Shown here: positions 1 through 64,000 of the stretch, one piece after another
How positions within the stretch are numbered: position 1 is the first letter of the stretch
Layout of the letters: each line of letters begins with the position of its first letter
Source of the DNA: Escherichia phage vB_EcoM_VR26
Reading direction: 5' to 3' (one strand)
Sequence record: NC_028957.1
DNA length: 64,000 bases
Made by a program: the position numbers and the translations under genes
Notes under the pieces: model-generated
What the model was told of the DNA's origin: nothing
What the model saw: only the letters and a program-made list of their open reading frames with translations
The model's database searches: none

Positions 1-1
1 C

Positions 2-1951
2 AAAGAAACAACGGTCCAAAGCACTGTTGTTCGTAACGCGACGGGTCGTGCGGCGCTGGTTGGTAAATTCCAGTGGGGCCCAGCTTTCCAGGTAACTCAG
101 ATTACAAACGAAGTTGAACTTGTTGATTTGTTTGGTGGTCCGAATAATGAAACAGCAGATTACTTTATGAGTGGGATGAACTTCCTGCAATATGGTAACG
201 ACCTTCGTACTGTACGTGTTGTTAACCGCGACGAAGCTAAAAACGCATCCCCTGTTGCCGGCAATATTGAAACTACCATCGTTACTGCGGGTACAAACTA
301 TGCTGTTGGTGATGTTATCCAGGTTAAGCATAACCAGACGGTCGTTGAACCAGCTGGGCGTGTGACCAAGGTTGATGTTGATGGTAAAATTCTGGCAATC
401 TTTATTCCTACCAATAAGATTATTGCATTTGCTAAAACTATTAATCAGTATCCTAATTTGGGTAGTGCGTGGACTGCAGAAGTTACGACCACTTCTTCTG
501 GTGTATCCGGTACAATCACTGTAGGTAAAATTGTTACCGATTCAGGTATTCTGTTGACCGAAGCAGAAAACAGTGAAGAAGCAATTACTTCTCTGGAATT
601 CCAGGCATCTTTAGCCAAATATGCAATGCCAGGTGTTGTTGCTCTTTATCCTGGTGAAATTGGTTCGACTCTTGAAGTTGAAATCGTATCTAAAGCTGAA
701 TTCGAAAAAGGTGCAACTACAAATCTGGATATTTTCCCTGGTGGCGGTACGCGTGCTTCTGTAGCTCGTGCAGTGTTTAACTATGGTCCTCAGTCCGAAA
801 ACCAATATGCAATTATCGTTCGCCGTGATGGTGCAATCGTCGAAAACGTTGTTCTATCTACTAAGCAGGGCGAAAAAGATGTTTACGGTAATAATATTTA
901 CCTGGATGACTACTTTGCAAAAGGTACTTCCAACTACATCTATGCAACATCTCGTAACTGGCCTGTAGGCTTCAGTGGTATTATCAATCTGTCGGGTGGT
1001 ATTTCTGCAAACGATAAGATTACTGCTGGTGATTTGATGCAAGGTTGGGACCTGTTCGCTGACCGCGAAGCTCTGCATATTAACTTGCTTATCGCTGGCG
1101 CGGTCGCTGGTGAAGGTGATGCAACTGCTTCCACTGTTCAGAAGCACGTAGTTTCTATTGCTGACGAACGTCAGGATTGTCTGGCATTCATTTCTCCTCC
1201 GAAAGGGTTGTTGGTTAACGTTCCTCTGACCCGTGCAGTGGATAACCTGATTGACTGGCGTACAGGTGGTGGTACATTCGATACTGATAACATGAATATC
1301 AGCACGACTTATGCAGCGATTGATGGCAACTATAAATATCAGTATGATAAATATAACGACGTTAACCGTTGGGTTCCTCTGGCAGCTGATATGGCTGGTC
1401 TGTGTGCTCGTACTGATGATGTTTCTCAGCCTTGGATGTCTCCGGCTGGTTATAACCGTGGTCAGATTTTGAACGTTCTGAAATTGGCTGTTGAGCCTCG
1501 TCAGACCCAGCGTGACCGCATGTATCAAGAAGCTATCAACCCGGTTGTTGGTTTCGCAGGTGGTGATGGTTTTGTTCTGTATGGTGATAAGACTGCAACT
1601 AAAGTTCCATCTCCGATGGACCATATTAACGTTCGCCGTCTTACGAATATGCTGAAGAAAAATATCGGTGACGCATCCAAATATAAACTGTTTGAGCTTA
1701 ACGATAACTTCACTCGTGCATCATTCCGTATGGAAACTTCTCAATACTTGGATGGTATTCGCGCGCTTGGTGGCATTTATGAAGGTCGTGTGGTTTGTGA
1801 TACTACTAACAACACCCCGTCGGTCATAGACCGAAATGAGTTTGTTGCTAGCATATATTATAAGCCTGCAAGGTCGATAAATTATATCGTGCTTAATTTC
1901 GTAGCAACAAGTACGGGCGCTGATTTTGATGAGTTGATTGGGGTGCAATAA
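2..1951 (+). CDS. 18: Tail sheath protein gp18 (5-prime partial; gene begins upstream of window)
   Basis: Frame 2 is open from nt 2 (KETTVQSTVVRNATG...GKFQWGPAFQ); matches remembered T4 gp18 N-terminal region (ETADYFMSAMNFLQYGNDLR) and length class; track start at 128 is an internal TTG. Confidence 0.93.
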   Translation, partial: KETTVQSTVVRNATGRAALVGKFQWGPAFQVTQITNEVELVDLFGGPNNETADYFMSGMNFLQYGNDLRTVRVVNRDEAKNASPVAGNIETTIVTAGTNYAVGDVIQVKHNQTVVEPAGRVTKVDVDGKILAIFIPTNKIIAFAKTINQYPNLGSAWTAEVTTTSSGVSGTITVGKIVTDSGILLTEAENSEEAITSLEFQASLAKYAMPGVVALYPGEIGSTLEVEIVSKAEFEKGATTNLDIFPGGGTRASVARAVFNYGPQSENQYAIIVRRDGAIVENVVLSTKQGEKDVYGNNIYLDDYFAKGTSNYIYATSRNWPVGFSGIINLSGGISANDKITAGDLMQGWDLFADREALHINLLIAGAVAGEGDATASTVQKHVVSIADERQDCLAFISPPKGLLVNVPLTRAVDNLIDWRTGGGTFDTDNMNISTTYAAIDGNYKYQYDKYNDVNRWVPLAADMAGLCARTDDVSQPWMSPAGYNRGQILNVLKLAVEPRQTQRDRMYQEAINPVVGFAGGDGFVLYGDKTATKVPSPMDHINVRRLTNMLKKNIGDASKYKLFELNDNFTRASFRMETSQYLDGIRALGGIYEGRVVCDTTNNTPSVIDRNEFVASIYYKPARSINYIVLNFVATSTGADFDELIGVQ

Positions 1952-1957
1952 TAAATT

Positions 1958-1983
1958 AGGGGATGAAAGTCCCCTTATCTATT
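1958..1983 (+). terminator. Hairpin terminator after gene 18 (AGGGGA-tgaaag-TCCCCT then T-rich)
   Basis: Perfect 6-bp stem with 6-nt loop immediately after the gp18 stop. Confidence 0.6.
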
Positions 1984-2034
1984 ATGGTTGAGTGTAATTG
2001 CTTAACGAAATAGCTTAGACCCATTATACCGTGT

Positions 2035-2042
2035 TATAAATA
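2035..2042 (+). promoter_or_regulatory. T4-type late promoter TATAAATA
   Basis: Exact TATAAATA between gp18 terminator and downstream genes. Confidence 0.6.
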
Positions 2043-2043
2043 A

Positions 2044-2844
2044 AAGCATAAGGCTCCTATAAACGATTATAGAGCACGCAACCTTTAAGTAAGGTGTTTA
2101 TACATAACACGGATAAAATCGTCCCAGAATCGTTCTGGTGTGTGATTTGAGGCTACTATGATAGTAAGTGATAAACAACTCGTTAATGTAACAAACAGAA
2201 ATGTGACAAATTTGCGTGAGCAAGGTTATGACGTTTTAATCGGAACAAAACATTTGGTGAAAATCGAGCATTTAGGTAAGCGAACTAAAATCGATTGCAA
2301 ATGTGATAAATGTGGTGATGAATACACTGTCACCCAAGATAAAATAAACGAAATCAATATCCAATTCTGCAAAAGCCATAGATGGGAAATTTATTCGGAT
2401 TTGCGTAAAGAATTTTGGAACACACCGGATGGACTAAAAATTCGAAAATCTAAAGGTGCAAAAATCTCCAAAGCCAAAAAGGGTATTCCTTGTATAAATA
2501 CACGCGGGGAATTAAATGGACGATATAATCCGAGATTACGAGAATTTAAACGGTATGCATATGCAGTTCGACAATTCACCGCGTTAAATTTTAAATCTGA
2601 AGTCGAAAATCTCCCAAATTTTGAAAAGACCGGGCGGGCTGGAATTGACGGTGCATATCAGTTAGACCACAAGGTTTCCATTAAATATGGATTTGAAAAT
2701 AATATAGACCCCTCAATCATTGGACATATTTTAAATCTTGAAATGATTCCGTGGGAATTGAATCGAGCAAAGGATATAAATAATAGTATATCAATTCTCG
2801 ATTTACAAAAATATATAGAAAATTATCATAGGAAACAATAACTT
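2044..2844 (+). mobile_element. Putative freestanding homing endonuclease insertion between genes 18 and 19
   Basis: Genes 18 and 19 are adjacent in T4; here a 684-bp HNH-like ORF sits between the late promoter and gene 19. Confidence 0.45.
2158..2841 (+). CDS. HNH-family (Mob-like) homing endonuclease, putative
   Basis: 227 aa; Cys cluster CKCDKCGDEY...CKSH (zinc-finger-like) and HNN-type motif QLDHKVSIKYGFENN...NLEMIPWELNRAK; ATG with GAGG Shine-Dalgarno. Confidence 0.6.
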   Translation: MIVSDKQLVNVTNRNVTNLREQGYDVLIGTKHLVKIEHLGKRTKIDCKCDKCGDEYTVTQDKINEINIQFCKSHRWEIYSDLRKEFWNTPDGLKIRKSKGAKISKAKKGIPCINTRGELNGRYNPRLREFKRYAYAVRQFTALNFKSEVENLPNFEKTGRAGIDGAYQLDHKVSIKYGFENNIDPSIIGHILNLEMIPWELNRAKDINNSISILDLQKYIENYHRKQ

Positions 2845-3336
2845 ATGGAACTTACAGATATCACCAGAGCCTTCGAGTCGGGTGACTTTGCTCGCCCTAA
2901 CCTGTTCGAAGTCGAAATCCCATTCCTGGGTAAAAACTTTGCTTTCCATTGTAAAGCAGCCCCGATGCCAGCAGGCATTGTAGAAAAAGTACCAGTTGGT
3001 TACATGAACCGTAAAATCAACGTTGCGGGAGACCGTACATTTGATGACTGGACTATTACGATTTATAACGACGATGCTCATAAAGTTCGTCAAGCAATTG
3101 TTGATTGGCAAAATATGTGTCACGGTATGACCAACGAAATTACCGGTGCAGCTCCTGCTGATTATAAGAAAACCGCTACTGTTCGCCAGTTCCATCGTGA
3201 TGGCAAGACCGTTACTAAAGAAGTTGTTATCACCGGCATGTGGCCAACTAACGTTGGGGAAGTCCAGATGGATTGGGACAGTAATAATGAGATTGAGACA
3301 TTTGAAACAACGTTTGCAATTGACTGGTGGGAATAA
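2845..3336 (+). CDS. 19: Tail tube protein gp19
   Basis: 163 aa, same length and near-identical to remembered T4 gp19 (MELTDITRAFESGDFARPNLFEV...). Confidence 0.95.
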   Translation: MELTDITRAFESGDFARPNLFEVEIPFLGKNFAFHCKAAPMPAGIVEKVPVGYMNRKINVAGDRTFDDWTITIYNDDAHKVRQAIVDWQNMCHGMTNEITGAAPADYKKTATVRQFHRDGKTVTKEVVITGMWPTNVGEVQMDWDSNNEIETFETTFAIDWWE

Positions 3337-3337
3337 G

Positions 3338-3345
3338 TATAAATA
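3338..3345 (+). promoter_or_regulatory. T4-type late promoter TATAAATA for gene 20
   Basis: Exact TATAAATA directly after gp19 stop. Confidence 0.65.
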
Positions 3346-3353
3346 AAGTTATT

Positions 3354-3371
3354 ATGAGGCTTCGGCCTCAT
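3354..3371 (+). other. Stable stem-loop with UUCG tetraloop in gene 20 leader
   Basis: ATGAGGC-ttcg-GCCTCAT perfect 7-bp stem, not followed by a U-run; likely mRNA 5-prime stabiliser. Confidence 0.5.
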
Positions 3372-3393
3372 TTCCCAAACTTCGGAGACTCTA

Positions 3394-4968
3394 ATGGCAG
3401 GTTTTAATACAATACTAAATTTTCTTAAGCCTTGGGCTAAAGAAGATGAACAAGAATATAAGCAACAAGAAAAAAATAATTTAGAGTCAATGACCGGGCC
3501 GAAGTTTGATGATGGGGCTCGCGAAATTGAGTCACAAGAACAAAACGTCCCGTATAATGCATTGATGCAACAGATGTTCGGGAGCAACGAACCGGAAGTA
3601 AAAAACACCAGGGAATTAATTGACACATACCGCAACCTACTAAATAATTATGAAGTTGATAACGCGGTTCAAGAGATTGTGTCTGATGCCATCGTATTTG
3701 AAGACGGCAAAGATGTTGTAGCTCTTAACCTTGATGCTACCGAATTTAGTCAGAAAATTAAAGACCGAATTCTTGAAGAATTCTCGGAAGTTAATAACCT
3801 CCTTAATTTCGAGCGTAAAGGTTCTGACCACTTTAAACGTTGGTATGTGGATTCTCGAATTTTCTTCCACAAAATTATCAACCCTTCAAAACTTAAAGAA
3901 GGCGTTCAAGAACTTCGTCGCCTTGACCCAAGACAAATCCAGTTCATCCGCGAAATCGTTACACGCATGGAAAATGGTACGAAAATTGTTGACGGTTACA
4001 GAGAATATTTTGTATACGATACAGGTCATGAAAGTTATTGTGCCGATGGTCGTATATATGAAGCGGGTACTAAAATAAAAATTCCTCGTGCGGCAATTGT
4101 ATATGCGCATTCCGGATTACTTGATTGCTGCGGTAAGAATATCATTGGATACCTGCAACGAGCAATCAAACCTGCAAACCAATTAAAACTATTAGAAGAT
4201 GCTTTAGTCATTTATCGTATAACTCGTGCTCCAGACCGCCGAGTCTTTTATATCGATACTGGGAATATGCCGTCTCGTAAAGCAGCAGCACATATGCAAC
4301 ATATTATGAACACGATGAAAAACCGTGTCGTATATGATGCAACTACGGGTAAAATCAAAAACCAACAGCACAATATGTCAATGACAGAAGACTATTGGTT
4401 GCAACGTCGTGACGGTAAAGCAGTCACCGAAGTTGATACTCTCCCAGGTGCACAAGGCATGTCGGATATGGACGATGTTCGCTGGTTTAAGAACAACCTA
4501 TATCAGGCTCTCAGAATTCCATTATCTCGTATCCCTAATGACCAGAACAGCGGCGTTATGTTTGATGCGGGGGCGACAATTACTCGCGATGAATTGAATT
4601 TCTCTAAATGGATTAGACAACTACAGAATAAATTTGAAGAAGTTTTCCTCGACCCGCTTAAAACCAACCTTATCCTGAAAAAAGTTATTTCAGAAGAGGA
4701 ATGGGACAAGGAACTAAATAATATTAAAGTTACGTTCAACCGTGATAGCTATTTCACCGAAATGAAAGATGCAGAAATCATGGAACGCAGAATCAATATG
4801 CTAACGATGGCTGAACCGTTTATCGGTAAATATATTTCGCATCAAACGGCTATGAAGGATTTCCTCCAGATGTCTGATGAAGAAATTAATCAAGAAGCTA
4901 AGCAAATTGAATTGGAGTCCAAAGAGGCTCGTTTCCAAAACCCTGAAGAAGAAGAAGAGGATTTCTAA
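3394..4968 (+). CDS. 20: Portal vertex protein gp20
   Basis: 524 aa (same as T4 gp20); GGAG Shine-Dalgarno; conserved gene order. Confidence 0.95.
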
Positions 4969-5231
4969 TGGATGATTTATTTGAAGCCATTAAATCAAAC
5001 GACCTCGTAGCCGTTCGCAAATATTTTGCTGAAAACATTGGCCCAGTATGCGGTAGTTTGATTCAAGAACGTAAGATTGAAATTGCACGTTCCATCATGA
5101 TTGAAGGCGAAGAGCCTAAAGAAGATGATGAAGACGATAAAGATACCAAGGACGAGAAGAAAGATAAAAAAGATTCTGACGATGCCGATGAAGGCGACGA
5201 TGATGATGAAGACGATGAGGACGACGAATAA
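4968..5231 (+). CDS. 67: Prohead core protein gp67 (acidic C-terminus)
   Basis: 87 aa with poly-Asp/Glu tail; TAATG overlap with gene 20; T4 synteny. Confidence 0.8.
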
Positions 5232-5659
5232 TGCTTATTCTCCCTGAAGGTTACGAATTAACTCTTGAAAATATCGAAAGTATTTCAGAAGCAGCTCAGG
5301 GACAATTTGACTCATTATCCGAAGCCTTAGAAACGGACGATATAAATATTATTGTAGAAAACATGTTTGCCAACGGTGAGATTGAAAAAGCAATCGTTAT
5401 CGGTGCCCTGAATGAAGATATTCAGCTTGACGAATTTATCGTTAAACATGTATCGTCCCGCGGTGAATTAACCCGCACAAAAGACCGTGCTACTCGTAGC
5501 CGTAACGCTTTCCAGACAACCGGTCTTTCTAAAGCAAAACGTCGTCAAATTGCCCGTAAAGCTACTAAAACCAAACGTGCAAACCCATCAACGCAAATCA
5601 GAGCAGAGCGCAAGCGCAAAAAAGCTCGAGCTAAGCGTAAAGCATTCGGACTGAATTAA
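5231..5659 (+). CDS. 68: Prohead core protein gp68
   Basis: 142 aa (T4 gp68 about 141 aa); basic C-terminus; translationally coupled. Confidence 0.75.
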
Positions 5660-6297
5660 TGGAACAGAAACCAGAGTTACTAATCGAACACTGGGGTCAA
5701 CCGGGCGAAATTAAAGATGGTGTACCGATGCTGGAATCACATGATGGTTCTGGCAGCGGTTTAAAACCAGGGCTTTATATTGAAGGGATTTTCCTACAAG
5801 CTGAAGTTGTCAACCGTAATAAACGACTTTATCCTAAACATATTTTGGAAAAAGCCGTTGCGGATTATATCGCCGAACAGGTTGAAACCAAGCAGTCACT
5901 TGGAGAATTAAACCATCCGCCCCGTGCGAACGTCGACCCTATGCAAGCCGCAATTATTATTGAAGAAATGTGGTGGAAAGGAAATGATGTATATGGACGT
6001 GCACGAATTATTGAAGGCGACCATGGCCCAGGTGATAAACTTGCCGCAAATATAAGAGCAGGTTGGATTCCGGGTGTATCTAGTCGTGGACTTGGTTCCT
6101 TGACTAAATCAGCCAAAGGTTATAGTATCGTCAACGAAGGTTTTAAATTGACGGTTGGAGTGGATGCAGTATGGGGGCCGAGTGCTCCGGACGCTTGGGT
6201 CAAACCGAAGCAGATTACAGAATCACAAACGGCAGTTGCCGATACCAGTGCCGATGACGCCTTTATGGCTCTCGCAGAGGCTTTAAAGACGTTATAA
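5659..6297 (+). CDS. 21: Prohead core scaffold protease gp21
   Basis: 212 aa, same as T4 gp21; synteny 68-21-22-23. Confidence 0.92.
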   Translation: MEQKPELLIEHWGQPGEIKDGVPMLESHDGSGSGLKPGLYIEGIFLQAEVVNRNKRLYPKHILEKAVADYIAEQVETKQSLGELNHPPRANVDPMQAAIIIEEMWWKGNDVYGRARIIEGDHGPGDKLAANIRAGWIPGVSSRGLGSLTKSAKGYSIVNEGFKLTVGVDAVWGPSAPDAWVKPKQITESQTAVADTSADDAFMALAEALKTL

Positions 6298-6300
6298 ATA
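6293..6300 (+). promoter_or_regulatory. T4-type late promoter TATAAATA for gene 22
   Basis: Exact TATAAATA overlapping gp21 stop, 30 nt before gene 22 ATG. Confidence 0.65.
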
Positions 6301-6329
6301 AATGTATATCTTAACAACAGGACTACAAA

Positions 6330-7148
6330 ATGCTTAAAGAACAACTCATCGCCGAAGCTCAGACCATCGATGCTTCCGTTGCTCTTGATAGTATTTTCGA
6401 ATCAGTTAATTTGTCCCCGGAAGCGAAAGCTACCTTCGGCACTGTATTCGAAGCTACCGTCAAGCAACACGCCGTTAAACTGGCAGAAATGCACATTCAG
6501 AAAATTGCTGAAAAAGCAGAAGAAGAAGTAGAAAAGAATAAAGAAGAATCTGACGAAAAAGCAGAGAAAAAACTGAAAGAATCCGCAGCTAAATTCCTTG
6601 ACCACGTTGCTAAAGAGTGGCTGGCAGAAAATAAACTGGCTGTTGACCGTGGTATTAAAGCTGACCTGTTCGAATCCATGTTTACTGGCATGAAAGAACT
6701 GTTTGTTGAGCACAACGTTGTTGTTCCAGAAGACTCTGTTGATGTTGTTGCAGAAATGCAGGAAGAACTGGAAGAGCAAAAAGCTGAAACCGCTAGTCTG
6801 TTCGAAGAAGTTTCTAAGCGTGATGCTTATATCAATTATGTCCAGCGCGAAGTTGCGTTGACTGAAGCGACCAAAGACCTGACCGAATCTCAGAAAGAAA
6901 AAGTTGGTTCTCTGGTAGAAGGTATGGATTATTCCGATGCGTTCGGTACCAAAATTGGCGCTATCGTTGAAATGGTTAAAGGTCAGGTAGACACCGCCGA
7001 AAAACCTATCACCGAAGCAGCTATAAATAATTCTGTAGACGATGCTGCGGCACTGAATTACATCTCAGAAGCAGTTGAAGAAAAAGGCGCCAAGCCTACC
7101 CTGTCCTTCGCGGACTTGTCTGCTCTCGCAGCATCACGAATTTCTTAA
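6330..7148 (+). CDS. 22: Prohead scaffold protein gp22
   Basis: 272 aa, Glu/Lys-rich coiled-coil-like; T4 synteny. Confidence 0.9.
   Translation: MLKEQLIAEAQTIDASVALDSIFESVNLSPEAKATFGTVFEATVKQHAVKLAEMHIQKIAEKAEEEVEKNKEESDEKAEKKLKESAAKFLDHVAKEWLAENKLAVDRGIKADLFESMFTGMKELFVEHNVVVPEDSVDVVAEMQEELEEQKAETASLFEEVSKRDAYINYVQREVALTEATKDLTESQKEKVGSLVEGMDYSDAFGTKIGAIVEMVKGQVDTAEKPITEAAINNSVDDAAALNYISEAVEEKGAKPTLSFADLSALAASRIS
7022..7029 (+). promoter_or_regulatory. Candidate late promoter TATAAATA inside gene 22 3-prime end (for gene 23)
   Basis: Exact TATAAATA about 140 nt upstream of gene 23 ATG; no other canonical motif nearer. Confidence 0.4.
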
Positions 7149-7169
7149 TTTAATAAGGTTATACAACAC

Positions 7170-8729
7170 ATGAAAAAGAATGCATTAGTTCAAAAATGGT
7201 CCGCTCTGCTGGAAAACGAAGCTCTTCCTGAAATCGTTGGTGCTTCTAAACAAGCTATCATCGCTAAAATCTTTGAAAACCAGGAACAAGATATCCTGAC
7301 CGCTCCTGAATACCGTGACGAAAAAATCTCCGAAGCATTTGGTTCTTTCCTGACTGAAGCTGAAATCGGTGGTGACCATGGTTATGATGCTACCAATATC
7401 GCGGCTGGCCAGACCTCTGGTGCAGTAACTCAGATTGGGCCGGCAGTTATGGGTATGGTTCGTCGTGCTATCCCACATCTGATTGCGTTTGATATTTGTG
7501 GCGTACAGCCTCTGAACAACCCGACTGGCCAGGTATTTGCCCTGCGTGCAGTTTACGGTAAAGACCCTGTAGCTGCTGGTGCTAAAGAAGCTTTCCACCC
7601 GATGTATGCTCCGAACGCTATGTTCTCCGGTCAGGGCGCTGCTGAAGCTTTCGAAGCTCTGGCTGCAAGCAAAGTTCTTACCGTTGGTAAAATTTATTCT
7701 CACTTCTTCGAAGCAACCGGTTCCGCACACTACCAGGCTGTTGAAGCTGTAACCGTTGATGCCGCCGCTACTGATGCTGCTAAACTTGACGCTGAAGTTA
7801 CCAAACTGCTCGAAGCTGGTAAGCTGGCAGAAATCGCTGAAGGTATGGCTACCTCTATCGCCGAACTGCAGGAAGGTTTCAACGGTTCTCAGGATAACCC
7901 GTGGAACGAAATGGGCTTCCGCATCGATAAACAAGTTATCGAAGCTAAATCCCGTCAGCTGAAAGCAAGCTACTCTATCGAACTGGCACAGGACCTGCGC
8001 GCTGTTCACGGTATGGATGCTGATGCCGAATTGAGTGGTATTCTGGCTACTGAAATTATGCTGGAAATCAACCGCGAAGTTATCGATTGGATTAACTACT
8101 CCGCACAGGTTGGTAAATCTGGTATGACCAACACCGTTGGCGCTAAAGCTGGTGTGTTTGACTTCCAGGACCCAATTGATATCCGTGGCGCTCGTTGGGC
8201 TGGTGAAAGCTTCAAAGCTTTACTGTTCCAGATTGATAAAGAAGCCGCTGAAATCGCTCGTCAGACCGGTCGTGGTGCAGGTAACTTCATCATCGCTTCC
8301 CGTAACGTAGTTAACGTACTGGCTGCAGTTGATACCTCCGTATCTTATGCTGCTCAGGGTCTGGGTAAAGGTTTCAACGTTGACACCACTAAAGCTGTGT
8401 TCGCTGGTGTTCTGGGTGGCAAATACCGTGTCTATATCGACCAGTATGCTCGCGCAGATTACTTCACCATCGGTTACAAAGGCGCTAACGAAATGGATGC
8501 TGGTATCTACTACGCACCATATGTTGCACTGACCCCGCTGCGTGGCTCTGACCCGAAAAACTTCCAGCCAGTTATGGGCTTCAAAACCCGTTACGGTATC
8601 GGTATTAACCCGTTCGCTGACCCGGCAGCTCAGGCTCCGACCAAGCGTATTCAAAACGGCATGCCGGACATCGTTAACAGCCTCGGCTTGAACGGTTACT
8701 TCCGCCGCGTATATGTTAAAGGAATTTAA
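7170..8729 (+). CDS. 23: Major capsid protein gp23
   Basis: 519 aa (T4 gp23 521 aa); strong similarity to remembered gp23. Confidence 0.97.
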   Translation: MKKNALVQKWSALLENEALPEIVGASKQAIIAKIFENQEQDILTAPEYRDEKISEAFGSFLTEAEIGGDHGYDATNIAAGQTSGAVTQIGPAVMGMVRRAIPHLIAFDICGVQPLNNPTGQVFALRAVYGKDPVAAGAKEAFHPMYAPNAMFSGQGAAEAFEALAASKVLTVGKIYSHFFEATGSAHYQAVEAVTVDAAATDAAKLDAEVTKLLEAGKLAEIAEGMATSIAELQEGFNGSQDNPWNEMGFRIDKQVIEAKSRQLKASYSIELAQDLRAVHGMDADAELSGILATEIMLEINREVIDWINYSAQVGKSGMTNTVGAKAGVFDFQDPIDIRGARWAGESFKALLFQIDKEAAEIARQTGRGAGNFIIASRNVVNVLAAVDTSVSYAAQGLGKGFNVDTTKAVFAGVLGGKYRVYIDQYARADYFTIGYKGANEMDAGIYYAPYVALTPLRGSDPKNFQPVMGFKTRYGIGINPFADPAAQAPTKRIQNGMPDIVNSLGLNGYFRRVYVKGI

Positions 8730-8751
8730 TCTTAGATTAAGTTAAATAAAA

Positions 8752-8778
8752 AGGGACCCTTGAGGTCCCTTTCTTGTT
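8752..8778 (+). terminator. Rho-independent terminator after gene 23
   Basis: AGGGACC-loop-GGTCCCT hairpin followed by TTCTTGTTTT. Confidence 0.7.
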
Positions 8779-8779
8779 T

Positions 8780-9073
8780 TCATACCATACCATTTAAATG
8801 AACTTCTACCCGGCGCTTGATGAGGTCTCTGAAATTAACACTGTTCTCTTGAAGTTTCAACCAGTTACCCGATTTGTCTCTGGTGTGAGTAGAATAATTA
8901 CCATTCCACCAAAAATCAGTGTCATATGCTAAGTTTTCATATTTTTTAACTAGTTTGTTCAGAGCATTACCATTAACACCATTTGGGTATTTGTTGACCA
9001 ATGCAACAACTTCAATTTCCAGATTTTTAAAGGTATTCCGAAGGAAAGATACTTTGTTCATTTTAGACTCCAT
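8780..9073 (-). CDS. Hypothetical protein (occupies segD position of T4)
   Basis: 97-aa ORF antisense between genes 23 and 24, with its own early-type promoter upstream; no recognisable motif. Confidence 0.5.
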   Translation of the reverse strand: MESKMNKVSFLRNTFKNLEIEVVALVNKYPNGVNGNALNKLVKKYENLAYDTDFWWNGNYSTHTRDKSGNWLKLQENSVNFRDLIKRRVEVHLNGMV

Positions 9074-9097
9074 TGTTTGGTAACTCAGTATGAAATC

Positions 9098-9127
9098 ATT
9101 ATGTCTTATCTTAATCGGGTTGTAAAC
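9098..9127 (-). promoter_or_regulatory. T4 early-type promoter (GTTTAC-N18-CATAAT)
   Basis: -35 GTTTAC and -10 CATAAT on minus strand upstream of 8780..9073; conserved downstream box also at about 35000 and 52000. Confidence 0.55.
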
Positions 9128-9133
9128 AACTTT

Positions 9134-9141
9134 TATAAATA
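9134..9141 (+). promoter_or_regulatory. T4-type late promoter TATAAATA for gene 24
   Basis: Exact TATAAATA 27 nt before gene 24 ATG. Confidence 0.65.
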
Positions 9142-9167
9142 AAGTATATCACAAAAGGAAAGCGCAA

Positions 9168-10448
9168 ATGGCAAAGATTAACAAATTACTGCGCGAGTCA
9201 ACTACCACTACCAGCAACTCCTTGGGCCGCCCGAATCTTGTTGCTTTGACCCGTGCTACAACCAAATTGATTTACCGCGATATTATCGCTGAACAACGTA
9301 CTAACCAGCCAGTTGCTGCGCTGTACGGTGTTAAATATCTTACTCCTGATAATGAATTCAGTTTCCAGACTGGTGCTACTTATGGTGGTGAAGTTGGTTC
9401 TAAAGACCGTGAAACAATTCCGGAATTTACAACCCCAACTCAGGCCGTAGCTAAAGGTGGATACATTAAATTCCAGAATATCGTTTATAAAGCTCTGGTT
9501 GATAATCCATTTGCATCGACCACAGAAACAGTGTTATCTGATGTTCTGCAAGAAGGTCTTGTTGCATTAACTATTCGTTTAGTTCCTGATGCTGCACACA
9601 CCGAAAAATTTGAAGCTGGTGATGTTGAAATTAGTAACGCCGTGTTCCAGGTTAATAAATGGAATGCTCCTGTTAAATCCCGTAAATTGAAAACTGCATT
9701 AACTGTTGAGCTTGCTCAGGATATGGAAGCAAATGGCTTTAATGCTCCTGCATTCCTGGAAGACCTGCTTGCTACTATTATGGCAGATGAAATTAACAAA
9801 GATGTTCTTCAGTCTCTTATTACCGTTTCCAAGCGTTATAAAGTAACTGGCGTTTCTGACAATGGCACCATCGATTTAACATATGATGCAGCTCCAGAAG
9901 GTGCACGTAAACTGTACGAACTGGTTTGTGAAATGAACTCTGAAATTCAGAAAACTACATCTTACTCTGGTACATTCGTTGTTGCCTCAAGTCGTGTGGC
10001 TGCGATGCTCGCCGGTTCCGGTTGGTTGAAACATAAACCTGAAGATGAACAATGGCTCCCGGAAACCGCGTATGGTTATTTGATTAATGGTCTTCCTGTA
10101 TTCTGTGATGTTAACAGCCCATTGGATTATGTGACTGTTGGTGTTAAAGAGAATTATGGTGGTAACGAGGTCGTGGGCTCAATTTTCTATGCTCCTTATA
10201 CAGAAGGCCTGGACTTAGATGATGAAGAGCATGTAGGCGCGTTTAAGGTCATTGTGGACCCAGACAGCTTGCAGCCATCTATCTCCCTGATGGTTCGATA
10301 TGCACTTTCAGCTAACCCTTACACCGTTGCTAAAGACGACAAAGAAGCTCGTATTATCGATGCAACTAATATGGATTTAATGGCTGGCCAGAGCAACATG
10401 TCTTATCTGCTCGGTGTTAAACTTCCACCAATCATTTATGAGGCGTAA
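9168..10448 (+). CDS. 24: Head vertex protein gp24 (copy 1)
   Basis: 426 aa; N-terminus MAKINKLLRESTTT..., close to remembered T4 gp24 (427 aa). Confidence 0.93.
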   Translation: MAKINKLLRESTTTTSNSLGRPNLVALTRATTKLIYRDIIAEQRTNQPVAALYGVKYLTPDNEFSFQTGATYGGEVGSKDRETIPEFTTPTQAVAKGGYIKFQNIVYKALVDNPFASTTETVLSDVLQEGLVALTIRLVPDAAHTEKFEAGDVEISNAVFQVNKWNAPVKSRKLKTALTVELAQDMEANGFNAPAFLEDLLATIMADEINKDVLQSLITVSKRYKVTGVSDNGTIDLTYDAAPEGARKLYELVCEMNSEIQKTTSYSGTFVVASSRVAAMLAGSGWLKHKPEDEQWLPETAYGYLINGLPVFCDVNSPLDYVTVGVKENYGGNEVVGSIFYAPYTEGLDLDDEEHVGAFKVIVDPDSLQPSISLMVRYALSANPYTVAKDDKEARIIDATNMDLMAGQSNMSYLLGVKLPPIIYEA

Positions 10449-11732
10449 ATGCAAAAGATTAACGCACTAATTCACGAATCAACATTAACGGCGGCCAACC
10501 AGGTCGCCCGTCCTAATTTGCTTTCTTATACTCGAGCTACGAATAAACGAATTTTTAAAGCTCTCGTGGCCGAACAGAAAACTACTCAGCCAGTTGCAGC
10601 GCTGTATGGCGTTCGTGTTCTGAACCCAGATGATAAAATGACTTATCTTGGTGGAGCAACGTTTGCCGGTCAAATTGGTATGTTCGAGCGTAAGAATATT
10701 CCAGAATTTACGAACAAAGACGAAGCTTATGCAGTCGGCGATATGTTCCAGTTTGAAAGCATTGTATTCAAAGCTTTGGAAGCTTCTCCTTTTGCCGGGA
10801 CCCTCGAAACTGATTTGGGTGAAGTTATTTCTGAAGCCATTGCGGCTGGCCATATAAGAATGATGTCAGATGCGGCTTTCACTGATAAATTTGAACAAGG
10901 ACATCCTGAAATTGCTGAAGCCGGTTTCCGTATCGATAAATGGCAGACTGAAGTTAAATCCAGAAAACTGAAAACCTCTTTAACCGTTGAGCTTGCGCAA
11001 GACCTGGAAGCAAATGGTTTCGACGCAACAGATTTTATTGATAATATCCTTGGCATTCAAATGGCAGAGGAAATTAATAAGGACGTACTGCAATCTTTAA
11101 TTACCGTAAGTTCACGTTTTAAAGTCCAGGGTGTTTCCGAAAAAGGTGTACTTAATCTTACTGATGCCGCTTATGATAATGCTCAGGACCGTGCTCGAAC
11201 TCTGTATTATTATATGTGCGAAATGAATTCCGCAGTTCAACGTCAGACTTCGTTCGCTGGTACATATGCAGTCGCTTCTTCCCGTTGTGCAGCTATTTTA
11301 GCCGCTTCTGGCTGGGTTGAGAAAAAGGAAGACCAAGATGAATTGGCCTATGGTGTTCTGAAGAACGGTTTGCCACTTTATGCAGATATGAATAGCCCGT
11401 GCGATTATGTTATTGTTGGTGTAAATGCTGATATGGGTGAAGGCCAGACGGTCGCATCTTTGTATTATGCGCCTTATACGGAAGGTCTTAGTGAAGTTGA
11501 TGATGAGGGTGACACCTCGGTTGGGGAATTCAAGGTTATTGTTGACCCTGAAAGTTTACAGCCTACAGTTGCATTGTTAGCTCGTTATGCACTGACTGCG
11601 AACCCTTATACCGTTGCTAAAGACGATAAAGAAGCTCGCATTATTGATGGGGCTGATATGGATAAGATGGCTAACCAAAGTCAATTGAGTTCTTATCTTG
11701 GTGTTAAACTTCCACCACTGGAAAAAGAATAA
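10449..11732 (+). CDS. Head vertex protein gp24 paralog (copy 2)
   Basis: 427 aa, collinear similarity to copy 1 along whole length (shared KSRKLKT.LTVELAQD.EANGF, INKDVLQSLITVS, NPYTVAKDDKEARIID); directly abutting copy 1. Confidence 0.9.
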   Translation: MQKINALIHESTLTAANQVARPNLLSYTRATNKRIFKALVAEQKTTQPVAALYGVRVLNPDDKMTYLGGATFAGQIGMFERKNIPEFTNKDEAYAVGDMFQFESIVFKALEASPFAGTLETDLGEVISEAIAAGHIRMMSDAAFTDKFEQGHPEIAEAGFRIDKWQTEVKSRKLKTSLTVELAQDLEANGFDATDFIDNILGIQMAEEINKDVLQSLITVSSRFKVQGVSEKGVLNLTDAAYDNAQDRARTLYYYMCEMNSAVQRQTSFAGTYAVASSRCAAILAASGWVEKKEDQDELAYGVLKNGLPLYADMNSPCDYVIVGVNADMGEGQTVASLYYAPYTEGLSEVDDEGDTSVGEFKVIVDPESLQPTVALLARYALTANPYTVAKDDKEARIIDGADMDKMANQSQLSSYLGVKLPPLEKE

Positions 11733-11752
11733 GGGCCTTGCGGCCCTTTTTA
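11733..11752. terminator. Bidirectional terminator between gene 24 paralog and rnlB
   Basis: GGGCC-ttgc-GGCCC hairpin followed by TTTTT. Confidence 0.7.
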
Positions 11753-12757
11753 TTAACTAATTAATGCAATCCAAACATGTCTTAATGTATCTCTTACATT
11801 TGCAATGAGTTGCTTTTTAACTTCAACAGGATTTTCTGCATCGGTTAATTCTAATTCTTCACGGGACGCCTCTTCCAAAATATCTTGGGCTGTTAGTCCC
11901 ATTACCTTTCCGAAATCCTTAGGCGTTACTTCACCAATCTTACTGATAACATTGTTAATACGGTTAACAGTCACATAATCAGTGAATTGCCACAGCAGGT
12001 CCATGTCATCTTGGGACAACACAACAGCAGCCTTGATAGGCTTATCAGACTTTTTCTTTTCGCTAAATTTAGAGTTCTTACATTTAATCGCTACGCGCTC
12101 ACCATTAGGTAACCAGGCAGGAGTATCAGGTTTAAGAACATACCCTTCTGCAGTGAATACTTTACCTTCAACCTTTGCGTCAAAATCGGTGGTATTCGCG
12201 GTAGTCAAACCCGCATTATCTACTGTAAAATTGTAATCAGGAACCACAGAATCCAGGTCGTTAGGGAGCTTAATCAAGTCTTCAAAGCTACCCGTAGCCA
12301 GGCGTGGGGCAACCTTAAATTTATGGATAATACAGAAGGCTTCCATCAATGAATCAGTCAAAACAGATTCAGAGCCATCTTCCTTAGTAACGCGGATATC
12401 AAATACATAGAAATCTTTGTCACCATAATCCACATTCTTCTGGATACCGGCCCCGGCAAACTCACCATAAATTTGGTATGATTGATAATTAATATCCTGT
12501 AAAAGTCTCTGCACAGTTTTAATGGAATCTGCATAGTTCTTGAGTACAATTTCGTAGCCATAGAAATCTTCTGCAGGTGGGATAGGTCCAGTGCGTTTCG
12601 CACATGTCACATTGTCTTGTTCAATGATTAATGAAAAGTTGGTGCCATGAATCTTTTCACGCGCTACCCATTCACCGCTGGTGAAGCCTTGCAGGCGAAT
12701 CTTTTCAATGAACTTGTTGTTATAGTGATTTTCAAGGCTGTTGTATTTCTTAAACAT
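11753..12757 (-). CDS. rnlB: RNA ligase 2 (Rnl2)
   Basis: 334 aa, same as T4 Rnl2; nucleotidyltransferase motif I KIHGTN; N-terminus near-identical to remembered T4 Rnl2. Confidence 0.9.
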
Positions 12758-12854
12758 AATCTCTCACTTTTGATGTTATAAATATCATTATAAATTATAC
12801 CCTCTATACTTTCTTTCTCTGAAAGGAATTAATCGTATCGGAAGGTCTAGAACC

Positions 12855-12882
12855 ATTATACCACAATTTTATTTGAAGCAAA
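12855..12882 (-). promoter_or_regulatory. T4 middle-type promoter (MotA box TGCTTCA, spacer, -10 TATAAT)
   Basis: Minus strand tttTGCTTCAaataaaattgtggTATAAT upstream of rnlB. Confidence 0.55.
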
Positions 12883-12886
12883 AAGG

Positions 12887-13150
12887 TCAGAATTTTACAT
12901 ACAGCATTGGTTTGTTATCTTGCCAGTCATAATTCCAGGTAAATGATGTAAATTTTTCTGCCCGCAGAAAATCAGATATCTTTGTGCGGTTTCCCTCTTC
13001 ATACTCTTTTTCAGAAACTGCCATATTAACAGCATCTTTGCCATTCTCAGCAGCGGCAATAGCCACTTTGCGAAATATAACAATAAAGTCATTTGCAACT
13101 TTATCTTGTGATTCTTTAGCCATTTGACGTAGTTCTTCTGCGAATGTCAT
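12887..13150 (-). CDS. Hypothetical protein (24.2 position)
   Basis: 87-aa ORF, ATG start, coupled to upstream ORF by ATGA overlap. Confidence 0.5.
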   Translation of the reverse strand: MTFAEELRQMAKESQDKVANDFIVIFRKVAIAAAENGKDAVNMAVSEKEYEEGNRTKISDFLRAEKFTSFTWNYDWQDNKPMLYVKF

Positions 13151-13350
13151 TTCTTCACCTTTTTGTTAAACAACCGCTTGCGGTATACGATTTTCTCTCG
13201 TGACTTGAACTTTTCTTTAGCTTGTTCAACATCAACCCATGCCTTTGCCATTTCTTTAGCGGTCCCGCCTAATACCTTGGCGATTTCAATAAATGTCATA
13301 CCAGTTTCATGCAGGAAATGTACTTTAACCTTATTCATAACCATTCTCAT
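13147..13350 (-). CDS. Hypothetical small basic protein, possible helix-turn-helix (24.3 position)
   Basis: 67-aa ORF, ATG start; basic C-terminus. Confidence 0.5.
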   Translation of the reverse strand: MRMVMNKVKVHFLHETGMTFIEIAKVLGGTAKEMAKAWVDVEQAKEKFKSREKIVYRKRLFNKKVKK

Positions 13351-13487
13351 GTTGAGTTAGTGAAGCTATCTTAACATGGAATTTTTAACTTGTAAACAGG
13401 AGTTTTATGCCAGATATTCTTGAACGTAAAGATTTACTTTACAACCGTCACTACCTTAATAAATATTAAATTAATAACGGAGGATTT

Positions 13488-15014
13488 ATGACACAAACTA
13501 CAGGTGAAAAAGAAGGCGTATTTTACGGTTATTCTCTTTATGATTTGAATAAAGAAAAACTAATAACTTTTGATGAATTACTTACGGGTATTCAAGGAGA
13601 GCCCGGAGAAAATGGCGATATTGGACCAAAAGGCCCTATTGGTTTAACAGGTCCTCAAGGACCGAAAGGTGATATCGGGTCAAAAGGTATTAAAGGTGAT
13701 ACAGGTCCTCAAGGTATTCAAGGGCCCGCTGGCCCACAAGGTCCTCAGGGAGAAAAGGGAGTCCAAGGTTTAGCTGGAGTCCAAGGCATTCAAGGACCAG
13801 TCGGCCACCAAGGAGTGAAAGGTGATACCGGCCCTCAAGGTATTCAAGGACCGAAAGGTGATACAGGAGCACAAGGCCCACAAGGTGACAAAGGCGAAAT
13901 GGGTCCGGTGGGTCCGGCTGGTCTAACATGGAAAGGAACATGGGACGCTGATGTAGAGTATTCTATAAATGAGGCTGTCGGATATGGTGGTTCTTTATAT
14001 TTCGCCAAAACAAAAGTTCCTAATGGCGAAATACCAACACCGACTTCTAACTATTGGGGTGTTTTGGCTACCGAGGGTCCACAAGGTCCACAAGGTCAAC
14101 AAGGTCTTAAAGGTGATACCGGTCCTCAAGGTATTCAAGGACCTGTAGGGCCTGTAGGGCCGCAGGGTATTCAGGGACCAAGAGGACTTCAAGGGTCAGA
14201 AGGTGAAATAGGACCGCGGGGTATTCAAGGGCTAAAAGGCGAAACTGGGCCCGCTGGTCCACAGGGTATTCAAGGGCTAAAAGGCGAGGTGGGTGCTCAG
14301 GGTCCTTCTGGTTCTCCTGGACTTACAGGACCAGAAGGACCTCGTGGGTTAACAGGCGAAGCTGGAGCTCAAGGACCTCGTGGTGCTATAGGTCCTATCG
14401 GTTTAACAGGTCCTATCGGTTTAACGGGTCCTCAAGGTATTCAAGGTCCGAAAGGTGATACAGGTCCTCAAGGCTTACAAGGTCCTCAAGGCTTACGAGG
14501 TATTCAAGGAGCTCCTGGAGTAAAAGGAGAAGCGGGTGCACAAGGTCCGAAAGGTGATACAGGAGCACAAGGTCCTATTGGTTTAACTGGACCTAAAGGT
14601 GATACAGGCCCGAGCCCTTATACTGTTTATAATTATTCTAATGTTGCAACTGGTTATGCTGAAATGGTTATGCCTGGTGTGTCATCAAACACAGTATTTA
14701 GACTTCGTTCAGTTGGAACTAATATAGAATATAGTGTTCTAAGTAAAGGCGGAGCTAATAGATATGTAGATTGGCACTTTTCAATTCCAAGTGTTTCCGG
14801 CAATACAGTAAGTACTAATAGCGGAACTAATACATTAACTCCTACAGGTAATTTTACTATTGTGGCGACCGCTTATAATGGACTAAGGGGATTTACAATA
14901 ACATTATGCGAGTGGGGTTCAAGAGCTATTGTTGATATCACTGTTTATCATCATGGGCGTTCGGGAGACACAACCAAAGCTGTGGCTATTCGTATGACTA
15001 CTACAAAATACTAA
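13488..15014 (+). CDS. Collagen-like triple-helix repeat protein with carbohydrate-binding-like insert and C-terminal globular domain
   Basis: 508 aa; two Gly-X-Y tracts (37 and 60 triplets) separated by a W.GTW....Y..N..V.Y.GS.Y insert resembling CBM5/12-type motifs; about 130-aa non-repetitive C-terminal domain; GGAGG Shine-Dalgarno. Confidence 0.85.
   Translation: MTQTTGEKEGVFYGYSLYDLNKEKLITFDELLTGIQGEPGENGDIGPKGPIGLTGPQGPKGDIGSKGIKGDTGPQGIQGPAGPQGPQGEKGVQGLAGVQGIQGPVGHQGVKGDTGPQGIQGPKGDTGAQGPQGDKGEMGPVGPAGLTWKGTWDADVEYSINEAVGYGGSLYFAKTKVPNGEIPTPTSNYWGVLATEGPQGPQGQQGLKGDTGPQGIQGPVGPVGPQGIQGPRGLQGSEGEIGPRGIQGLKGETGPAGPQGIQGLKGEVGAQGPSGSPGLTGPEGPRGLTGEAGAQGPRGAIGPIGLTGPIGLTGPQGIQGPKGDTGPQGLQGPQGLRGIQGAPGVKGEAGAQGPKGDTGAQGPIGLTGPKGDTGPSPYTVYNYSNVATGYAEMVMPGVSSNTVFRLRSVGTNIEYSVLSKGGANRYVDWHFSIPSVSGNTVSTNSGTNTLTPTGNFTIVATAYNGLRGFTITLCEWGSRAIVDITVYHHGRSGDTTKAVAIRMTTTKY
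13596..13928 (+). repeat. Collagen Gly-X-Y coding triplet array 1 (37 triplets)
   Basis: Uninterrupted GXY repeats with recurring GPQGIQG/GDTGPQG units. Confidence 0.9.
14076..14615 (+). repeat. Collagen Gly-X-Y coding triplet array 2 (60 triplets, includes tandem GPIGLTGPIGLTGP)
   Basis: Uninterrupted GXY repeats; direct DNA repeat ggtcctatcggtttaac x2 near 14390. Confidence 0.9.
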
Positions 15015-15023
15015 GGAGCTTTA

Positions 15024-15887
15024 ATGGAACCGGTTAAAGCTGTGTTAGAGCCTGATGTAATAGATGTGGAATATGGTAATACATACTCGGCTACTGTAAC
15101 TCTGTCTCCTATAGAAAATATTCCAGATGGTTCCGTGATAAGATATGATTGGGTTGTTAATAACAAGTTCGTTGGTACGGGTGAAGCTACTCGTACCACC
15201 CAACCATCTCAGACCGGAAATTATGTATTATCATGTAGAGTATTCATTACTCCGCCTAATGAAAATACTGTAATGGTAACAACTAATAAATCATATGGGT
15301 ATGTATATAAAAATTCCGATACAAGTCCAGTAGATGCAGAAATATTATATGATAACAAGATATACCAAGTAGGAAGCAAAGTTAGATTATTAGCCGTTGC
15401 CAATAACCCAGATACCAACTTTGTTAAAGGTATTATATGGAAGGATGCTGATGGTAAGATAATAGGTATAGGTCGGGAATATATCCATACAATGCAATCA
15501 GAGTATGATATAGTTCGAGCTAAAGTTACAATGGATTCGCCTATAAGAGATGAATTTAGTAAGAACTTTACTATACATTTGTACGCTATAAATGTTCAAG
15601 AAGGAACATGTATAAGATATATTCATCCTTTAGACCACAGGGATGCAGGATTTATCTGGTGTGGTTGGTGGGTTATGGATGAAATCCAACGAGCGATAAA
15701 ACTTGGGCTGGATTGGAAAAATCCAAAAGAGCTAGATTTAAATTACAAGTGTGATTTAGAGACATTAGCGTTATTGCTCAAGACATATCCTGAAGCCGAA
15801 GTTCAAGAATCAAGACACGGATATATAATAACCAGACTACAAATTGAGACTGGCGGAATATATGAAAAACCATATGAAGTAAAATAA
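15024..15887 (+). CDS. Hoc-like decoration protein paralog (Ig-like N-terminal region plus Hoc-type capsid-binding C-terminal domain)
   Basis: 287 aa; C-terminal HPLDHRDAGFIWCGWWVMDEIQ...YPEAEVQESRHGYII matches Hoc C-terminus (YVHPLP...YIWCGWWVMD...YPEVDVQESRNG); AGGAG Shine-Dalgarno; 9 nt after collagen-like gene. Confidence 0.8.
   Translation: MEPVKAVLEPDVIDVEYGNTYSATVTLSPIENIPDGSVIRYDWVVNNKFVGTGEATRTTQPSQTGNYVLSCRVFITPPNENTVMVTTNKSYGYVYKNSDTSPVDAEILYDNKIYQVGSKVRLLAVANNPDTNFVKGIIWKDADGKIIGIGREYIHTMQSEYDIVRAKVTMDSPIRDEFSKNFTIHLYAINVQEGTCIRYIHPLDHRDAGFIWCGWWVMDEIQRAIKLGLDWKNPKELDLNYKCDLETLALLLKTYPEAEVQESRHGYIITRLQIETGGIYEKPYEVK
15657..15679 (+). repeat. 23-bp perfect inverted repeat, arm 1 (TGGTGTGGTTGGTGGGTTATGGA, encodes WCGWWVMD)
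   Basis: Exact reverse complement present at about 16112..16134 inside hoc. Confidence 0.85.
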
Positions 15888-15910
15888 AAAGGGCCGCAAG
15901 GCCCTTTTAT
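15888..15910. terminator. Bidirectional terminator between Hoc-like paralog and hoc
   Basis: GGGCC-gcaa-GGCCC hairpin flanked by A-run and T-run. Confidence 0.7.
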
Positions 15911-15912
15911 CA

Positions 15913-17016
15913 TTAATAGACGTAATCGTATATAATACCAGCTTCCAATGCCGAACGGTGGACGATACGACCGTTACGAGATTCCTGTACATCAACTTCC
16001 GGGTAATCACTAAGCATTTTGGCTAATACCGCCAGATGACAATAATATGGTGTATCCTCTTTAGTGGCTTTTTTCCAATCTGTACTTTCAGATGTTAATT
16101 TCTGAATAGCGTCCATAACCCACCAACCACACCAAATATACGCAGTATTACGGACAGGAAGTGGATGTACATAAATTAAAGGACATTCTTCTGGAACAAC
16201 AGGCTCTGCTTCTGTCACCGTAACAGACTTATTACCTGATTTAACTGAATTTGTAAAGCCTGTTTGTGATGCAGTAACTTCACAAGTATATGACTTCAAG
16301 CCTTCAGTGGATTCCGTTATTGCTCTTGTTGCTTCTGTTGAGTTGTCGTCCCATTTATATGCAAGAGTAGCGCCAGGAATAGCAGGGGACACAGAAGCTG
16401 TCAAATTGAATGGAACATCAACCGTTGCAGTAGACGGGCCTGAAATCTCAACAGTGAACTCAGGGAATGTATTGTTTTCGACCGTAACAACTACTGCATC
16501 AGGATTAATAACTTGGTTGTCATAATCTGCAGCAGAAATGGTAATTTGACAAGTTAAAGAAACCGGCCCTGCAACAGTAGCAGTACGAGTAATATCTTTA
16601 GTAATTTCACCAGTAGACCACAAATATGCTATTGTAGCTCCACCAGGTTCACCTGTTACATTAGCCGAAGCGTTATATTCCTCGCCAACTTTAACGGTTG
16701 GAGTGGAAGTTGTTAATGTTGCAGTTGCAGACATAGTCTTGTTATTAACTGTAATAGTTGTTTGAGCCTCTGCCGTTTCAGGCTCTCCTTCTTCCGGCGT
16801 TGTGGTGGCAACAACTTTAATTACTTTTGAACCTGCTGGGCCAGCTGCAATATAATCCATAGTAGCAATAACAGAAGCTTGTGGAACCTCATCAACGGTC
16901 CATACAAAAGATTCGGTACCAGCGACAGCGGCTCCAGCCCCAGTAGCAGTAAAATTAGTTGTTGCACCTATAACCGCTGTAGGTGTTAAAGGGGCAATTG
17001 ATACAGTATAAGCCAT
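15913..17016 (-). CDS. hoc: Highly immunogenic outer capsid protein Hoc
   Basis: 367 aa (T4 Hoc 376 aa); N-terminus MAYTVSIAPLTPTAVIGATTNFTATG like T4 Hoc; Ig-like repeats; C-terminal capsid-binding domain. Confidence 0.88.
   Translation of the reverse strand: MAYTVSIAPLTPTAVIGATTNFTATGAGAAVAGTESFVWTVDEVPQASVIATMDYIAAGPAGSKVIKVVATTTPEEGEPETAEAQTTITVNNKTMSATATLTTSTPTVKVGEEYNASANVTGEPGGATIAYLWSTGEITKDITRTATVAGPVSLTCQITISAADYDNQVINPDAVVVTVENNTFPEFTVEISGPSTATVDVPFNLTASVSPAIPGATLAYKWDDNSTEATRAITESTEGLKSYTCEVTASQTGFTNSVKSGNKSVTVTEAEPVVPEECPLIYVHPLPVRNTAYIWCGWWVMDAIQKLTSESTDWKKATKEDTPYYCHLAVLAKMLSDYPEVDVQESRNGRIVHRSALEAGIIYDYVY
16112..16134 (-). repeat. 23-bp perfect inverted repeat, arm 2
   Basis: Reverse complement of 15657..15679. 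Confidence 0.85.
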
Positions 17017-17044
17017 AAAACCTCCAAGGGCCGAAGCCCTTTTG

Positions 17045-17725
17045 TTAATTTAAACGAATAAAAGATGAGTTACGTGTTTCACGAATAAGAATGGAACCGT
17101 CACGATTGATATAGTAAATCAAACTAAACAATGTTTGGTGTGCGCTTGCATGAGTAAAAGAAGTAGGGCGTTCTTTCCAGTCTGGGGTCTCTTTAATCCA
17201 CTGGTAAATCCACCAAGGGAGAGTACAATATCCAGGAGCTTTGCCCAGCATAAGCAGATTGGGGCTAAAATTTTTAGGCAGTGTAAATTTAGGAGTTTCA
17301 GCTTCGATGATTTGAGCGACAGCTTCTTCAAAGTCTTCGGAAACAAACGGCACTTCAATTTCAACGAGTTTAACTTCTGATTCAGGGACAACTTCCTGGG
17401 TAACTTCGACTACTTCAACGGGTGCTTCTGGAGCATCAAACAAAAGAACAGCTTCAGGTTTAGCTGATTCTTCACCTTCAAACTTACTACCTGATAATTC
17501 ATCATCGGCATTAATAAGGTCGGTGATGCTTAAGCCTTCGTTATCGTCCGGCATAGGCATGTCAGCAAATGCTTTAAGTCCTGCTTCCAGGTCAATCAAC
17601 ATATTATCGAAAGTTTTTGTTTTCTTAACATCAACACCAAGCGATGATGCATATTCAGCTAATTTTTCTTTGGCTTCTTTTTTCTCGAGGATACGAATTT
17701 CCTCAATATAGTTCTTGTCAATCAT
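17045..17725 (-). CDS. inh: Inh-like protein (inhibitor of prohead protease) with Hoc-related C-terminal domain
   Basis: 226 aa (T4 Inh 226 aa); position between hoc and uvsW; C-terminal LPWWIYQWIKETPDWK resembles the Hoc WCGWWVMD...DWK region. Confidence 0.7.
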   Translation of the reverse strand: MIDKNYIEEIRILEKKEAKEKLAEYASSLGVDVKKTKTFDNMLIDLEAGLKAFADMPMPDDNEGLSITDLINADDELSGSKFEGEESAKPEAVLLFDAPEAPVEVVEVTQEVVPESEVKLVEIEVPFVSEDFEEAVAQIIEAETPKFTLPKNFSPNLLMLGKAPGYCTLPWWIYQWIKETPDWKERPTSFTHASAHQTLFSLIYYINRDGSILIRETRNSSFIRLN

Positions 17726-17743
17726 GATGAACCTCGGTTAGTA

Positions 17744-17751
17744 TATAAATA
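17744..17751 (+). promoter_or_regulatory. T4-type late promoter TATAAATA for uvsW
   Basis: Exact TATAAATA about 30 nt before uvsW ATG. Confidence 0.6.
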
Positions 17752-17779
17752 TAGATATATTTATTACCTTGGAATCATC

Positions 17780-19279
17780 ATGGATATCAAAATCAACTTT
17801 TTAAATTTTAGTCATGTACATGTTGAATGTGAAGATAGTATCTTCTATGAACTCCGTGACTATTTCAGTTTTGAAGCCGAAAACTATCGGTTTAACCCTA
17901 AATTCAAAGCGGGAGTTTGGGACGGACGTATCCGTCTCCTGGATTATAACCGTAAATTACCGTACGGCTTAGTTAACCAGATTAAAAAATTCGCTGACCA
18001 GTTTGGTTATTCATTTTGGATTGACCCTCAAATCACCGAGAAAGAGGAAATCTCCCGTGTGGATTTCGATAAATGGGTCGAGTCAAAAGAAATCTATTCA
18101 GGCCATACCAAGATTACTCCCCATTGGTACCAAACAGACGCCGTATACGATGGTCTGGTCAACAGAAGAAAGATATTGAACTTACCTACGTCTGCAGGTA
18201 AAAGCCTCATCCAGGCGCTTCTGGCGCGATATTATCTCGAGAACTATGAAGGCAAGGTTCTTATCCTTGTACCTACAACTGCGCTCGTTGACCAGATGAT
18301 TAATGACTTTGTTGATTATAGATTGTTCCCTCGAGAAGCTTGTCTCGGTATCCGTTCCGGAACTAAACGTGATTCGGATGCAATGATTTATGTGTCTACT
18401 TATCAGACGGCAGTAAAACAACCTAAAGAATGGTTTTCACAGTTCGGTCAGTTTATGAATGATGAATGCCATATGGCTACTGGTAAATCTATTTCGACTG
18501 TTATCGAAGGCCTGACTAATTGTATGTTTAAATTTGGTCTCTCTGGTTCTCTCCGTGACGGCAAAGCAAACCTTATGCAATATATGGGTCTGTTTGGTGA
18601 TATCTTTAAACCAGTATCCACATCCCAATTAATGGATGAAGGACAAGTTACTGACCTTAAGATAAATAGTATTTTCCTTCGATATCCTGATGAATTCACC
18701 GTTAAAATGAAAGGCAAATCTTATCAAGATGAAATCAAGGTAATTACAAAAGCTACGCGTAGAAATAAATGGGTAACAAACCTTGCACTCAAGCTTGCTA
18801 AAAAAGATGAAAACGTCTTTTTGATGTTTAAGAATATCGAGCACGGTAAATCGATGTTTGAAATGCTTAAGGAAGCTGGTCATGAGAATGTGTATTATGT
18901 TTCCGGGGAAGTTGATACAGAAACACGTAACGCATTAAAGGTCATGGCAGAAAATGGAAAGGGAATTATCGTTGTAGCTTCATACGGTGTATTCTCGACG
19001 GGGATTTCCGTTAAAAACCTCCATCATATTATTTTCGCTCATCCGGTCAAGTCAAAGGTAATTGTACTCCAGACAATTGGTCGTGTACTTCGAAAACATG
19101 AATCCAAATCGACCGCAAACGTGTGGGACATCGTGGACGACATGGGGGTTAAACCCAAATCAGCAAACGCTAAAAAGAAATATGTTCACTTGAACTTTGC
19201 ACTGAAACATGCATTAGAGCGTATTCAGCGGTATGCAGACGAAAAATTCAATTATATCATTAAACAGGTGGAAATATAA
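17780..19279 (+). CDS. uvsW: UvsW RNA-DNA / DNA-DNA helicase
   Basis: 499 aa; Walker A LPTSAGKS, DECH box (MNDECH); T4 UvsW-like size and position. Confidence 0.93.
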   Translation: MDIKINFLNFSHVHVECEDSIFYELRDYFSFEAENYRFNPKFKAGVWDGRIRLLDYNRKLPYGLVNQIKKFADQFGYSFWIDPQITEKEEISRVDFDKWVESKEIYSGHTKITPHWYQTDAVYDGLVNRRKILNLPTSAGKSLIQALLARYYLENYEGKVLILVPTTALVDQMINDFVDYRLFPREACLGIRSGTKRDSDAMIYVSTYQTAVKQPKEWFSQFGQFMNDECHMATGKSISTVIEGLTNCMFKFGLSGSLRDGKANLMQYMGLFGDIFKPVSTSQLMDEGQVTDLKINSIFLRYPDEFTVKMKGKSYQDEIKVITKATRRNKWVTNLALKLAKKDENVFLMFKNIEHGKSMFEMLKEAGHENVYYVSGEVDTETRNALKVMAENGKGIIVVASYGVFSTGISVKNLHHIIFAHPVKSKVIVLQTIGRVLRKHESKSTANVWDIVDDMGVKPKSANAKKKYVHLNFALKHALERIQRYADEKFNYIIKQVEI

Positions 19280-19506
19280 TGAAGTCATTTGAAGAAATTA
19301 TGTATGAAGCGGCAATTGAAAGCTTCATGTCTAAGATAGGTTCTTGTCAGACCATGGACGGTCTGAAGGAGCTGGAAGGTTATTATAAAAAGCGCAGTAA
19401 AGAAGCTGAATTGAAAGATTCCGATGATATCAGTGTTCGCGATGCTCTAGCAGGTAAACGTGCCGAGCTTGAAGATATGGACGACGAAGAAGACGAAGAT
19501 TTCTAA
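19279..19506 (+). CDS. uvsW.1: UvsW.1 small acidic protein
   Basis: 75 aa, ATG overlapping uvsW stop, acidic C-terminus as in T4 UvsW.1. Confidence 0.75.
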   Translation: MKSFEEIMYEAAIESFMSKIGSCQTMDGLKELEGYYKKRSKEAELKDSDDISVRDALAGKRAELEDMDDEEDEDF

Positions 19507-19508
19507 AT

Positions 19509-19535
19509 AAAAAGGCCCCAACCAAAAAGGAAGGG
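19509..19535 (-). terminator. Putative hairpin terminator (GCCCC...GGGGC)
   Basis: 5-bp GC stem with T-run on minus strand downstream of small minus-strand gene. Confidence 0.35.
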
Positions 19536-19563
19536 GCAAAACCAAAATGGTTAACAACACTAG

Positions 19564-19731
19564 CTAAATTAAAAGTTGGGTCTCGTTCAGTTGCTCTTGA
19601 GTATTTTCCGTAACTGGCAAACTCTGAACATAATTATAACAGGCGCCCGGATGCACCGGACCTTGGTCTGTATCCACAACCAATGCAGAATCGATTGGAG
19701 TTTTACAGACAACACAAATCTTATCTGACAT
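19564..19731 (-). CDS. Small Cys-containing protein (below ORF-track cutoff)
   Basis: 55-aa ORF MSDKICVVCKTPIDS...HPGACYNY with CxxC; GAGGAG Shine-Dalgarno 6 nt upstream of ATG. Confidence 0.45.
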   Translation of the reverse strand: MSDKICVVCKTPIDSALVVDTDQGPVHPGACYNYVQSLPVTENTQEQLNETQLLI

Positions 19732-19759
19732 GATTGTCTCCTCAGTTAAACTTACATAT

Positions 19760-19870
19760 CTATTTAGTGCTCTTCATTGCTGTGGCTTTTGCTTTCAATT
19801 CATTAACAATTTTGGTTATTCGGTTTGCAGAGATAACCATCTCGTCAAGAATCTTACTAATATTTTTCAT
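19760..19870 (-). CDS. Possible micro-ORF (36 aa)
   Basis: ATG immediately after stop of upstream gene; MKNISKILDEMVISANRITKIVNELKAKATAMKSTK; weak support. Confidence 0.25.
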   Translation of the reverse strand: MKNISKILDEMVISANRITKIVNELKAKATAMKSTK

Positions 19871-20104
19871 TTAACTTTCCTTAAAGTATCTCATACCAGT
19901 ATCTATCCCCATATTGTGAGAATAGAATGCATCATCGATGTATCCCGCAAATTTACCTTTAACATAGATAACATCTTCACCACAAGGGTGGTCAGCGCAG
20001 ATACGAATATCTGCACGATTCAATTTCCATTCCTTCATCATATACTTAATTTCTTCTTCGAACTCTTCGTCTTGGTTAAACGCATCGTCGATAGAATATC
20101 GCAT
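19871..20104 (-). CDS. Hypothetical protein (uvsY.-1/-2 position)
   Basis: 77-aa ORF, ATG start overlapping uvsY stop. Confidence 0.5.
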   Translation of the reverse strand: MRYSIDDAFNQDEEFEEEIKYMMKEWKLNRADIRICADHPCGEDVIYVKGKFAGYIDDAFYSHNMGIDTGMRYFKES

Positions 20105-20538
20105 TACTTGCCTGCCTCGAATTGTCTTATTTCTAACATATGTTTAAGCGCGAAACTTCTCGACTTAACACCATCTAATGCAGCGCTACAGAAGTCCTGG
20201 AGCAGTGCCCAATATTGAATTGAAGTATCAATCTTAAGCACGCTTGAATCTGCGGCCATAACTGTTTTCAATTCTGACTTCTCGTACACATCCATGCATA
20301 CTTCTTCCCCTGGGTCACCCCTTCCCGTATAATGGTCTAGTCGTTTTTTCAGTGCAGTTTTCTTCTGAATCTCAAGACGCATTATTTCTTTCTTGCAGTT
20401 GGTATACAATCTCAACCATTTGCTATGCAACAAAACGTTGTTTTGTGTTTCATATTGAATTTGTGTACCATCAATTTTTAAATCTGCATCCAACTCATCC
20501 TGAAATACTTCCAACTTATATTCAATCTCTGTTTTCAT
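20104..20538 (-). CDS. uvsY: UvsY recombination mediator protein
   Basis: C-terminal region near-identical to remembered T4 UvsY (KWL...KKEIMRLE.QKK.ALK.RLD.Y.GRGD...KSRSFALKH...FEAGK); start moved to internal ATG (MKTEIEYK) because track start overlaps the promoter -10. Confidence 0.88.
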   Translation of the reverse strand: MKTEIEYKLEVFQDELDADLKIDGTQIQYETQNNVLLHSKWLRLYTNCKKEIMRLEIQKKTALKKRLDHYTGRGDPGEEVCMDVYEKSELKTVMAADSSVLKIDTSIQYWALLQDFCSAALDGVKSRSFALKHMLEIRQFEAGK

Positions 20539-20566
20539 AATGTATCCAATGTAAGGGTCTAGAACC

Positions 20567-20592
20567 ATTATACAGCCATAAAATTAAAGCAT
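20567..20592 (-). promoter_or_regulatory. T4 middle promoter (MotA box ATGCTTTA, 12-nt spacer, -10 TATAAT) for uvsY
   Basis: Minus strand aTGCTTtAattttatggctgTATAAT; T4 PuvsY is a classical MotA-dependent promoter. Confidence 0.65.
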
Positions 20593-20981
20593 TAACCGTT
20601 TTGACTTAACTGAATCCTGATTTGTTCGAGGGTGTCAGGGTCATCAACAATGCTGAACTGAACCGTTACGATGATGGAGTTATCATCATACATAGGGACA
20701 ACCGCAACCTGCAGATTGCTTATCCTTGGTTCAAAGTTCCGCACAGCGGAGACGATGTTGCGTTTAATGGTATCTGTGATTAATGGTGTGATATTCTCAA
20801 AAAGCTGATTACTTATATCACATCCAAATTCAGGCATAAAAGGCCTTGACCCTTTTCTTGTGGTGATTATTCCCAGAAGACTGTTCTTAACAGACCTTGC
20901 ACCAGTTACTTTAGCAACGTCTTTATCCCAACTTGTAGATAAGTCGGGAGACACATCGCTATACATTTTGTTTATATTCAT
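20592..20981 (-). CDS. 25: Baseplate wedge protein gp25
   Basis: 129 aa; MNINKMYSD...TRKGSRPFMPEFGCD... close to remembered T4 gp25. Confidence 0.9.
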   Translation of the reverse strand: MNINKMYSDVSPDLSTSWDKDVAKVTGARSVKNSLLGIITTRKGSRPFMPEFGCDISNQLFENITPLITDTIKRNIVSAVRNFEPRISNLQVAVVPMYDDNSIIVTVQFSIVDDPDTLEQIRIQLSQNG

Positions 20982-21605
20982 TTACATAAACTTAAAGAAT
21001 TCTTTAAGCCCCTTAATTACATGGACAGAATGCGCTCCACACTCACAAGAGATAGGAATAGCCATTTGGACCTGTGGCTTGAGAAGTTCTTCCGTTAGTG
21101 CATTGATATCATCGAGGGTAATTGCATTGTACAGGTCCTCGATTTCGGCCTCATTTAAGTCATCAACAACGATGCGCTCGCCGCCTTCCGTGATAATATA
21201 TTCAATGCAACAAGCAATCATTTTTCCTTTATCACCGTCTTCAAACAGTCCAGGATAACGGAATTTAATTTTAAACGACCCGAAATCACGAATAACTTCA
21301 GACTCGTCCACGATGCTCGCGCGGCTTATTGTCACAGGAATGTCTTGTTCCTTTCCGCACTCACATACCCATGTATGCTCGACGTTAACAGCTCCGAGAC
21401 TATTTGCCCAGAGATTAATAAGAAGCAACTCGGCTTCCTGTTTGTTTAACCCTTTAGCATCAGTGCATTTATTAAGCAGTTCAATTATTGCAGGTTCCAT
21501 ACGCTTTTCTAATTTTGCCTGAAGCAAATCTTTATATTCGCGCAAGGTAAAAGCCCTACAATTTATAGTTTTATTTTTAATTTGGACAATAAATTCATAA
21601 GTCAT
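20982..21605 (-). CDS. 26: Baseplate hub protein gp26
   Basis: 207 aa from internal ATG (T4 gp26 about 208 aa); track start is TTG inside the promoter. Confidence 0.8.
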   Translation of the reverse strand: MTYEFIVQIKNKTINCRAFTLREYKDLLQAKLEKRMEPAIIELLNKCTDAKGLNKQEAELLLINLWANSLGAVNVEHTWVCECGKEQDIPVTISRASIVDESEVIRDFGSFKIKFRYPGLFEDGDKGKMIACCIEYIITEGGERIVVDDLNEAEIEDLYNAITLDDINALTEELLKPQVQMAIPISCECGAHSVHVIKGLKEFFKFM

Positions 21606-21622
21606 AATTTGCTCCTTTACTG

Positions 21623-21630
21623 TATTTATA
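21623..21630 (-). promoter_or_regulatory. Late promoter TATAAATA (minus) for gene 26
   Basis: Part of palindromic TATTTATAAATA shared with gene 51 promoter. Confidence 0.6.
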
Positions 21631-21634
21631 AATA
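21627..21634 (+). promoter_or_regulatory. Late promoter TATAAATA (plus) for gene 51
   Basis: Overlapping divergent late promoters as in T4 26/51. Confidence 0.6.
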
Positions 21635-21658
21635 TCAATAAAGATAAAAGGGGATTCT

Positions 21659-22411
21659 ATGGCCAATATCGTAAGATGTGAAATGCCAGACGGAGTTCAT
21701 CGTTTCAAACCGTTTACAGTCGCTGATTACCGTGATTTACTGCTTGTGCGAAACGACATGAACAACAAACCCGTCGAAGAACAAAAACAATTATTAGACG
21801 AACTGTTGGAAGATTATTTTGGAGAATATCCGAAAGCATGGAGACCTTACATATTCCTGAAGGTATTCACTTCCTCTATCGGTAAGACAAAAGTCCCGGT
21901 AGCGTTCGAATGTCAAAAATGTAAAAAGACAAAGCAGACTTTGTTTAACATGAGTCAAGGCCCATTGATAAATCCAACGATGGAAACTGCCGGGATAAAA
22001 ATACAATTTAAGTTCCCTGAAGTGGAATATAAAGATAAGTCGGAGCTTGTTCTAAACACCATCCAGACTGTCGAAGACTCGGAACAAAAGTACAATTGGG
22101 AAGACCTCCCTGAAGAAACGAAGATGCAAGTTATCGATGCAATTGATATAGAAAGTCTCGAAGAGCTCCTTAAGAAAATGCACTCGATTTATCTTCCATT
22201 TACATATGGTTGCTGCGAAAAACACAAAACCGAATATACAGACTTGATTGATGTCTTTAAGCTTATCCTTAACCCGGATGAAGTCTTTGTATTTTATCAA
22301 ATTAACCACTTGCTGGTAAAGAACCAATATACGCTGGATAGCATCATGCACATGATTCCTATTGAACGAGGTATTGCTTTATCACTAGTTGAGAAGGACT
22401 TGAAAAAATGA
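21659..22411 (+). CDS. 51: Baseplate hub assembly catalyst gp51
   Basis: 250 aa (T4 gp51 249 aa); Cys-rich; divergent from gene 26. Confidence 0.85.
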
Positions 22412-23577
22412 CAGTTAAATCTATGCAGCGTGAAGGCTTTCCTAATATCAGCATCCGCCTTTATGAAGATTATGATGCGTGGCTTGAACACCGTTTTGTA
22501 GAACTAGCCGCCACCTTTACAACGTTAACCATGCGTGATTCCCTTTATGGAAGAAACGAGGGGTTGTTGCAATTCTACGATACGAAAAACCTGCATACAA
22601 AAATGAATGGTGAACAGGTTATTCAGATTTCTGTTAAGAATGCCAACTCTGACCGAACCCAATCCAGAATATATGGAAGCAAACACTTTGCAGTTTCTGT
22701 GGATTCAAAGGGTGATAACATAATTACAATTCAACTGGCACCTATTCACGAAATTGAAGACCTGAAATTTAGTCGTATGTTTTACCCGAGTGTACAAGAA
22801 ACATTAGTCGAAATGACCGGGGTAATTTATCAAGACAGGCCCTTACTTGCTCCTCCTATAAACGGAATCAACGTTTATGCTCCTAATGTTCCATGGTGTG
22901 ATTCGATGAACCAATATATGGAATTCATAAGGGAAGTGGGTCTTGCAGTTGAGTCTGATAAATTTGTATTTGTGTGGGAAGATATTGATGGCATCAGTAT
23001 CCAGGATTATGAGTGGTTAACTGCACAAGAGCCAATTAACTTTGTCGTAGGGGAACCTCGATTGATTGGTCAGTTTGTGCAAAACCTCGATGCTCCGTTA
23101 GCCTTCGATTTTGAATGGTTAACAAAGGCAAACCAACACACAAGAAAACCATATGAAAACGCAACCGTGTATGCGCATTCATTCCTTGACAAGAACGCAA
23201 CCAGAATAACTTTTGGGGAAGGTCAAAACAGTATTCTGGTATCTCGTTCCGGGGGCTATTCGGATTACACGTACCGAAATGGTTTCGAGGAAGCACAACG
23301 ATTAATAACCATGTCTCAGTATGACGGTTACGCACATTGCAAAACGTACGGGAACTTTGAATTAACCCCGGGTGATAAGATAAATTTCTTTGACCCTAAG
23401 AACCAATTCAAATATGATTTTTACGTAGACGAAGTTATTCATGAAGTGAGTAACAATACATCAATTACAAACCTCTATATGTTTACCAATGGTAAGCCTA
23501 TCGAAGTTGAAGAACCACCGAAGGTTAAAAATGAACTTAAAACTGATTCTGCCGACGAAGAAAATACAGCTGGGTGA
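22408..23577 (+). CDS. 27: Baseplate hub subunit gp27
   Basis: 389 aa (T4 gp27 391 aa); synteny. Confidence 0.9.
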
Positions 23578-24049
23578 TAAAGAGATTCATGTACCCAAGC
23601 TTGGGCTTAAGCATCACAATCTGATTAAAAACGAGGCCAACCCTTACGCTGCATTAAGAAAGGTTATGCAATCGATATTCCCTAATCTTACAGCAGCCGA
23701 ATCCGACTTTGTATCCTTACATCTTCTGGAATTCAATGGTAAGCTAAAAGACAAACGCGAGATTAACGGATTTACATATAAGCTGGATGATGTTTATATC
23801 TGTCAACGTCTTGAATTCTCTTATCAAGGAAAGACATTTAAATTCCGCTCGAATAAACCGTATGAAGAATTTGGGCCAGTTGACAATCTTCTGGAGACTC
23901 TTTATCTCGGGGAAGATGTTCCAGACTTTCTGGATATGCCTGCTTTTGTTGCTAAGTGGGCAGACGATATCACAAGCACATTAGCAATCCCGGGCCCGAA
24001 TGGTCCTGTTAAGGGGTTACTGAAAATAATGGAACTCCTAAATGAATAA
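23531..24049 (+). CDS. 28: Baseplate hub distal subunit gp28
   Basis: 172 aa from internal ATG ([11 protein letters not shown]); T4 gp28 177 aa; alternative start 23489; overlaps gp27 3-prime end. Confidence 0.75.
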
Positions 24050-25787
24050 GAACTCCGAACAAACGAGCTTCAGACGCGGTGGACCGAATAAAAAGCTTAT
24101 CGAAGAATTAGCACCACAAAGGAGGGCGGAAGCCCTCTCTGCTGAACAGAATGATGAACTATCGAATCTGAATACGACTCTTACAAATACTCAGGCTGCG
24201 ACCGAACTTGTATCGGAAGCTATTGAGGATAAGGGTAATCAGATTATCGAGAATATCCAAACCAATAATGGAGTCCTCCAGGATATCAGTGCTGGGGTCG
24301 AACTGACGGCTGAAGCCACCGAGAAGACTCAACAAGGGATTAAAAACCTCACGGATATTCTCTCGGATAAGCTCGACAAACTCAGTGCAATGATAAGCGG
24401 TAAAATAGGCGTCACGTCTCCTGTGGCTGGTTCTGAAAGCCTTAAACCCGTTGAGGATGCATTACCAGAGCCTGAAGAGAATAAGCCTACAGCGAGCGTT
24501 CCAGCGCTTATACCACCCGAAGAACAAAAGCCAGATGCAGACTTCATACCGGAACCGGAGCAGCCAAAGAATGATGCAGAAGGTAAAGAGACTAACACTT
24601 GGTCTCTCGGCGATAAGCTTGACACTCTTTCGAAGATAACCGAAAAAGGATTTAAGGCATCGGTTTCTGTAGCCGACCGAATCTCAGGGATGTTGTTCAA
24701 ATACACAATAACTGCGGCAGCTGAAGCAGCTAAATTAATAGGCGGATTATTGTTGTTGGTATTCGGCATCGATGCAATACGAGTTTACTTCCAGTATTTC
24801 ATGAAGCAATTCGAAAAAGGATGGGTCGAATTTAATGATAAGTTCAAAGAATGGGGGCCATTACTCGAAGGATTAATGACTTGGGCGAAGAATGCTGAAG
24901 CTATGTTTAGTGAAAGAAATTGGCTTGGCCTGGCAGAAGCTATTATCCGTGGAATGGTTAACTTAACGAAGAATATGGCTCAACTTCTTATGCTTGGTAT
25001 TTCAAAATTAATCTCGGCTATCTTAAGTAAAATCCCCGGGATGGGTGACCTAGCAGATAATGTGGAAGCCTCTGCGTTGATGTCTTATCAGCAAAACACG
25101 GGCGCAACCCTTGATGATGAAGACCAAACAAAGATAGCTAAGTATCATGATAAACGTTCGGCCGAAGCAATGAAAACTGCGGAGAAGATGAATAAGAAGT
25201 ATAAGGATAAACCTGAACTGATTAATCAAGCCGAAAAATATGGCAACCTTACCAAGGAACAAGCTGACCAGCTTCGTGCAGGTGGTATTGACACAAGCTT
25301 CAGAGACCTTCCAGAAGAAGAACGTCTGGACTATTTCAAGAAGCGTGATAAAACCCAAGCCGATATTATTCGTTTAACCCAGACTGCAGATAACTTAATG
25401 AAGCCAGATGCAACCGATAAAAAGAATGCTGAAGCCTCGTATAAAGCAATCCAGGAACAGTTGGCTGACCCGGTTATGTCAAAAGGTGGAGCTCCGAAAG
25501 ACCTTAATATGCGTGCTCTCCTGGAAAAACTCGATAAGTCTCTTGAGAAGTTCAAAGACGAACCGAAAGTTAAACCACCTGATGTTAAGACTTCTCCGGA
25601 CGCACAACAAGCCGCGAAGGTCGACGAAGGCATGAAGGCCAAAGAAAATAAATACAAGGATGCACCGGCTCAGGCACAAATTAACACGGTCAATAATATT
25701 CAGAAGACTTCAAGGACGCAATACAATATGCCTCCTCAAAGTTCAACCCCTGCCCCTGGCATGAGACAGGCCACGAGAATTAACTAA
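24042..25787 (+). CDS. 29: Baseplate hub / tail length determinator gp29
   Basis: 581 aa (T4 gp29 590 aa); synteny. Confidence 0.88.
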   Translation: MNKNSEQTSFRRGGPNKKLIEELAPQRRAEALSAEQNDELSNLNTTLTNTQAATELVSEAIEDKGNQIIENIQTNNGVLQDISAGVELTAEATEKTQQGIKNLTDILSDKLDKLSAMISGKIGVTSPVAGSESLKPVEDALPEPEENKPTASVPALIPPEEQKPDADFIPEPEQPKNDAEGKETNTWSLGDKLDTLSKITEKGFKASVSVADRISGMLFKYTITAAAEAAKLIGGLLLLVFGIDAIRVYFQYFMKQFEKGWVEFNDKFKEWGPLLEGLMTWAKNAEAMFSERNWLGLAEAIIRGMVNLTKNMAQLLMLGISKLISAILSKIPGMGDLADNVEASALMSYQQNTGATLDDEDQTKIAKYHDKRSAEAMKTAEKMNKKYKDKPELINQAEKYGNLTKEQADQLRAGGIDTSFRDLPEEERLDYFKKRDKTQADIIRLTQTADNLMKPDATDKKNAEASYKAIQEQLADPVMSKGGAPKDLNMRALLEKLDKSLEKFKDEPKVKPPDVKTSPDAQQAAKVDEGMKAKENKYKDAPAQAQINTVNNIQKTSRTQYNMPPQSSTPAPGMRQATRIN

Positions 25788-25795
25788 GGAATAAC

Positions 25796-26896
25796 ATGAA
25801 AGTAAAAGAACTCGATTTCGATTTAGATATTGCGGGTTTATTTAACGGAGGTTCTAAGACCTCCGCTGGGCAGTCAAAAGCTGCCCAGACTCAAGCTACT
25901 ATTGTGGCGCAATATCCAGCAGAACGAGCTTCCGGTAATGATTCTTCAGATGATATGCGAGTTAATGACCTTTATAAAAATGGTCTGTTATTCACGGCAT
26001 ACAATTTCAGTTCAAGAACATCTCCGGAATTACGCTCAGACCGGTCAAGCCAATTGACTTCATTAAAGAAAGTTTCCAATGGTGCTTCATTTAACCCAGT
26101 TAAAAGTTTAACATCTTTTGCTAAATCAAAATTAACCGGCTCCGGTTCAACAGGTAAAAGTTTTGATTCGAACGCTGTTGCAAATATCCTGTTGCCTCGT
26201 TCAAAGTCTGATGTAGAATCCGTATCGCATCGATTCAACGATGTTGGCGAATCTCTTATTACGAAAGGCGGCGGCTCAGCTACGGGTATTCTTAGTAACA
26301 TCGCATCGACCGCAGTTTTTGGCGCGCTCGAATCAGTTACAAACGGTGTAATGGCCGACCATGGCGAACAGATTTACACAACGGCAAGAAGCATGTATGC
26401 TGGTCCGGATAACAGGACAAAAGTTTACACATGGGAAATGACTCCACGTAGCGCGCAAGACTTAATCCAGATAGTGAAGATATACGAGATTTTCAACTAT
26501 TATTCTTATGGTGAAACCGGTAAAAGCTCCTTTGCTTCCGAGCTGAAAGATAAAATCGATACGTGGTATAAATCCACCTTCAAAAAGGAAGCAATCGATA
26601 ACTTTGACGGTAAGTTGCTCGGTGAAGAGATAACAAGCTTCTTAACGAACGTTCTGGTGGTCTCTAACCCTACTATCTGGTATATCCGTAACTTCGGTGA
26701 TACAAGCTCATACGATGGCCGTGGGGAGCTATTTGGGCCATGTCAGATTCAGAGCATAAGATTCGATAAATCTCCGGATGGTCATTTCGGTGGATTAGCT
26801 ATTGCTCCTAACCTGCCATCGACTTTTGTACTTGAAATCACTTTCCGTGAAATCATTACGCTTAACCGTGGCTCATTATATGCGGAAGGTTTCTAA
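25796..26896 (+). CDS. 48: Baseplate tail tube cap gp48
   Basis: 366 aa (T4 gp48 364 aa); synteny. Confidence 0.88.
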   Translation: MKVKELDFDLDIAGLFNGGSKTSAGQSKAAQTQATIVAQYPAERASGNDSSDDMRVNDLYKNGLLFTAYNFSSRTSPELRSDRSSQLTSLKKVSNGASFNPVKSLTSFAKSKLTGSGSTGKSFDSNAVANILLPRSKSDVESVSHRFNDVGESLITKGGGSATGILSNIASTAVFGALESVTNGVMADHGEQIYTTARSMYAGPDNRTKVYTWEMTPRSAQDLIQIVKIYEIFNYYSYGETGKSSFASELKDKIDTWYKSTFKKEAIDNFDGKLLGEEITSFLTNVLVVSNPTIWYIRNFGDTSSYDGRGELFGPCQIQSIRFDKSPDGHFGGLAIAPNLPSTFVLEITFREIITLNRGSLYAEGF

Positions 26897-27855
26897 TGTT
26901 TACTTTACAAGAATTTCAAACACAAGCGATTAATATCGACTTGCAGAGGAATAACCTTTTTAGCGTGGTCTTCGCGACCGCGCCTTCCTCTAAATCTCAG
27001 AATCTTCTGGACCAGTTCGGTGGTGCATTATTCAGCAACCTTCCTGTTAACTCGGATTGGTTTGGTTTAACGCAAGGCGACTTAACCCAGGGAATAACAA
27101 CTCTTGTTACTGCAGGAACTCAAAAGCTTATTCGTAAATCAGGAATAAGCAAATATCTTATCGGGGCAATGAGTAACCGTGTTGTGCAATCATTATTAGG
27201 GGAATTTGAGGTTGGTACTTACCTGCTTGATTTCTTTAATATGGCTTATCCAACGGCCGGGCTATTAGTTCACTCCGTTAAGCTTCCGGACAACACATTG
27301 AACTACGAAATGGACCTTAACCATAACGCGCCAAATATCAAGATAACAGGGAGAGAATATTCTCCGTTGGTATTAAGCTTTAGAATGGATTCAGAGGCAG
27401 GGAACTTCAGAGCATTTAACGATTGGGTCAACTCTGTACAGGACCCAGTTACCCAGCTAAGGGCTTTGCCTGAAGATGTTGAAGCAGATATTCAGGTCAA
27501 CCTTCACTCACGTAATGGATTGCCACACACGGTTGTTATGTTAACTGGTTGTGTTCCTGTAAGTGTATCTGCACCTGAATTGAGTTATGAAGGGGATAAT
27601 CAGATAGCTACATTTGATGTGACTTTTGCTTATCGCGTTATGTCAACTGGGGCGGTGGGAAGAAATGCTGCATTAGAATGGTTAGAAGATAAGGTTATTA
27701 AGGGTGTATCTGGTATTAGTTCAGATAACAACTTGAACGCAGAAGTTGCCAAATTGAGTCGCCTGTCTGGTGCCCAATCTGGATTAACAAGTCTGTACAA
27801 TACGTTCACTGGTTCCGGGAGAGCAATCTCTGGTGGAAGTCAACGTATATTATAA
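26896..27855 (+). CDS. 54: Baseplate tail tube initiator gp54
   Basis: 319 aa; near-identical stretches to remembered T4 gp54 (SKYLIGAMSNRVVQSLLGEFEVGTYLLDFFNMAYP). Confidence 0.92.
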   Translation: MFTLQEFQTQAINIDLQRNNLFSVVFATAPSSKSQNLLDQFGGALFSNLPVNSDWFGLTQGDLTQGITTLVTAGTQKLIRKSGISKYLIGAMSNRVVQSLLGEFEVGTYLLDFFNMAYPTAGLLVHSVKLPDNTLNYEMDLNHNAPNIKITGREYSPLVLSFRMDSEAGNFRAFNDWVNSVQDPVTQLRALPEDVEADIQVNLHSRNGLPHTVVMLTGCVPVSVSAPELSYEGDNQIATFDVTFAYRVMSTGAVGRNAALEWLEDKVIKGVSGISSDNNLNAEVAKLSRLSGAQSGLTSLYNTFTGSGRAISGGSQRIL

Positions 27856-27861
27856 AAAGAA

Positions 27862-27885
27862 AGGGACCCGAAGGTCCCTTTTTTA
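27862..27885. terminator. Bidirectional terminator after gene 54
   Basis: AGGGACC-cgaa-GGTCCCT hairpin followed by TTTTTT. Confidence 0.75.
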
Positions 27886-28173
27886 TTTGCGGAATGAAAT
27901 GAAACCTGCTACAGTCATTACAGCTTCTTTCTTAACAAAGACTGTAATCGCAATTGGCGCTTCAGATTCAAGCTGTCCAGTTACTATACCATTAAAAATA
28001 TTTTCTGTTTGTTCAGAATTTACAAAGTTTTCAACAGGGCGAAGGTCAAACTTCTTATCTTCACCAAACACGCGGCGCAATTCATTACCCACCGCGCTGT
28101 CAAACTCTTCTGAAGCTGGGATAACATTCTCAACTACCAGTTCCTGACCATTAAAGCGAAAAGATGATTTCAT
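27883..28173 (-). CDS. Hypothetical protein (alt.-1 position)
   Basis: 96 aa from internal ATG with GAGGA Shine-Dalgarno; track start lies inside the promoter -10. Confidence 0.5.
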   Translation of the reverse strand: MKSSFRFNGQELVVENVIPASEEFDSAVGNELRRVFGEDKKFDLRPVENFVNSEQTENIFNGIVTGQLESEAPIAITVFVKKEAVMTVAGFISFRK

Positions 28174-28204
28174 TTTGTTTTCCTCATGTGCAATTGATAT
28201 GAAC

Positions 28205-28234
28205 ATTGTATCGCACTTCCTTGTGCTTGTAAAC
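28205..28234 (-). promoter_or_regulatory. Early-type promoter (GTTTAC-N18-TACAAT)
   Basis: Minus-strand -35/-10 upstream of 27883..28173. Confidence 0.45.
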
Positions 28235-28236
28235 CC

Positions 28237-30288
28237 CTATGAAAGGAATTTAGGAGGAATACTTTCCAAATTAATACAACTAGCAAGAATACCAAGACCT
28301 TGGTTGACTTTCTTCGTCACCCTGGAGGATGCAAACGATGCGAAGTCAACAGATTCTTCTGGTTCCTCGCCTTTATAAACGACAAGCTCGCCAGTTTCCA
28401 TCAACACATCACCATCATAGATAACTGCATTTTCATCCAGTTGGTCAGTGGTCTGAATGTCAGCTTCCAGCATTTTGACGTTCGCATTTCCTTGATACGA
28501 CGCATCTGTAATCTTTGTAATCTTAACTATAGTTCCACGAGGAAGAATAACTTCCTGCTCGGATGGGTTGCCTGACAATTCACCAGGAACAATTACGTTA
28601 ATTAAGTCCGCTCCAGAAATTTTCCAACCGACATGCATCATTACGTGGTCGCGGCGGGCATCCGGCATATCTGGTAAAACAATTTCGTCATCAGCCTGGA
28701 AAGATGTCCCATCACGATAGTCCTGATGAACTGCGGCCATAGCAACGTTCGCCACCCAGCCACCAAAGATAATCGGTTTAAACGACGTTGATACATAGTT
28801 CCTGAAATAAAATAATTTAGATTTCTTAATTTTATCAAATGTAGGAACGTTTAAATATTGACCACGCCAAAGAGTTGTATTAGGCGGCAACTTATGTCCA
28901 ATTTCAAAGGCCGAATCCAATTCCTTAATTGTTTCGACAACTCTGTCTAGATTTAGGAATTCAGCTTCTTCTTCATAATATTTGCCCATCAAATAATTAT
29001 TAATATCGGCATAGTTTGCTCCACAATAATCTGCAATTGCTTCTCGCTGGCCATAATGGAAACGGTTGTCAGTATACCCTGCTGTGAAATTAAGAGTATT
29101 TTCTGATGCTTCTTCGGCAAAGTCTTTAACTGCAACACGAATGGCGCTTGTGTATTCTTTTTCCCAGAGCGTGGCTGCATAAGTGGCTGCATCCAGGTTA
29201 GGAGGAGCATCATTCATTTTTCTTTCGATAAATGCGGCTTTGCGAAGGTTAAGAATCTCTGCACATGATTCGGCAAAAATCTGCATCTGCTTCATACTAC
29301 CAACTGGAGCACGTTTAAGTTCACGGTGCATACGGTTAAAAATTGGGTCAGTATCTTCAACACGAATTTCTTCTTTCCAAACACCATTTGCTCGCATAGC
29401 CGTATCTGCTGCGCGCATACGTGCCATAGTATTCGTTTCAGAAGGCCGAACAAAAATTTCCAGTTCTTCGGCATCATCAATTAATTCAGCAGTTGCAGGT
29501 CGACTAAACTTAGCAGCTTCTGCATCAATTTCGTCCCAACCTTCTGGCACGGAATCACTTGGTGCGTACTGGGCTTGTGCAATAGCTCGGCGACTGATTT
29601 TAGTTTTCTGGGCAACAGCAGCGTCGGTCTTTTTGTTTGCTGCGTCAATCAGAACTTCGGCTGCGATTTCTTGTTTGGAGACTTGAGCACCTGTATCTTT
29701 ATTGGTGAATACATCGCCAACTTTAGTTTCAACTTTTTGATATTTCTCAGGGACTGGTGGCATACCATCAACCGAAAGCAGGTCAACACCCTTTTTGTAC
29801 ATAATTACATAAGCGTTCTTTTTACCGAGGCCAGAAGCATTCGGAAGAACATGATAACGCCCGCTGGTTTTCATTTGAATCAGTCGATTCATAATACGAA
29901 TAACAGCTTGGTCTTGTCCTTTCATCTTTTTGGATGGGAAACGGAACAAGACTACATCAGGTTTACCTAGTTTAATGCTTTCCCAGACTGTAACAAAAAT
30001 CAGGTTAATCGCGTCAAGAGGTTTTTCACCTAGACCACCCTTCAGAGGAACAGCATGGCCATGTGAAGTCCCGGATAACAGAAATACCTCGGCAATCGCA
30101 TCACCGCGTTTATATTGTTTAACCGTTTCTTTGCCCGTGAATTGCATCAAACGAGCCATAAGAGAATTTGTCCCAGGAACACCGAATTGCCAAACCTGTG
30201 GGACCTTGTATTTTGGGTTCATATTAATGACAGGATAACCGAAGGCTTCGATATATTTGTCAAAGAGTTCATTTAATTGTTCAGACAT
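28237..30288 (-). CDS. alt: Alt ADP-ribosyltransferase (packaged into heads)
   Basis: 683 aa (T4 Alt 682 aa); position between genes 54 and 30; late promoter upstream. Confidence 0.9.
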   Translation of the reverse strand: MSEQLNELFDKYIEAFGYPVINMNPKYKVPQVWQFGVPGTNSLMARLMQFTGKETVKQYKRGDAIAEVFLLSGTSHGHAVPLKGGLGEKPLDAINLIFVTVWESIKLGKPDVVLFRFPSKKMKGQDQAVIRIMNRLIQMKTSGRYHVLPNASGLGKKNAYVIMYKKGVDLLSVDGMPPVPEKYQKVETKVGDVFTNKDTGAQVSKQEIAAEVLIDAANKKTDAAVAQKTKISRRAIAQAQYAPSDSVPEGWDEIDAEAAKFSRPATAELIDDAEELEIFVRPSETNTMARMRAADTAMRANGVWKEEIRVEDTDPIFNRMHRELKRAPVGSMKQMQIFAESCAEILNLRKAAFIERKMNDAPPNLDAATYAATLWEKEYTSAIRVAVKDFAEEASENTLNFTAGYTDNRFHYGQREAIADYCGANYADINNYLMGKYYEEEAEFLNLDRVVETIKELDSAFEIGHKLPPNTTLWRGQYLNVPTFDKIKKSKLFYFRNYVSTSFKPIIFGGWVANVAMAAVHQDYRDGTSFQADDEIVLPDMPDARRDHVMMHVGWKISGADLINVIVPGELSGNPSEQEVILPRGTIVKITKITDASYQGNANVKMLEADIQTTDQLDENAVIYDGDVLMETGELVVYKGEEPEESVDFASFASSRVTKKVNQGLGILASCINLESIPPKFLS

Positions 30289-30313
30289 AATAGGTTCCTT
30301 ATAAAATATGATG

Positions 30314-30321
30314 TATTTATA
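30314..30321 (-). promoter_or_regulatory. Late promoter TATAAATA (minus) for alt
   Basis: Exact motif on minus strand 26 nt upstream of alt ATG. Confidence 0.6.
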
Positions 30322-30324
30322 CTA

Positions 30325-30345
30325 AAAAAGGCCGAAGCCCTTTTG
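30325..30345 (-). terminator. Putative imperfect hairpin terminator after gene 30
   Basis: GGC-cgaa-GCC core with flanking A/T runs. Confidence 0.4.
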
Positions 30346-31878
30346 TTATTTTAACCCCGTCTGTGACCAGTCGCCAAATACTTCTTCGAAAGTATCTGCA
30401 CGGTCTTTATCGAATCTGAACCCTTTGATAATCGGAAGGAACAGTTTAACAGTATTATCTTTACGAGTTTCAGAAGTCAACCAACCATTACATTCACAAT
30501 CAGCAATCATTCCAACTAATTCACCTTTACGAGCCTTAATCATAAGAGCTTCGCGGTCCATTTCATGACGCTCATCAATTGGGATAATAGCCCATTTCTT
30601 AGTCTTCGGGTCTTTGACTTGTGTTGTATCTTTGAAGCCTGACCCACAATTGGTAACAATTTTACCGCAAGAAGATTGAAGCACAACACCACCAATTTTA
30701 TTTGGGTCTTTCTCGTGCTCATAGAATCCGATAATTTCCAAAGCGATGTCAATAACTTCTTTGAACTTGTACATATTCTTAGAACGCTTGTTTTCCCAAG
30801 GAGCTGCAGTGTTTTTAAGAATAATACCTTCGAGCTTTAAAGCAATATATTTCTTATAGATGGCTTTGGCTTCTTCGAGGTTATTAACCACGTGGTTTTC
30901 AATCAGAATCATGCGGTCGTAGCCATGAAGCACCACGTTATCTGCAATCATCTTCTCTAATACCGCGAACCGCACATCATATTTCAGAGGGTTAAGAATT
31001 TTAACATCTGAATACACTTCAATCAACGGAACATAATCCCAGACCTGGAATTTCATGCCAGCTGCTTCAGTCGCAGTGATAGTTCCTTTTAATGATTTGT
31101 TCGCTAGACCGTTTGACTTAGTACGAGATTCCGCAGATTCAATTTGAGTCTCGGCTTGCTCTGTATCGCCAAAAAGGAAGGCCAAACCGTCATTCTGGGG
31201 AGCTACTTTCTGTTCATGGTATACTAACTCGCCATCAATTAAAACGCCCTCAGGATGTCTCTCACGCGCTTCACGGGTGGCTTCAATCAGTTCCTTTTTA
31301 AGGAGGTCAAGCTTGAGGTATTCGTTACCGGCACGGGATAACAATCGAACATCATCCAACTCATCACCACGAACTTCTGCAAAACACCTGGCACCATCGG
31401 CTTTCAATTGTGCAAAGGCCGGGAACTTAATGTTTTTAGCAATACCTGCTTCATCATAAGAAGAAGCAAGCATCTGTGGCTGTTCAGGAATTAAACCTTT
31501 CCAAACTTTATTCGCAATCGATACGGATGCCCCACATTCCAGGTCACGCATCATCACACGGCGCAGGACTTCAACATCTGCTTTTTTACCATCAGCAATA
31601 TAACCCGATAATTCCTCGATTGCAGCATTACCTGTTAATTTACGAGGGGCTAATGTAAATTCGATAAAGTCAAGCATATCACTTATATTCAGCATACCAA
31701 AGCTTTGAGTCGTTGTCCCAGGTTTTGGCCATTTCTTGATATAGAACTGAATGCCTTTGGAATATGTCAAACGATACACACGTTTAAGCGTTTCATTTTC
31801 AGAATACGATTCCAGGATAGCTTGTTTCTCTTTCGTAGAATCGGTTGCAGCAATTTCATTTAAAATATCTAAAATCAT
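30346..31878 (-). CDS. 30: ATP-dependent DNA ligase gp30
   Basis: 510 aa; N-terminus MILDILNEIAATDSTKEKQAILE and adenylation motif KADGAR match remembered T4 DNA ligase. Confidence 0.95.
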   Translation of the reverse strand: MILDILNEIAATDSTKEKQAILESYSENETLKRVYRLTYSKGIQFYIKKWPKPGTTTQSFGMLNISDMLDFIEFTLAPRKLTGNAAIEELSGYIADGKKADVEVLRRVMMRDLECGASVSIANKVWKGLIPEQPQMLASSYDEAGIAKNIKFPAFAQLKADGARCFAEVRGDELDDVRLLSRAGNEYLKLDLLKKELIEATREARERHPEGVLIDGELVYHEQKVAPQNDGLAFLFGDTEQAETQIESAESRTKSNGLANKSLKGTITATEAAGMKFQVWDYVPLIEVYSDVKILNPLKYDVRFAVLEKMIADNVVLHGYDRMILIENHVVNNLEEAKAIYKKYIALKLEGIILKNTAAPWENKRSKNMYKFKEVIDIALEIIGFYEHEKDPNKIGGVVLQSSCGKIVTNCGSGFKDTTQVKDPKTKKWAIIPIDERHEMDREALMIKARKGELVGMIADCECNGWLTSETRKDNTVKLFLPIIKGFRFDKDRADTFEEVFGDWSQTGLK

Positions 31879-31888
31879 TAATCACCTC

Positions 31889-32167
31889 TTAGTCGTTGGC
31901 TCTATTATATGCCACGTCTTCCAAAAGCAAATCCAGACGCTTATGATAAGTGAACACAAATTTCGTGGCACCGTCTGGTTTCATTTTAGTCATGAAGTGA
32001 ACATAAATGAACCCCTGCTCAACACATTCACGCCAAACGGGATTATCTTTAGTCGGATTAATATCAAACGAGTAATCATGATTCACATGACGAATAAACT
32101 GGTTAACATGACCATAATCCATCGTAGTGGTTGGACCACGGTCAGAAATAGTATGAACGACAAACAT
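31889..32167 (-). CDS. Hypothetical protein (30.1 position)
   Basis: 92 aa from internal ATG directly after upstream stop. Confidence 0.5.
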   Translation of the reverse strand: MFVVHTISDRGPTTTMDYGHVNQFIRHVNHDYSFDINPTKDNPVWRECVEQGFIYVHFMTKMKPDGATKFVFTYHKRLDLLLEDVAYNRAND

Positions 32168-32168
32168 A

Positions 32169-32987
32169 TTAACCCCTTCCACCAGTTGGTTGATTGTACC
32201 AGTATTCAATACCAGTACCTACGCGCTGACCATATTGGTATGGATATGCTGGATTATATCCAGGAGTCCATTGTTGACCTGGCTGCCAGCCTTGCTGCAT
32301 TTGTTGTTGAAGACGCCGAGTTTCACGAAACAGTTCTTCCAGTTTATGAAGTTCATCTGGTGTGAATTCTGGTTTGGTCGGTTCATCTTTGTGTTTCAGT
32401 TTAAGCTGTCCGGCAACATCGTCCCAATTAAAAACTTTGGAAGCTGTTTTAGGAATAGCATCACGTTCGCCACGAGCCATCCAATAAACTGGAACTGCAA
32501 GGATTTCACTCGCATGGTCGCAATGGTGAGCAAGGTCATCAATATAACAAATGACATTATATTTGTCTTTTGCCTTCTGGAACAACTCCTCTTTAGAGGC
32601 TGTATGACCACACATCATAACTTCTTTAAACGCACCAGGGAACAAAGCATTCAGGTTGAATTGACGATTCAGACGAGCATCAATGGAATCGCCCAGGGCT
32701 GTAACAGCCACAAAATCATATTGTTCTTTGAGGCTATTAATAACCCTTAACGCATCTGCATAAGGAGACAAATAACGAATAAAATCTGAACAGTTATATT
32801 TCTCAATCAACTGTGCGCCCAACTCTTCATCACAATTGAACAGTTTGCCAGGGGTCACAAATTTTTCATCCTGAATCATCTTAAGGATATGTTCCAGGGG
32901 TAAATTGTATTTTTGGGCGAAATAAGGCAAGCCAGACTGCCATGACAAACATACGCCATCAATGTCTGTTAAAATAACGGGTTTCAT
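32169..32987 (-). CDS. HAD-superfamily hydrolase-like protein with Gln/Tyr/Pro-rich C-terminal tail (30.2 position)
   Basis: 272 aa; N-terminal motif LTDIDGV (DxDG[TV] of HAD enzymes, as in 5-prime(3-prime)-deoxyribonucleotidases); low-complexity tail QQQMQQGWQPGQQWTPGYNPAYPYQYGQ. Confidence 0.55.
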   Translation of the reverse strand: MKPVILTDIDGVCLSWQSGLPYFAQKYNLPLEHILKMIQDEKFVTPGKLFNCDEELGAQLIEKYNCSDFIRYLSPYADALRVINSLKEQYDFVAVTALGDSIDARLNRQFNLNALFPGAFKEVMMCGHTASKEELFQKAKDKYNVICYIDDLAHHCDHASEILAVPVYWMARGERDAIPKTASKVFNWDDVAGQLKLKHKDEPTKPEFTPDELHKLEELFRETRRLQQQMQQGWQPGQQWTPGYNPAYPYQYGQRVGTGIEYWYNQPTGGRG

Positions 32988-33442
32988 AATGCATCTCTCA
33001 ATTGGTTAAGTATGTCAATAAATTCTTGTTCAGTCAATATTGTATCATGAACAGTAAGGTGGCTCGCCATCGAATGCTTTAAAACTTTGCCCTTTGTAGC
33101 TTGTAATGCGTCGCGGAATCCTTTGTTTTGGAGAGCTGCTTCAAAATATGCACTTGTATACAACTCTTTCCATGCTGCAGAGTATCTTGAAAAGGGAATT
33201 CCAAGCCAGAAAAGCGTCCCACGGTCCGCAGCTCTTGCATAAGCTCTTCCAGTTTGTTGTGCGACCAGCCCGGACATCCCAAATATACGTTTTTGTTGTT
33301 CATAATTTCTCACCTTGCACCCTTGGAGGAAGCCTTCAAGACCTCCAAACTGGATACCATCCATAACAAAAGGCCATTTGGCAAAGTTACTTAATGCACA
33401 TGATGGCCACGGGAAATTGCTTCTGATTTCTAACTCAGACAT
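32984..33442 (-). CDS. NADAR/YbiA-like domain protein (30.3 position)
   Basis: 152 aa from ATG; LSNFAKWPFVMDGIQFGGLEGFLQGCK resembles the NADAR SNF...F..DG...S.E..FQ..K signature. Confidence 0.55.
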   Translation of the reverse strand: MSELEIRSNFPWPSCALSNFAKWPFVMDGIQFGGLEGFLQGCKVRNYEQQKRIFGMSGLVAQQTGRAYARAADRGTLFWLGIPFSRYSAAWKELYTSAYFEAALQNKGFRDALQATKGKVLKHSMASHLTVHDTILTEQEFIDILNQLRDAL

Positions 33443-33647
33443 CTTTGACACTTATAATATCGATATCACACCAATGACCATAACCTGGTAGACGGTCTTC
33501 AACAGATAAACCGCTGACATATTTGAGCATCGTTGTTTTCATTATAACAGGTTCAATATCTTGACCGCCTGGGCGAACGTCAGTCACGCGATAAGTCACT
33601 TCAACCATTTCTGTGCCCAAAATTTTCTGAATCAATTTCTTAAACAT
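33435..33647 (-). CDS. Hypothetical protein
   Basis: 70-aa ORF, ATG, GAGGA Shine-Dalgarno. Confidence 0.5.
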   Translation of the reverse strand: MFKKLIQKILGTEMVEVTYRVTDVRPGGQDIEPVIMKTTMLKYVSGLSVEDRLPGYGHWCDIDIISVKDV

Positions 33648-33648
33648 A

Positions 33649-33843
33649 TTATCCTCGCTTTAAACATTTGATTACAGACAATTCTTGCCCCATGCGGACG
33701 TCTTCAGTTCCATCAACCCACAGGACTGCATAGGCTTCTTTAATGGAAATATTACCAAATTTGAAAGCAGGCAGGACCTTGGAAATCATTCCAGGAATAC
33801 CCACACCTTTTAACTGAACAGTTTGTGATAAGAACAATTTCAT
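33649..33843 (-). CDS. Hypothetical protein
   Basis: 64-aa ORF, ATG, coupled to upstream gene. Confidence 0.45.
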   Translation of the reverse strand: MKLFLSQTVQLKGVGIPGMISKVLPAFKFGNISIKEAYAVLWVDGTEDVRMGQELSVIKCLKRG

Positions 33844-34130
33844 TAAAACCTCGTCTGAAAACCGCGCGATTTAACATTCTTGCCATTGATATCAGAGGAA
33901 TTAATTTCACGTGCTGCAATTGGGTCAATATCAATGTCGCGACTAAGCTTGGTGATTGCTAGAGTATCGCGACCATTTACAGTGCGAAATTCTAGTGGAC
34001 AAACTACATCAACATAGTTCTTAATGGAATCGCGTGTTGGTTCACACCCAGCAGGAACATTAGGGCCTTTTTTAGAGAAAACAACTTCACAGAAATTTTT
34101 ACGAGTATCAAAATAAGTGGTCATAAACAT
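33843..34130 (-). CDS. Hypothetical protein
   Basis: 95 aa from internal ATG with GAGGA Shine-Dalgarno; hairpin GGGGC-tttc-GCCCC just upstream. Confidence 0.5.
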   Translation of the reverse strand: MFMTTYFDTRKNFCEVVFSKKGPNVPAGCEPTRDSIKNYVDVVCPLEFRTVNGRDTLAITKLSRDIDIDPIAAREINSSDINGKNVKSRGFQTRF

Positions 34131-34166
34131 AATATTTTCCTCAAGGGGCTTTCGCCCCATTTAAGA

Positions 34167-34532
34167 TTAGATATCAAATTCATTAAGAACTACATCAAAG
34201 ATTGCTTCCAGGTGTGCAGGTTTTGCTTTGTTGCTCAGAATATGGCGAATCCAAGTTTTAACCAGAAGCTTACGATTAACACCATTCCAGCAAGGATGAG
34301 TACCTAAATCACGTTCACGGAAATCATCATCCAGAGCGATTTTAAAGTTGGAACCTTCCATTGTGATTGAAAGAGTGATACCATTTTCAAATCGCATATA
34401 AACATAGTTGGGAGTCATATACTGTTCAATTTCACACACTGAACCATTTTTATGTTTCCATAAACAAATAACTTCAGAAGAACCTGGGATACAGTTGGAA
34501 ACATATTTGCGTTCAAAGTTGATGTAGTTCAT
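34167..34532 (-). CDS. Hypothetical protein
   Basis: 121-aa ORF; leader ctggagaataaaATG identical to neighbouring gene. Confidence 0.55.
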   Translation of the reverse strand: MNYINFERKYVSNCIPGSSEVICLWKHKNGSVCEIEQYMTPNYVYMRFENGITLSITMEGSNFKIALDDDFRERDLGTHPCWNGVNRKLLVKTWIRHILSNKAKPAHLEAIFDVVLNEFDI

Positions 34533-34603
34533 TTTATTCTCCAGTTATTTTCATTTGTTGGTACAGGTTTATAATATCATAACCTGTACCAAAGTAAACT
34601 GTT

Positions 34604-34972
34604 TTATGCGACTTTAATCCAATTATCTAAATTTAATTCACCCTTAGCTTTCATTTTTTCAATCAGAAGGTCTGCAGTGGTGCGACCATTTTGATACCAT
34701 GTAACATCTTCAGAATAACCAGTTTCTTCATCTTCATAGGTCTTACAACGAATCTTACCAAGAATCAAAGTTTTCAGTTCGTAGGTATCACCAGTAAAAA
34801 AGTTTGTTACCAAAATTTTCCAGGAGAAGTCATCAGAAGGACCTTCAGGAGTCATGCAACCAACAAATTCAAACTGTTCTTTATGCAAGTGCCATTGGAG
34901 TTCTTTAGTTTCAATGGCTTTATAACCGTCGTGGTCTTTACCTTTGATGTATGAGTTAAGATTGATTTTCAT
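34604..34972 (-). CDS. Hypothetical protein
   Basis: 122-aa ORF; GGAG Shine-Dalgarno; early-type promoter upstream. Confidence 0.55.
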   Translation of the reverse strand: MKINLNSYIKGKDHDGYKAIETKELQWHLHKEQFEFVGCMTPEGPSDDFSWKILVTNFFTGDTYELKTLILGKIRCKTYEDEETGYSEDVTWYQNGRTTADLLIEKMKAKGELNLDNWIKVA

Positions 34973-35013
34973 TTTATTCTCCAGTGTTTTATTGTGTAAC
35001 TCAGTATGGAATC

Positions 35014-35043
35014 ATTATGCACTGGTCAAACCCTGTTGTAAAC
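35014..35043 (-). promoter_or_regulatory. T4 early-type promoter (GTTTAC-N18-CATAAT)
   Basis: Same conserved cassette as at 9098 and 52018. Confidence 0.55.
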
Positions 35044-35053
35044 CTTTTTATGG

Positions 35054-35082
35054 AAATAAAAAAGGGACTCCGAAGAGTCCCT
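35054..35082 (-). terminator. Rho-independent terminator (AGGGACTC-cgaa-GAGTCCCT then T-run)
   Basis: Perfect 8-bp stem immediately after stop of small basic ORF. Confidence 0.75.
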
Positions 35083-35086
35083 GAAC

Positions 35087-35248
35087 TTATGCTTTCGGCT
35101 TACCAAAGCAAGCTGCATCGGCACGCAATACCGCACGAGCACGAGCCTGAAGTTTATCAGTCACCTGATTGATTCGCTTGTTGGACGCACGCTTGTAACC
35201 AGCGCGTTTGGAGGAGCCATCAACAACTTTAACTTCTTTCTTAGCCAT
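35087..35248 (-). CDS. Small basic protein (53 aa; below ORF-track cutoff; 30.9 position)
   Basis: ATG-to-TAA ORF MAKKEVKVVDGSSKRAGYKRASNKRINQVTDKLQARARAVLRADAACFGKPKA; CGT/GCT-biased codons; followed directly by strong terminator. Confidence 0.45.
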   Translation of the reverse strand: MAKKEVKVVDGSSKRAGYKRASNKRINQVTDKLQARARAVLRADAACFGKPKA

Positions 35249-35646
35249 ATTAAATTCTCTTTAAAATAGAATGCAGGACTTATTGACATTGCCCGCGCAA
35301 GCCCTCGAAGGGAACATTAGGTTTCGGATATTTAACGGCAGGATAACCATAAACCTCGCCATCATACCTTATAGCTCTTATCTGTTGCACACCGTTAGCT
35401 TAAAGGTTCCGGGTTCGATTACTCGAGGATAAGATATATACTGATGGATATATAGGCCTTGAGGCGTACTCCCGATTGGCCATCACCTCGGGGTAGCATG
35501 CACTTGCCGCTATAAAATAACATTCAAGAGGTACACCATAAAACTGCCGAGGTCTTAAAACTATAATGATTCGCAAATCATTAATCAGACAGTTCGATGG
35601 CTCCTCGATTTTCTAGCCGCACTTAAGGTAGCGAATCACCTAAAAC

Positions 35647-35901
35647 TTACTTCAGAGTAACGACAAAATGGCGAACAGCTTTGCGAGCTGCAGATGCCAG
35701 CGGCTTAGCAAATTTCAGTTCATCTTTAGCTTCGAGCACAGCGCGAAGGTCGGTTTGTACCGGGTTAAGATGTTTGAAATACTGCAGAATTTCCAGTGCT
35801 TCGGCTTCAACATCAATAGATGCGCCGTAGTTTTCGTGACCGTTATTCCATGCAGTGCGTTGCAGTTCAAGAGCGTGTTGTAATTGTTTGTTTAAAGACA
35901 T
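35647..35901 (-). CDS. rIII: rIII lysis-inhibition accessory protein
   Basis: 84 aa from internal ATG (MSLNKQLQHALELQ...); sequence matches my recollection of T4 rIII (82 aa), which is not certain; upstream part of the track ORF uses rare codons and contains a late promoter, so is treated as leader. Confidence 0.6.
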   Translation of the reverse strand: MSLNKQLQHALELQRTAWNNGHENYGASIDVEAEALEILQYFKHLNPVQTDLRAVLEAKDELKFAKPLASAARKAVRHFVVTLK

Positions 35902-36041
35902 TTTAGAAGCCTCAATATGAGGTGAATATTTGGTGGACACGTTCTTCTGAATTTCACTTCCTTTCGGCAAGTCTCTCAGTTGTAGTCCACCGTTTAGGAT
36001 TCTCCGGGTAACTAACTGGTCCGGCAGCCAATCCATATTAT

Positions 36042-36049
36042 TATTTATA
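36042..36049 (-). promoter_or_regulatory. Late promoter TATAAATA (minus) upstream of rIII
   Basis: Exact motif on minus strand in the 31-rIII intergenic region. Confidence 0.5.
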
Positions 36050-36058
36050 ACGCTAATT

Positions 36059-36406
36059 TTACTTATAAAGGCAAGGAACAGCTTTATAATGACAGGTCAC
36101 AAATTTCTGCTTAACTTCTTTAGCCTGCTTAAGTCCCAAGGCAACCAGAGGATGTGGAACGTTTGCAATCTTGCCAACCGGAAGAGGAGTCAAATCACCT
36201 ACTTCACAGAAGCCTTCAGGAACATCTGAACCAATCGAAAATACTTCACACATCTCGGGAATTTCACCCTGATGAAGTTTTCCGATAACGATACCTGATG
36301 CCGTAGTTTCTTCGTCACCAGCTTGCTTTGGCTCAGAAACCAAAATAATATATTCACCTACTGCTTTAATTGGTAATTCCATATTTAATCCATGTTGTTT
36401 GGTCAT
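36059..36406 (-). CDS. 31: Co-chaperonin gp31 (GroES analogue)
   Basis: 115 aa; [16 protein letters not shown]...[13 protein letters not shown] near-identical to remembered T4 gp31; alternative start 36382. Confidence 0.88.
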
Positions 36407-36412
36407 GTATTA

Positions 36413-36438
36413 ATAATAACACGCGTTGTTTGAAGCAT
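36413..36438 (-). promoter_or_regulatory. Middle-type promoter (MotA box ATGCTTCA, 12-nt spacer, TATTAT) upstream of gene 31
   Basis: Minus strand aTGCTTcAaacaacgcgtgtTATTAT. Confidence 0.45.
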
Positions 36439-36737
36439 TAAAGGACGAGCAGAGTCTCGGTCTGTAATCCATTCACAGAAATCAATTTATTGAAACAGAA
36501 TGAACGCCACTCATTAAGCTTGGTATCAAATACCCTGATATAGCTAACCGGTTCTTTACTAGCTTCTGGTCCAGGGGCCTGGATTTCTTTATACGGCAAC
36601 AGGTCCAGGTCGCGAGTACAAGTCATACGACGGATGCTGCCATCTGCTTTTTCAAACAGAACTTCGTGAAAGCCAACAGACAAGATAGTCTTGACTTTTT
36701 CACGGAGGCGAATTGTTTCTTGTTCAGTTAAAATCAT
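36438..36737 (-). CDS. Hypothetical protein (31.1 position)
   Basis: 99-aa ORF, ATG start. Confidence 0.55.
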   Translation of the reverse strand: MILTEQETIRLREKVKTILSVGFHEVLFEKADGSIRRMTCTRDLDLLPYKEIQAPGPEASKEPVSYIRVFDTKLNEWRSFCFNKLISVNGLQTETLLVL

Positions 36738-36739
36738 AA

Positions 36740-36973
36740 TTATTCCAAAACAGTTTTAATGGTGGTTGTACCGCGCGATTTTAAAGCGCTCAACAGGTTT
36801 TTACATTTTTCAAAAACTGGGTCCGTTTTATACTTAATGCTTTCATCAATCCATTCGGATTTATAGTAAGACTTCCAGCGAGAGAAAAAGTTCTTTTTGT
36901 ATTCTACTGAAAAAGCAATTATACCAGTTCCTCTTGAACTAAGCCCGGATATTTTAACCATACGAAATTTCAT
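36740..36973 (-). CDS. Hypothetical protein (31.2 position)
   Basis: 77-aa ORF, ATG overlapping cd stop. Confidence 0.5.
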   Translation of the reverse strand: MKFRMVKISGLSSRGTGIIAFSVEYKKNFFSRWKSYYKSEWIDESIKYKTDPVFEKCKNLLSALKSRGTTTIKTVLE

Positions 36974-37554
36974 TATTCACCACAAAATTCGTTAATGTTT
37001 TCCCAGTTCAATTTGTCTAGACTACGCTTAGGCACATTGAACACCTCAATTCCTGCATTCTTTAGGATATCATCCCAACCGGGAATATTCTTGTCATACG
37101 TTTCACAGTAAACCAATTTCTTGATTCCTGATTGAGAAATTGCCTTTGCACAATCAGGGCAAGGAGAAAGCGTCACGTACATAGTCGCTCCCTCAATTGA
37201 CGACCCCATCCTTGCTGCGAACAAAATCGCATTAAGTTCTGCGTGGATTTCGTTGTTCTTTGACCATGCAGAATGTTCTTCACGATGAGCTTTCGCCAAT
37301 ACAAAACGGTCAACCTTACTGAATCTCACACATTCTGGCTTGTGGCCAGGGACGAGAACAGGTTTAGGTTTATTCAGTAACCAACCTTGCTCCTCTGCAT
37401 GCTCGCAACAGTTAACCCCACCTGCAGGGGAACCATTATACCCTGTAGAAATAATGCGACCATTCTTTTCAATAACAGCTCCCACTTTCCAGGAGCAGCA
37501 TTTTGATTCTTGAGATACAAGGTACGCGATTTGCAGAACAGTAGTTGGTTTCAT
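36973..37554 (-). CDS. cd: dCMP deaminase
   Basis: 193 aa (same as T4 Cd); cytidine/dCMP deaminase zinc motifs CEHAE and PCPDC. Confidence 0.93.
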   Translation of the reverse strand: MKPTTVLQIAYLVSQESKCCSWKVGAVIEKNGRIISTGYNGSPAGGVNCCEHAEEQGWLLNKPKPVLVPGHKPECVRFSKVDRFVLAKAHREEHSAWSKNNEIHAELNAILFAARMGSSIEGATMYVTLSPCPDCAKAISQSGIKKLVYCETYDKNIPGWDDILKNAGIEVFNVPKRSLDKLNWENINEFCGE

Positions 37555-37890
37555 TTACATCACCACGAGATAATTGGTTTTAATAGTTTCAACACGATAT
37601 AATTCATGTCGCAATTTAGTAATGCTCTTAACATGTGTTGTAATTATACTATCACCATCACTGAAGCGTTTTTTCTTATCATCAAAAATCACCCCAAACA
37701 TTCGCTCACCAATTTCTACAGGAGCTTCTGTGATAACAACCGCATCATAATTACTTGGGTGAATACTTTTAAACAGAGCATCATTCGCAAGCGTTACTTT
37801 AATAAATGCAGTTGTCTCCGGGTCCAACTTACGATGGTCACCCAAATCATTTTTAAGTGCTTCCTGGAAAATATCCATCAAATTCATCAT
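37555..37890 (-). CDS. Hypothetical protein (cd.x cluster)
   Basis: 111-aa ORF, ATG. Confidence 0.5.
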   Translation of the reverse strand: MMNLMDIFQEALKNDLGDHRKLDPETTAFIKVTLANDALFKSIHPSNYDAVVITEAPVEIGERMFGVIFDDKKKRFSDGDSIITTHVKSITKLRHELYRVETIKTNYLVVM

Positions 37891-38120
37891 TGAATGTACA
37901 CTCGCTGCGCTTCAACCAGACCATCAGAACCCAATTTCAATTGAGTAAGCTGGTCACCATCTTTTGGATTAATGACAATCATAAAACTGCGTGCAGATTC
38001 CTGAATAACTTGCAAAGTCGCATTAGGGAATCGCTCTGATACGCGGTTAATCATCGTTTGAGCAAATGCCTTCACTTTTTCGTGGAACTCTTCAACAGTA
38101 ATTGGGGTTTCGCTAAGCAT
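37887..38120 (-). CDS. Hypothetical protein (cd.x cluster)
   Basis: 77-aa ORF, ATG, ATGA-type overlap. Confidence 0.5.
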   Translation of the reverse strand: MLSETPITVEEFHEKVKAFAQTMINRVSERFPNATLQVIQESARSFMIVINPKDGDQLTQLKLGSDGLVEAQRVYIQ

Positions 38121-38662
38121 CAGATTGTCTCCTGTTTTACTTGTTTAACGATAGAAGCTTTTGTGATATCGCCCTTGATAATATAGCAATCTTCTGCAGT
38201 ACCACGGTTTAATAGGCGCTCTGCTTCGTCTTCCGCATATTCTTTTGATGTATGACGAGAGTTAATCTCAATCTTGCCATTTTTAACCACGAGTAATTTC
38301 CAAACTGATGCAAGTTTCACCGGTACAGGCTCAACTTCTGGCTTAACACCAACTTCCGCCTGGATGAAATAATCAAATTCATCAGACAATGGACCAGCAG
38401 AAACAAACATTGCTCCATGATGCCTGTTCTGTGTGCTAGATATTTTTGCCAAATCCACAAAATCATTTTCATCAATCAAACGAATCTCACAAACTTTTTT
38501 ACCGCCGCTGATAGCATCAGGTACAATCTTAACTTCAAACGGAGTCATGCCGATGTATCCAGCAATTTGGTAATTAGCTGCCCAGCCTCCGGCAATAAAT
38601 TGTTTTTTGGCATTTTCAGACGTGAATTTGTAAAACTTACCTTCTTCAAAGAAATTGCTCAT
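38120..38662 (-). CDS. Hypothetical protein; N-terminal motif shared with 51606..51974
   Basis: 180 aa; GKFYKF...AKKQFIAG; GAGGA Shine-Dalgarno. Confidence 0.55.
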   Translation of the reverse strand: MSNFFEEGKFYKFTSENAKKQFIAGGWAANYQIAGYIGMTPFEVKIVPDAISGGKKVCEIRLIDENDFVDLAKISSTQNRHHGAMFVSAGPLSDEFDYFIQAEVGVKPEVEPVPVKLASVWKLLVVKNGKIEINSRHTSKEYAEDEAERLLNRGTAEDCYIIKGDITKASIVKQVKQETI

Positions 38663-38722
38663 TTTGTTTTCCTCATGTGTTGATGAAATTCATTATACAC
38701 CATCCGTGGTGAAAGTAAACAC

Positions 38723-39001
38723 TTAAATTGCTTCGACAACTACCGTTTGTTTCTGGAAGTCCATTTTGCATGAAATGGCCAAAATGCGGTTATCAATTTT
38801 AAACGGAACAATTGCAAATGCTGCACCAGGCGTGAGTTGAACAGTGATTGCATCAACTGCATCCGGGAACATGATTTCCAGAATAGCAGACAAACGACCA
38901 TGCACCTTTAGTTCAGTCGACACGTCGACGCTTTCGTATAGATAATCAGATACAATCTGACTAAAAACTACTTTAACAATTTCAGAATACGTAGGAAACA
39001 T
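38723..39001 (-). CDS. Hypothetical protein
   Basis: 92 aa from internal ATG (track start is TTG). Confidence 0.45.
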   Translation of the reverse strand: MFPTYSEIVKVVFSQIVSDYLYESVDVSTELKVHGRLSAILEIMFPDAVDAITVQLTPGAAFAIVPFKIDNRILAISCKMDFQKQTVVVEAI

Positions 39002-39073
39002 TTTCTTTTCTCGCTTAGTTATTGGGGTATCCAAAGGACCTAGACCCCATTATAACATAAAATTTTTAAAGCG

Positions 39074-39289
39074 TTAATGAACGGTATGCACCTTGACATT
39101 AACGATAAATCGGTCAATGACTTCAGTCAGCGGAACAAACTCAACATAGTACTCGCCTTTGTAACGTTCATTGAGGTCATTACGAAGGGCCGCTAGCGAG
39201 TTAATGAGGGCAGGAGACATATTCTGCCCTACCAGTTTCTGAAGCTCTTTATAAGCTTCTTCTTCAACTTCATGGTGTTTGTTATACAT
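39074..39289 (-). CDS. Hypothetical protein
   Basis: 71 aa from internal ATG chosen to remove 77-nt overlap with upstream gene. Confidence 0.4.
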   Translation of the reverse strand: MYNKHHEVEEEAYKELQKLVGQNMSPALINSLAALRNDLNERYKGEYYVEFVPLTEVIDRFIVNVKVHTVH

Positions 39290-39478
39290 AATGTTCTTCC
39301 AAGAAGGCCAAGAGTTCTGGAGCGGATTTAAAAATACCACCATCGACCTTGTCTTCATCTTTATAGTCCATCACATCCAGGCCAATACGTCCATCAGTTA
39401 AAGGCCATACGCCGAAGAAAAAGCATTTACGTTTTTCAATTTCTTCGATTGTACGAAAAATCTTTTCGATATTATTCA

Positions 39479-39479
<1 letters not shown>
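39282..39479 (-). CDS. Hypothetical protein
   Basis: 65 aa from internal ATG forming TAATG overlap with pseT stop. Confidence 0.4.
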
Positions 39480-40697
<1,218 letters not shown>

Positions 40698-40701
<4 letters not shown>

Positions 40702-41180
40702 ACACCAAGCTCCTTATAAAGTTCTTCGCGACAGGTTTTAAGGATTTTACCAGTTTCATAAGCTGCACTTTCAGAAACATCACCAAGTGCAGCGGCAGAT
40801 TGCATTTGTCCATGGCGTTTAGCTGCATATTCAAAACTTTTTACTAGCTCACGAATACGTTCTTTTTCATTGTATTCTTCAATGAATTCAGGATATTCCC
40901 AAACTGGGCGCATCATACGATACCAATGCTGAATAGTAATATAATTACTTCCATCCAGATTAATAATTTGCGAAGGCTTAATAGCGCCCGGAGCATAAAA
41001 AGTTACCTGTCTTACTACATCAATACCGTCCACAATAGCCCAAGCAAAATCGAAAGTGGCCTTCTTTTCAATTGGCGTGCTCGCACAAGACCCTAACTTT
41101 AAGAGCTTTTGTAATACAGGAGATTTAACTCCTGAAATGTACACAGGATTAGCTACAAAGCTGTTATCACGTAATGACAT
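40698..41180 (-). CDS. Hypothetical protein (pseT.1 position)
   Basis: 160 aa from internal ATG with GAGGA Shine-Dalgarno; track start is TTG upstream of a predicted promoter. Confidence 0.5.
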
Positions 41181-41216
41181 AATAGTTTCCTCAAATATTT
41201 TATAATCCGTAGGAGC

Positions 41217-41246
41217 ATTATACTCTGCTCCCGTGAGTTTGTATAC
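41217..41246 (-). promoter_or_regulatory. Early-type promoter (GTATAC-N18-TATAAT)
   Basis: Minus-strand elements upstream of 40698..41180. Confidence 0.4.
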
Positions 41247-41349
41247 TACTTTCCGAAAAGACCTTGAACACATAAAGTGGCCGCAATCCCAAAACAAAAA
41301 CAGAATGCACCAAATCTAACAATATCCCAACCAAGGCTACAGGTCTCTA

Positions 41350-41640
41350 TCATTTGCAACGTTCCTCTTTTAGTTCAGAACGATAATAACATAACATACC
41401 TTTTTGGTCATGTACATATCTTTTTACATCATTCATCCAAATCCTGAATTCTTGCGATGCTTCAAAAGGCATACCAACCCAGGCTTGACCCTCAATTACC
41501 TTCACTTCCCATTGCTGCTTATAATCAGCCAATGCAACAGGCCAATTAGGATGAACTTGGATTGTGGGCTCCACAACGGGCTTCTGGGCACATGAAACGA
41601 GTCCGATAGCCAAACATACTGCCATGATAGATTTCATCAT
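41350..41640 (-). CDS. Outer-membrane spanin (Rz1-like lipoprotein; T4 pseT.2 equivalent)
   Basis: 96 aa; signal peptide with lipobox LVSC (MMKSIMAVCLAIGLVSCAQ); directly follows i-spanin. Confidence 0.65.
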   Translation of the reverse strand: MMKSIMAVCLAIGLVSCAQKPVVEPTIQVHPNWPVALADYKQQWEVKVIEGQAWVGMPFEASQEFRIWMNDVKRYVHDQKGMLCYYRSELKEERCK

Positions 41641-41990
41641 TTGGTGAGCTCCTGGAAGTCCTGGGCAAACTTATCAAAGGACTGATTAATCTGTTTTTCA
41701 ACTAATTTAGGCTTAGCTGCCACAACCTTAGTACGTTTTGCATCTGCGCGAAGTTTATCATTTTCCTTCTGCAGAAGTTCAACATATTCCTGGCGCTCCT
41801 GGTCAAGGAGATTAATTTGATTAACCTGGTCTTTTATTGATTGCAGATTTTTTGCGTTATCTTCTGCAACTTTGGTGACCGCAGCCACCTCTGTCTTGAG
41901 ATTATCCACTTTTGCTTTTAGATAGAAACCACTACCAGCAGTTACTACCAGGGCAAGCATAAGCCCTGCGGTCAGATTACTTATTTGCAT
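41637..41990 (-). CDS. Inner-membrane spanin (Rz-like; T4 pseT.3 equivalent)
   Basis: 117 aa; N-terminal transmembrane helix then charged coiled-coil region. Confidence 0.65.
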   Translation of the reverse strand: MQISNLTAGLMLALVVTAGSGFYLKAKVDNLKTEVAAVTKVAEDNAKNLQSIKDQVNQINLLDQERQEYVELLQKENDKLRADAKRTKVVAAKPKLVEKQINQSFDKFAQDFQELTK

Positions 41991-42484
41991 AACTTGATGA
42001 TTACCTCAACAATATCATCCTGGGATAAACCATTCAGGAGGATGTGATTTGTACTGTCAGATGCTGAAATGCGGAACTGATTACCAACTTCATCCGCCAT
42101 ATCATCCTGGGTTAACACTGGGTGTTTAATTCCCAGGCGGTGTTGAAGTGTCAGGGGTTCAACCACAACATAACAAACACATCCATTGATATGCACATTA
42201 GGTTGGGTCTGATTGATGAACACTTCTGCATCATATTTAACCAAATGGTTCTTTAAGAAGTCAACCATTTCTGGAACAGATTCATGAAGGGCTTCTTTCC
42301 GCTCTTCTGATTTCTTATTGCGATATTCCTTCTGTTTGGTCTTCAACTTATTATCAGACGCCAGTTTCTTTCTTAAGTCAGTAAGGAACCCAACATTTTT
42401 GGAACCTTTATAAACATAGATTCCGTCATGGCGGTCACCATATACATCAACAATCATATCATTTGAAATCAGTTGCATATTCAT
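41981..42484 (-). CDS. alc: Alc-like protein (host transcription termination on C-DNA), putative
   Basis: 167 aa from internal ATG (T4 Alc 167 aa), GAGGA Shine-Dalgarno; position between rnlA and the spanins as in T4. Confidence 0.5.
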   Translation of the reverse strand: MNMQLISNDMIVDVYGDRHDGIYVYKGSKNVGFLTDLRKKLASDNKLKTKQKEYRNKKSEERKEALHESVPEMVDFLKNHLVKYDAEVFINQTQPNVHINGCVCYVVVEPLTLQHRLGIKHPVLTQDDMADEVGNQFRISASDSTNHILLNGLSQDDIVEVIIKLCK

Positions 42485-42494
42485 AATATTTTCC

Positions 42495-42728
42495 TCAATA
42501 GCGGTTATAACCTCTAGGACCAAAAGAGTTTGCACCCAGGCGCTCATCTTTCTTTTTAGCTCTTGCTCTAAACCCAGAATCACCTGTTTGGTCTTTCAGT
42601 TCTTTTAACAATTTGGCCTTCAGGTCAGTAATGAAACCAATCCGGCGGTCTCCCTTGTAGACATAGATTCCATCATTTCTGTCGCCATATGCCTTTGTAA
42701 CTCTGTCATTTGAAATTAAGTTTAACAT
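42495..42728 (-). CDS. Truncated paralog of the Alc-like N-terminal domain
   Basis: 77 aa; LISNDRVTKAYGDRNDGIYVYKGDRRIGFITDLKAKL versus downstream LISNDMIVDVYGDRHDGIYVYKGSKNVGFLTDLRKKL; GAGGA Shine-Dalgarno. Confidence 0.45.
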   Translation of the reverse strand: MLNLISNDRVTKAYGDRNDGIYVYKGDRRIGFITDLKAKLLKELKDQTGDSGFRARAKKKDERLGANSFGPRGYNRY

Positions 42729-42759
42729 GTTTTGGTCCTCATCAGTAGTTGATGGAACC

Positions 42760-42789
42760 ATTATGTATAGAAAGAAGGGGCTTGTACAC
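42760..42789 (-). promoter_or_regulatory. Early-type promoter (GTGTAC-N18-CATAAT) overlapping rnlA terminator hairpin
   Basis: Minus-strand elements upstream of 42495..42728. Confidence 0.4.
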
Positions 42790-42791
42790 CC
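42776..42791 (-). terminator. Hairpin after rnlA (GGGGTGTACAAGCCCC)
   Basis: 4-bp GC stem with 8-nt loop then T-rich tract on minus strand. Confidence 0.4.
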
Positions 42792-42799
42792 CTTTTTTA

Positions 42800-43936
42800 T
42801 TATTCAGGCAGGATTACATCCGCTTGGTAGTCCGCTGGGATGTAAAGTTTATGATTTTTAAGGAAAACATTATTGATTTGAGCGATAGTTTGCTCTGTTT
42901 CCTGGGGACGTTGATAGGTGTTCATTAATACAGAGAACAAACCCGGATATGGTTTACACAGTTCTTGACCTTTAATCGCAAACTCGCGTCGGTCTTTTCC
43001 TGCCAACTGTTTCTGGGCATCAAGCAACAGTCCCAGGGTATTGGACAGATAATCCAGATGGGTCAAAGTAAAGGCATTAACTTTTTCACGAGCATACTCA
43101 TCGCCAGTAAACATGGCAATAACATCATCTGCACCGCCTGCAACAACAACTTCAAAAAGACGCTGGTTATTGTTAACAGAATCCTTTGTATGGTGTAAAG
43201 CACAATACCATTCTGTCTTAACTTTAAATTTGCGACCATCGACCAGCTCATAGACAAAGCCTTCAATCTCTTTCATATCACGGACGTTTTCAATTGTAGC
43301 CGGGTCATATGCTTCAACCAGGAATGGACGAAGCGCTGCATCTTTAAACAAATCCTGATAAGGGATATATTCACCAGTTTCATTATGGCGAACGTTCAGT
43401 AAAATCAGGTCACGTTCCTGGTAAGGCAAAACAATGCGGTTGGTTGGCGCAACATATTCCATATTGCATGTATAACCAGCTTCAGTAATTTCAGTTACGC
43501 GCTCACGGAAAGCTATACGGTGTTCTTGTTTGAATACCTGCAGCGCTTCTGCAGCCTGGGAGCTTTTGATTGACCCTTTGGATTTAAAAGCAATATTGGT
43601 CTGGTCCATATAAGTGGAGACAAGAGAGCCATCGGCCTTGGTCATGACCAGCGCAACTTCATCCATATTGATATCCATGGTCAACGGATTTTCGCCTAAG
43701 TTAAAGAACTTTTCCATAGGACGAGCCGCAATACGAACTGGACCATCTGCATCCATTTCAAACATAATGCCGCGGCACTCTAATGCATCATCAAGGAGCC
43801 AATCACTATAGGAAGCATAGTTATAGCTAAAGATGCGGAACTTGGTTTCAAATGGAGAAACGAAATCAGTATAGAAAAACTTACCTTTTTCAGATTCAGC
43901 ACACAGCTTCATTAAGTTGTCATATAATTCAATCAT
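42800..43936 (-). CDS. rnlA: RNA ligase 1 (Rnl1)
   Basis: 378 aa (T4 Rnl1 374 aa); FYTDFVSPFETKFRIFSYNYASYSDWLLDDALECRGIMFEMD near-identical to remembered T4 Rnl1. Confidence 0.93.
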   Translation of the reverse strand: MIELYDNLMKLCAESEKGKFFYTDFVSPFETKFRIFSYNYASYSDWLLDDALECRGIMFEMDADGPVRIAARPMEKFFNLGENPLTMDINMDEVALVMTKADGSLVSTYMDQTNIAFKSKGSIKSSQAAEALQVFKQEHRIAFRERVTEITEAGYTCNMEYVAPTNRIVLPYQERDLILLNVRHNETGEYIPYQDLFKDAALRPFLVEAYDPATIENVRDMKEIEGFVYELVDGRKFKVKTEWYCALHHTKDSVNNNQRLFEVVVAGGADDVIAMFTGDEYAREKVNAFTLTHLDYLSNTLGLLLDAQKQLAGKDRREFAIKGQELCKPYPGLFSVLMNTYQRPQETEQTIAQINNVFLKNHKLYIPADYQADVILPE

Positions 43937-44343
43937 TTCTTCACCTTATGTTGGTAGTTCCACGGGGGATTAAAAAGCTTTATGAACATCGGCTCTTCCA
44001 GAGACATAGTTTCGACTGACATCGTACCAAGTTCATTGGTCATTGATAGATTGAAACATTGTCGTGCATAGAATACCACCTTTTGACCTGCATGTAAAGC
44101 TTCATGTATCATCCGGGATTTGTTTGAATCACTCGTTTGTTCTATACGATTGATTGCAGTCCGGTAATAATTGATTCGCTTCTTCAGGTTGTTCGTCTTA
44201 CCAATATACACTAGTTCGTCGTCAACTGAAATAGCGTAGATAACATTTTTCTTGTTCGCGAGTGTAAGGGTAGGGATTTTACCATCGACTAACTCTAACT
44301 CCGCATATTTTATAAAACTGTATTCGTCAGCGATTTGTTTCAT
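43933..44343 (-). CDS. denA: Endonuclease II (GIY-YIG family)
   Basis: 136 aa from ATG (same as T4 DenA); IYAISVDDELVYIGKTNNLKKRINYYRTAINR near-identical to remembered T4 DenA. Confidence 0.9.
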   Translation of the reverse strand: MKQIADEYSFIKYAELELVDGKIPTLTLANKKNVIYAISVDDELVYIGKTNNLKKRINYYRTAINRIEQTSDSNKSRMIHEALHAGQKVVFYARQCFNLSMTNELGTMSVETMSLEEPMFIKLFNPPWNYQHKVKK

Positions 44344-44345
44344 AG

Positions 44346-44366
44346 ACAAAAAGGGCCGAAGCCCTT
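44346..44366 (-). terminator. Terminator after nrdB (AGGGC-cgaa-GCCCT then T-run)
   Basis: Hairpin between nrdB stop and denA start. Confidence 0.6.
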
Positions 44367-44369
44367 TCC

Positions 44370-45548
44370 TTATAGATATTTACGGAAACCAGCAAGAACA
44401 TTCTCATCGACGTCATTGTCAATCTGGGCTACCAGGTAAGCGGACAACTCAACTTCTTGTGGCGCAGATTGCACATTATCAGAATTGAGATATTCGCGAA
44501 TCCATGGAATCGGGTGCTTAGTAGATTCTAACACGATTTCACAAGGGAGACCGCATTGCTTCATACGAGAAACTGTCAGGTAATCGATGAACCGGTTAAG
44601 AATCTCGACGCTCAGCCCGGGGAGTCCACCATCTTTAAACAGATGCACAGCCCATTCTTTTTCCTGGCGATTGACTTCCATAAAAATGGCTGCGGCTTCT
44701 GCTTCGCATTCTTGAGCGATTTTAACCCATTCGTCACCGTCAACACCGGTCTGCAGCTGACGAAGAATATATTGGGTCCCCTTAAGGTGGAGCTGTTCAT
44801 CACGGGCGATGAACTTCATTATCTTCGCATTGCCTTCCATGATTTCCATGTTCTTATGGAAGTTGAAAGTACAAGCAAAAGATACATAAAAACGAATGGC
44901 TTCCAGCGCATTAATGACATGAAGGCAGAGATAAAGAGACTTCATCAATGCTCGTTTGGCAATAGCTTCTTGTGTGATAGCTCGTTCCAAACGTTGGTCC
45001 GCTTCGGGAGTTTCTTTGGCTAGTTCAATAAAAGCAATCTGGTTTTGCCATTGACGAGTTTTATTCAGAACGTCGTCATAATAATGTCCGATGGATTCGG
45101 CTCGCTTCATGATTGCATCATCTAACAGGATTTCGTCGAATACCTTCGCCGGGTCTGTATAGAGATTTCGCATGATGTGTGTATAAGAACGAGAGTGAAT
45201 TGTCTCGCTGAATGTCCAGGTCTGAATCCATGTATCAAGACTTGGGTCAGAAACTAATGCGGCTAATGCTGCAGCTGGAGCACGGCCCTGGATACTATCC
45301 AGAAGTGATTGGTATTTCAGGTTATTGGTAAAAATATTTTGTTGATGTTCAGGAAGCTTATTAAATTGAGCCCCGTCCATCATCAGGTTTACTTCCTCGG
45401 GTCGCCAGAAAAAACTCAACTGCTTTTCACAAAGCTCTTCAAAAACTTTATGACGCTGGATATCATACCGGGCGATGCCCAATCCAGAACCAAAGAACAT
45501 CGGCTCGGCTAAAACATCCACCGGAGTGGTATTAAAAACTGTACTCAT
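44370..45548 (-). CDS. nrdB: Ribonucleotide reductase small subunit NrdB (no intron)
   Basis: 392 aa contiguous (T4 NrdB 388 aa, intron-interrupted in T4). Confidence 0.95.
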   Translation of the reverse strand: MSTVFNTTPVDVLAEPMFFGSGLGIARYDIQRHKVFEELCEKQLSFFWRPEEVNLMMDGAQFNKLPEHQQNIFTNNLKYQSLLDSIQGRAPAAALAALVSDPSLDTWIQTWTFSETIHSRSYTHIMRNLYTDPAKVFDEILLDDAIMKRAESIGHYYDDVLNKTRQWQNQIAFIELAKETPEADQRLERAITQEAIAKRALMKSLYLCLHVINALEAIRFYVSFACTFNFHKNMEIMEGNAKIMKFIARDEQLHLKGTQYILRQLQTGVDGDEWVKIAQECEAEAAAIFMEVNRQEKEWAVHLFKDGGLPGLSVEILNRFIDYLTVSRMKQCGLPCEIVLESTKHPIPWIREYLNSDNVQSAPQEVELSAYLVAQIDNDVDENVLAGFRKYL

Positions 45549-45586
45549 TTTATTTCCTCAATAGCTCATCCATGAGCATAATTATA

Positions 45587-47842
45587 TCAAAGTTTACATG
45601 CGGAGCAGTCTTCTGCTTTAGGAGCTTCGATTTCGTAATCGTCTGTTCCGGAACCGTCTCTAGTGTTATGATAATAAAGGTTTTTTCCACCAAAATACCA
45701 GAAGTACATCAAGTCGTCAAGCATAACTGACATCGGAACTTTTCCTTTCGGATAATTCTGCGGGTCATAATATGTGTTTGCTGATGCTGACTGACAAATC
45801 CATTTCAACATAATTGCGACTTGAGTCAGATAAGGTTTGTTACCTTGCTTAGCCAGCACCCATGCGTAATCGTACAATCCTTTATTATGTTCGATATTAG
45901 GAACAACCTGGTTAAAGGAACCTTCTTTACTTTCCTTGATACTTACTGGTCCACGCGGAGGTTCGATACCGTTTGTACTGTTAGAAACTTGGGAAGATGA
46001 CTCACACGGCATAAGTGCTGATAATGTGCTATTACGGATGCCATGTGCAACCAGGTCTTCCCGCAGCTGCGCCCAGTCACAAACGTAGTTTGGAGCTGCG
46101 ATTTGGTCAATCTTTTTATTGTACCAGTCGATAGGTAATTCGCCTCGAGCCCAACGAGTGTCTGAATAATATTCGCAAGGTCCTTTTTCTTTGGCGAGCT
46201 TGATTGACGCTCGGATAAGGCCATATTGTAATCTCTCAAATAATTCATGGGTTAAATCGTTTGCATCAGCGTAAGAAGCGAAATTGCTTGCCAGCCATGC
46301 AGCATAGTTAGTAACCCCAACACCCAGGTTGCGGCGTTTTTTGGCTTTCAGAGCTTCTTTAACCGGATAACCCTGGTAGTCCAACAGGTTATCAAGAGCA
46401 CGAACTTGAACTTCGGCCAGCTCGTTAATCTTATCTTGGTCCTGCCAGTCAAAACTATCCAGAACAAATGCAGAGAGGGTGCACAATCCGATTTCAGCGT
46501 CTTCGCTGTTCACATCAGTGGTCGGGATTGCAATTTCACAACATAAATTCGATTGACGAATCGGAGCCTTATCGCGGATGAACGGAGTATAGTCATTCAC
46601 GTTATCAACGAACTGTGGATAAACCCTGGCTGTACCGGAACGTTCAGTCATGAATAATTCGAACAGGTCTTTTGCTTTGATGCGCTTCTTACGAACTGTC
46701 GGGTCTTTTTCCAAGGCTTCGTATAACTCACGGAATTTATCCGGGTTATCAAAATATGAATAATACAATTCACCACCAGCTTCATGTGGACTAAACAGAG
46801 TGATGTAATCATTCTTAGCCAGACGTTCCATCATCAAGTTATTCAACTGGACGCCATAGTCCATATGTCTGATGCGGTTTTCTTCAACGCCCTTGTTGTT
46901 CTTCAGAACGAGCAAATTTTCAACTTCCAAATGCCATAAAGGATAATAAGCAGTAGCAGCGCCGCCCCGGATTCCACCTTGTGAACAGGATTTAACAGCC
47001 GTTTGGAAATGTTTCCAGAACGGAATAACACCAGTATGACGAACTTCACCCATACCGATTTTCGAACCTTCAGCACGAATCATACCAACGTTGATGCCGA
47101 TACCCGCACGCTTACTGATATATTCGATGATTGAATTGGCAGTCTTATTGATTGACTTCAGGGAGTCTGCAGCTTCGATAACCACGCAGGAACTGAACTG
47201 CCGGGTAGGTGTTCTGGCGCCCGCCATGATAGGTGTGGGCAACGAAACCTGTCTTGTGGATACTGCATCATAAAAACGGCAAACGTGCTTCAGACGGTCC
47301 GTTGGTTCATCCTGGTGCAGTGCCATGCCGATAGCCATGATAGCGAATTGTGGAGTCTCGTAGATTTTACCAGTGGTTTTATCTTTAACCAGGTATTTCT
47401 CTTTAAGCTGCATCGCGCCTGCATAAGTCAGGTCAAAATCACGTTCGTGCTTGATACGAGATTCCAGATAAGTAATCTCTTCGGCGGAGTAGCTTGACAA
47501 CAGCTCTGGGTCATATTTGCCTTCATTAACACAATAAGAAATCTGGTCAATAAAAGAACGTGGCTCGAATTGCCCATAAACATCTTTACGCAGAGCAAAC
47601 ATCGTAGCCTTCGCTGCAACATATTGATAATCCGGTTCTTCGACCGAGATAAGCCCAGCAGACACTTTGATGATAACCGTCTGAATATCGCGGGTAGTCA
47701 TACCATCGCGCAGATGTGGTTTGATTGTTTCGTATAATTCATACGGGTCGATATTAGTTCCTTCGCATGACCAGGAAAGAACTTTAATAATTTTCTGGCC
47801 ATCAAAATCTTGAGAGACACCACTACTTTTTTGTACTTGCAT
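45587..47842 (-). CDS. nrdA: Ribonucleotide reductase large subunit NrdA
   Basis: 751 aa (T4 NrdA 754 aa); N-terminal ATP-cone; class Ia active-site region NLCCEI. Confidence 0.97.
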   Translation of the reverse strand: MQVQKSSGVSQDFDGQKIIKVLSWSCEGTNIDPYELYETIKPHLRDGMTTRDIQTVIIKVSAGLISVEEPDYQYVAAKATMFALRKDVYGQFEPRSFIDQISYCVNEGKYDPELLSSYSAEEITYLESRIKHERDFDLTYAGAMQLKEKYLVKDKTTGKIYETPQFAIMAIGMALHQDEPTDRLKHVCRFYDAVSTRQVSLPTPIMAGARTPTRQFSSCVVIEAADSLKSINKTANSIIEYISKRAGIGINVGMIRAEGSKIGMGEVRHTGVIPFWKHFQTAVKSCSQGGIRGGAATAYYPLWHLEVENLLVLKNNKGVEENRIRHMDYGVQLNNLMMERLAKNDYITLFSPHEAGGELYYSYFDNPDKFRELYEALEKDPTVRKKRIKAKDLFELFMTERSGTARVYPQFVDNVNDYTPFIRDKAPIRQSNLCCEIAIPTTDVNSEDAEIGLCTLSAFVLDSFDWQDQDKINELAEVQVRALDNLLDYQGYPVKEALKAKKRRNLGVGVTNYAAWLASNFASYADANDLTHELFERLQYGLIRASIKLAKEKGPCEYYSDTRWARGELPIDWYNKKIDQIAAPNYVCDWAQLREDLVAHGIRNSTLSALMPCESSSQVSNSTNGIEPPRGPVSIKESKEGSFNQVVPNIEHNKGLYDYAWVLAKQGNKPYLTQVAIMLKWICQSASANTYYDPQNYPKGKVPMSVMLDDLMYFWYFGGKNLYYHNTRDGSGTDDYEIEAPKAEDCSACKL

Positions 47843-47875
47843 GTTTTCCTCTATAGTTCAAAAGGGTTGGGAACC

Positions 47876-48121
47876 TTAAATTGACTCTGGCAGTTCCGAA
47901 GACATTTCATCATTATATTCTTCTTCTGACTGGACGGTGATGTCAAAATATGATTGGACGTCACCGGCTGCATCATGACAGTAGACACGTTCATGACGTT
48001 TGGCCAGAAATTTGATTCCGTCAATAGTGATATAAGAATTTGGTGCCGGTAAATCCTGTTCGGTAAATTGCAGCATTTCAAAAATGACTTCGCCGGTCTG
48101 GCGTTTAAATCGTAAATTCAT
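47876..48121 (-). CDS. Hypothetical protein (nrdA.1 position)
   Basis: 81-aa ORF, ATG. Confidence 0.5.
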   Translation of the reverse strand: MNLRFKRQTGEVIFEMLQFTEQDLPAPNSYITIDGIKFLAKRHERVYCHDAAGDVQSYFDITVQSEEEYNDEMSSELPESI

Positions 48122-48180
48122 AATTTCCTCTCATTAAATTTTAAATAATTATATCACAGTGCCCTGAAGCGGAATCGTAT

Positions 48181-48480
48181 TTATGTTCCCAAATCCTCGA
48201 GCGAAAAGGTATCTTTGAAAAGTTTGTTAACGACCAGGGCGATAACATCGCCATGGCATGCTTTTGGTTTGCATGTACAGGCCAATCGCATTCCGCGTAG
48301 GGTTTCTAGGTGTTCTCTTTTGATTTCGCCCGATTTAATCTTTGCTATGAAATATTCTTTAAAGTTCTTTATGTTTTCTTCTCGGGTACCATCTTTATAT
48401 GGGTTTCCCCACATGGTACCCCGTTGAATATTCACATCAAAGTCGGATTGATATTTGTTAACAACCCGACAGGCTTTCAT
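48181..48480 (-). CDS. Hypothetical protein, DUF4326-like
   Basis: 99 aa; GNPY...CTCKPKACHGDV pattern. Confidence 0.45.
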   Translation of the reverse strand: MKACRVVNKYQSDFDVNIQRGTMWGNPYKDGTREENIKNFKEYFIAKIKSGEIKREHLETLRGMRLACTCKPKACHGDVIALVVNKLFKDTFSLEDLGT

Positions 48481-48541
48481 AGTAGGAAGTTAAGTCCGAC
48501 CATTACGACCAGAAATAAAATACCGGCAATTTGAATTTTCA

Positions 48542-48744
48542 TTAGACCTCGACAATAAACCAGATAGACTGGTGTTGGGTTAAATCGTGATATTCATATG
48601 ATTTAATCACACGCATAACATAAAGTTCTTTGTTCTGGACAAAAATCGTTGTTTTCTCTTTAGGCAGCTCATCGAGACTTATATTCATTTTTTCAAACAG
48701 CACCTCACGGGTGCCGTATCTATTGTTTACTATACGAATATTCA

Positions 48745-48745
<1 letters not shown>
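48542..48745 (-). CDS. Hypothetical protein
   Basis: 67-aa ORF overlapping td stop. Confidence 0.45.
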
Positions 48746-50403
<1,658 letters not shown>

Positions 50404-50407
<4 letters not shown>

Positions 50408-50745
50408 TTTAATTCCTTAACTGCCTTTTTGATGGCAGTAAAATCTTTGCGAATATCGAGAACCAATTTGTAAAGATGTTTAATTGTATCTGTATCAAAA
50501 TATGATACCGCGCAACGTGATTGGCGAATATCTTCTAATGAATACTTGCTTTCACCTGCGCCATATCCAATGATACCACTAATGCACTTGTCATTAAGCG
50601 TATACTTCTGGGGGACATCAATAATATTTTTAGGATAGATGTAAAGACTCCAATCAAATTTTTGTTCAAGCGTATCAACCTTAACTTCAAGAACCAGTTC
50701 AGGATGCGCATCATCTTTAGCAAAACAAGTGTATTCAGCAAGCAT
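50404..50745 (-). CDS. Hypothetical protein
   Basis: 114 aa from internal ATG with GAGGA Shine-Dalgarno; removes overlap with next gene. Confidence 0.45.
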
Positions 50746-50755
50746 TATATTTTCC

Positions 50756-50995
50756 TCACGCTTTCTTAGCGATTTTCCAGTCAGCTTTAAATTGGTCAAC
50801 ATCAGAGTGGTGAATCCAGAAACCAGATGAGCTACCATCTTCATAAAGAGGGCAACCATCACACTCATCTTTCCAACCCATTGTACACAAAGTTTCTTCT
50901 GCTTTTTCCAGAGCTTCAGGATTGTTACCTTGGATTGTGAAGTACCATTTGCCTTTAACTTCTGAATCTTTGATGCTCTCACGTTTTAATTTCAT
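50756..50995 (-). CDS. Hypothetical protein
   Basis: 79-aa ORF, ATG, GAGGAG Shine-Dalgarno. Confidence 0.5.
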   Translation of the reverse strand: MKLKRESIKDSEVKGKWYFTIQGNNPEALEKAEETLCTMGWKDECDGCPLYEDGSSSGFWIHHSDVDQFKADWKIAKKA

Positions 50996-51053
50996 TTTAT
51001 TCTCCTCAAGTTGGTAAGGCTATAGTATCATTACCATAGCCTGTTGTAAACAT

Positions 51054-51281
51054 TTATTTTTGGATTAAGCCCATATAAAATTCAGCATCTTCAACATGCA
51101 TACCATCACAATACTCGTCAGTCATAAAACGAGTAAGGTCTTCAAGAGGACCTTGGATTTCAATTTGGATACTGAAGAATTGAGTATCTTTAATATAAGT
51201 CATACTCAAAGAAGGATAACGATTACGGATAACTTCGTAAGTGTATTCAAAATCAACAATATCAATATTAACTTTAGCCAT
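51054..51281 (-). CDS. Hypothetical protein
   Basis: 75-aa ORF, ATG, GAGGA Shine-Dalgarno. Confidence 0.5.
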
Positions 51282-51313
51282 TTTATTTTCCTCACTTATT
51301 AGTTGATAGGTCT

Positions 51314-51342
51314 ATAATAACATAATCATAGACATTGTATAC
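51314..51342 (-). promoter_or_regulatory. Early-type promoter (GTATAC-N17-TATTAT)
   Basis: Minus-strand elements upstream of 51054..51281. Confidence 0.4.
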
Positions 51343-51349
51343 TACTTTT

Positions 51350-51604
51350 TTAAATTTTATCAAGCCATTTGCCAAGTTTAGTCATTTCTTTAGTAGCTTT
51401 TTCTAGACTTCTGAACTTGACTAACAAAGGATGAGTGTCTACGCCCATGACTAAAGTGGTTACAAGACTATGCTCGCCTACAAGCCATAGAGAATACGTT
51501 TGAACATCAAGTCCGTAATTTCGGTCTTTATGAACACGTACACCCATCACTTCAAACTGTTCGCTGGCTTTTTCTACTGCATCCAGGAAATCATCTTTAG
51601 TCAT
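51350..51604 (-). CDS. Hypothetical protein
   Basis: 84 aa from internal ATG (track start is TTG). Confidence 0.45.
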   Translation of the reverse strand: MTKDDFLDAVEKASEQFEVMGVRVHKDRNYGLDVQTYSLWLVGEHSLVTTLVMGVDTHPLLVKFRSLEKATKEMTKLGKWLDKI

Positions 51605-51605
51605 A

Positions 51606-51974
51606 TTAAATTCCAAAGGTAGCTTTAATCAGGGCAATGACTTCAGCAGCATTTTTGTGATTAACTTGTACATGAATGGTTTGCGTGTCAACAACAGGAG
51701 CATCTTCATCAACTTCCAGGAAGTGACGGAATTCCCACTCAGCGAGTTCAAAGTACTCATCAGCACCATCCATACTATCCAGGATGGTGCCATCTTTCAT
51801 TTCAACTTTTTCGACAAAATAATCGCCATCAATATAGCACATATCCAGGACTTTGAAGGAACTGCCATGTTGTTCCATCAGCTTAATCATACGCGAATTG
51901 TCATCAGGACTACCAGCGATGAATTGTTTTTTGGCAGCAGGGTCTAATGTATAAAATTTACCAGTTTCCATCAT
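51606..51974 (-). CDS. Hypothetical protein; N-terminal motif shared with 38120..38662
   Basis: 122 aa; GKFYTL...AKKQFIAG; GAGGA Shine-Dalgarno. Confidence 0.55.
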   Translation of the reverse strand: MMETGKFYTLDPAAKKQFIAGSPDDNSRMIKLMEQHGSSFKVLDMCYIDGDYFVEKVEMKDGTILDSMDGADEYFELAEWEFRHFLEVDEDAPVVDTQTIHVQVNHKNAAEVIALIKATFGI

Positions 51975-52017
51975 TTTAATTTCCTCGGTTGTTTATCGTG
52001 TAACTCAGTATGGAATC

Positions 52018-52047
52018 ATTATGCCTTAGCTCAAAGGACTTGTACAC
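52018..52047 (-). promoter_or_regulatory. T4 early-type promoter (GTGTAC-N18-CATAAT)
   Basis: Same conserved cassette as at 9098 and 35014. Confidence 0.5.
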
Positions 52048-52060
52048 TACTTTTTGAAAA

Positions 52061-52084
52061 TAAAAAAGGGACCCGAAGGTCCCC
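52061..52084 (-). terminator. Terminator after gene 32 (GGGACC-cgaa-GGTCCC then T-run)
   Basis: Perfect hairpin 6 nt after gene 32 stop. Confidence 0.75.
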
Positions 52085-52089
52085 TTATA

Positions 52090-53007
52090 TTAAAGGCCAG
52101 CCAGAAGGTCGTCAAGACCATCATCAGAAGGCTCTGGAGTGCTTGGAGCAGTCGCAGTGCGTTCAGACTTAGCAGGTTTACTGGAAGTGAAATCTTCCAT
52201 ATCTTTATCAAAATCGTCCAGGTCAGCGCCCAGTTTATCAGCTTGTGCAGCAGCTTTAGAAGCAGCGCCGCCGAGAGCAGCCGTACCCATTACTTTAGAG
52301 AATTTCTTCTGATTCTCTTCAAGGGATTTAAACACCAGCAATTCATTCAGGTCAGACATTTCGTCCCAAAGTTTTTTCTGGAACGCTTCATCATTGATGC
52401 CAGCGATTTCAGACTGGTTCATGAATTTGGAATCATCGTAGTTTTTATAACCGGAAACCATTTTAGATTTCAGTACGAAGTTTGCACCTTCAAAAGGACA
52501 AGTTACATCAATAGCTGTTTCGCCCATGTCAACATCGACTTCAACCATCTGGTTGATTTTGTCCATGATTTTCTTACCGAAGCGGTATTTGAATACTTGG
52601 CCTTCGTTAGACGGAACAGCAGGGTCTTTAATGACCAGGATGTTAGCCCAGTAAGAAGTATTACGCTTCAGTTTACGATATTCGGATTCGTTTGTATTGT
52701 ACAGGTCATTCTTATTCATGTACGAACACACAGGGCAGTTTTCATAGTCGCCGTGAGTAGAAGTACAGTTTTCAATATACCATTGACCAGCATTTTTAAA
52801 GCCGTGGTTAACCAACTTAATGAACGGAGATGGATTTTCTTCATTCTTAGAAGGCAGGAAACGAATAACCGCAGAGCCGACGCCATCAGTATCTTTCAGT
52901 TTCCATTCTTTTTTATCGTCAGAAGAGAAACCAGAACCACCTTTAAGTGCATTCAGGGAAGCGGCGAGGTCAGCTGGGTTTTTACGTTTAAACATAGACA
53001 TAGACAT
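52090..53007 (-). CDS. 32: Single-stranded DNA-binding protein gp32
   Basis: Zinc-binding and OB-fold region near-identical to remembered T4 gp32 (AVIRFLPSK...CPVCS...[16 protein letters not shown]); three in-frame ATGs at 53007/53001/52995, the last giving the T4 length of 301 aa. Confidence 0.95.
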
Positions 53008-53066
53008 AGTGATTTCCTTAGATTATTTGATTTTAACAGTTGTTTTGATTACGTATTAATTATACT

Positions 53067-53735
53067 TCAGAGTGATTGAAGCGTTATTTGACAGTTTTTA
53101 ACCGTCTCAATGAAAAGCTTACGAGCTTCAAGAGCATCTATATTTAAGATTTTCTTATAAGCATTTAGTTTGGTTGAATACTTGTCCCAAACCAAATCGT
53201 TAGTCTGTTCATCATGTTTATTTATTATATGCAAAAATGAGTCAAGCAAACAAAACGTTTCAAATGAAATAACATTCGATTGGAGAAGTTTGAAAATATA
53301 ACTTGTGTTCACTTTAGTATTATACTCGAAAATCTCTTGAAGCGATTTGACTTCGACTTTCTTACTGAAGTAATAGATGTTCTTTATATCATCTTCGTAT
53401 ACTTGTTTAATTCTTTTAAGTCTGCCGATGTATTCCCTATAAAATATCAGAGCATCGGCATCACTTATATCACCTATCCATGCATCCTGGTTCGCGACCA
53501 GGTTTGACATGAATATTAACGTTAATTCTTTGAGAGTGTACTTATCGCTAAGCTTTTCGAAAAAATACTTGTCACGACGTTTTTGATAAGCACTATCGGA
53601 GATTCGCATGGTCCAGTTATATTTGATAATATCATAACGACCCGAAAAATGCTGTTTGATGGATAAGTACAGTTGATATACTGATTTACCATTTATGTAT
53701 CGGTTGTTATTTGGAGGCATGCGAATCGTAATCAT
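53067..53735 (-). CDS. 59: Helicase loader gp59
   Basis: 222 aa; near-identical to remembered T4 gp59 (YINGKSVYQLYLSIKQH...ISNLVANQDAWIGDISDADAL). Confidence 0.93.
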   Translation of the reverse strand: MITIRMPPNNNRYINGKSVYQLYLSIKQHFSGRYDIIKYNWTMRISDSAYQKRRDKYFFEKLSDKYTLKELTLIFMSNLVANQDAWIGDISDADALIFYREYIGRLKRIKQVYEDDIKNIYYFSKKVEVKSLQEIFEYNTKVNTSYIFKLLQSNVISFETFCLLDSFLHIINKHDEQTNDLVWDKYSTKLNAYKKILNIDALEARKLFIETVKNCQITLQSL

Positions 53736-54025
53736 AACAAAAAGTCCAGCGTATTAGTTTTCTGTGTACGAGACATACTCGGACGAAGCAGGTTATCATC
53801 ATATGCTTCATTCATAATCTTATCAATGATCCCCGCGGGGATATATCGCGCAAAATTACCCTCAGGAACACCACGTTCTTCCAACCAGGCAGTCGTAGCT
53901 TCCAGATAAGACATTTCAGTTGACTCAACCATGGCTTCAATATCAAGCCCGTTTTGCTGCTTACTAATCGCCCCGGAAGGTGATTCAGTTTTCTGTGTAT
54001 CAAAATTAACTAAAGAGGACATCAT
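53732..54025 (-). CDS. 33: Late transcription accessory protein gp33
   Basis: Position between dsbA and 59; start moved to internal ATG with GGAG Shine-Dalgarno because the track start overlaps dsbA by 116 nt; start uncertain. Confidence 0.55.
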   Translation of the reverse strand: MMSSLVNFDTQKTESPSGAISKQQNGLDIEAMVESTEMSYLEATTAWLEERGVPEGNFARYIPAGIIDKIMNEAYDDNLLRPSMSRTQKTNTLDFLL

Positions 54026-54275
54026 AGAGCTCCACAGCTTCGGTTTTTTCATCTTCAAAACGCTCACGAGTACCTTTATGATACAAGCCGAGCTGTGTAT
54101 TGAACATCTTACCGTCAACACCTAATTCAGTTTTTGCCTTATCTTTAAGGTCTTTAATTTCGTCCGCGTATGCTTCCATTTTTAATTTAGTATCGGAAGC
54201 AGCTTTAATCAGTTTGGCCAGTTCAGCGCCGTGAGTATCAGGACAAAATTCAACTTTCACTTTTTTCTCTTTCAT
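54006..54275 (-). CDS. dsbA: Double-stranded DNA-binding protein DsbA
   Basis: 89 aa (same as T4 DsbA); position between rnh and 33. Confidence 0.8.
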   Translation of the reverse strand: MKEKKVKVEFCPDTHGAELAKLIKAASDTKLKMEAYADEIKDLKDKAKTELGVDGKMFNTQLGLYHKGTRERFEDEKTEAVELYDVLFS

Positions 54276-54283
54276 AATATACC

Positions 54284-55228
54284 TTAATAAAATTCAGCAA
54301 TATTTGCAGTTAGTTTAGACAGACCAGACTTAACAAAGTAAGGATAAACTTTACTTTTGGCTGGGATAGTGTAGTTATTATATCGTTCTAAGATTGAAGC
54401 GGATATTTCTGTTGGGATAAAGTCCATATCAATCAACAATTGGTTTTCACAGAATCTATTATATTGCTCTTCTGTTAAAAGCGTTTTCAGGACGTCATGG
54501 TCGTAATAGTTGAGCGCAATTTGTTCAAGCTCAGCAGCACGGGTCGGTGGAGTACGTTCCCCTTCTTCGTGAGTGTAATAAAAATCACCACGAACTTTGA
54601 TGCTTGACACGTTATCTTTTTTGTCGCCTTTAACAACTTTTGTCACGCAATCCATAAGGGCATCGCCAGATTTTGTTTTTACATATTTTTTCTGCATCGG
54701 GGACCATTGTTTTACCCCAGGGAATTTATGCAACTGGGTAAAGTCGCCATCCGAAGAAACAATCATAACCGGATGTCCGAGACCGGTGAGCAACTTCGTT
54801 AAGACTGCAATATGGTCGTCTGCCTCAACTTTATCCATATTCATCACGATGTACGGCATGTATTTTTCCATTTCATCAATGATGATGTGCATGGCAGCAT
54901 GTAGACCTTCCCAATCGAATTGAGACTCTTCACGAGCTTTCGCACGGTTTTTCTTATAATAATAAGATTTCGTTCGACGCCAATAACCATTCTTCGAGTT
55001 ATCAACACAAATAATTGGAATCGTATAACCGAGCTTCTTGAACTGCACAATATTTTTTCTGATGGAGTTCAGAACCAGGTGCCGGGTCATTGCGGTTGTT
55101 ACCTTTGGATAACCAGCGTCTTTGCCGAATTCCTGGAAGGCTGCAGCCATGATGAGCTGACTAAAATCGAGTAACTGAAAACCATCTTTTTGACGGTCTT
55201 CTTCAGGGAGTAAGAAATCTAAATTCAT
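54284..55228 (-). CDS. rnh: RNase H (FEN-family 5-prime nuclease)
   Basis: 314 aa (T4 Rnh 305 aa); conserved blocks SGYWRR...YYKKNR...AREES.WDWEG and SSDGDFTQLHK. Confidence 0.93.
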   Translation of the reverse strand: MNLDFLLPEEDRQKDGFQLLDFSQLIMAAAFQEFGKDAGYPKVTTAMTRHLVLNSIRKNIVQFKKLGYTIPIICVDNSKNGYWRRTKSYYYKKNRAKAREESQFDWEGLHAAMHIIIDEMEKYMPYIVMNMDKVEADDHIAVLTKLLTGLGHPVMIVSSDGDFTQLHKFPGVKQWSPMQKKYVKTKSGDALMDCVTKVVKGDKKDNVSSIKVRGDFYYTHEEGERTPPTRAAELEQIALNYYDHDVLKTLLTEEQYNRFCENQLLIDMDFIPTEISASILERYNNYTIPAKSKVYPYFVKSGLSKLTANIAEFY

Positions 55229-55285
55229 ATGTACCTCTGTACAAGTAGTTAACTCAATTATATTAGCATAAAAATTTTAAAGCAA

Positions 55286-55293
55286 TATAAATA
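55286..55293 (+). promoter_or_regulatory. Late promoter TATAAATA for gene 34
   Basis: Exact motif 32 nt upstream of gene 34 ATG. Confidence 0.65.
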
Positions 55294-55324
55294 CACATAT
55301 ACCAAATCAATAAGGATAAAGCAC

Positions 55325-58300
55325 ATGGCCGATATTTTAAAACCAGCATTCAGAGCAACATCCGGTCTCGATGCTGCTGGTGAGAAAGTCATTAATGTCG
55401 CGAAAGCTGATTACTCAGTTTTGTCAGACGGCGTTAACGTAGATTTCTTTATAGAAGAAAACACAGTTCAACAATATGATGCAACGCGTGGATACAAAAA
55501 GAACTTCGCAGTTATTAATGATAACCGTATTTGGGTTGCTCAACGTGATATTGATGCTCCTGCTGGAGCATTTACCCCTCAGTATTGGTTAGCAACTCGT
55601 ACTGACCCTAAATGGGAAACTGTTGCATCTCCGACTCGTCAGCTTAATTCGGGTGAATTTATCGCAGTTGACTCTGCTGCAAGCTTTACCACATTTACAT
55701 TGCCTACAAACCCGGTCGATGGCGATACCATCGTTATTAAAGATATCGGCGGCAATGTTGGTTACAACGAAATTAAAGTGCAGTCAAGCAACGTACCAGG
55801 CGGCGGTAACCAAAAGATTGTTCGTTTTGGTAATCAGTATTCAGAAGTTTTAATTACCAAACCGTTCTCTTATAATATGCTTATCTTCTCGAATCGCTTA
55901 TGGCAATTCTGGGAAGCTGGCAACGAAGAACGTGGCATCAGAGTAGAACCATCAACTGGTCGTTTCCATGCGCAAGCCGGCGACTTTATTATGCGTCGTT
56001 ATACAACCGGTGCACCGATTACTTTCATTCTTCCTAAGTATGCGAACCAGGGCGATATTGTCAAATCTGTTGATATCGATGGCCTGGGGCCAACATTCCA
56101 CCTGATGGTTGAAACCTTTGACTCCAGTTCCAGTCTTGGTAAAGCTGGACAGCATCAAATGGAATTCCGCACCACGGGCGATGGCTTCTTTGTTTATAAT
56201 GCCGCCGAAAAACTCTGGTATGTTTGGGACGGTGATTTTAAAACTCGTCTTCGCGTTATTCGCGATAACGTTAAACTTTTACCGAACGAAAGTGTCATTG
56301 TATTTGGTGAAGATAACTCAACTCCAGCGACGATTAATATCGATTTGCCAACGGATGTTTTGCAAGGTGACATTGTTAAAATTGCACTGAACTATCTCCG
56401 CAAATCACAGACTGTTAATATAAGAGCTGCTGCTGGTGATAAGATTGCATCTGACATTAAATTGTTGCAATTTCCTAAACGCTCCGAGTATCCACCAGAT
56501 TCAACTTGGGTATTGGTTGATTCATTGACCTTTAATGGTAACATCAGTTATACTCCAGTTATTGAATTGTCTTATGCCGAAGATAAATTGTCTGGAACAA
56601 GTTATTGGGTTGTTGCTCAAAACGTTCCGACTGTTGAGCGAGTTGACTCATTAAATGATTCCACGCGTGCTCGTCTTGGTGTTATTGCTCTGGCAAACCA
56701 GACTCAGGCAAACGTTGACCATGAAAATAACCCAGAAAAAGAACTCGCAATTACTCCTCAGACTTTGGCTAACCGTGTTGCTAAAGAGAACCAACGAGGC
56801 ATTGCCAGAATCGCAACGACTGCCCAAGTAAATCAGAACAGTGATTTTGCATTTGTTGATGATGTAATTATTTCTCCGAAAAAACTCAATGAACGTACGG
56901 CAACAGAAACGAGACGTGGGCTCGCAGAACTCGCCACACAGCAAGAAACTGATGCAGGTGTAGATGATACCACAATTATCACTCCAAAGAAACTGCAAGC
57001 GCGTCAGGGCTCAGAATCGCTGTCCGGTATCGTGACTTACGTCCCGACCACTGGTGCAACTCCAGCTACTTCGCGTGAATTAAATGGTACAAACGTTTAT
57101 AATAAAAATACCACTAATCTGGTAATTTCTCCGAAAGCTCTTGACCAATACAAAGCTACTTACACTCAGCAAGGCGCAGTTATTCTGGCCGTTGAAAGTG
57201 AAGTAATTGCAGGTACATCGCAATCTGGCTGGCCAAACGCTGTTGTTACTCCGGAGATGTTGCATCGTAAAACAGCTCTTGATTCCCGTATCGGTTTAAT
57301 CGAAATTGCTACTCAGACAGAAACAAATGCAGGAACCGATTATACCAGAGCCGTGACTCCTAAAACGTTAAATGACCGTAAAGCATCAGAAACGTTAACC
57401 GGCATAGCCGAGATTGCTACGCAATCAGAATTTGATACTGGAACTGATGATACTCGTATCTCAACTCCATTAAAAGTTAAAACTAGATTTAATAATACTG
57501 CTCGTACTTCTGTTAATGCATTAAGTGGTTTAGTAGAAACAGGGACGCTCTGGGACCATTATAACCTGAATATTCTTGAAGCAAATGAGACACAACGTGG
57601 TACGGCAAGATTAGCAACTCAGGGTGAAGTTAATACCGGTACTGACGATAAAACAATCGTTACTCCGCTTAAATTGATGTCGAAAAAAGCCACTGAAAAT
57701 GCCGAAGGTATTGTTCGCATTGCGACAAACGCAGAAGCGACTGCCGGTACATCGAAAGTTCTGGCCATCAGTCCGTCTGCGCTGAAATATATTGCACAAA
57801 CGGAAACAACCTGGGAAGCATCTGAAACACTGCGTGGATTTGTTCGTTTATCTTCTGGCACAGCTACTTCGGCCGCAACTACAACGACTGGTGCAGGATT
57901 TACATATGAGAATGGTGTATATACCCCGGACCCAAGTAAACTGGTTAACTACGTAAAATCTGGCTATGCAGTTTCGCCTTACGAATTAAACCGCGTATTG
58001 CAAAACTTCTTACCGATAAATGCGATGGCTGTTAATGCCGAAAAACTTGATAGCCTCGATTCAACCCAGTTTATTCGTCGTGATATTGCTCAGACTGTTG
58101 AAGGTGTGTTAACTCTCACCAAACAGACAAATTTATCCGCTCCGGTTGTATCGACGAGCACTGCAGTGTTTACTGATGTAACGGCTGGCACTTCGACGTT
58201 CGGAACTGTGAATGTTGTTAATGGAACCAACAAGTGGAAAATCACTGCTCCTTCCACCGGAACGACAATGACTATTGGCGATACGACTAACGTATTGACA

Positions 58301-59338
58301 TTAAACACTGCCTCGGGCAATGTTGCTGTATTGAACAACCTTAGTGCCGGAAACGATGTTCAAGCCAAAAATAATTACGTTCTAAACGGTCGTACTATTG
58401 CAACCACGACGGGTGAAGCTTCTGGTGCAACTCTGGCCCTGGGTGATAACTCGCAGAATTTAGTGCTCAAAACTCTTGATGCTGGTAATATCATAGCAAA
58501 TGGTGGCGGTGCATTTAAAGTCCTGACCGAGAAAAACGCTGTTGAGATTGTTGATAGAAACTTTGTTAACCAAGCGGGCGATACAATGTCTGGTATGCTC
58601 CGTGTGAATGCTCCGGTCCGTGTATTCGGTACGAAACCAAGTCTTATCGCACAAGCCCCAACTGCGGAAACTGTTGGCTTCTGGTCTGTTGATATTAATG
58701 ATGAACCGACTTACAGTCAGTTCCCCGGTTATTGGACAATGATTTTAAAACGTCAAATAAACATTGATACCGTTCAAACTAAACCGGCCGGTATGTCCGA
58801 TGAAGTTTGGAATAGTTCTGGTTGGTTAACAGAAAACGGCAAGAATGGTAAATTACCCGGTGGACAAGAATTGGGTCCCGATGGACAACCGATTACACCA
58901 CAGCCTCCGGTTGTACCAATTCATTATCGTAAACCAGATGGAACTTTAGGTGACCCAGTTAGTACACCAGAGGCTCCTATACGTGGTACATGGTTTGACT
59001 ATTCAGTTCGTGACAAACAAATTAAATATCCTGGTACATTGACTCAGTTTGGTAATACGCTGGATTCATGCTATCAAGATTGGGTTTGCTATCCTACTGG
59101 ATTAAACGGTGGTACTATTCGTTATACTCGCACATGGCAGAAAAATAAATCAGCCTGGACGACTTTCGCAATGGTTTACACCGCGGATAACCCTCCGTCT
59201 GCAGAGGATGTTGGTGCATTACCGGCGGACAACACAACAATGGGGAACTTGACCATTCTTGATTGGTTACGTATCGGTAACGTGCGTATCATCCCAGACC
59301 CGACCACTAAATCCGTTAAGTTTGAATGGGTTGAATAA
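55325..59338 (+). CDS. 34: Long tail fibre proximal subunit gp34
   Basis: 1337 aa (T4 gp34 1289 aa); N-terminus and internal repeats typical. Confidence 0.95.
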   Translation: MADILKPAFRATSGLDAAGEKVINVAKADYSVLSDGVNVDFFIEENTVQQYDATRGYKKNFAVINDNRIWVAQRDIDAPAGAFTPQYWLATRTDPKWETVASPTRQLNSGEFIAVDSAASFTTFTLPTNPVDGDTIVIKDIGGNVGYNEIKVQSSNVPGGGNQKIVRFGNQYSEVLITKPFSYNMLIFSNRLWQFWEAGNEERGIRVEPSTGRFHAQAGDFIMRRYTTGAPITFILPKYANQGDIVKSVDIDGLGPTFHLMVETFDSSSSLGKAGQHQMEFRTTGDGFFVYNAAEKLWYVWDGDFKTRLRVIRDNVKLLPNESVIVFGEDNSTPATINIDLPTDVLQGDIVKIALNYLRKSQTVNIRAAAGDKIASDIKLLQFPKRSEYPPDSTWVLVDSLTFNGNISYTPVIELSYAEDKLSGTSYWVVAQNVPTVERVDSLNDSTRARLGVIALANQTQANVDHENNPEKELAITPQTLANRVAKENQRGIARIATTAQVNQNSDFAFVDDVIISPKKLNERTATETRRGLAELATQQETDAGVDDTTIITPKKLQARQGSESLSGIVTYVPTTGATPATSRELNGTNVYNKNTTNLVISPKALDQYKATYTQQGAVILAVESEVIAGTSQSGWPNAVVTPEMLHRKTALDSRIGLIEIATQTETNAGTDYTRAVTPKTLNDRKASETLTGIAEIATQSEFDTGTDDTRISTPLKVKTRFNNTARTSVNALSGLVETGTLWDHYNLNILEANETQRGTARLATQGEVNTGTDDKTIVTPLKLMSKKATENAEGIVRIATNAEATAGTSKVLAISPSALKYIAQTETTWEASETLRGFVRLSSGTATSAATTTTGAGFTYENGVYTPDPSKLVNYVKSGYAVSPYELNRVLQNFLPINAMAVNAEKLDSLDSTQFIRRDIAQTVEGVLTLTKQTNLSAPVVSTSTAVFTDVTAGTSTFGTVNVVNGTNKWKITAPSTGTTMTIGDTTNVLTLNTASGNVAVLNNLSAGNDVQAKNNYVLNGRTIATTTGEASGATLALGDNSQNLVLKTLDAGNIIANGGGAFKVLTEKNAVEIVDRNFVNQAGDTMSGMLRVNAPVRVFGTKPSLIAQAPTAETVGFWSVDINDEPTYSQFPGYWTMILKRQINIDTVQTKPAGMSDEVWNSSGWLTENGKNGKLPGGQELGPDGQPITPQPPVVPIHYRKPDGTLGDPVSTPEAPIRGTWFDYSVRDKQIKYPGTLTQFGNTLDSCYQDWVCYPTGLNGGTIRYTRTWQKNKSAWTTFAMVYTADNPPSAEDVGALPADNTTMGNLTILDWLRIGNVRIIPDPTTKSVKFEWVE

Positions 59339-59346
59339 GAGGTAAT

Positions 59347-60477
59347 ATGGAAAAATTTATGGCAGAGTTTGGACAAGGATACGTCCAAACGCCAGTTATA
59401 TCAGAAAATAATGCCGTTAAATTTAAAATGAGTATAGCAGGGAGCTGTACTCTTTCCACGGTGAAATCGTATATCAAATTTCAGGACGAACGAATCGGGC
59501 CAACTACTTTTGGTAATGGTCTGACTCTATTGGAAATTGATACAACTACGAATAAAATTGTTAACACGAAAAACTATTCATTAACCAGCACACACGATGC
59601 AATCAGTCAGGCATTAATTACCTTTGTGGAATCTGTTCCAGCCGGAAGATTAATTGCATTTATTTCTTCCGGTAAGCTAAATGCTTCACAGACATTAATT
59701 GACTGGATGCGATTAAAGGGGTCAAAGGCATTCCCTGAAAAATGGCTAATCGACAAAGTTGACACATCTTACTCGGCATTCTATATCTCTGGTCGAAATG
59801 TAATCGTCTCCGAGCATGTAAAATATAACGATGGCAAATTTGTTGAAGATGTATCCACCCCATTAGAAGTTGTTTATGATACCTTTAGTGATATAGGAGC
59901 AACAGGCTATCCTGTGCGCATAACGGAAGACGAGAGCACGTATTCATCAACAGGTGATGGAACACCAGCCACAATTAAAAGGTTCCCTAGAGAGGACCTG
60001 GTGACTCCTATGGCTGGCTACAACCTTTTGCCTTTGGATATGCTTTATCTGAAGTTTCAGATGTCATTTGATGCTGCTCTGAAAGCCGCTGGGACTGTAA
60101 GGACTTCGGTTCGATTCTTTAAAAGCCCCAGCACCTCTCCTATATCAAATACAAACATCGATATTGCAACAAACGTTCCAGCCGGTGCATGGGCGAGTTT
60201 TGAAAGATATGTCGAGATTCCAGCAGGTGCCGATGGTTTTACAGTAGTAACGTCAAGAACTGTAGCTGTGGGAACTGGGTCAATACGTAATATTGTTATT
60301 GGTGAGATAACCAGAGACGACTCTGCGTTCAAACCAGCTGAATTTGGTGTCAACGGCATAAGGATGTCATATGCAAACGATGCAACAAATACAGGCAATA
60401 CAATTGTAACATTCCCTGATGCACAAGCTCCGCGTGCAGGCAAGATTTATGCAGCCGAACTTCGAGAAAAACAATAA
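59347..60477 (+). CDS. 35: Long tail fibre hinge connector gp35
   Basis: 376 aa; N-terminus MEKFMAEFGQGYVQTP identical to remembered T4 gp35. Confidence 0.92.
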   Translation: MEKFMAEFGQGYVQTPVISENNAVKFKMSIAGSCTLSTVKSYIKFQDERIGPTTFGNGLTLLEIDTTTNKIVNTKNYSLTSTHDAISQALITFVESVPAGRLIAFISSGKLNASQTLIDWMRLKGSKAFPEKWLIDKVDTSYSAFYISGRNVIVSEHVKYNDGKFVEDVSTPLEVVYDTFSDIGATGYPVRITEDESTYSSTGDGTPATIKRFPREDLVTPMAGYNLLPLDMLYLKFQMSFDAALKAAGTVRTSVRFFKSPSTSPISNTNIDIATNVPAGAWASFERYVEIPAGADGFTVVTSRTVAVGTGSIRNIVIGEITRDDSAFKPAEFGVNGIRMSYANDATNTGNTIVTFPDAQAPRAGKIYAAELREKQ

Positions 60478-60498
60478 GGACCTTCGGGTCCTTTTTTC
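60477..60498 (+). terminator. Terminator after gene 35 (AGGACC-ttcg-GGTCCT then TTTTTT)
   Basis: Perfect hairpin with UUCG loop. Confidence 0.75.
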
Positions 60499-60500
60499 GT

Positions 60501-60508
60501 TATAAATA
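60501..60508 (+). promoter_or_regulatory. Late promoter TATAAATA for genes 36-37
   Basis: Exact motif directly after the terminator, 37 nt upstream of gene 36. Confidence 0.65.
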
Positions 60509-60544
60509 TTGAATAATGAATAAGCTGACCGAAGAGGATTTGAA

Positions 60545-61192
60545 ATGGCTGATTTAAAATTAGGTTCAACCGCCGGAGGTTCAGTCCTTTGGCATCAGGG
60601 TAATTTCCCTTTAACACCAGTTAGTAATGATGTATATTACAAAACTTATAAAATTTATTCCGAATATAATAAGCCACAGGCAGTAGATAATGATTTCGTT
60701 TCTAAAGCTCTTGGTGGTAATTATAAAGCAAACGTATATTTCGAACAAGGTCTGACCTTTAACGATTCAAATGGTTATGGCATTAAACTCGGAGCAAGAA
60801 CAGGCGGTGCACCATTTACAGCTTCATTCCGTATAAAAGGTCCGTTTGGTTTCGAAACCGAAACAGGCACGCCATTTGTTATTTTTGACCCCGATACTAC
60901 AACCGGAGCAAAACGTTTTACTGTTATGGGTGATACGCTGGCTCGTCAAGTTTATGATGATTCGGGTCGTGTATTTTCCCCAGGGAACACTCCGTCGAAA
61001 GCTCAAGTTGGTTTAGGAAACGTAACTAACCAGCAACAGGTAGAACTAAATAATAGTACATTACAATCAATGACAGGAAACTTGTCAGCGCCCAATTTTT
61101 TCTCTAGGAACCCTGCATCAGACCCGGCTCACGTGCCTCGTTTTGACCAAATCGTTCTTAAAGACTCCGTACAAGACTTTGGATATTATTAA
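60545..61192 (+). CDS. 36: Long tail fibre distal connector gp36
   Basis: 215 aa; N- and C-termini (MADLKLGSTAGGSVLWHQGNFPL...PRFDQIVLKDSVQDFGYY) match remembered T4 gp36. Confidence 0.92.
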   Translation: MADLKLGSTAGGSVLWHQGNFPLTPVSNDVYYKTYKIYSEYNKPQAVDNDFVSKALGGNYKANVYFEQGLTFNDSNGYGIKLGARTGGAPFTASFRIKGPFGFETETGTPFVIFDPDTTTGAKRFTVMGDTLARQVYDDSGRVFSPGNTPSKAQVGLGNVTNQQQVELNNSTLQSMTGNLSAPNFFSRNPASDPAHVPRFDQIVLKDSVQDFGYY

Positions 61193-61200
61193 GAGGCATT

Positions 61201-64000
61201 ATGGCTACTTTAAAACAAATACAATTTAAAAGAAGTAAAATTGCTGGTGTCCGCCCAACCCCAACTGTATTGGCTGAAGGTGAACTCGCAATTAACTTGA
61301 AAGACCGCTTGTTATTCACAAAGGATGATACCGGAGCTATTATTGACCTTGGTTTTGCTAAAGGTGGCAATATCGATGGTAACGTTATCCATAAAGGCAA
61401 TTACAACCAAACGGGCGATTATACCCTCAATGGCACATTTACCCAGACAGGTAATTTTAATTTAACCGGAATTGCTCGTGTAACTCGTGATATTATTGCT
61501 GCAGGTCAGATAATGACTGAAGGTGGCGAACTGATTTCTAAGAGCGCTTCTACTTCACACCTTCGTTTCTTTGATGGCGATGACCGAGAACGCGGTATTA
61601 TCTTTTCGCCAAATAATGCGGGTCTTACCAATCAAGTAGTTAATATTCGTGTCCAAGACTACGCCGCTGGTAGCGAAAGCACCTACGCGTTTTCAGGCAG
61701 TGGCCTATTTACTTCACCAGAAGTATCAGCATGGAAATCTATTTCTTCGCCACAAATTCTTACCGATAAAGTTATTACCAACGGCAAGAAGGCAGACGAT
61801 TATGACATCTATTCGTTGGCTGACAACACTCCTTTAACCGAAAGCGAAACAGCAATTAATCATCTTCGTGTCATGCGTAATGCCGTTGGTTCTGGTATTT
61901 TCCATGAAGTTAAAGATAATGATGGAATAACTTGGTATGCTGGTGATGGGCTAGAGGCCTATCTATGGTCGTTTACATGGTCTGGTGGATTGAAAGCGGG
62001 TCATTCCATTTCTATAGGCACCCCAGGCGGCCCCAAAGGATATTCCGAATTAGGAACGGCTTCAATTGCCCTCGGTGATAATGGCACCGGATTTAAATGG
62101 CATCAAGATGGATATTTTTTTACGGTAAACAACGGTACAAAAACTTTCCTTTCCGGTCCGGCGGAAACTACTAGTCTTAGAAAAATGGTTATGGGTTATT
62201 CTGTAAATGGTACTGATTTGACAACGCCGCCGGAAGAAAACTATGCCCTGGCAACTGTAGTTACTTACCATGATAATAACGCCTTTGGTGATGGTCAAAC
62301 CCTTTTAGGATATTATCAAGGTGGTAATTACCATCACTATTTCCGTGGTAAAGGTACTACAAACATTAACACCGCCGGCGGATTGTTAGTTACTCCAGGT
62401 AATATTGATGTTGTTGGTGGTTCGGTTAATATCGACGGACGTAGTAATGCTTCTACTGTGCTTTTTAAAGGAAATACTATAGGACATAGTTCAGTTGATA
62501 ATATAGAGCTCAAAGTTTGGGGCGATACTTTTGCTACTGTAGGTGGTACTCGCAAAAACGTAATGGAAACATCTGATGCTACCGGCTGGATGCAGTATAT
62601 TCAGCGAACTACAGCAGGTAAAGTCGAATCTTATTTAAACGGCGCGATGAACATCGTCGAAGGATTAAATGTAGGTCAAGATGCATCCTTAAAACGCAAT
62701 CTGTACGTTTCCAATGAAATTAAAGTTCGCGGTTCTAGTGGACTTCGTATTTGGAACGATAAGTACGGCGTTATTTTCAGGAATTCAGAAGACCAACTAC
62801 ATATTATTCCAACTAATATTAACCAAGGCGAAAGTGGCGGATTAGGTCCATTACGTCCATTGAGTATTACATTAGACACTGGTCTGGTTAAAATTCCCAA
62901 TTTGGCAGCTGGCCAGGTTTCTTTTAGTAGTACAGGCGTATTGGAATTTCCCGCCGGTAATGGCGGCTCTTATGCCAACCAGAACACGGCTAAAGCCCCA
63001 CTGTATCAAACATTAGGTTCGTCGTCGGCTCAAGCATTCTATCCTATTACTAAGCAGAAAAATACTGTTTCGAATGTAACTGTTACTCAAGGTATGGACC
63101 GAACTACAAGTGAATACCGAATTGTTGCTCAAGGCGATTTGCTTGGTGATGGTGATGCTACTGGATTAAAATACTGGCGCTTTACTAAAGAAGGTCACTT
63201 CATAACTCAGAGCCGCTTATATGCTGGTACAGCATTCTTGAACACTGACGGTAACATTGCTGGTTCTATCTGGAACAAATATTCTGGTTCCACTAACCTT
63301 GATGCAGCAGTGAGTACTCGTGTCGGTAAAAGCGGTGATACAATGACCGGAAAATTGACTATTGAGGCTCCGGGTGATGCATTAGTATTGAGAACAACCA
63401 CAGGTAATAGCTCGCATATCCGTTCTGATGTAGGTGGTACAGGTAACTGGTATATAGGCAAAGGCGGCGACGACAATGGTCTAGGTTTCTACAGTTACGC
63501 TACACAAGGTGCTATATACATAACAAATAATGGCGAAATATCTCTCTCTCCTCAAGGTCAAGGAACATTTAATTTTAACAAAGACCGTATTCATATAAAC
63601 GGTACACAATGGACTGCACACCAGGGTGGTGACTGGGCCAGTCAATGGCGTCAAGAAGCTCCTGTGTTTGTGGATTTTGGTAATGTCGGTAATGATAGTT
63701 ATTATCCTATTATTAAAGGAAAATCTGGTATTACTAATGAAGGTTATATATCTGGTGTAGATTTTGGTATGCGCCGTATCACTAATACATGGGCCCAAGC
63801 TATTATCCGTGTTGGTAACCAGGAAAACGGTCATGACCCACAAGCTGTCTACGAATTCCACCATAGTGGTACTTTTTATGCCCCTGGGTTGCTCAAGAGT
63901 AGCAGGGTATCAGCAGGTGGTGGTGACCCCGCCTGGTTAGGGCCGTGTATTGTTCTTGGCGATAATGACACAGGTCTAGTTTGGGAATCTGATGGTGTCT
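61201..64000 (+). CDS. 37: Long tail fibre distal subunit gp37 (3-prime partial; continues beyond window)
   Basis: Frame 1 open from ATG 61201 to window end; N-terminus MATLKQIQFKRSKIAG...LAEGELAINLKDR matches remembered T4 gp37; absent from ORF track because no stop in window. Confidence 0.9.
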   Translation, partial: MATLKQIQFKRSKIAGVRPTPTVLAEGELAINLKDRLLFTKDDTGAIIDLGFAKGGNIDGNVIHKGNYNQTGDYTLNGTFTQTGNFNLTGIARVTRDIIAAGQIMTEGGELISKSASTSHLRFFDGDDRERGIIFSPNNAGLTNQVVNIRVQDYAAGSESTYAFSGSGLFTSPEVSAWKSISSPQILTDKVITNGKKADDYDIYSLADNTPLTESETAINHLRVMRNAVGSGIFHEVKDNDGITWYAGDGLEAYLWSFTWSGGLKAGHSISIGTPGGPKGYSELGTASIALGDNGTGFKWHQDGYFFTVNNGTKTFLSGPAETTSLRKMVMGYSVNGTDLTTPPEENYALATVVTYHDNNAFGDGQTLLGYYQGGNYHHYFRGKGTTNINTAGGLLVTPGNIDVVGGSVNIDGRSNASTVLFKGNTIGHSSVDNIELKVWGDTFATVGGTRKNVMETSDATGWMQYIQRTTAGKVESYLNGAMNIVEGLNVGQDASLKRNLYVSNEIKVRGSSGLRIWNDKYGVIFRNSEDQLHIIPTNINQGESGGLGPLRPLSITLDTGLVKIPNLAAGQVSFSSTGVLEFPAGNGGSYANQNTAKAPLYQTLGSSSAQAFYPITKQKNTVSNVTVTQGMDRTTSEYRIVAQGDLLGDGDATGLKYWRFTKEGHFITQSRLYAGTAFLNTDGNIAGSIWNKYSGSTNLDAAVSTRVGKSGDTMTGKLTIEAPGDALVLRTTTGNSSHIRSDVGGTGNWYIGKGGDDNGLGFYSYATQGAIYITNNGEISLSPQGQGTFNFNKDRIHINGTQWTAHQGGDWASQWRQEAPVFVDFGNVGNDSYYPIIKGKSGITNEGYISGVDFGMRRITNTWAQAIIRVGNQENGHDPQAVYEFHHSGTFYAPGLLKSSRVSAGGGDPAWLGPCIVLGDNDTGLVWESDGV

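What the first reader, a model, noticed from the sequence alone, without database searches (positions are those of the whole stretch)
34996..35020. Recurrent early-promoter cassette GTAACTCAGTATGRAATCATTATG upstream of three unrelated minus-strand genes
Near-identical 24-mers occur at about 9081, 34996 and 51996 (plus-strand reading). On the minus strand each gives CATAATGATTYCATACTGAGTTAC with a GTTTAC/GTGTAC -35 element 18 nt upstream, so the -10 and the first 20 transcribed nucleotides are conserved. This looks like a mobile or duplicated promoter-leader module, or an RNA processing or translation signal.
Basis: seen in the sequence. Interest (0 to 1): 0.35.

Follow-up and report, generated by a model that had tools for sequence, protein, structure and literature searches.

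The report
Repeated early-promoter cassette of a T4-like phage
The repeated 24-mer is the -10 box, the six bases after it and the first 12 transcribed bases of a family of host-RNA-polymerase "early" promoters in a T4-like phage; this is an ordinary, already described kind of terminator-promoter cassette, and its one unusual feature is a start-site segment that is nearly invariant (one substitution seen).

Summary
The 24-mer occurs three times on the minus strand (+ coordinates 9080-9103, 34996-35019, 52000-52023), with none expected by chance and no intermediate copies.

The window is a T4-like phage of the VR7/VR20/SP18 group (Gaprivervirus). Each copy sits in a canonical T4-type early promoter. 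The order is an A-rich tract, GT(T/G)TACA, a 17-nt spacer, CATAAT, GATTYC, an inferred +1 A, an unstructured leader, a Shine-Dalgarno (SD) site and ATG. Two of the three copies follow a terminator hairpin. This matches the published PeSL ("promoter-early stem-loop") cassettes.

Relatives VR20 and VR25 carry 8 exact 24-mers each. At least 12 VR20 sites hold the core CATACTGAGTTA, including the sites ahead of the motA operon and the genes leading to dmd. Morganella phage MP1 has at least 5, annotated there as promoters.

Other genera have a promoter at the same two loci but with a different -10/leader module. Downstream of gene 32, VR20 and the window share the cassette and then diverge in leader and gene, so modules swap relative to genes.

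The core varies less than the -10 hexamer does. Between orthologues, 1 of 414 positions differ, against 20 of 306 in the spacer. Its specific role is unknown. I found no RNA fold, Rfam match, 16S complementarity or host match. Verdict: a new member of a known kind, of modest interest.

The parts
35063..35082 (-). Site A: intrinsic-terminator hairpin AGGGACTCTTCGGAGTCCCT ending the 30.9-like gene, followed by a T-tract at 35053-35062
   Evidence: Terminator scan; sequence; conserved in T4 at the same locus
35037..35051 (-). Site A: A-rich UP-like tract ATAAAAAG (35044-35051) plus the -35 element GTTTACA (35037-35043)
   Evidence: matches the T4-type early -35 GTTTAC and the A-rich -40s described in PMC1524935
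35020..35036 (-). Site A: 17-nt spacer, hypervariable between copies
   Evidence: 60% different between paralogues, 6.5% between orthologues
34996..35019 (-). Site A: the reported 24-mer. It comprises the -10 CATAAT (35014-35019), the discriminator GATTCC (35008-35013), and the inferred +1 A at 35007 with the invariant initial transcribed block ATACTGAGTTAC (34996-35007)
34970..34995 (-). Site A: unstructured A/C-rich leader, SD GGAG (34979-34982) and ATG (34970-34972) of the 30.8-like gene (ORF 34604-34972)
52065..52086 (-). Site B: terminator hairpin AAGGGGACCTTCGGGTCCCTTT after gene 32 (ORF 52090-53007), followed by a T-tract
   Evidence: a terminator after gene 32 is conserved in T4-likes (PMC1524935)
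52000..52047 (-). Site B: -35 GTGTACA (52041-52047), 17-nt spacer (52024-52040), -10 CATAAT (52018-52023), GATTCC (52012-52017), and the inferred +1 A at 52011 with block ATACTGAGTTAC (52000-52011)
51972..51999 (-). Site B: leader, SD GAGG (51983-51986) and ATG (51972-51974) of a 122-aa Frd.2-like ORF (51606-51974, phrog_622)
9080..9127 (-). Site C: -35 GTTTACA (9121-9127), 17-nt spacer (9104-9120), -10 CATAAT (9098-9103), GATTTC (9092-9097), and the inferred +1 A at 9091 with block ATACTGAGTTAC (9080-9091). No terminator hairpin lies upstream, because this is a divergent intergenic region shared with gene 24
9059..9079 (-). Site C: leader, SD GGAG (9068-9071) and the probable true ATG (9059-9061) of the small ORF between genes 23 and 24. 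The ORF is listed as 8780-9073; the PHROG match begins at residue 5
9134..9141 (+). Late-promoter box TATAAATA for gene 24 (ATG at 9168) on the opposite strand, overlapping the A/T-rich tract upstream of the site C -35

Best explanation
Each 24-mer is the core and downstream part of a sigma-70-dependent early promoter of a T4-like (Gaprivervirus) phage. It comprises the -10 hexamer CATAAT, the discriminator GATTYC and the first 12 transcribed bases ATACTGAGTTAC.

The promoter sits in a composite intergenic cassette. The cassette runs from the terminator hairpin and T-tract of the upstream gene (two of three sites), through an A-rich UP-like tract, GT(T/G)TACA and a 17-nt free spacer, to the -10, a 30-45-nt unstructured A/C-rich leader, a GGAG/GAGG SD and the ATG.

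Inferred mechanism: unmodified host RNA polymerase fires these promoters immediately after infection, and the hairpin insulates each small gene from its neighbour. The conserved patches (T-tract to -35, and -10 to +20) also serve as short homologies. Through them the very active T4-type recombination system swaps promoter/leader modules and gene cassettes. This is the published PeSL behaviour.

The nearly invariant start-site block (one substitution seen) is under purifying selection. I infer that it tunes initiation or escape, or the 5' end of the mRNA, but its exact role is not shown.
For: The window is T4-like and about 96% identical to VR7-group phages.

All three sites score as TTTACA/TGTACA, 17 nt, CATAAT. 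They share the architecture of seven other early-type promoters on the same strand of the window. The features match published T4-like early consensus: GTTTAC at -36 to -31, an A-rich -40s region, C tolerated at -12, and C preferred at -3 to -1 (PMC1524935).

Terminator hairpins precede two of the sites.

VR20 and VR25 each hold 8 exact 24-mers. VR20 has at least 12 copies of the core, all on the early strand. They lie ahead of VR20_272-motA, ahead of VR20_040/039 which lead to dmd, and ahead of nrdC.8-like, ndd-region, 30.8 and frd.1-like genes. MP1 has at least 5 copies, annotated as MEME promoters.

Selection: between orthologues the spacer differs at 20 of 306 positions, against 1 of 414 for -10 plus discriminator plus core (Fisher p = 3e-7). 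Comparing MP1 with VR20 for the frd.1-like cassette, the promoter is 78% identical, with the differences mostly in the spacer and a few near the SD, while the coding sequence is 59% identical.

Module exchange: T4, QL01 and HX01 have a promoter at the same loci but with a different -10/leader. VR20 and the window are identical from gene 32 through CATAATGATTCC, apart from a mosaic spacer, and then differ in leader and gene. The gene order of the frd cluster is permuted, and the frd.1-like gene has a block promoter in VR20 but a generic one in the window.
Against: There are no transcription data, so the start site and the early timing are inferred from consensus and from the genes served.

The -10 is CATAAT, not the TAYWAT given for T4/PST PeSLs. 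Site C has no stem-loop.

Two of the three sites (30.8 and the 23/24 ORF) are positionally conserved across genera, so only the module, not the gene cassette, has moved there.

A generic requirement for promoter escape would not be expected to fix all 12 positions more tightly than the -10 itself, so part of the function is unexplained.

The orthologue pair counts are not phylogenetically independent.
Confidence: 0.8

Rival explanations
1. The invariant block C-CATACTGAGTTA (-1 to +11) is a specific cis-regulatory DNA site that marks a subset of early promoters. It could be an operator half-site for a phage or host protein, for example in the still unexplained shut-off of early transcription. 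Alternatively it could be a second -10-like hexamer (CATACT at -1 to +5) that re-engages sigma-70 and causes a promoter-proximal pause.
For: The block varies less than the sigma-contacted -10 (CATAAT/TATAAT/TATTAT) and the discriminator (7 variants), with only one substitution seen across window, VR7, VR20, VR25 and MP1 copies. It sits as a constant island between variable flanks. CATACT keeps the key A2 and T6 of a -10, whereas the generic ATCAAC leaders do not (sequence). Only 3 of about 10 early promoters in the window carry it. Hinton 2010 (PMC2988021) states that the mechanism that stops early transcription is unknown.
Against: No candidate binding protein was identified. There is no dyad symmetry at the three window sites. 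No pause or footprint data exist. The family was first collected by exact match, although a search allowing 1-4 mismatches found only one variant.
Confidence: 0.2
2. The block acts in the RNA, as a 5'-terminal leader element AUACUGAGUUAC that serves as a processing site, a stability determinant, a translational enhancer or an sRNA/protein target.
For: It lies at the inferred 5' end of every transcript of the family and is followed by a semi-conserved A/C-rich stretch and a T4-type SD, often GGAG, the RegB target motif. It partly resembles the SD region ACACUGGAG, and some VR20 leaders carry a degenerate second copy CACACTGAATCA.
Against: Leaders fold weakly and inconsistently, at -0.3 to -5.5 kcal/mol. 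There is no Rfam family. Complementarity to 16S rRNA is no better than for shuffled sequence. No antisense copy occurs in the window. Generic early leaders in the same phage do without the block.
Confidence: 0.1
3. The identity is purely historical. The module spread recently by duplication or gene conversion among early promoters and has no function beyond being a promoter.
For: T4-type phages recombine at very high rates on short homologies, and PeSL crossovers have been mapped between the -10 and the ATG (PMC2839356). The spacer at the gene 32 site is mosaic: its 3' end CTAAGG matches other block copies.
Against: Paralogue spacers are about 60% different and the discriminators and leaders differ, so conversion tracts would have to end repeatedly at the edges of a 12-13-nt block. 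The block is identical in MP1, whose coding sequence next to it is only 59% identical. Orthologues show far fewer changes in the block than in the spacer.
Confidence: 0.12

Closest known systems
PeSL (promoter-early stem-loop) cassettes of T4-like phages (Arbiol et al. 2010, PMC2839356; Comeau et al. 2014, PMC4122927)
   Same: Intergenic composite of a stem-loop/terminator, an AT-rich tract, a sigma-70-like early promoter, an SD and an ATG. Many copies occur per genome with conservation spread over about 100 bp. They associate with small genes of unknown function and with gene swaps between close relatives, and the junctions lie in the promoter/leader.
   Different: PeSLs were described for RB49/phi1, T4/PST and KVP40/nt-1, not for the VR7 group. 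Here the -10 is CATAAT rather than TAYWAT. One of the three sites has no stem-loop. The first 12 transcribed nt are nearly invariant (one substitution seen), which those papers do not report. Mini-circle formation was not tested.
Bacteriophage T4 early promoters (Pe) as reviewed by Hinton 2010 (PMC2988021) and compared across T4-likes by Nolan et al. 2006 (PMC1524935)
   Same: GTTTAC-type -35, A-rich UP-like region, 17-nt spacing, A-11/T-7, C-rich -3 to -1, location ahead of immediate-early genes, and 'additional regions of consensus' beyond the sigma-70 elements.
   Different: At the orthologous 30.9/30.8 site T4 has TAGTAT TATCTT ACACAAAC and lacks the block. The 66-mer BLAST found no T4 match.
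Phage 'morons' (a gene flanked by its own promoter and terminator in lambdoid phages)
   Same: Small accessory genes, each with a private promoter and an insulating terminator.
   Different: Morons have no conserved flanking sequence that could itself mediate exchange. Here the flanks are a repeated family.
Conserved downstream (initial transcribed) region of strong coliphage T5 early promoters such as PN25 (from my own knowledge: Kammerer, Deuschle, Gentz and Bujard, EMBO J 1986)
   Same: A family of very strong host-polymerase phage promoters that share sequence in +1 to +20, which affects late steps of initiation and escape. Both start with ATA and contain TGAG.
   Different: Unrelated phage and different sequence. 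The resemblance is recalled, not tested here.
Sigma-70-dependent promoter-proximal pause elements (lambda PR' type)
   Same: A -10-like hexamer with A2/T6 at the very start of the transcribed region.
   Different: No Q-like antiterminator is known in T4-like phages and no pausing is shown. This is only an analogy for the novel reading.

Membership tests
PeSL cassette | Intergenic, oriented with the downstream gene, ending in an SD and a start codon | tested here: met
   All three sites
PeSL cassette | Sigma-70-like early promoter with a 17-nt spacer (T4/PST type TTTACW N17 TAYWAT) | tested here: met
   TTTACA or TGTACA, 17 nt, CATAAT. The first -10 base is C rather than T, a variant recorded for RB49 (PMC1524935)
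PeSL cassette | AT-rich tract upstream of the -35 | tested here: met
   ATAAAAAG, CAAAAAGTA and TATAAAAGTT
PeSL cassette | Stable stem-loop next to or overlapping the promoter | tested here: inconclusive
   Terminator hairpins lie upstream of sites A and B. Site C has none. Some VR20/VR25/MP1 paralogues instead have a spacer complementary to the block, enclosing the -10
PeSL cassette | Multi-copy family per genome | tested here: met
   3 in the window, 8 exact 24-mers in each of VR20 and VR25, at least 12 core copies in VR20, and 6-11 BLAST places per relative
PeSL cassette | Located at insertions, deletions or replacements between close relatives | tested here: met
   Downstream of gene 32 the window and VR20 share the cassette, then differ in leader and gene, and the frd-cluster order is permuted. 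This is not seen at sites A and C, which are positionally conserved
PeSL cassette | Promoter and terminator activity; mini-circles formed by recombination between flanking copies | not testable with these tools
   Needs reporter fusions and inverse PCR on infected cells
T4-type early promoter (Pe) | Active immediately after infection with unmodified host polymerase, without phage protein synthesis | not testable with these tools
   Indirect only: in VR20 the same module precedes the motA operon, whose product is needed for middle transcription, and the genes leading to dmd
T4 middle promoter | MotA box (a/t)(a/t)TGCTT(t/c)A centred at -30, replacing the -35 | tested here: not met
   None at the three sites. 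One VR20 paralogue has TGCTTTA in its spacer, but at the wrong spacing for either -10
Known structured RNA family (Rfam) | Match to a covariance model at the gathering score | tested here: not met
   0 matches in the whole window

The most novel reading that the evidence does not exclude
The nearly invariant 12-13 nt at the start site (CCATACTGAGTTA) is not just part of a strong promoter. It is a specific recognition element shared by Gaprivervirus and the Morganella phage MP1, and it defines a sub-regulon of immediate-early genes that includes the motA operon and the genes leading to dmd. It would act either as a sigma-70 re-binding/pause site or as the operator or leader target of a still unknown factor that times or shuts off these genes.
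Probability: 0.2. Interest if true: 0.6.

Novelty: new member of a known kind. Interest (0 to 1): 0.3.

Why it matters
The finding adds the VR7/SP18 group, and through shared modules the Morganella phage MP1, to the T4-like lineages where terminator-promoter cassettes are repeated and exchanged. It gives a clear example downstream of gene 32 of a junction inside the promoter.

It also shows that the -10-to-leader part of early promoters behaves as a replaceable module at fixed genomic positions. One such module has a start-site segment that is better conserved than the -10 hexamer itself.

If that segment proves to be a specific control site, it would bear on the open question of how T4-type phages time and switch off early transcription. 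Otherwise it is a useful annotation aid: a precise motif for early transcription units in these phages.

Tried and rejected
- **Rfam:** a scan of the whole window gave no family.
- **Leader folding:** 16 family leaders from the inferred start site to +30 of the ORF fold weakly and inconsistently.
- **Promoter-region folding:** the three promoter regions gave z-scores of +0.6 to +1.3, so no hidden hairpin. An inverted-repeat search found none at the three sites.
- **16S rRNA:** the best complementarity of the block is 6 nt, no better than shuffled sequence.
- **E. coli genomes:** a 67-nt promoter query gave no match, so this is not mimicry of a host promoter.
- **Antisense partner:** the reverse complement of the block is not found elsewhere in the window.
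- **Literature:** a full-text search for the motif found only unrelated primers. The VR7 genome paper is not in the held library, and the T4 genome review PMC150520 is not held.
- **IMG/VR scans:** the 14-mer scan gave almost only chance hits in unrelated contigs, and the metagenomic hits of the 18-mer scan are coding-sequence coincidences.
- **Other motifs:** I looked by eye for a MotA box, LexA, IHF, Fur and integron core sites. Only a partial Fur-like ATAATGAT overlaps the -10, which I judged coincidental.
- **Second promoter:** a TTGACC N15-16 CATACT promoter inside the cassette is present in some copies only, and TTGAC also occurs in a block-less spacer, so I did not adopt it.

Full report
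**1. The observation**

The pattern GTAACTCAGTATGRAATCATTATG matches exactly at + 9080-9103, 34996-35019 and 52000-52023. None of 100 dinucleotide-preserving shuffles gave a match, even with 3 mismatches allowed. A full mismatch spectrum of the minus-strand 24-mer gives 0, 0 and 1 mismatches for these sites, and the next best site has 9 mismatches. The family is therefore discrete and not the top of a continuum.

**2. Where the window comes from**

A 2-kb query around the finding is about 96% identical to Escherichia phages of the VR7/VR20/VR25/SP18 group, genus Gaprivervirus in the Tevenvirinae. The gene order is that of T4:
- Site A lies between the 30.9-like and 30.8-like genes.
- Site B lies directly after gene 32 and its terminator.
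- Site C lies in the divergent gap between gene 24 and a small minus-strand ORF that sits between genes 23 and 24.

The three downstream ORFs fall in three different PHROG families of unknown function.

**3. Anatomy of the sites**

All three sites read the same way on the minus strand. The order is:
- an A-rich tract;
- GT(T/G)TACA;
- a 17-nt spacer;
- CATAAT;
- GATTYC;
- ATACTGAGTTAC;
- (A/C)(C/A)AA(T/C)AAA;
- a short A/C-rich stretch;
- GGAG or GAGG;
- about 6-8 nt;
- ATG.

The consensus scan flags each site as TTTACA/TGTACA, 17 nt, CATAAT. Sites A and B are preceded by a G+C-rich hairpin followed by a T-tract, which is the terminator of the upstream gene. Site C has no hairpin. Its upstream A/T-rich tract overlaps the late-promoter box TATAAATA (+ 9134-9141) of gene 24 on the other strand.

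These features fit published T4-like early promoters: GTTTAC at -36 to -31, an A-rich -40 to -44 region, A-11/T-7, T or C at -12, and C-rich -3 to -1 (PMC1524935). They also fit the PeSL cassettes described by Arbiol et al. and Comeau et al. (PMC2839356, PMC4122927).

Placing +1 at the A seven nt after the -10 is an inference. With that start, the 24-mer holds the -10, the discriminator and only the first 12 transcribed nt.

**4. The family beyond the window**

In IMG/VR the exact 24-mer occurs 8 times in VR20 and 8 times in VR25, always on the same strand. BLAST of a 66-mer finds 6-11 places per genome in 35 records. Nearly all of these are VR7-group phages, and T4 is not among them.

Searching for the core CATACTGAGTTA shows more copies with other -10 hexamers (TATAAT, TATTAT) and other discriminators (TATCC, GTTCC, GGTCC, GATCC, AAACC). 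VR20 has at least 12 copies. Morganella phage MP1, in a different genus (Gualtarvirus), has at least 5. In the MP1 record these are annotated as 'putative promoter discovered using MEME', and the MP1 paper reports 12 such promoters without further analysis.

Mapping the VR20 copies onto its annotation puts them ahead of these genes:
- VR20_040/039, which lead to dmd;
- nrdC.8-like and VR20_094;
- four consecutive small ORFs, VR20_140 to VR20_143;
- the 23/24 ORF;
- 30.8;
- the frd.1-like gene;
- VR20_272-motA;
- an ndd-region ORF.

Because MotA is the activator of middle transcription, a promoter feeding motA has to be an early one. This is indirect support for the early class.

**5. What is conserved**

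Between paralogues the 17-nt spacer is about 60% different. The -10 differs at 7% of positions, the discriminator at 16% and the next 8 nt at 31%, while the 12-nt core never differs.

The copies were first collected by exact match. I therefore also searched 190 kb of window and relatives for cores with 1-4 mismatches behind a -10-like hexamer. Only one real variant appeared, CGTACTGAGTTA in VR25.

Between orthologous copies in the window, VR7, VR20 and VR25, the spacer differs at 20 of 306 compared positions. The -10 plus discriminator plus core differs at 1 of 414, giving Fisher p = 3e-7. The pairs are not phylogenetically independent.

Comparing MP1 with VR20 for the homologous frd.1-like cassette, the promoter region is 78% identical. 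The changes lie mostly in the spacer, with a few near the SD. The coding sequence is 59% identical.

The block is thus a constant island between variable flanks and is better conserved than the sigma-contacted -10. I read this as purifying selection, not as a trace of recent copying.

**6. Modules move relative to genes**

At the locus orthologous to site A, T4 has the same terminator, GTTTACA and 17-nt spacing. Its -10 and leader are different (TAGTAT TATCTT ACACAAACAAAGGAG) and lack the block.

At the locus of site C, Dhakavirus QL01 and Mosigvirus HX01 keep the late box, the A-rich tract and GTTTACA. They carry TACTATAGAC(C/T)TATCAA instead of the 24-mer. That second module, TA(C/T)TATAGACCTATCAAC, recurs at other promoters of the window (51342, 51051) and of VR20, ESCO10 and dhaeg.

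At site B the window and VR20 are identical from the end of gene 32 through the terminator, the A-tract, GTGTACA and CATAATGATTCC, except for a mosaic 3' half of the spacer. They then diverge. The window continues with the block and a 122-aa ORF. VR20 continues with the generic ATCAACTACTGA leader and a different gene (VR20_252).

The homologue of the 122-aa ORF in VR20 (VR20_250) sits two genes further on, behind another promoter. The order of the frd cluster is permuted. The frd.1-like gene has a block promoter in VR20 but a generic one in the window.

This is the PeSL pattern, with exchange junctions inside the promoter/leader. The 24-mer also proves to be two separable parts: CATAATGATTCC and the block.

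**7. Tests of what the block might do**

- **RNA structure:** leaders from the inferred start to +30 of the ORF fold weakly (-0.3 to -5.5 kcal/mol) and differently in each copy. The promoter regions of the three sites fold no better than shuffles, with z from +0.6 to +1.3.
- **Known RNA families:** no Rfam family matches anywhere in the window.
- **16S rRNA:** complementarity is at chance level.
- **Host genomes:** there is no similar sequence in 5,426 E. coli genomes.
- **Antisense copy:** none in the window.
- **Literature:** no paper in the held library contains the motif.

What remains is sequence-level reasoning. The block contains a -10-like hexamer CATACT at -1 to +5, with the key A2 and T6, which the generic leaders lack. 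In several paralogues without an upstream terminator, the spacer is the reverse complement of the block. The clearest case is a perfect 13-nt repeat in MP1, with 10-11-nt repeats in MP1 and VR25 and 9 nt in VR20. The block there forms one arm of a hairpin that encloses the -10. This is a PeSL subclass described by Arbiol et al..

**8. Explanation and rivals**

Best supported (confidence 0.8): these are T4-type early promoters inside PeSL-type cassettes. The 24-mer is a lineage-specific -10/start-site module that has replaced other modules at several fixed promoter positions and travels with or without genes.

Shown here:
- the architecture;
- the multi-copy family;
- the association with immediate-early loci in a relative;
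- the selection pattern;
- the module exchange.

Inferred:
- the start site;
- the early timing;
- recombination as the mechanism of exchange;
- what the block itself does.

The rivals concern only the last point. They are a specific DNA control site or sigma-dependent pause (0.2), an RNA leader element (0.1), and pure gene conversion without function (0.12).

**9. Novelty and verdict**

The kind of element is known. The VR7-group/MP1 module and its nearly invariant start-site block (one substitution seen) are not described in the literature I could search. I rate it a new member of a known kind with modest interest (0.3). The residual novel reading, the block as a specific regulatory site defining a subset of early genes, has a probability of about 0.2.

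Noticed in passing
window 34558-34592 (-), 51017-51042 (-), also promoters at 41246 and 42789 (-): Several other early-type promoters in the window carry an inverted repeat that encloses the -10 hexamer, for example a perfect 12-bp repeat TTGGTACAGGTT/AACCTGTACCAA around TATTAT. Folding z-scores are -2.2 to -3.9, unlike the three block-bearing promoters. This matches the PeSL subclass whose stem-loop overlaps the -10.
   Followed up: partly
window 51342-51277 (-), 51051-50986 (-); L127, L128, L129, L130, L131: A second widely shared -10/start-site module, TA(C/T)TATAGACCTATCAAC(TAC), recurs at different early promoters in the window and in VR20, Dhakavirus (ESCO10, dhaeg, QL01) and Mosigvirus (HX01). 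Extended -10-to-leader conservation is therefore general in these phages and not special to the 24-mer.
   Followed up: partly
window 9168-10448 (+) and 10449-11732 (+): Two tandem paralogues of the head vertex protein gp24 (426 and 427 aa, 57% identical) lie directly adjacent. T4 has a single gene 24.
   Followed up: partly
window 9059-9073 (-): The mechanical ORF 8780-9073 probably starts at the second in-frame ATG (9061). GGAG lies 6 nt before that ATG, the PHROG profile aligns from residue 5, and tblastn hits in other genera start at residue 4.
   Followed up: partly
window 9134-9141 (+): The late-promoter box TATAAATA of gene 24 overlaps, on the opposite strand, the A/T-rich tract upstream of the -35 of the site C early promoter. 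One 30-nt stretch thus serves two promoter classes in opposite directions. It is conserved in QL01 and HX01.
   Followed up: partly
window 50900-52100 (-) versus L127 (VR20 144250-146879): The small genes between gene 32 and frd are in a different order in the window and in VR20, and VR20 has about 430 bp more. ECML-359 is colinear with the window.
   Followed up: partly
L133 3685 (MP1), L009 1213 (VR25), L004 9419 (VR20): In some paralogues the promoter spacer is the reverse complement of the start-site block: GGTAACTCAGTAT ... ATACTGAGTTACC in MP1, and TCAGTATGGGA ... TCCCATACTGA in VR25. In VR20 the annotated start of VR20_281 lies upstream of this promoter and is probably set too far 5'.
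   Followed up: no
L001 2838, L004 5408 (VR20), L007 and L010 (VR25): In one leader type the block is followed directly by a degenerate second copy, CATACTGAGTTA CACACTGAATCA. The common SD context ACACTGGAG also resembles the block, which hints that the block arose from a leader/SD duplication.
   Followed up: no
window, whole: TATAAATA occurs 14 times on the + strand and 3 times on the - strand, while all early-type promoters found lie on the - strand. This is the T4-like division of late and early transcription by strand.
   Followed up: no

Follow-up and report, generated by a model that had tools for sequence, protein, structure and literature searches.

The window analyzed here is a 64,000-nucleotide stretch of Escherichia phage vB_EcoM_VR26 DNA (NC_028957.1), in which a noncoding gap separates two small minus-strand genes. 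The gene on its upstream side, rIII (35647 to 35901, minus strand; stop codon TAA at 35647 to 35649), encodes an 84-amino-acid product (MSLNKQ...), is annotated in relatives, and has homologues in 34 viral contigs. On the downstream side (35087 to 35248, minus strand), the original prediction had placed an unannotated, basic 53-amino-acid ORF with a terminator. The ORF is real, very basic, and terminator-bearing, but it is not unannotated: it corresponds to the known conserved gene 30.9, which was missed initially because of a 60-amino-acid cutoff. Its conservation in relatives was borne out by the annotation of gp30.9 in T4, SP18, VR7, and S16 and by a match of the ORF product to PHROG 1427 (E = 2.9e-26); gp30.9 had no match in Pfam or PDB. 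The unit composed of rIII, the gap, and 30.9 is closed by an intrinsic terminator at 35063 to 35082 (minus strand), with an 8-bp stem containing 5 G-C pairs and followed by TTTTTTATTT. Outside this unit, pattern matching located a σ70-type (early) promoter-like site for gene 30.8 at 35014 to 35042 (minus strand; TTTACA, 17-nt spacer, CATAAT), with 10 of 12 positions matching. Upstream of rIII, an exact match to the T4-type late promoter consensus TATAAATA was found between gp31 and rIII (36042 to 36049, minus strand); the consensus occurs 17 times in the window, compared with 4.35 matches expected by chance. From established knowledge of T4 late promoters, we take this site to be functional, and read-through into the gap probably originates there. 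No promoter-like or terminator-like site was found within 35249 to 35646; because the gap has no promoter, its expression would rest wholly on read-through from rIII.

As predicted, the gap (35249 to 35646) holds no ORF of 60 amino acids or more on either strand of the ORF listing, the longest being a 58-amino-acid minus-strand ORF (TTG start, 35400 to 35576) and a 53-amino-acid plus-strand ORF. The claimed rise in GC content was likewise confirmed, though it is modest (0.42 to 0.46, versus 0.32 to 0.40 in the downstream 30.x genes). The perfect hairpin reported at 35563 to 35584 exists, as TAATGATT-TGCG-AATCATTA, but spans 35564 to 35583. A single 8-bp hairpin within 400 nt is unremarkable by itself. 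The minimum free energy z scores of the whole region were also unremarkable (−0.31 on the minus strand and −0.14 on the plus strand), with no thermodynamic signal on either. Searches of the window and eight relatives with the Rfam 15 covariance models, under both the gathering threshold and a permissive one, returned no real match. Genuine ToxI arrays also went unmatched, and Rfam therefore appears to lack a ToxI model. ARAGORN detected no tRNA or tmRNA in the window. What sets the gap apart from chance is comparative evidence. Approximately 994 phage records have parts of the region in common, the gap is noncoding in all T4-like relatives (157 to 398 bp in length), and four modules carry compensatory base changes. 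The gap consists of a series of RNA modules, each with a fold of its own. The array lies on the gene (minus) strand, since the conserved G-U pairs of two modules, M2 and M3, would become A-C mismatches on the opposite strand.

The module closest to rIII, M1 (35606 to 35641, minus strand; AGGUGAUUCGCUACCUUAAGUGCGGCUAGAAAAUCG), starts 5 nt past the rIII stop codon and was recognized by both BLAST and a covariance model as a solitary ToxI-type antitoxin repeat (pseudo-ToxI). Compared with the 35-nt ToxI copies on Yersinia plasmid pYpstbSP1303.1, M1 matched at 33 of 35 bases, and the two substitutions inside the unit, T to C and A to G, together make up one compensatory base pair. It was 89% identical to the ToxI of pECA1039/pMB9_2, and identity to three ToxI types ranged from 84 to 89%. 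A covariance model for which 12 bacterial ToxI units were the only input gave 46.4 bits (E of ~1.6e-8) at 35606 to 35641, the sole significant match in 64 kb; the next best match in the window reached 14.3 bits. This second match, at 42550 to 42585, lies within a coding region and, at only 14 bits, was taken as chance. When the gap was compared with E. coli genomes and PLSDB, matches were confined to M1 and included pECA1039, the original ToxIN plasmid. All six plasmid matches inspected showed the same arrangement, namely, a promoter, 2.9 to 6.6 tandem repeats of 35 to 38 nt, a terminator, and a ToxN/AbiQ gene. M1 retains both stems of the two-stem hairpin-type pseudoknot of ToxI: stem B (positions 9 to 11 with 23 to 25) is UGC/GCA, CGC/GCG, or CAC/GUG across the bacterial units and phage alleles, and stem A, compared by eye, is GGU/ACC, or AGU/ACU in phage CHI14. 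It also retains C27 and U28, either of which, when mutated, renders ToxI inactive (PMC3475682). On its 3′ side M1 has an A-rich tail, GAAAAUC, which contains AAAU, while the 5′ flank, UAAGUUUUAGG, is without AAAU. The model revealed no second ToxI copy in the window, so that M1 stands single versus at least 1.9 copies in bacterial antitoxins, and no toxin gene adjoins it. Judged by its sequence and predicted fold, M1 is a single copy of a type III ToxI antitoxin repeat; because its neighbors are rIII and 30.9, it is an orphan antitoxin-like RNA rather than part of a toxin-antitoxin locus.

Among the remaining modules, all on the minus strand, M2, M3, and M4 are structured RNAs with covariation support. 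M2 (35520 to 35608) is a long imperfect hairpin of ~89 nt tipped by the perfect hairpin at 35564 to 35583; RNAalifold on nine variants gave 25 pairs, 6 of them with compensatory changes, and two G-U pairs show no variation on the gene strand. M3 (35373 to 35511), a multihelix structured RNA of ~139 nt belonging to no known family, was found in 405 phage records. Its 42 pairs are 97.8% paired and include 17 changed on both sides, values that 0 of 500 shuffles reached, and slid controls were 28 to 41% paired. The invariant loops of M3 are CAAG(U/G)GCAUG, (G/U)(A/U)CCCGGA, and GCUAACGGUG(U/A)GCAACAGAU. M4 (35317 to 35366) is an H-type pseudoknot of ~50 nt in which stem 1 consists of 3 bp, a bulge, and 3 bp, the 5′ arm of stem 2 lies within the stem 1 loop, and an A-rich linker, GU(U/A)AAA(U/C)A...(G/A)AAA, is conserved. 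Within each variant the M4 arms are able to pair (16/16, 10/10, and 12/12, with 5, 4, and 8 distinct arm pairs), whereas arms mixed across types rarely are (2/20, 1/12, and 0/56). M5 (35298 to 35315), recognized by comparison of relatives, is a small conserved hairpin, GU(U/A)CCCUUCGAGGGCUUG, present in nearly all relatives and in some located directly 3′ of the rIII stop codon; by eye, one compensatory variant was seen (CCCU/AGGG to GCCU/AGGC in L063; n = 1). M5b (35273 to 35298), just 5′ of the 30.9 ribosome-binding site, is a variable hairpin identified by eye, and its stems are lineage specific yet self-complementary (e.g., GCGGG/CCUGC, GAACUGG/CCAGUUC, and GGGAGC/GCUCCC).

No bacterial counterparts of M2 to M6 were found in E. 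coli genomes, PLSDB, or 185,579 species genomes. The PLSDB queries were the whole gap and concatenated M2/M3/M4/M5b/M6/M9 variants, and those for E. coli genomes were the whole gap and M4 variants. A 20-mer from the M3 core had no occurrence in the 185,579 species genomes, and in metagenomes the M3 core appeared only at T4-like rIII-30.9 loci, apart from one chance coding match. With blastn, the M4 variants matched nothing in E. coli genomes or PLSDB, a search that distant homologues could escape. A degenerate M4 pattern gave 41 scattered single matches in the 185,579 genomes, close to the ~26 estimated for chance, with none in Enterobacteria and none in tandem. Using nhmmer profiles, we detected neither M3 nor M4 in the remaining non-T4 contigs with a pseudo-ToxI. 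M3 matched no model or pattern of tRNA-like elements, ribozymes, retron or DRT RNAs, or AvcI-like RNAs, and M4 matched none of preQ1-type riboswitches; these identities were dropped.

The order and presence of modules vary between phage genera, and M3 and M6 alternate in the same slot. M3 is 90 to 95% identical in Klebsiella phages whose rIII proteins share only 62 to 76%. In the unrelated phage phi92, the island is located in the tRNA cluster, on the tRNA strand, and the insertion is flanked by direct repeats; in unrelated phages of ~76 to 90 kb, M3 plus M1 plus a terminator, or M1 plus a terminator, lies between an SSB gene and a sigma-like gene. These data indicate that the modules are exchanged among phages as cassettes. 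The original prediction had offered a small RNA, a degraded mobile element, or a replication or regulatory site. The first survives in the more specific form of a module array including a ToxI repeat; from the second, mobility holds as cassette exchange between phages, but decay does not, as the modules are under structural selection; nothing favored a replication site.

The slot filled by M1 is occupied by other ToxI alleles in other phages. The allele of CHI14 and L067 is 85% identical to the ToxI of Shewanella pSBP3, that of L126 is 77% identical to Enterobacter P1 ToxI, and the phiTE pseudo-ToxI is 95% identical to pU90-1 ToxI. The phiTE record, which carries the annotation "pseudo-ToxI," was itself a match; its copy is fused to sequence resembling a tRNA 3′ half. 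Even SP18, a 96% relative of the phage studied here, has a different M1 allele. The T4-type M1 allele is weak (11.5 to 19 bits with the bacterial-ToxI model; E of ~0.1 to 0.3). T4 is sensitive to E. coli toxIN. In roughly a hundred T4-like phages with sequenced genomes, solitary ToxI-like repeats are found at a locus that is fixed and conserved, and they also occur in unrelated families (Salmonella 7-11, ~75-kb coliphages, ~110-kb Klebsiella phages, and Acinetobacter and Vibrio phages); in one case, L109, two such repeats are preceded by a σ70-type promoter. By these identities, each phage allele matches a different ToxN-associated array. CHI14, whose module set is M5-M4-M1, is aborted by both ToxIN-Pa and TenpIN-Pl (PMC5449768); therefore, M4 does not block TenpIN-Pl, and M1 would be protective at best against a matching allele.

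Several known systems resemble the locus in part. The closest is the pseudo-ToxI of phiTE (Blower et al. 2012, PMC3475682), likewise a phage-encoded, intergenic, orphan ToxI repeat with no toxin gene nearby, with a similar score under the bacterial-ToxI model (48.8 bits, versus 46.4 bits here) and with RNA mimicry of the antitoxin as the proposed mechanism for both. However, phiTE is rV5-like and carries 1.5 repeats of a pU90-1-like allele with the inactivating C27G/U28A changes, whereas the window is T4-like and has exactly one repeat of a pECA1039-like allele that keeps C27 and U28, set within a larger array of structured modules 5 nt past the rIII stop. Wild-type phiTE, with 1.5 copies, is still aborted, and its escape needed expansion to 4.5 to 5.5 copies (PMC3475682). 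M1 shares with the toxIN arrays of pECA1039, E. coli O157 pMB9_2, and Yersinia pYpstbSP1303.1 a 35- to 36-nt unit (33 of 35 bases), both pseudoknot stems, and an A-rich 3′ tail containing AAAU but differs from them in having no tandem repeat, no promoter or terminator of its own, no adjacent ToxN, and no 5′ AAAU. M4 resembles the TenpI/CptI antitoxins (PMC3401426, PMC12283969) in that stem 1 is followed by an A stretch and then by a covarying stem 2 that forms a pseudoknot, as well as in size (~50 nt, against a TenpI mean of 50.9 nt and 39 to 57 nt for the TenpI/CptI type). This likeness, set against family descriptions, is architectural only: M4 is single copy, has no sequence match in E. coli genomes or plasmids, and is carried by a phage that TenpIN-Pl still aborts. 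The locus also has parallels in phage-borne RNAs that are stand-alone copies of an effector-bound RNA. RNA anti-CRISPRs, solitary CRISPR repeats carried by phages, belong here, although the effector families differ. So does the viral tRNA that neutralizes PARIS (PMC11464382), again with a different effector family; unlike either, the window has several unrelated RNA modules strung at one locus. PeSL cassettes (PMC2839356, PMC4122927) are likewise short, noncoding, and tied to modular shuffling in T4-like genomes, but a PeSL consists of an early promoter plus a terminator hairpin, whereas the gap modules are promoterless and form pseudoknots or multihelix folds.

Because one module copies the ToxI antidote RNA, the gap region is probably a phage counter-defense locus, so far overlooked in T4-like phages. 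On balance, we lean toward an RNA anti-defense island read through from rIII, with M1 as a decoy for ToxN. Our analysis demonstrates that M1 is homologous to ToxI, that the modules are structured RNAs on the gene strand, and that they are shuffled, and from these findings we infer that M1 is expressed and binds ToxN and that M2 to M5 may have functions of their own. The island would be transcribed on the gene strand within the rIII-30.9 transcript, which would end at the terminator at 35063 to 35082. Upon infection of a host with a matching ToxIN, host transcription would stop and the labile host ToxI would decay. ToxN would now be bound by the M1 pseudoknot made by the phage, probably once the toxin has cut at the AAAU of the M1 3′ tail, and the bound RNase would be held inactive, as shown for the phiTE pseudo-ToxI. 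M2 to M5 may act as further RNA decoys or helpers against other RNA-binding host factors.

A cis-acting role is the foremost alternative, though we regard it as unlikely: the modules would be parts of the rIII/30.9 mRNA (3′ stabilizers, RNase sites, or a 30.9 operator), and the ToxI piece would be an inert leftover of plasmid recombination. It would fit the constant position of the island between rIII and 30.9 in T4-like phages, without a promoter of its own, the placement of M5b and related hairpins directly on the 30.9 ribosome-binding site, and the GGAG sequence, a RegB cleavage motif, in M2 and the T4-type M1, RegB and RIII being functionally linked (PMC9409239); the continued abortion of phages carrying M1 and M4 by ToxIN-Pa and TenpIN-Pl also agrees with it. 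However, the order of modules relative to rIII and 30.9 is variable, the island is relocated in phi92, and M1 or M3 plus M1 occurs with its own terminator or promoter in unrelated phages that lack rIII and 30.9. Moreover, M1 is unlikely to be an inert relic, because neither the compensatory change that keeps its pseudoknot nor the matching of several alleles to different ToxN-linked arrays is expected of one. A trans-acting role is improbable, too; here the transcript would be processed into regulatory small RNAs, comparable to the stable RNAs that the T4 tRNA cluster yields, and their targets would be host or phage mRNAs or proteins with no part in defense. Strong structural conservation, the phi92 copy inside a tRNA cluster and on its strand, the tRNA 3′-half-like sequence joined to the phiTE copy, and the promoter before the two L109 repeats all accord with such RNAs, but M1 has a specific, well-understood partner family, ToxN, and neither a base-pairing target nor an Rfam family was identified for the modules.

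We give very little credence to a DNA-level feature, that is, a recombination hotspot or mobile-cassette junction of the PeSL type, a homing site, or an origin, with the palindromes acting as DNA. The cassette-like replacement by which M3 and M6 share a slot, the direct repeats on either side of the phi92 insertion, and the PeSL-like terminator-plus-promoter unit next door (35014 to 35082) point in that direction; against it, the conserved G-U pairs suit one strand only, as RNA, covariation in the M4 pseudoknot has no meaning in a DNA duplex, the gap contains no promoter-like site, and rIII goes unmentioned in the PeSL papers (PMC2839356, PMC4122927). A coding role for the gap, with small proteins like the 34- and 58-amino-acid ORFs annotated in some GenBank records (among them pEC-M719-6WT.2 and TNG87), is rejected with near certainty because of stop codons and frameshifts in relatives. 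The 34-amino-acid ORF over M4 and M5 is open in the window and also in T4, but between them only via two offsetting, peptide-changing frameshifts. It has stops in the Klebsiella phage and Merlin versions, is considerably shortened in S16, and lacks an ATG in TG1, and the substitutions keep base pairs, not codons.

An anti-defense role for the island would bear on T4 and its relatives, the lytic phages that have been studied most thoroughly and that often go into therapy cocktails, and on ToxIN, a model abortive-infection system that has been tested against T4-like phages. As late as 2017, one paper described phiTE as the sole phage with demonstrated escape through RNA mimicry of the antitoxin (PMC5449768). 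Our literature search found no later case of such escape and nothing relevant linking rIII, 30.9, or their intergenic region to ToxI. The picture is changed by ToxI-like repeats at a fixed locus in T4-like phages, and in unrelated families as well, with alleles that track different ToxN systems. Since they do so, host range becomes a testable prediction from the phage allele and the plasmid toxIN, and a matching repeat would offer a simple route for engineering phages that overcome ToxIN. The modules that accompany M1, M3 above all, are well-supported structured RNAs without a family and provide a starting list for new RNA-based counter-defenses. More tentatively, the gap could be a hypervariable decoy array in which each structured module targets a different RNA-binding immune effector. 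Were this so, M1 would neutralize ToxN, M3, M2, and the M4 and M6 pseudoknots would be the founders of new classes of anti-defense RNA, and cassettes would pass from one phage family to another as part of an arms race with host alleles. The very basic gp30.9, encoded directly downstream, might be an RNA-binding partner of the island RNAs.

The source phage is T4-like (genus Gaprivervirus), and window 35000-35750 shares ~96-97% identity with TH15, SP18 and the VR phages. Every gene around the gap (35249-35646) lies on the minus strand: gp31 (36059-36406), rIII (35647-35901; 84 aa here, starting MSLNKQ), the 53-aa gene 30.9 (35087-35248; annotated in relatives), and gene 30.8 (34604-34972; Pfam Phage_30_8). 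The original prediction of a structured, ORF-free region was confirmed: the gap holds no ORF of 60 aa or more, the perfect hairpin is present at 35564-35583, and GC content rises, but modestly. On comparison with relatives, each one examined had a noncoding gap at the corresponding position (T4, 244 bp; Merlin, 305; S16, 204; TG1, 157; Klebsiella phage TNG87, about 338; window, 398), and parts of it are common to about 994 phage records. Single-sequence folding energy was nothing unusual on either strand (z = -0.31 and -0.14), and scans of the window with Rfam and ARAGORN gave no match. Small ORFs annotated within the gap in some records are not conserved and were rejected as genes; the 34-aa ORF over M4/M5, for instance, is interrupted by stop codons in Merlin and in the Klebsiella phages and lacks an ATG in TG1. 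The structured region is genuine, and of more interest than the original proposal allowed.

The gap is built of discrete modules, designated M1 to M5 from the rIII side to the 30.9 side. When it was searched against E. coli genomes and PLSDB plasmids, matches were confined to its first ~44 bases. All six plasmid matches inspected, here and with the other alleles described below, were ToxN-linked arrays; in this search, arrays of ToxI, the RNA antitoxin repeat of type III ToxIN abortive-infection systems, were present in 4.6 copies on pMB9_2, 4 on pU90-1, and 6.6 on Yersinia plasmid pYpstbSP1303.1; pECA1039, the original ToxIN plasmid, was also among the PLSDB matches. M1 (35606-35641, minus strand; AGGTGATTCGCTACCTTAAGTGCGGCTAGAAAATCG) is identical to the 35-nt copies of the Yersinia array at 33/35 bases, and the two internal mismatches, T9 to C and A25 to G, together replace U-A by C-G at one pair in the stem of the pseudoknot. 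A covariance model made from 12 bacterial ToxI units, with no phage sequences, scored M1 at 46.4 bits (E about 1.6e-8, by rough calibration) and the published pseudo-ToxI of phage phiTE, an orphan ToxI repeat, at 48.8 bits. The second-best match in the 64-kb window, at 42550-42585 (minus strand; AGGUGAUUC...GAGCUAAAAAGAA), reached 14.3 bits (E about 0.4) inside a gene and was dismissed as chance. M1 was missed by Rfam because genuine ToxI arrays, on which Rfam likewise detected nothing, escape it too. Mutation of either C27 or U28 alone inactivates ToxI, and the phiTE pseudo-ToxI is altered at both (PMC3475682); M1 retains both. Judged by its sequence, M1 is a ToxI antitoxin repeat and a clear orphan ToxI antitoxin mimic.

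In other phages, the M1 slot holds other ToxI variants. In the plasmid search, the allele shared by CHI14 and locus L067 matched arrays that precede ToxN in Shewanella pSBP3 and E. coli pRHB38-C24_2, with 85% identity to the pSBP3 ToxI unit, and the allele of L126 matched an array on Enterobacter plasmid P1 (77% identical). The SP18 allele differs from that of the window, though the two phages are 96% identical elsewhere. At the level of sequence matches, M1-slot alleles track toxin systems. Scores for the T4-type allele (GGAGATTCACTGCCTTAGTGTGAGCTAAATC) are far lower, at 11.5 bits in T4 itself, 17-19 in relatives, and E about 0.1-0.3; this allele is the top ToxI-model match at the homologous position and is similar to the CHI14 allele, and T4 itself probably carries a diverged ToxI-like element. 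T4 is sensitive to E. coli toxIN, which is consistent with a diverged allele and shows that the element is no general shield. CHI14 is aborted by ToxIN-Pa (PMC5449768), which fits M1 allele specificity, since the CHI14 allele and ToxI-Pa share only 62% identity.

We compared gene-strand sequences from 13 annotated phages plus another 34 loci, retrieved through their rIII gene. Module presence and order varied among these loci: M1-M2-M3-M4-M5 in the window, M1'-M2-M4-M5 in T4, M5-M4-M1 in TG1 and CHI14, and hairpin-M4-M1-M3-M5 in Klebsiella phages, while in VR20 another module, M6, replaces the window's M3. M2 (35520-35608, minus strand) folds into a long hairpin; of its 25 predicted pairs, 6 are compensatory, and the perfect hairpin first noticed is its apical part, within these pairs. 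M3 (35373-35511, minus strand), present in 405 phage records, has 42 pairs in about 7 helices in a 14-sequence alignment; 97.8% of cells paired, and both sides have changed in 17 pairs, values attained by 0/500 shuffles (slid controls, 28-41% paired). Between coliphages and Klebsiella phages M3 is 90-95% identical, whereas their rIII proteins are only 62-76% identical. M4 (35317-35366, minus strand) is an H-type pseudoknot. Its arms are complementary in every variant: 16/16 for the outer arms of stem 1 (5 different sequences), 10/10 for the inner arms (4 sequences), and 12/12 for the arms of stem 2 (8 sequences, such as GGUU/AACC, UUGUGAG/CUCACAA, and UUGGUAGU/ACUACUAA); arms swapped between types almost never pair. 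Because G-U pairs, which the opposite strand would read as A-C mismatches, are conserved in M2 and M3, the folded molecule is the gene-sense RNA rather than DNA or the antisense strand. The array that surrounds the M1 mimic is shuffled, and covariation supports its RNA modules, which belong to no known family.

M4 shares with published TenpI antitoxins a stem 1, an A stretch, and a covarying stem 2, at a similar size (TenpI mean length, 50.9 nt), a resemblance of architecture and size and not homology. CHI14 carries M4 yet is aborted by TenpIN-Pl (PMC5449768), which argues against M4 blocking TenpIN-Pl. Searches for a bacterial counterpart of M2 to M6 found none: blastn with many variants of these modules against E. 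coli genomes and PLSDB gave no match, an invariant M3 20-mer occurred zero times in 185,579 species genomes, and a degenerate M4 pattern hit genomes only as scattered single matches near the estimated chance level. In metagenomes, the 20-mer was confined to T4-like rIII-30.9 loci, plus one chance coding match. M6 (ACUAUCACGCGUCAGAAAAAGGUUAUCUGUCUAAGUCGUGGU) fills the M3 slot downstream of rIII in L034-L038, L040, L041, L043, and L053; covariation is seen in the inner stem of M6 (CAGA/UCUG to CAGC/GCUG), and M6 has a GGUUAUC motif in common with M4. Further small hairpin modules, M7 to M9, occur in Karamvirus and Klebsiella phages.

The cassettes move between unrelated phages. In phi92 (Stephanstirmvirinae), the tRNA cluster harbors a T4-type island on the same strand as the tRNAs, and a fragment of the rIII C terminus comes after it. 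Between its SSB gene (C terminus ...DDDCPF) and a sigma-like gene, phage PKM.Lu.22.1 (76 kb, Grimontviridae) carries M3, M1, and a terminator, in that order; Salmonella phage 7-11 has M1 and a terminator in the same slot. Solitary ToxI-like repeats, some with their own promoter or terminator, were also found in ~75-kb coliphages, ~110-kb Klebsiella phages, phages of Erwinia, Acinetobacter, and Vibrio, and several viral contigs from metagenomes; loci with such repeats include L109, L116, L117, L119, L120, and L123, and in contig L109 a sigma-70-type promoter precedes two diverged repeats. Among the phage copies, phiTE's alone is annotated. In phi92 (L005, 2907-3337), the 30.9 start codon is fused to the rIII fragment, as if a unit of rIII tail plus island had circularized or been tandemly duplicated before insertion. 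In two related contigs, L065 and L066 (about 1621-1640), just the rIII fragment and TTTATTGGAGATT remain, abutting a tRNA, which suggests deletion between direct repeats. In phiTE (L111, 2948-3040), the pseudo-ToxI half repeat continues into ...GCAGGTCCGAGGTTCGAACCCGTCCAGTTCCACCA, resembling the 3' half of a tRNA; together with phi92, this links ToxI mimics with tRNA genes.

A late-promoter consensus (36042-36049, minus strand) precedes rIII, and a promoter and terminator scan found neither signal within the gap, the first terminator coming after 30.9; the modules are therefore most likely made within an rIII-30.9 transcript, which would carry them. If M1 acts as ToxI and pseudo-ToxI are known to, its pseudoknot would bind ToxN, the RNase toxin, and its A-rich 3' tail would fill the active site after AAAU cleavage, so that ToxN would remain inactive as the host's own ToxI decays. 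Against M1 as a ToxN inhibitor stand its single copy and the presence of AAAU on its 3' side only. Wild-type phiTE, with 1.5 copies, is still aborted and escapes only after expansion or toxI capture (PMC3475682). M2 to M5 are RNA folds under selection that accompany ToxI mimics, and we hypothesize that they serve as decoys or helpers. In a literature search that reached a minority of subscription journals, no paper tied ToxI-like sequences to T4-like phages or to the rIII-30.9 gap, and an earlier mention is possible; work from 2017 on the escape of T4-like phages from ToxIN still described phiTE as the sole phage known to take this route (PMC5449768). The mimic at this locus adds to the known pseudo-ToxI kind, and its accompanying modules fit no known family.

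The 53-aa ORF, put forward as unannotated, is the ordinary gene 30.9, already annotated in T4, SP18, VR7, and S16; its product matched PHROG 1427 (E = 2.9e-26) and nothing in Pfam or PDB. The strong intrinsic terminator noted after it is at 35063-35082 (minus strand). gp30.9 is 53-60 aa, very basic, and always adjoins the RNA island in T4-like phages, which makes an RNA-binding role conceivable. Several deposited genomes of relatives in GenBank misannotate it as "1,4-alpha-glucan branching enzyme." The mechanical rIII ORF is 129 aa (35647-36036, from an ATG at 36036), and the SP18 annotation uses this long form; in T4 and most relatives, the protein begins with MSLNKQ (35901 in the window). 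Since the long form would start just 6 nt downstream of the late-promoter consensus, mRNA from that promoter would probably have no ribosome-binding site for it, and the long annotation is probably wrong. Matches to the T4 late-promoter consensus TATAAATA number 17 in the whole window, where chance predicts 4.35; most are on the plus strand, within the first 22 kb. Directly after the terminator hairpin lies a sigma-70-type promoter for gene 30.8 (TTTACA, 17 nt, CATAAT); this unit (35014-35082) has the PeSL-like promoter/stem-loop layout of T4-type hyperplastic regions. The gp30.8 homologue of EAWsc9 (L003, 1105-1473) is annotated "Imm63 domain-containing protein," whereas Pfam assigns the window protein to Phage_30_8.

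Follow-up and report, generated by a model that had tools for sequence, protein, structure and literature searches.

A selection-maintained copy of the Alc N-terminal module encoded directly upstream of alc in Gaprivervirus phages

Alc is a classic phage weapon that stops host RNA polymerase on unmodified cytosine DNA only, and mutations in rpoB block the T4 protein. On cytosine-containing DNA, T4 Alc causes E. coli RNA polymerase to terminate, an activity that requires dispensable region I of the beta subunit and is known for T4 Alc only; beyond the need for this region of the polymerase, the mechanism is unsolved (PMC2988021). Our searches of the accessible literature found no functional or structural study of the domains of Alc. 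In some relatives of T4, a small gene related to alc has been annotated for years. The GenBank record of phage SP18 (2010) names it alcb, 'similar to N-terminal region of bacteriophage JS98 Alc', the record of phage VR7 names it VR7ORF243c, and the corresponding protein family is PHROG 17715; these entries bear a similarity-based name alone ('inhibitor of host transcription'), and no functional study of the small gene was found in the searchable literature either.

Regulation of a protein by its own truncated paralogue is familiar from plant microProteins and Id-type HLH proteins, which keep the interaction module of the parent, lack its effector or DNA-binding part and are co-expressed with the parent. 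The small gene analysed here is an already annotated, functionally unstudied variant of the Alc family, present in one genus and two uncultured relatives.

An Alc N-terminal module between rnlA and alc

The window, a stretch of 64,000 nucleotides of Escherichia phage vB_EcoM_VR26 (NC_028957.1), comes from the VR7/VR25/SP18-like group of Gaprivervirus. The 1 kb around the small ORF is 98.9% identical to that of Escherichia phage vB_EcoM_VR25 and matches 32 records from the VR7/SP18 group (Gaprivervirus) at 92-99% identity. All genes in the alc part of the window are encoded on the minus strand, along which nrdB (44370-45548) and denA (43933-44349) are followed by rnlA, the RNA ligase 1 gene identified from the ORF list and the annotation of relatives (42800-43936), the small ORF of 77 codons and a TGA stop (42495-42728), an ORF of 167 codons (41981-42484) and the spanin genes pseT.3 (i-spanin, 41637-41990; PHROG 739, E 6e-36) and pseT.2 (41350-41640). 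The pseT.3 gene overlaps the 3' end of the 167-codon ORF by 10 nt. The small ORF, which is the alcb of SP18 and VR7ORF243c of VR7, is found between rnlA and its larger neighbour, within the slot that the Alc family occupies after rnlA and before the pseT.3 and pseT.2 spanins in T4-like genomes.

A sequence-only reading of this DNA had taken the small ORF for a truncated paralogue that repeats the Alc-like N terminus of its neighbour and then diverges into a basic tail, had regarded the Alc assignment itself as positional, and had named formal alignment of the two proteins as a check. Indeed, the similarity between the two proteins is significant (31/62 identities, E 2e-18, BLASTP), and the small protein also exceeds the 25-bit cut-off of the Pfam ALC family (PF17527) with 37.1 bits (E 3e-9) over model positions 3-62 of 177. 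Against PHROG 17715 its residues 1-77 align with profile positions 1-77 of 77 (E 3e-54). Past about residue 45 the match to Alc consists mostly of common Lys/Arg richness; homology stops near this point, and by alignment the solid region common to both proteins is residues 1-45. The divergence into a basic tail is thus real, and BLASTP, Pfam and PHROG alike uphold the description of the small ORF as an Alc paralogue truncated to the N-terminal domain. The positional caveat, however, falls away. The 167-aa neighbour is Alc by sequence and not by position alone, since it matches the Pfam ALC model from position 1 to 176 of 177 (173.5 bits, E 4.3e-51) as well as PHROG 1253 (E 4e-75); it is about 56% identical to T4-type Alc.

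The conserved positions of the family lie in the common region. We aligned 28 sequences, comprising 25 diverse Alc proteins and three versions of the small ORF, one from the window and two from databases. I6, G16, D20, G21, I22 and G32 are invariant in all 28 rows and D36 and L37 nearly so; all these columns fall within the N-terminal module (hereafter N-module), and every one of them is kept by the small protein. As judged from this alignment, the N-module is the most conserved part of Alc.

AlphaFold2 models delimit the same region. The Alc model (mean pLDDT 92.8, pTM 0.70) has a short helix at residues 8-15, a beta-hairpin at 17-33, a continuous helix at 34-80 that is very Lys/Glu-rich at about 46-64, and an alpha/beta domain at 87-166. 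The best solved-structure match of this C-terminal domain is the C-terminal domain of T4 MotA, a match at fold level only with 10-14% identity, whereas by sequence no PDB entry matched Alc. Alc as modelled thereby has three parts: the N-module, a long helix rich in charge, and a C-terminal domain whose fold is like that of the MotA DNA-binding domain. In the small protein, a short helix (residues 7-14) is predicted to lead into a beta-hairpin (22-32), after which a further helix begins at 33; these are the same elements as in Alc, with pLDDT 90-92 over residues 11-40. In its tail the pLDDT drops to about 50 or lower, a value to which the alignment behind the model, with three full-length tail sequences of which two are 99% identical, may have contributed in part; the tail is probably disordered. 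The N-module thus defined by alignment and model corresponds to codons 1-44 of the small ORF (42597-42728), and its lineage-specific, predicted disordered tail, delimited by motif, dN/dS and pLDDT, to codons 45-77 (42498-42596).

In these models the small ORF ends, as far as its likeness to Alc goes, exactly at the end of the Alc N-module. The full Alc architecture of about 165-170 aa, with N-module, long helix and C-terminal alpha/beta domain, is found in the neighbour and not in the 77-aa small ORF, which is without Alc residues 46-167, that is, the charged helix and the alpha/beta domain. As modelled, the latter would be the only part of Alc with a DNA-binding-like fold. The small ORF accordingly has the hallmark of truncated paralogues, in which the interaction module of the parent is kept and its effector or DNA-binding domain is absent, if the C-terminal domain is taken from its fold to be the DNA-binding part.

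Database labels of the two genes vary. Record PQ341120 calls the small ORF a 'PRC domain-containing protein', a label that we could not reproduce: Pfam returns ALC alone at E up to 1, NCBIfam gives no PRC-barrel match at E up to 10, and a Foldseek search of the PDB with the small protein and the N-module fold found nothing better than E 4. In record PQ765507 the product names are off by one gene, so that the small ORF is labelled 'RNA ligase', and in MW233709, OQ845958 and PQ671644 alc is annotated with 188-189 aa, its start placed inside the small ORF in the other frame.

Selection, distribution and origin of the small gene

The small ORF is intact at 77 aa in the window and 14 relatives (15/15), which answers in the affirmative the question, raised by the sequence-only reading, of whether it is conserved. 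Over its whole length the dN/dS is 0.11 (pairwise Nei-Gojobori). The N-module codons have a dN/dS of 0.35, derived from few substitutions, and the tail codons 43-77 one of 0.037, with eleven synonymous variable codons against two replacements; the synonymous changes include AGA to CGG at Arg72. Over the last 29 codons the dN/dS is 0.02 in the small-ORF frame, whereas the overlapping frame of the same stretch has 1.49 and, in one haplotype, a stop. Because of this contrast between the frames, the small-ORF frame is taken as coding and an 'extended Alc' of 188-200 aa (ORF 41981-42583) as an artefact. An 88-aa form of the small protein that would start from an ATG at 42761 was likewise rejected, as this start is not conserved and SP18 has an in-frame TAA. 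The same reading had offered a duplication remnant as an option, but a remnant or pseudogene is ruled out by the dN/dS values and by conservation across lineages. On this comparative evidence the small ORF is evidently a real, translated gene maintained by selection.

Within the genus, the first 45 codons of alc (42350-42484) occur as two alleles (DMIVDVY...GSKNVGFLT and EMIVNEY...GTKKIGLMT), and synonymous divergence is 0.31 in these codons against 0.09 in the rest of alc. It is also raised, to 0.19, in the adjoining tail of the small ORF (42498-42596). From these values, alc codons 1-45 and the small-ORF tail look like a recombination patch across the junction of both genes.

Among 50,697 phage records, a full-length match together with a second Alc-like place was found in only about 33 records, all Gaprivervirus, and no second Alc-like match was found outside this genus. 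An N-module profile searched against 1.84 billion representative proteins matched 18 proteins, full-length Alcs among them. The short ones belong to the small-ORF family itself (P0002 and P0037), to a frameshifted T4-type alc (P0035), to a split alc (P0042, on contig L021) and to a 34-aa fragment; beyond the P0002/P0037 family, no other family of stand-alone N-module proteins was found among these representatives. P0037 (78 aa) and a 77-aa relative are encoded on the metagenomic contigs L015, L016 and L017, in the order rnlA, small ORF, alc. The Alc proteins of these sister lineages are 80% identical to that of the window and their small proteins 47-48% identical to the small protein of the window; between lineages, identity ranges over 47-64% for the small protein and 76-80% for Alc. 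The small ORF is absent from contigs L018-L020, whose Alc is 63% identical, and from the T4-like RB32 and JS98. This distribution indicates that the small gene arose once, in the common ancestor of Gaprivervirus and the two uncultured sister lineages (samples SRR24146912, ERZ27239205 and SRR9703290), and sequence comparison that it stems from duplication of the 5' part of alc along with the early-promoter-like region in front of it. The small ORF and alc now have 60-62% nucleotide identity, about half of their third positions match and no identical run exceeds 11-16 nt, so that there is no sign of recent gene conversion between them.

The split alc of a distant T4-like phage (L021:2894-3431, contig SRR10769897_2867) consists of ORFs of 61 and 111 aa, each of which matches Pfam ALC. 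Its break lies near the middle of the long helix and it is unrelated to the tail-bearing small-ORF family; whether the gene is truly split, has decayed into a pseudogene or was broken in assembly, each reading is possible.

In place of the remainder of Alc, the small protein carries a motif, GF..R.G.NSFGP...N.[FY], which ends at the C terminus and is invariant across the three lineages. G52, F53, R63, G65, N67-S-F-G-P71, N75 and a C-terminal aromatic residue are common to all of them. Neither hhalign (probability 0.2%) nor shuffle tests gave a signal of kinship between the tail and the rest of Alc in any frame, and searches of the rest of the window and of VR25 positions 1-50,000 turned up no further copy of the motif.

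Expression signals shared with alc

The sequence-only reading had further credited the small ORF with its own Shine-Dalgarno sequence and an early-type promoter. The former is indeed there, as GAGGA at 42736-42740 (minus strand, as are all sites below), 7 nt upstream of the ATG. The latter is retained as an early-promoter-like site. A sigma-70-like sequence at 42760-42788 consists of TGTACA (-35, 42783-42788), a spacer of 17 nt and CATAAT (-10, 42760-42765), with 9 of 12 matches, although a scan for such consensus sites is not above chance (9 sites seen against 7.2 expected). The assignment therefore follows from the conserved position and not from the consensus score: a GTTTAC...TAnnAT site is present after rnlA in every T4-like phage examined, at the same position in L015, L016, L018, RB32 and JS98. 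It precedes alc in RB32, JS98 and L018, and the small ORF in L015, L016 and the window (GTGTAC, then CATAAT). The small ORF would thus have taken over the early-promoter-like region of alc, the outcome expected if the 5' end of alc had been duplicated in tandem.

At its other end, the small ORF adjoins the translation signals of alc. Reading the sequence TGAGGAA at 42491-42497, the stop of the small ORF overlaps the Shine-Dalgarno sequence of alc, whose ATG is at 42484. The same TGAGGAA is present 6 nt before the alc ATG in the sister lineages L015 and L016/L017, so that in all three lineages the TGA of the small ORF lies inside the GAGGAA ribosome-binding site of alc. Because of this overlap, translational coupling of the two genes is likely, and so, from the arrangement of these signals, is early co-expression of the small ORF with alc.

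RNA folding adds two hairpins upstream of the small ORF. Directly after the rnlA stop, a terminator-like GC-rich hairpin followed by a T-rich run (42775-42794) holds the -35 hexamer in its loop. A second predicted hairpin (42725-42766) sequesters the Shine-Dalgarno sequence and the region of the start codon by pairing them with bases in, and immediately downstream of, the -10 hexamer. In the window, its MFE is -24.3 kcal/mol over an 81-nt stretch (z -3.9); equivalents are predicted upstream of the small ORF in L016 (z -4.3) and L015 (z -6.3) and upstream of alc in RB32 (z -4.8) and JS98 (z -4.1). As the 5' arm overlaps the proximal promoter, long read-through transcripts alone could hide the Shine-Dalgarno sequence and AUG, and transcripts from the proximal promoter would, by this prediction, miss most of that arm. 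In the T4 genes e, 49, soc and I-TevI, hairpins likewise mask the ribosome-binding site when transcription reads through from upstream. The predicted small-ORF hairpin resembles them in that its 5' arm overlaps the proximal promoter; the T4 genes have a late or middle promoter at this place, whereas the small-ORF promoter looks early.

Positions 42725-42794 of the window thus unite a terminator-like hairpin, an early-promoter-like site and a hairpin predicted to hide the ribosome-binding site and start codon on read-through RNA only. The last is also present, with different arm sequences, in four other lineages (L015:989-1060, L016:2694-2770, L022:830-910 and L023:836-915).

Possible roles and comparison with known systems

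That the small protein modulates or antagonises Alc, as the sequence-only reading suggested, is plausible. The reading that we favour, with slightly less than even confidence, is that it tunes Alc by docking at the site used by the Alc N-module, presumably on host RNA polymerase; the weak part of this proposal is its mechanistic step. Duplication of the 5' part of alc with its promoter-like region produced a stand-alone N-module of about 45 residues with a new conserved C-terminal motif, and in an operon where the promoter is followed by the small ORF, alc and the spanins, both proteins should be made together early in infection. The N-module would be the docking module of Alc. The small protein would tune Alc-dependent shut-off, by competition or by partnership, because it would occupy this docking site, for which host RNA polymerase is the most plausible place, without bringing a DNA-reading head; its tail would make a second contact of its own.

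Two other proposals give the N-module a different partner or the tail a different purpose. The N-module may be a surface by which Alc associates with itself or binds the C-terminal domain, so that mixed complexes would have one DNA-reading head fewer and a tail instead, by analogy with the microProtein and Id-type truncated paralogues that regulate their parents. Co-transcription and probable translational coupling with alc would suit such a stoichiometric assembly, as would the domain-only architecture, and the richness of the 45-residue module in hydrophobic residues suggests an interface. However, we have no evidence for oligomerisation of Alc, and within the genus the two alleles of the Alc N-module are not mirrored by variants of the small protein, which makes a heteromer unlikely. 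A comparably doubtful proposal is that the small protein acts as an independent early effector, its docking module delivering the new C-terminal motif to RNA polymerase or another host machine in a job unrelated to the discrimination of dC from modified DNA by Alc. The tail would fit such an effector, since it has no kinship with Alc, equals the N-module in conservation and experiences the strongest constraint (dN/dS 0.02-0.04). So would the faster divergence of the small protein than of Alc, as when a protein evolves along a path of its own. Against it, the tail motif matches nothing known and has no further copy in the rest of the window or in the first 50 kb of VR25, and the unbroken association with alc in all three lineages suggests a functional tie.

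A third proposal turns on DNA chemistry. Published surveys place Gaprivervirus among phages without dCMP hydroxymethylase, or indeed any known enzyme of hmC synthesis, in which alc, denA, denB and gene 56 are kept (PMC12115623, PMC8056088). The small protein might then restrain Alc or redirect it, leaving the phage able to transcribe its own DNA. This genus-wide gap, the lack of gene 42 and beta-gt between uvsX and imm in VR25, and the confinement of the small ORF to Gaprivervirus among isolated phages all accord with the idea. We nonetheless consider it very unlikely, as a single evolutionary co-occurrence carries no statistical weight, the 50,697 phage records hold no second case outside the genus, and Alc-bearing phages without a known modification enzyme exist, such as Acinetobacter phages ZZ1 and 133 (PMC8056088). 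The mini-Alc is, on the strength of this one co-occurrence, a candidate player in how Gaprivervirus avoids its own Alc. Barely credible, finally, is a decaying remnant, or a leader ORF that serves through the act of translation and not through its peptide. The ORF is short, adjoins its parent gene and has its stop in the alc ribosome-binding site, as would befit either. Yet the low dN/dS, the many synonymous changes including that at Arg72, the retention of length and tail motif in lineages that are 47-48% identical, and the retention of every invariant N-module residue speak for a peptide that is needed, and the selection data contradict the leader-ORF reading.

In VR25 (L024, NC_028925.1), the place between uvsX and imm that holds beta-gt and gene 42 in T4 encodes a protein of 167 aa (23422-23925). 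It has no Pfam match and matches only PHROG 1754 (function unassigned); gene 56 is still present in this phage.

The proposal that the small protein docks at the Alc N-module site and tunes Alc has a more specific form, which we regard as a long shot: the mini-Alc would be a dedicated regulator of Alc in one enterobacterial T-even lineage without dCMP hydroxymethylase, filling the RNA polymerase docking site or pairing with Alc, so that the phage could employ a cytosine-sensing terminator and yet spare its own, differently modified DNA. If this were true, the 45-residue N-module would be the long-sought RNA-polymerase-docking element of Alc, and its MotA-like C-terminal domain the sensor of DNA modification. 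The immediate value of the small gene, annotated and lineage-restricted as it is, is modest, and would grow if it proved to regulate Alc or to reveal the polymerase-docking module. A natural Alc reduced to its N-module and kept under selection is in any case a ready-made tool to dissect the polymerase-contacting and DNA-sensing parts of Alc. Its binding partner would show what the N-module does, and Alc activity with and without the small protein would show whether shut-off is tuned, a question made sharper by the reported absence from the genus of the hydroxymethylcytosine-making enzyme.

To conclude, the small gene can be set beside what has been described before. The alcb of SP18, VR7ORF243c and PHROG 17715 represent the same gene, with 94-100% protein identity over the full length and no difference. 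T4 Alc (PF17527, PHROG 1253) is homologous to the small protein over residues 1-45, with all invariant positions kept, and occupies the same operon slot after rnlA behind an equivalent early-promoter-like site; it differs in having residues 46-167, in place of which the small protein has its new C-terminal motif, and for this reason termination on dC-DNA should not be assumed of the small protein. T4 MotA combines an N-terminal domain that contacts RNA polymerase with a C-terminal 'double-wing' DNA-binding domain, and Alc as modelled is similarly two-headed, although the N-modules of MotA and Alc are unrelated and the counterpart of the MotA C-terminal domain is absent from the small ORF. The likeness to plant microProteins and Id-type HLH proteins is one of logic and not of ancestry; the small protein, known here from sequence and models, differs from them by an additional conserved motif of its own.
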